Below are positions 1 through 7,804 of a stretch of 7,804 nt of DNA, one piece after another (within the stretch, counting starts at the first letter, position 1; every line of letters begins with the position of its first letter). The DNA is from a virus (Duplodnaviria > Heunggongvirae > Uroviricota > Caudoviricetes), in IMG/VR virus record IMGVR_UViG_2778261567_000005. One strand, given 5' to 3'. A program made the translations under genes and the position numbers. The notes under the pieces were generated by a model. It was not told where the DNA came from and made no database searches. It was given only the letters and a program-made list of their open reading frames with translations.

Positions 1-246
1 AAAGTCTATGGTTACCGCCAGAAACCACGTGAAGCGACGCTGGACTGCAAATTTCCGGCAGGCGGAGAAGGTTCACCGGCCGCTGATGAAATCAACACCT
101 GGACTGCGGTCACTATCGAGTTTGTGGCGGATACCGGCGAAGTCCACATGATGACGAAAGCCTGGAGCAGTGAACCGGCCTCACTTGACGGTGGTGGGGA
201 GATCTCCGCGAAGTTCGCCAGTGCCACCAGTACCCGTGTCCAGTAA
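1..246 (+). CDS. Probable phage tail tube protein, C-terminal fragment (5' end lies outside the window)
   Basis: Frame open from nt 1 with no stop until TAA at 244-246 (translation ends ...GGGEISAKFASATSTRVQ). It sits immediately upstream of the chaperone/tape-measure pair, which is where the tube gene lies in Mu-type myovirus tail modules. The call rests on position and size only. Confidence 0.5.
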   Translation, partial: KVYGYRQKPREATLDCKFPAGGEGSPAADEINTWTAVTIEFVADTGEVHMMTKAWSSEPASLDGGGEISAKFASATSTRVQ

Positions 247-260
247 TCAGGAAAAATGCA

Positions 261-737
261 ATGACCACACGAAAGAAAAAAAACGCGGTTTCTGACGAAG
301 CCGTTATTGAGGCTATCCGTGATGCACTTGAGGACGGCGATCCACGCACCGCCGGTCTGGCTGAACAACTGGCGAAAGGCTATGTGGATCTGCTTGATGG
401 TCTGCGATTCGGTGAGTCCCGTGAATACCGCGTCACCTTCCGCGAACTGACGGCGAAAGACAGCATTGATGCGGAAACCGATGCTGAACGTCTTATGGAA
501 ACCCGAAATGGCCCGGTTCTGGTGGCATCACCGGCCCTGCGCGGTATTGCGCTGCTGCGTCGCCAGATTGCCGCTGTCGGTGACATTCAGGGGCCGTTGT
601 CACAACGCCAGATTGGGCAGTTAAGCGAGCGCGATCTCTCCCGTCTGATGGCAGCGGTCAGCCTGCTGGATACCGCGCTTGCCGGAAAGCTGGCGGCTGA
701 CCGGGGGCGAGCAGGCGCAGTGTCGGGCGCAGATTGA
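261..737 (+). CDS. Tail assembly chaperone (lambda gpG / Mu gp41 analogue), 158 aa
   Basis: ATG at 261 preceded by AGGA at 249-252 (8 nt spacer); stop TGA at 735-737. Small acidic protein placed between the tube gene and the tape measure gene, with an overlapping downstream ORF in another frame, which is the conserved chaperone arrangement. Confidence 0.75.
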   Translation: MTTRKKKNAVSDEAVIEAIRDALEDGDPRTAGLAEQLAKGYVDLLDGLRFGESREYRVTFRELTAKDSIDAETDAERLMETRNGPVLVASPALRGIALLRRQIAAVGDIQGPLSQRQIGQLSERDLSRLMAAVSLLDTALAGKLAADRGRAGAVSGAD

Positions 738-861
738 AGAAGCGGCAATAGTGCTGGGGATGGTGACCAGAAGCGGCCCGGAATGGGCGCTTAACCTCCC
801 CTTATCGCAACTTTACCGGCACTGCCAACAAACGGAAAAAATTCTCAGAACGAAGCAGTAA
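261..861 (+). CDS. Predicted frameshift fusion product of the tail assembly chaperone (gpGT-like), about 200 aa, made by a -2 (equivalently +1) shift near nt 703-707
   Basis: The second frame (codon phase of nt 706) is open from the TGA at 646-648 to the TAA at 859-861 and overlaps the chaperone 3' end. The G5 run at 703-707 allows a P-site Gly-tRNA on GGG (705-707) to re-pair on GGG (703-705), after which GGC (706-708) is read in the new frame. A -2 shift at this gene position is documented for phage Mu (Xu, Hendrix and Duda 2004). Confidence 0.5.
700..710 (+). other. Candidate slippery site ACC-GGG-GGC-GA for the programmed frameshift
   Basis: Zero-frame reading is GAC CGG GGG CGA. The G5 run is flanked by CGG and CGA, both low-usage Arg codons in enterobacteria, and a slow A-site codon is a known frameshift stimulator. 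No downstream hairpin or pseudoknot was verified. Confidence 0.35.
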
Positions 862-864
862 CCC

Positions 865-2919
865 ATGGCAAAAAACCTGAAAGCCTCCCTGATTGTCGAT
901 TTACTCGGCAATGTTTCCGCCAAATCCCGCCAGTGGTCACAGGAGCTGGGGGCGTTCTCCCGAGTCGGCAGGACGGGGCTGGGTGGAATTGGAAATGCAG
1001 CCCGCCGTGCCGGTCAGGAGACAGAGCTTGTCGGCTCCCGTATGCAGCGTACGCTTGCCGGTGTCCGTGGCAGTATCCGCACGGTAACGTCGGATTTTGA
1101 CCGTCTTCAGGGCAGTATTACCGGCACGCTGGGACGTCTCAGCAACCTTTACGGGATGCTGGCAGGAGGGGCTGCGGTCTATGGTTTTAATAAAGCCTTT
1201 ATCCGCCCGGCCACAGAGATGGAGAACTATATTCTGCGTCTCAATGCCATTAATCATGGCGATACGGCAAAAACGGAAGCAGTGAAAGCCTGGGCGGTAC
1301 AGAACGCAAAGGAAACCACCTGGGGACTGGCGGGGGTTATGCAGGAATACGCCTCCAGTCGCGGGTTCGGTATGAGTGACAGGGAAGCCCGCCGCTTTAT
1401 TACCATGCTTCAGGATCAGGGCGGCTATCACGGCTGGTCACTGTCAGATGCACAGGGTGCGTCCCTGCAACTCAAACAGATGTTTGCCCGCCAGAGTATC
1501 CAGGCTGCGGACGCCAGTATCCTGACCGGATACGGGATAAACGTTTACCAGTTGCTGGCCGATAAACTGGGTGTAAACCAGAAGATCATCCGTGAGAAAG
1601 GCGAGAAAGGAAAACTGGGACCGGACAGCATTCGGCTGTTATTTCAGGTGATGGCCGAACAGGCAAAAGGTGCCCAGAAAAACGCCATGAACTCATGGAC
1701 AGGGATGACATCCATGATGGGCGACGTCTGGGACGGATTTGCCCGTGAAGTAATGGCAAAAGGGCCATTTGACAGCCTGAAAAAGAGCCTGAAAGGCTTC
1801 CTGGATTATGCCGATGCGGCACAGAAAAGCGGCTTACAGGACAAGCTGGCCACACAAACAGCCTCAGCCCTGAATCAGGGGTTTGAGTATGCCAGAGACG
1901 CAGCGGCGGGTTTTTACCGGGCCATTCAGAAAGTCAGGGAAACGCTTCAGGCATTGCGTGACGCCGGTTATGGCGATGCGCTGGATCGCATTGCTCAGGG
2001 CGCACAGACCGCCGCGAAATATCTCCTGTATATGTATCTCGCCACCCGTGCGCTGAAGGCTGTCCGCGCCATAGGTCTTGGGGCACTGCGACCGGGGGCG
2101 GCATTGTTGGGGTACGGGTTATCCACGGCCGCTGTGCTGACCTCGCCTTTTCGTAAACCGCAGACCACCGTTCCGGGCACGCAGCCAGGACGCGGCCAGC
2201 GTTTTATGAACTTTCTTACCGGGGTAAATCCTGCTGCCGTTCAGCCCGTACTGGTCACCAACTGGCCTGCGGGTGGTCTGGCATCAGGTGGCGGGGATGT
2301 GGTGGTCAGCGGTGACGGCAAAACCGTGCGCGGCCGTAAAAAACGCGGCCCCGGACGTGGGCGGGGTGTCCCGACCGTTGTGACCGCAGGCGAACAACTG
2401 GCAGAGAGCGCCGGTAAACAGGGCTTCTTCGGTCGTATGATGAGCCGTGCCGGTGGTCTGCTTTCGGCTGCCGGAAACCGCATGGGGCTGGGGCGTTTTG
2501 CCGGGTTGTTCCGTGGTGCCGGTCGGCTGGGCGGTGGTGCCCTGTGGGCCGGTGCCATGGCGGCTCCTGTACTGCTGGACAACAGCGCCAGTGCAGCTGA
2601 TAAAGCCGGTGCCATGGGTTCCCTTGCCGGAAGTATCGCCGGTGGCGCGCTGGGGGCTGCCGCCGGTCCGGTCGGGGTTGCCATTGGCTCCACGGTGGGC
2701 AGTTATCTCGGTGATTATCTGGGGGGATGGCTGACCGAAGCCTGGCAGAAATTACGGGGCAGTGATGAAAATGGCGGACAGGCCACCGCGAAAACCGCCG
2801 CACGGGTGGAGCTTGTGGCCCCTGAAGGCTGGCGGGCACGCAGTATTGATGTGGATGATACCGCACAGCATGGCCTTGATGTGAACGTCTGGAACGGAGG
2901 GAACTATGGCCTCTACTGA
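865..2919 (+). CDS. Tail tape measure protein (Mu gp42-like), 684 aa
   Basis: ATG at 865, 3 nt after the stop of the chaperone extension; stop TGA at 2917-2919. It is the longest ORF in the module, largely alpha-helical and Ala/Gln/Lys-rich by composition, with a Gly/Ala-rich hydrophobic C-terminal segment and a basic RGRKKRGPGRGRG patch. It lies directly downstream of the frameshifted chaperone. Confidence 0.9.
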   Translation: MAKNLKASLIVDLLGNVSAKSRQWSQELGAFSRVGRTGLGGIGNAARRAGQETELVGSRMQRTLAGVRGSIRTVTSDFDRLQGSITGTLGRLSNLYGMLAGGAAVYGFNKAFIRPATEMENYILRLNAINHGDTAKTEAVKAWAVQNAKETTWGLAGVMQEYASSRGFGMSDREARRFITMLQDQGGYHGWSLSDAQGASLQLKQMFARQSIQAADASILTGYGINVYQLLADKLGVNQKIIREKGEKGKLGPDSIRLLFQVMAEQAKGAQKNAMNSWTGMTSMMGDVWDGFAREVMAKGPFDSLKKSLKGFLDYADAAQKSGLQDKLATQTASALNQGFEYARDAAAGFYRAIQKVRETLQALRDAGYGDALDRIAQGAQTAAKYLLYMYLATRALKAVRAIGLGALRPGAALLGYGLSTAAVLTSPFRKPQTTVPGTQPGRGQRFMNFLTGVNPAAVQPVLVTNWPAGGLASGGGDVVVSGDGKTVRGRKKRGPGRGRGVPTVVTAGEQLAESAGKQGFFGRMMSRAGGLLSAAGNRMGLGRFAGLFRGAGRLGGGALWAGAMAAPVLLDNSASAADKAGAMGSLAGSIAGGALGAAAGPVGVAIGSTVGSYLGDYLGGWLTEAWQKLRGSDENGGQATAKTAARVELVAPEGWRARSIDVDDTAQHGLDVNVWNGGNYGLY

Positions 2920-4264
2920 CACGCCGGGGCGTGGCTCCTTTCGTGGTGTGCCGTTTCTGATTTATCAGGAACAGCGGGAACGGGGCGGACGTAACATTGT
3001 GCGCCGTGAATATCCTCTTCGGGAAAGCGGCGGCGCGGATGATTTGGGGCCAAAACTCCCGGAGTTTACATTCACGGCTCTTGTGATCGGCGATGATCTT
3101 CAGACGCAGCGAAGCCGCCTGCGGGATGCGCTGCGGGCACCCGGTGCCGGTGAACTGATGCACCCGGATTATGGCACCTTAAACGTGCTGATAAACAGCT
3201 TTGAAAGCCGTTATAACGCCAGCGAACAGGGAACGGTGGAGTTCACAATCAACGTGATCCCCGCCAGTGACGATACCGCCCCTTCGGTGGCAGAAGATAC
3301 GGCAGCTGCGCTGGAGCAGAAAAGTGGTTCAGCAATGAGTCAGTTGTTTAACACACTTTCAGACGGCTGGACGGTGATTTCAGACGGTCTGCATGATGTT
3401 CAGGCCATGACCGACACCATCAGCGATAAAATTGATGCGCTGGAGAATGCCGTTTCGGGAATGGGGATTGTGCAGGATATCAGTGCCTTTACGGCCAGTT
3501 TCACGGCCCTGAAAGGGAATGCTGCCGCCCTGATTAATTCGCCCCGTCGCATGGCTGAATCTCTGGCCGGAATGTTTGCGGTGCTGACGGGACTGCCCGG
3601 TGATCCTTCCCTGTCACTGACCGGGAAGGCCGCAACGCCGTCCGGCAGCCTGACCACAAACCGTGACAGCATGACAGAGCAGGCAATGCCGCAACTGTAC
3701 CGCACACTTTCTTCCCTGCGTTATACCCTCAGCGGGCAGGATGATCCGCAGATCCTGATTGGTCTGACGCCTGCGGCACAGAAAAATATCTGTCTTCTGC
3801 GGACAGTCATGCAGAGCGCAACCCTGGTGTCACAGGCGCAGACGGTAGGAAAACTGCTGGATCAGGTCGTCCGGCAGAGTGCGACGCACGTTCAGGATAC
3901 TGACCGGGAGGGCGGACTGGCCTGGCTGGAAAGTTCTGCCGATGTGCAGCGGATCAACCGGGATTTGAGTGATGCCCTGGAACAACAGGTGCTGGATTTG
4001 TCCGCACAGGGCCATACCGGAACCGCCCTTGCATTACGTGATGCCAGGCTTGCGCTGACAGAGGATTTAACAACGCGTAGCGTGCATCTTCCCGGCGCTT
4101 CTCAGGTCATGGTGCGAACCACCGAACCGGCACTGGTCACGCTGTACCGTGCCACCGGCAACAGCCGTCGCTGGCAGTATTTTGTCCGCAGGAACAACAT
4201 CCCTGATCCGGTTTTTGTTCCTGGTGGTCGCAGTGTGGAGGTGATCAGTGAGCAGCATGATTGA
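2906..4264 (+). CDS. DNA circularization protein (Mu N / gp43-like), 452 aa
   Basis: ATG at 2906 preceded by GGAGG at 2896-2900 (5 nt spacer); overlaps the tape measure stop by 14 nt; stop TGA at 4262-4264. The N-terminal sequence (FRGVPFLI...REYP...) and the position between tape measure and hub match the Mu N family as I recall it; not confirmed by search. Confidence 0.8.
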   Translation: MASTDTPGRGSFRGVPFLIYQEQRERGGRNIVRREYPLRESGGADDLGPKLPEFTFTALVIGDDLQTQRSRLRDALRAPGAGELMHPDYGTLNVLINSFESRYNASEQGTVEFTINVIPASDDTAPSVAEDTAAALEQKSGSAMSQLFNTLSDGWTVISDGLHDVQAMTDTISDKIDALENAVSGMGIVQDISAFTASFTALKGNAAALINSPRRMAESLAGMFAVLTGLPGDPSLSLTGKAATPSGSLTTNRDSMTEQAMPQLYRTLSSLRYTLSGQDDPQILIGLTPAAQKNICLLRTVMQSATLVSQAQTVGKLLDQVVRQSATHVQDTDREGGLAWLESSADVQRINRDLSDALEQQVLDLSAQGHTGTALALRDARLALTEDLTTRSVHLPGASQVMVRTTEPALVTLYRATGNSRRWQYFVRRNNIPDPVFVPGGRSVEVISEQHD

Positions 4265-5375
4265 GCTGTATATTGGTGGCAGTATTTTTTCCGGCTGGCT
4301 GACAGTAAGCGTCCGTCGTTCTCTGGAGCATCTGGCCGGGTCGTTTGAACTGGGGCTGATGCTGCCCGGTGAGCGCATCCCCTCAGCCCTGCGGACCGGT
4401 CAGTCCCTGACGCTCAGAATTAACGGGCAGACGGTCATCAGTGGCTGGCTGGATCAGGTCAGTCAGCGGATCAGTGCAACCCGTCATCAGATCAGCATCA
4501 GCGGTCGGGATAAAACCGGCGACCTGGTGGACTGTGCCGCCATCCATCCCGGCAGTCAGTGGCGAAACCGGACGCTGGCACAGATTGCCGCAGATTTATG
4601 TGCGCCCTTCGGAATAGCCGTGCGCTGGCAGGTTAACGACGACACGGCTGCACGCCCCTTCAGCTCTTTTACCCTGGAAAACTCAGAAACCGTGGCGGAT
4701 GCGCTGACCCGTGCGGCCCGGCATCGTGGGGTGCTGGTGACCAGTAATGCTGACGGTGATCTGGTGTTCACCCAGGCAGGAAATCAGCAGACGGACAGAC
4801 TGGTGCTGGGGGAAAACCTGCTTGATGCCGATTACAACACGGACTGGCGAGGACGATACAGCGAATACCGTGTCCGGGGGCATGGACGCGGTGGTGGCAA
4901 ACGGGGAGACAGCGAATCTGCCGCCCGGCTGGCGGCCCCAGTGGGCATCATCAGTGATGAGCAGATCGGTCGCTACCGGCCGAAAATCATCCTCGCCGAT
5001 CAGCAGACAGACACCACCGGTGCACGGCAGCGCGCCCTGCGGGAGATGCGCCGTGCGGTTGCCCGTTCAGAGCGGTTTTCCGCCACCGTGCGTGGCTGGT
5101 TCCGGGATGATGGCCGGTTATGGGATGTCAATCTGCTGACCGGTGTTTCGGCCCTGCGTTTCGGTATCGAACAGACTGAGCTGCTGGTCTGCCAGGTGGA
5201 GTTTTTACTGGATGAACAGAACGGGGAAGTCACCCGGCTGGTCCTGGCACCGCGTGACGGCTTTATCGTTCCGGCAGAGCCGGACAGCAAAGGCCGTGGC
5301 GGTGGTTACGGTGACGATGTTGATGCCTTTATTCGCCAGCAGATGAAAAAACAGGGGATCAGCTTTGATGAATGA
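4248..5375 (+). CDS. Baseplate hub / tail protein (Mu P / gp44-like; P2 gpD-like), 375 aa
   Basis: GTG at 4248 preceded by GGAGG at 4237-4241 (6 nt spacer); an in-frame ATG at 4257 is an alternative start. Overlaps the upstream stop by 17 nt; stop TGA at 5373-5375. Size and position (after the N-like gene, before the gpV-like spike) fit the hub. Confidence 0.8.
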   Translation: MSSMIELYIGGSIFSGWLTVSVRRSLEHLAGSFELGLMLPGERIPSALRTGQSLTLRINGQTVISGWLDQVSQRISATRHQISISGRDKTGDLVDCAAIHPGSQWRNRTLAQIAADLCAPFGIAVRWQVNDDTAARPFSSFTLENSETVADALTRAARHRGVLVTSNADGDLVFTQAGNQQTDRLVLGENLLDADYNTDWRGRYSEYRVRGHGRGGGKRGDSESAARLAAPVGIISDEQIGRYRPKIILADQQTDTTGARQRALREMRRAVARSERFSATVRGWFRDDGRLWDVNLLTGVSALRFGIEQTELLVCQVEFLLDEQNGEVTRLVLAPRDGFIVPAEPDSKGRGGGYGDDVDAFIRQQMKKQGISFDE

Positions 5376-5979
5376 TGAAGTGTTCAGCCGCCTGATTGCC
5401 CCGGTAACGCGCGGTATTCGCCTGCTGTTTGGCCGTGGCGTTCTGACCGGCACACATGACGAACTGAAAATGCAGAATGTGCAGCTCACCGGCATGGACG
5501 GCGAAACCTTTGATGATGTGGAGCGTCCCCAGCAGTACGGGCAGATCAGCGTGCCCCTGCCGGGCGCAGAAACCTTTTTTGCCTGTCTGGGCGGTCAGCG
5601 GGATCAGACCGTGGTGCTTGTGGTGGAAGACCGGCGCAGCCGCCCGACCGGACTCACTGCCGGAGATACAGGGGTGTATCATCATGAGGGGCACCGGATA
5701 CGGTTAACAAAGGATGGCCGCATTATTGTGACATGCAAAATGCTGGAGATTTACGCCGACGAGGGGATGCGGGTGGATACGCCGGAAGCCGCCTTTACGG
5801 GCAATATGACGGTGGATAAGAACCTGCATGTTAAAGGGAATTTCTCGCTTGATGGTACGGGGAAATCTCAGGGACTGTTCACGATGTCAGATGCCGTTAT
5901 TGCAGGGATACGGTATTCCGGCCATGTACATCATGATAACGGTGAAGGCAGTAAGACAGGAGCGCCGGAGAATGGCTGA
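5368..5979 (+). CDS. Baseplate central spike / baseplate assembly protein V-like (Mu Q / gp45-like), about 203 aa
   Basis: ATG at 5368 preceded by AGGGGA at 5353-5358; the ORF track begins at TTG 5365, but the ATG is the more likely start. Stop TGA at 5977-5979. About 200 aa, with HVHH near the C-terminus, and positioned directly after the hub. Confidence 0.8.
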   Translation: MNDEVFSRLIAPVTRGIRLLFGRGVLTGTHDELKMQNVQLTGMDGETFDDVERPQQYGQISVPLPGAETFFACLGGQRDQTVVLVVEDRRSRPTGLTAGDTGVYHHEGHRIRLTKDGRIIVTCKMLEIYADEGMRVDTPEAAFTGNMTVDKNLHVKGNFSLDGTGKSQGLFTMSDAVIAGIRYSGHVHHDNGEGSKTGAPENG

Positions 5980-6409
5980 TATTGCAATTGTGTGGGATCA
6001 GGGATGCGGTTCGCTGCAACTGAACGGTGCAGACCTGCTGACAGATGACAGCCTGCTGACAGCGGTTCTGATTTCACTGTTTACTGACCGCCGGGCACTG
6101 GCATCGGATGAAATCCCTGATGGCACACGTGACCGCCGGGGATGGTGGGGAGACAGTTTTCGCCCGCGCCCCATTGGCTCCCGTCTGTGGCTTCTCAGCC
6201 GGGAAAAAACGCTGGTCTCCGTGATAAGCCGTGCCCGTGCCTACGCGGATGAGGCGCTGGGCTGGCTCAGTCAGGATGGCGTGGCGTCATCCGTGGTCTG
6301 TCATGCAGAACGTGTGGGACACGCGCGGCTGGCGCTTTCGGTGCGCATAACCCTGCCTGATGGTTCGGTAAGACCCATGATTTTTTATGCTGATCTTAAG
6401 GGGGAGTGA
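5972..6409 (+). CDS. Baseplate protein, gp25/GPW-like (Mu V / gp46-like), 145 aa
   Basis: ATG at 5972 preceded by AGGAG at 5958-5962 (9 nt spacer); overlaps the gp45-like stop by 8 nt; stop TGA at 6407-6409. Translation begins MADIAIVWDQG... The tracked ORF starting at 5828 is an unsupported in-frame upstream extension. Confidence 0.75.
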   Translation: MADIAIVWDQGCGSLQLNGADLLTDDSLLTAVLISLFTDRRALASDEIPDGTRDRRGWWGDSFRPRPIGSRLWLLSREKTLVSVISRARAYADEALGWLSQDGVASSVVCHAERVGHARLALSVRITLPDGSVRPMIFYADLKGE

Positions 6410-7491
6410 TGCCTTATCAGCCTTTACCGCTGGCACAATTAATCACGCAGACACAGCAGGATATCAGCCAGCGTCTTCCCGGTTCGCAGCCGGGCGTGAA
6501 TGAAACCACCCTGAATGCCATTGCGTATGCTCAGGCAGGATTGTCTGCACAGGAGCATGAACATCTGGCCTGGATTGCACGTCAGATCATCCCGACAGAA
6601 GCCGATGAAGCCGAGTTGCTGAAGCACTGCGCTTTCTGGGGTGTCATGCGTAAACCCGCCTCACGGGGTGACGGGCCGGTTCAGCTGATGCTGACCACGG
6701 ATGCGGGGATCACGGAAGGTGTGCTTCTCCAGCGCAGTGACGGCGTGGTTTACCGCATCACCTCCTCACTGACCGGTAAAGCCGGTACGCTGAATGTCAG
6801 TGTGGAGGCCGAAAGTGCCGGTCGTGCGGGAAATGCCCCGGCAGGGACGAAACTGACGTTTGTCACTCCGCAGGCGGGGATCAACCAGACGGCCACGGTG
6901 ACCGGAACAGGGATCACCGGTGGTGCGGATGTGGAAACGGTGCCGGAGCTGCTTTCCCGCCTGGTTTTCCGGGTGCAGAATCCGCCGTCCGGCGGCACGC
7001 AGTACGATTTTGAACGCTGGGCGCGTGAAGTGCCGGGGGTGACGCGGGCATGGTGCCGCCCGGAATGGCCGCAGGCGGGCAGCGTGGGGGTGACGTTCGT
7101 TCAGGACAACAACCCGGACATTTTTCCCGGTGAAGGTGATGTGAAACGTGTGGCGGATTATATCCGCAGTCATGATGATCCGGCGACCGGTCAGCCTGTC
7201 GGTCAGCCGCTGGGGCCGACGGTGACCGTGTTTAAACTGACCAATAAGCCAGTGCCCTTCAGTATCAGGATCATCCCGAAAACACCGGAGAATCAGGCGG
7301 CCGTAAAACAGGCACTGACTGACCTGTTATACAACGAATCCCGGCCCGGCGGTCTGGTTCTGGCGTCGTCTTTCTGGCGTGCCGTGGCGGGGGTGAAAAA
7401 TCTGGAGGATTTTGAAGTGCGCAGCCCGCTGACGTCGGTTCAGGCGGGGGACAGTGAGCTGCTGACAGTGGGGGAAATCACATGGCTGTAA
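6409..7491 (+). CDS. Baseplate J-like protein (Mu W / gp47-like; T4 gp6 / P2 gpJ analogue), about 360 aa
   Basis: ATG at 6409 overlaps the upstream TGA (TGATG), with a G-rich Shine-Dalgarno-like stretch at 6398-6406; GTG at 6406 is an alternative start. Stop TAA at 7489-7491. Size and position fit Baseplate_J. Confidence 0.8.
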   Translation: MPYQPLPLAQLITQTQQDISQRLPGSQPGVNETTLNAIAYAQAGLSAQEHEHLAWIARQIIPTEADEAELLKHCAFWGVMRKPASRGDGPVQLMLTTDAGITEGVLLQRSDGVVYRITSSLTGKAGTLNVSVEAESAGRAGNAPAGTKLTFVTPQAGINQTATVTGTGITGGADVETVPELLSRLVFRVQNPPSGGTQYDFERWAREVPGVTRAWCRPEWPQAGSVGVTFVQDNNPDIFPGEGDVKRVADYIRSHDDPATGQPVGQPLGPTVTVFKLTNKPVPFSIRIIPKTPENQAAVKQALTDLLYNESRPGGLVLASSFWRAVAGVKNLEDFEVRSPLTSVQAGDSELLTVGEITWL

Positions 7492-7804
7492 CCCTCACTC
7501 CGCATCAGCGCGCCCTGTTGCAGTTGCTGCCTGACGGACTGGCCTGGGACAAGCGGCCGTCATCCGTACTGGCTGCGTTATGCCTTGGCCTCAGCCATTC
7601 CACCGAACGTGTTGCATGGACGGGAAAACAACTGCTGGCAGAACGTTTCCCTGACAGTTCCCGTCTGCTTCTGGAAGACTGGGAGCGTTATCTCGGCCTT
7701 CCCGAGTGTGATATGGCCGGCGCAACAATTCAGGAGCGTCAGCGTTATGCCGGGAATAAATACCGGATGAAACCCTCTCTTAACCGTGAATTTTATATCC
7801 GGTT
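7482..7804 (+). CDS. Tail/baseplate protein of the Mu gp48 / DUF2313 (YmfQ-like) type, N-terminal fragment (3' end lies outside the window)
   Basis: ATG at 7482 preceded by GGGGGA at 7470-7475; overlaps the upstream stop by 10 nt; frame is open to the end of the window (MAVTLTPHQRALLQLLPDGLAW...LLLEDWERYLGLPE...). This ORF is absent from the supplied track because it has no stop within the window. Confidence 0.7.
   Translation, partial: MAVTLTPHQRALLQLLPDGLAWDKRPSSVLAALCLGLSHSTERVAWTGKQLLAERFPDSSRLLLEDWERYLGLPECDMAGATIQERQRYAGNKYRMKPSLNREFYIR

What the first reader, a model, noticed from the sequence alone, without database searches (positions are those of the whole stretch)
646..861. Likely -2 programmed frameshift in the tail assembly chaperone at a G5 run followed by a rare CGA codon
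The chaperone ORF (261..737) is overlapped by a second open frame (open from 649 to 861) displaced by +1/-2, not the usual -1. The only homopolymer that allows tRNA re-pairing in that direction is GGGGG at 703-707, where Gly-tRNA on GGG 705-707 can slip back 2 nt onto GGG 703-705. The zero-frame A-site codon after the run is CGA, a low-usage Arg codon that could act as a pause. A -2 shift at the equivalent gene is documented for phage Mu, so this is a conserved oddity rather than a new mechanism, but the exact site and efficiency in this element are unverified.
Basis: partly seen in the sequence, partly recalled or inferred. Interest (0 to 1): 0.5.

Follow-up and report, generated by a model that had tools for sequence, protein, structure and literature searches.

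The report
Mu-type -2 frameshift in tail chaperone
This Mu-like prophage of E. coli carries, unannotated, the same short "GGGGGCGA" ribosome-slipping signal that phage Mu uses to make a longer version of its tail-assembly chaperone, so the finding is real but is a known mechanism seen in a new relative.

Summary
The window is the tail module of a Mu-like E. coli prophage. The chaperone gene (261-737) belongs to Pfam Gp41_Mu. It is overlapped by a +1/-2 frame that is open from 649 to 861 and stops 3 nt before the tape-measure gene.

The G5 run (703-707) is part of GGGGGCGA, read in the zero frame as CGG GGG CGA. This is the octamer of phage Mu, whose GenBank record annotates a verified -2 frameshift.

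Across 142 distinct homologous loci (33-99% protein identity):
- GGG and CGA are invariant.
- The preceding codon always ends in G.
- The +1/-2 frame stays open to the tape-measure gene, while the -1 frame closes early.
- Substitutions in the extension fall at the third codon position of the +1 frame.

The extension is 54% identical to Mu's and matches phrog_12783, listed as "unknown function".

I found no conserved downstream RNA structure.

The published Mu model is a tandem slip in which tRNA-Arg decodes CGA. That predicts ...DRGR-EQAQ..., not ...DRG-GEQAQ...; GenBank and UniProt disagree on this residue for Mu.

Verdict: supported, a new member of a known kind, low to moderate interest.

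The parts
1..246 (+). 3' part of the tail tube gene (context: the gene upstream of the chaperone)
   Evidence: Pfam Tail_tube PF10618, E=1.1e-15. PGAP calls it 'phage tail tube protein' in 99%-identical E. coli genomes.
261..737 (+). Tail assembly chaperone, the zero-frame product (158 aa); homologue of Mu gp41
   Evidence: Pfam Gp41_Mu PF23746, E=8.4e-32. phrog_508 'tail assembly chaperone', E=2e-42. 47.6% identity to Mu gp41 by tblastn.
702..710 (+). Shift site CGG GGG CGA. It contains the octamer GGGGGCGA at 703-710. GGG 705-707 is the P-site codon and CGA 708-710 the A-site codon.
   Evidence: The sequence is identical to the Mu site. Across 142 distinct homologues, GGG is present in 142/142, CGA in 142/142, and the preceding codon is NNG in 142/142. 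Elsewhere in the same genes these codons make up 20%, 8.5% and 8% of their synonymous sets.
706..861 (+). Extension read in the -2/+1 frame: GGC 706-708, GAG 709-711 ... TAA 859-861, 50-51 aa. It becomes the C-terminal domain of the fusion protein.
   Evidence: 54% identical to the Mu extension, E=3e-21. phrog_12783, E=2.2e-34. Variable columns at +1-frame codon positions 1, 2 and 3 number 4, 3 and 14 (p=0.005). Two other subgroups give the same pattern at p=0.002 and 0.0003, and a fourth (close Mu relatives) shows the same trend without significance (2, 5, 8; p=0.17). The frame is open to within a few nt of the tape-measure start, or runs slightly past it, in 169 of 172 sequences examined (the window plus 171 loci).
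261..861 (+). Predicted 200-aa fusion protein. With a tandem slip it is 261-710 joined to 709-861 (...AADRGR-EQAQ...). With a P-site slip it is 261-707 joined to 706-861 (...AADRGG-EQAQ...).
   Evidence: Constructed. It aligns end to end with the Mu frameshift product P0002, 49% identity over 167 residues, E=2e-54. Neither version of this exact sequence is in the 15-billion-protein collection, so the fusion is unannotated.
865..2919 (+). Tape measure protein gene (context: the gene immediately downstream)
   Evidence: Pfam TMP_3 PF20155, E=2.4e-16. PGAP calls it 'tape measure protein'.

Best explanation
A minority of ribosomes translating the gp41-like tail assembly chaperone slip back two nucleotides on G GGG CGA (704-710, within GGGGGCGA 703-710). 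They then read on in the -2/+1 frame to TAA at 859-861. The result is a 200-aa fusion of the chaperone with a 50-aa C-terminal domain. This fusion is the Mu-family counterpart of lambda gpGT and P2 E+E'.

Most ribosomes stay in frame and make the 158-aa short form. The fixed ratio of short to long form serves tail assembly on the tape-measure protein.

I favour the published tandem version of the slip. With GGG in the P site and CGA in the A site decoded by tRNA-Arg(ICG), both tRNAs move back by 2. tRNA-Gly re-pairs perfectly on GGG 703-705. tRNA-Arg lands on GGC 706-708, with a C:G pair in the middle and I:C at the wobble position. Decoding resumes at GAG 709-711, giving ...AADRGR-EQAQCR....

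The alternative is a P-site-only slip before CGA is decoded, giving ...AADRGG-EQAQCR....

What is shown here: gene identity, motif identity with Mu, family-wide conservation of the motif and the frame, and coding selection on the extension. What is inferred by homology with Mu: that the fusion is actually made in this element, that the shift is -2 rather than +1, and the efficiency (a few per cent in vivo in Mu).
For: 1. Gene identity and position. The gene is a Gp41_Mu homologue between the tail tube and tape-measure genes.

2. Identity with the Mu site. Mu has the same CGGGGGCGAG at the same place. AF083977.1 annotates the joined CDS Mu_56 as 'verified -2 translational frameshift in PMID 15469818'.

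3. Codon-level conservation. In 142 distinct homologous sequences falling into 7 clusters at 60% identity, the P-site codon is GGG in 142/142 and the A-site codon is CGA in 142/142. The preceding codon is CGG in 126, AGG in 8, AAG in 5, TCG in 2 and CAG in 1. Elsewhere in the same genes GGG is 20% of Gly codons, CGA is 8.5% of Arg codons and NGG is 8% of Arg codons.

4. Localisation of the shift. Taking the family together, the stretch where both frames are open shrinks to 14 nt around the motif. In L154 a +1-frame stop ends 8 nt before the motif's first G, and in L112 the zero-frame TAA follows CGA directly.

5. Frame behaviour. The +1/-2 frame stays open 100-145 nt beyond the zero-frame stop, reaching the tape-measure start. 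The -1 frame closes 5-113 nt beyond it, and only 14 nt beyond it in the window.

6. Coding selection on the extension. Third-position excess in the +1 frame gives p=0.005, 0.002 and 0.0003 in three subgroups; a fourth (close Mu relatives) shows the same trend but is not significant (p=0.17). The extension is 54% identical to Mu's and matches phrog_12783 at E=2e-34.

7. Direction of the shift. The G at the third position of the preceding codon is kept even where the amino acid changed to Lys, Gln or Ser. A backward slip needs that G; a +1 slip does not.

8. Literature on Mu. The tandem -2 model on GG GGG CGA is described in PMC3458567. Efficiency is about 2.2% (PMC3498833). A 10-mer of the Mu site alone gives 14% shifting in a cell-free system (bioRxiv 10.1101/2025.10.02.679949). 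That fits the absence of a conserved stimulatory structure here.
Against: - There is no protein-level evidence for this element. Everything about product and direction is transferred from Mu, which is 47.6% identical.
- Sequence alone cannot separate -2 from +1, because both reach the same frame.
- Three lineages have only G4. In these a -2 re-pairing of tRNA-Gly would have a first-position mismatch (AGG or CGG).
- Tandem and P-site-only slips cannot be told apart by computation. For Mu, GenBank UIW09302.1 has ...RGR-EW... while UniProt P0DJY4 has ...RGG-EW....
- I could not read the primary paper (Xu et al. 2004), which is not held.
Confidence: 0.85

Rival explanations
1. A +1 ribosomal frameshift. 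With GGG in the P site and the slowly decoded CGA in the A site, tRNA-Gly slips forward one base onto GGC and decoding resumes at GAG. This would give a 199-aa fusion, ...AADRG-EQAQ....
For: It reaches the same frame. CGA is a low-usage, poorly decoded codon, 6.4% of Arg codons in the window. The G4 variants AAG, CAG or TCG followed by GGG CGA lack perfect -2 re-pairing. The reporters in the 2025 bioRxiv study cannot separate -2 from +1.
Against: The Mu record and several reviews state that -2 was verified experimentally for the identical octamer. A +1 slip puts no constraint on the bases 5' of GGG. Yet the base before GGG is G in 142/142 sequences and the one before that is G in 134/142, using Arg codons (CGG, AGG) that are only 8% of Arg codons elsewhere. 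Re-pairing of tRNA-Gly(CCC/UCC) on GGC has a third-position mismatch.
Confidence: 0.07
2. The 649-861 frame is a separate small gene, like the annotated D108 gp41.5 or the 'hypothetical protein' in E. coli M3. It would be translated from its own start codon or by re-initiation, with no frameshift.
For: Some records annotate it that way. It has its own PHROG, phrog_12783. In the window, TTG 679, GTG 751 and ATG 760 lie in that frame.
Against: There is no conserved start. 21 of 142 distinct loci, including Mu, D108, SfMu and MuM16-2, have no ATG, GTG or TTG in that frame anywhere from the upstream stop to 30 nt past the zero-frame stop. The D108 annotation needs a CTG start. Amino-acid conservation of the extension begins right at the motif: G-E/D-x-x-x-C-R..IE.AA. 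A separate gene does not explain the invariant GGG CGA.
Confidence: 0.04
3. Transcriptional slippage. RNA polymerase adds or drops a G in the G5 run, producing mRNAs in which the two frames are fused.
For: A homopolymer is present. Database copies with a 1-nt deletion that fuses the frames exist: P0003 and P0008 from Logan assemblies, and L067.
Against: From established knowledge, bacterial transcriptional slippage needs longer runs, typically seven or more A or T, and five G is too short. It would not explain the invariant CGA after the run, nor tolerance of G4 variants. The fused copies look like indel errors or decayed prophages; L067 carries a second frame break.
Confidence: 0.02

Closest known systems
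Phage Mu gp41 / FS-gp41 (Mu_41 / Mu_56), the -2 programmed ribosomal frameshift on GG GGG CGA (Xu, Hendrix & Duda 2004, PMID 15469818)
   Same: Same Pfam family (Gp41_Mu). Same position between the tube and tape-measure genes. Identical 10-nt CGGGGGCGAG in the same codon register. Same target frame. The extension is 54% identical and ends just before the tape-measure gene.
   Different: - The chaperone part is only about 48% identical to Mu's.
- It carries roughly 14 extra N-terminal residues.
- The zero-frame tail after CGA is 8 aa rather than 6.
- The fusion is not annotated in any record of this prophage type that I examined.
- There is no experimental evidence for this element.
Lambda gpG/gpGT and P2 E/E+E' tail chaperone frameshifts (-1 on X XXY YYZ heptamers)
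   Same: Same logic and genomic position. A chaperone gene just upstream of the tape-measure gene yields a short and a long product in a fixed ratio through low-efficiency recoding near its 3' end (PMC5009743).
   Different: The direction is -1 in those phages. Here the -1 frame closes 14 nt after the zero-frame stop, and there is no X XXY YYZ heptamer in the overlap. The shift motif is also different.
Other -2 frameshifts: arterivirus nsp2TF (G GUU UUU) and Trichomonas vaginalis virus 1
   Same: A backward shift of two nucleotides gives access to the +1 frame (PMC5009743; PMC3458567).
   Different: These are eukaryotic systems with different slippery sequences. The arterivirus shift depends on a trans-acting protein, a point from established knowledge that was not tested here. 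No stimulator is detectable in this window.

Membership tests
Mu-type -2 frameshifting tail assembly chaperone (gp41 / FS-gp41) | The zero-frame gene is a homologue of Mu gp41 | tested here: met
   Pfam PF23746 Gp41_Mu at E=8.4e-32, 109.9 bits against a cut-off of 27. tblastn to Mu gives 47.6% identity, E=3e-25.
Mu-type -2 frameshifting tail assembly chaperone (gp41 / FS-gp41) | The gene lies between the tail tube gene and the tape-measure gene | tested here: met
   Tail_tube at 1-246 and TMP_3 at 865-2919. Mu, D108 and SfMu have the same gene order.
Mu-type -2 frameshifting tail assembly chaperone (gp41 / FS-gp41) | [quoted passage not shown] | tested here: met
   The motif is at 703-710, with GGG at 705-707 in the zero frame. 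Mu has the identical sequence at L003 1159-1166.
Mu-type -2 frameshifting tail assembly chaperone (gp41 / FS-gp41) | The -2/+1 frame is open from the motif to just before the tape-measure start, and it encodes a conserved extension | tested here: met
   The frame is open from 649 to 861, and the tape-measure ATG is at 865. The extension is 54% identical to Mu's and matches phrog_12783 at E=2e-34. Substitutions show third-position bias in that frame.
Mu-type -2 frameshifting tail assembly chaperone (gp41 / FS-gp41) | A fusion protein is actually produced | not testable with these tools
   Known only from the Mu annotation and literature. This requires expression and protein analysis of this element.
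Mu-type -2 frameshifting tail assembly chaperone (gp41 / FS-gp41) | The shift is -2, not +1, so the product has one extra residue | tested here: inconclusive
   The support is indirect. The bases 5' of GGG are constrained to G in 142/142 and 134/142 sequences, as a backward slip requires. Sequence cannot prove direction.
Lambda G/GT-type -1 frameshift | An X XXY YYZ heptamer, with a -1 frame that is open to the tape-measure gene | tested here: not met
   The -1 frame is open only from 701 to 751. It closes 14 nt past the zero-frame stop and 113 nt short of the tape-measure gene. No such heptamer lies in the overlap.
prfB-like +1 frameshift | A Shine-Dalgarno-like stimulator about 3 nt upstream of the shift codon, and a P-site tRNA able to re-pair in the +1 frame | tested here: not met
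   The best anti-SD duplex upstream in the window is weak (-4.8 kcal/mol, GGCGGCTG, 5 nt upstream). GGG to GGC re-pairing is imperfect.
Transcriptional slippage site | A long homopolymer run, typically seven or more A or T | tested here: not met
   The site has only five G. Relatives have four to six G.

The most novel reading that the evidence does not exclude
The Gp41_Mu family may not use one uniform mechanism. The invariant core is G GGG CGA rather than G5. Lineages with only four G (AAG, CAG or TCG followed by GGG CGA), which carry an AGGTG Shine-Dalgarno-like element 5 nt upstream in one case, and lineages with CGG GGG GAG (G6, no CGA), might shift by +1 or by a different tRNA choreography than Mu. 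If so, direction (-2 versus +1) and the incorporated junction residue (Arg versus Gly versus none) would vary within a single homologous recoding site. The absolute conservation of CGA across hosts with different codon usage would then reflect an obligatory role of the inosine-containing tRNA-Arg rather than codon rarity.
Probability: 0.15. Interest if true: 0.45.

Novelty: new member of a known kind. Interest (0 to 1): 0.25.

Why it matters
The mechanism is one of very few documented natural -2 frameshifts, and it is already established for phage Mu. A further instance will not surprise a specialist.

The practical value lies in annotation.
- This prophage type occurs in 230 of 5,426 complete E. 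coli genomes.
- In the records I checked, the long chaperone form is either missing or called a separate "hypothetical protein".
- The extension sits in PHROGs as a family of unknown function.
- GenBank and UniProt disagree on the junction residue of the Mu product itself.

The comparative set also defines the signal more sharply than a single genome can. It consists of 142 distinct sequences with invariant GGG CGA, a conserved preceding G, and rare G4 and G6 variants. It supplies natural variants for testing how a -2 slip works.

Tried and rejected
- **Downstream stimulatory RNA structure.** Folding 711-800 gives -30.2 kcal/mol against a shuffle mean of -31.0 (z=0.26). An alifold of 13 diverse homologues finds only 8 pairs and no compensatory changes. 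Rejected.
- **Rfam.** There is no hit in the window at gathering thresholds.
- **Upstream Shine-Dalgarno-like stimulator.** It is enriched 5-11 nt upstream of the GGG codon in distant clades (Vibrio, Shewanella and Alteromonadaceae types, -6.5 to -10.9 kcal/mol). In the window and in Mu it is weak (-4.8). It is not part of the signal here.
- **-1 frameshift.** The -1 frame closes early.
- **Genome-contig scans.** The single-protein query found no relatives. The comparative set therefore comes from IMG/VR and GenBank phages only.
- **Primary paper.** PMID 15469818 is not held, so the experimentally determined Mu junction could not be read directly.
- **NCBIfam and PDB.** NCBIfam has no match for the fusion or the extension. 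The PDB sequence search found no relative with a solved structure.
- **Structure prediction.** Not attempted. The fusion is a composite sequence, and a model would not bear on the question.
- **A self-correction.** I first mis-assigned which database carries which Mu junction. Reading the sequences corrected this.

Full report
**What is in the window.** The 7.8-kb window is the tail module of a Mu-like prophage of E. coli. Bases 200-900 are 99% identical to chromosomes of Shiga-toxigenic E. coli strains. Related copies, 80-99% identical, occur in 230 of 5,426 complete E. coli genomes. Pfam assigns 1-246 to Tail_tube, 261-737 to Gp41_Mu (PF23746, E=8.4e-32), 865-2919 to a tape measure protein, and 2906-4264 to the Mu gp43-type DNA circularisation protein. 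This is the gene order of Mu genes 40, 41, 42 and 43.

**Check of the observation.**
- The chaperone ORF is 261-737 (158 aa, ending ...AADRGRAGAVSGAD*).
- The frame displaced by +1/-2 has a stop at 646-648 and is open from 649 to the TAA at 859-861. That is three bases before the tape-measure ATG at 865.
- GGGGG is at 703-707. The zero frame reads CGG 702-704, GGG 705-707 and CGA 708-710.
- The -1 frame is open only from 701 to 751.
- CGA is a minority Arg codon in the window's genes, 11 of 173.

Taken in isolation these features are not beyond chance. The octamer GGGGGCGA is expected 0.59 times in a window of this composition. Long spurious ORFs abound in this 58.6% GC DNA. The case therefore rests on comparison with related sequences.

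**Comparison with phage Mu.** Mu gp41 is 47.6% identical to the window's chaperone. At the corresponding place Mu reads ...GAA CGG GGG CGA GUG.... That is the same ten nucleotides, CGGGGGCGAG, in the same codon register.

The Mu and window extensions, read in the -2/+1 frame, are 54% identical (E=3e-21). The two predicted fusion proteins align across the junction.

**Family-wide conservation.** I assembled three sets of loci:
- 11 annotated phage or prophage loci;
- 80 IMG/VR loci ranked by similarity to the window;
- 80 IMG/VR loci ranked by similarity to a distant Vibrio relative.

With the window itself this makes 172 sequences. 169 of them have an in-frame NNG GGG CGA near the end of a Gp41_Mu-type ORF, with the +1/-2 frame open well beyond the zero-frame stop. 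142 of these are distinct, and they fall into 7 single-linkage clusters at 60% protein identity.

In all 142 the P-site codon is GGG and the next codon is CGA. The preceding codon is CGG (126), AGG (8), AAG (5), TCG (2) or CAG (1), so it always ends in G. Elsewhere in the same genes GGG is 20% of Gly codons, CGA is 8.5% of Arg codons, and CGG plus AGG are 8% of Arg codons. The selection is therefore on nucleotides, not only on the peptide Arg-Gly-Arg.

The +1/-2 frame runs 100-145 nt past the zero-frame stop. It ends within a few bases of the tape-measure start or slightly overlaps it. The -1 frame closes 5-113 nt past the zero-frame stop, only 14 nt past it in the window.

Taken over the family, the stretch where both frames are open shrinks to 14 nt centred on the motif. 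In L154 the +1 frame opens only 7 nt before the first G of GGGGCGA. In L112 the zero frame ends with TAA directly after CGA. The frame transition can therefore only occur at the motif.

**The extension is coding in the -2/+1 frame.** In gapless comparisons of close relatives, I counted variable columns downstream of the zero-frame stop at +1-frame codon positions 1, 2 and 3. The counts were 4, 3, 14 (p=0.005), 6, 3, 17 (p=0.002) and 3, 1, 14 (p=0.0003) in three subgroups. A fourth subgroup, close Mu relatives, gave 2, 5, 8, the same direction but not significant (p=0.17).

The peptide matches phrog_12783, a PHROG of "unknown function", at E=2e-34. The extension has evidently been called as a separate small gene often enough to form its own family. 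D108 gp41.5 and a "hypothetical protein" in E. coli M3 are examples. PGAP annotates no fusion in the 99%-identical genome. Neither predicted fusion sequence of this prophage exists in the 15-billion-protein collection.

**Independent initiation is unlikely.** 21 of 142 distinct loci, including Mu itself, have no ATG, GTG or TTG in that frame anywhere near the site. Amino-acid conservation also starts at the motif.

**Mechanism.** The literature held here describes the Mu event as a tandem -2 slip on GG GGG CGA. The A-site tRNA-Arg (anticodon ICG) makes a better post-slip contact in the -2 frame (GGC) than in the -1 frame (PMC3458567). The in-vivo efficiency is about 2.2% (PMC3498833). A 10-mer of the site alone gives 14% shifting in a purified cell-free system (bioRxiv 10.1101/2025.10.02.679949).

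That last result fits what I find here:
- There is no downstream structure beyond shuffled controls (z=0.26).
- There are no covarying pairs among 13 homologues.
- There is no Rfam match.
- There is only a weak Shine-Dalgarno-like match upstream.

My comparative data add one argument on direction. A +1 slip places no demand on the bases 5' of GGG. Yet the base before GGG is always G, even in three lineages where the amino acid changed to Lys, Gln or Ser. The base before that is G in 134 of 142 sequences.

Under the published tandem model CGA is decoded first, and the junction is ...AADRGR-EQAQ....

The two cannot be separated by sequence analysis, and the public databases disagree for Mu itself. 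GenBank UIW09302.1 carries ...QERGR-EWL... and UniProt P0DJY4 carries ...QERGG-EWL.... I could not read the primary paper. I favour the tandem version because it is the published model and because CGA, not merely "a rare codon", is invariant across enterobacterial, Pasteurella, Vibrio, Shewanella and Alteromonadaceae phages. This preference is only moderate.

The G5 run is also not strictly necessary. The universal core is G GGG CGA.

**Exceptions.**
- L134 and L136 read CGG GGG GAG, with six G and no CGA. The homologous extension remains in the +1/-2 frame.
- L067 has lost one G, which fuses the frames, and it carries a further frame break.
- L100 has an indel inside the extension.
- Two Logan-assembly proteins are Mu fusions created by 1-nt deletions.

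These are natural variants or sequence errors.

**Verdict.** It is an unannotated orthologue of the Mu gp41/FS-gp41 -2 programmed frameshift, and so a new member of a known kind. Its interest is mainly for annotation and as part of a comparative set that defines the signal. The open points are experimental:
- whether the fusion is made in this element;
- the junction residue;
- formal proof of -2 rather than +1.

Noticed in passing
Phage Mu proteins P0001 (GenBank UIW09302.1) and P0002 (UniProt P0DJY4); site at L003 1159-1166: The two public sequences of the Mu frameshift product differ at the junction residue. GenBank has ...QERG-R-EWL... (a tandem-slip join) and UniProt has ...QERG-G-EWL... 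(a P-site-slip join). At least one of the two curated entries must be wrong.
   Followed up: partly
L134 1543-1551 and L136 1543-1551 (IMG/VR contigs; relatives of the Vibrio-type Mu-like phages): These two homologues lack CGA and read CGG GGG GAG, a run of six G. They still keep the homologous extension open in the +1/-2 frame. G6 allows perfect re-pairing at -2, -1 and +1, so they may shift differently from Mu.
   Followed up: partly
L033-L037 (AAG GGG CGA), L039/L040 (CAG GGG CGA), L058/L061 (TCG GGG CGA): Three lineages have only four G before CGA. L033-L037, which are 75-78% identical to the window's chaperone, also carry an AGGTG Shine-Dalgarno-like element 5 nt upstream (-6.8 kcal/mol) that the window lacks. 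It might compensate for the weaker slip site.
   Followed up: partly
5-13 nt upstream of the GGG codon in L008-L011, L071, L074, L076-L083, L086, L091: Distant clades (Vibrio, Shewanella, Alteromonadaceae and others) have strong anti-SD-complementary sequences (GGAGG, AAGGAG, GAGGTG; -6.5 to -10.9 kcal/mol) just upstream of the shift site. Such matches are rare elsewhere in the genes: 2% of windows reach -6 or below. The spacing resembles the dnaX-type stimulator of backward slips. The element is absent or weak in the window and in Mu.
   Followed up: partly
window 276-283: There is an A8 run (CGA AAG AAA AAA AAC, coding K-K-K-N) at codons 5-8 of the chaperone gene. It lies in an N-terminal extension that Mu gp41 lacks. 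The run is itself slippery, but it is not conserved in the 75-78% identical relatives (L033: TRKTPTAV...).
   Followed up: no
window 270, 405, 504, 708: Four of the 11 in-frame CGA codons in the window's seven genes lie in the 158-codon chaperone gene. The other 7 are spread over about 2,150 codons.
   Followed up: no
P0003, P0008 (Logan assemblies); L067 1547-1553: These are copies of Mu-type chaperone genes in which a 1-nt deletion at the slip site fuses the two frames into a single 187-aa ORF (...RGEWL... or ...RGQWL...). They may be homopolymer sequencing errors, decayed prophages or long-form-only mutants. I could not decide which.
   Followed up: no
phrog_12783; D108 gp41.5 (L004 1162-1308); E. 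coli M3 RG55_RS28325 (L002 2017-2163): The frameshift extension is annotated in several records as an independent small gene. In D108 this requires a CTG start. The extension forms a PHROG of 'unknown function', which is a systematic annotation artefact of this recoding site.
   Followed up: yes
window 2906-2919, 4248-4264, 5365-5375, 6406-6409: Successive tail and baseplate genes overlap by 4-17 nt, the tight translational coupling typical of Mu-like tail modules. ORF 5828-6409 overlaps 5365-5979 by about 150 nt, so its true start is probably the internal ATG of MADIAIVWDQ....
   Followed up: no
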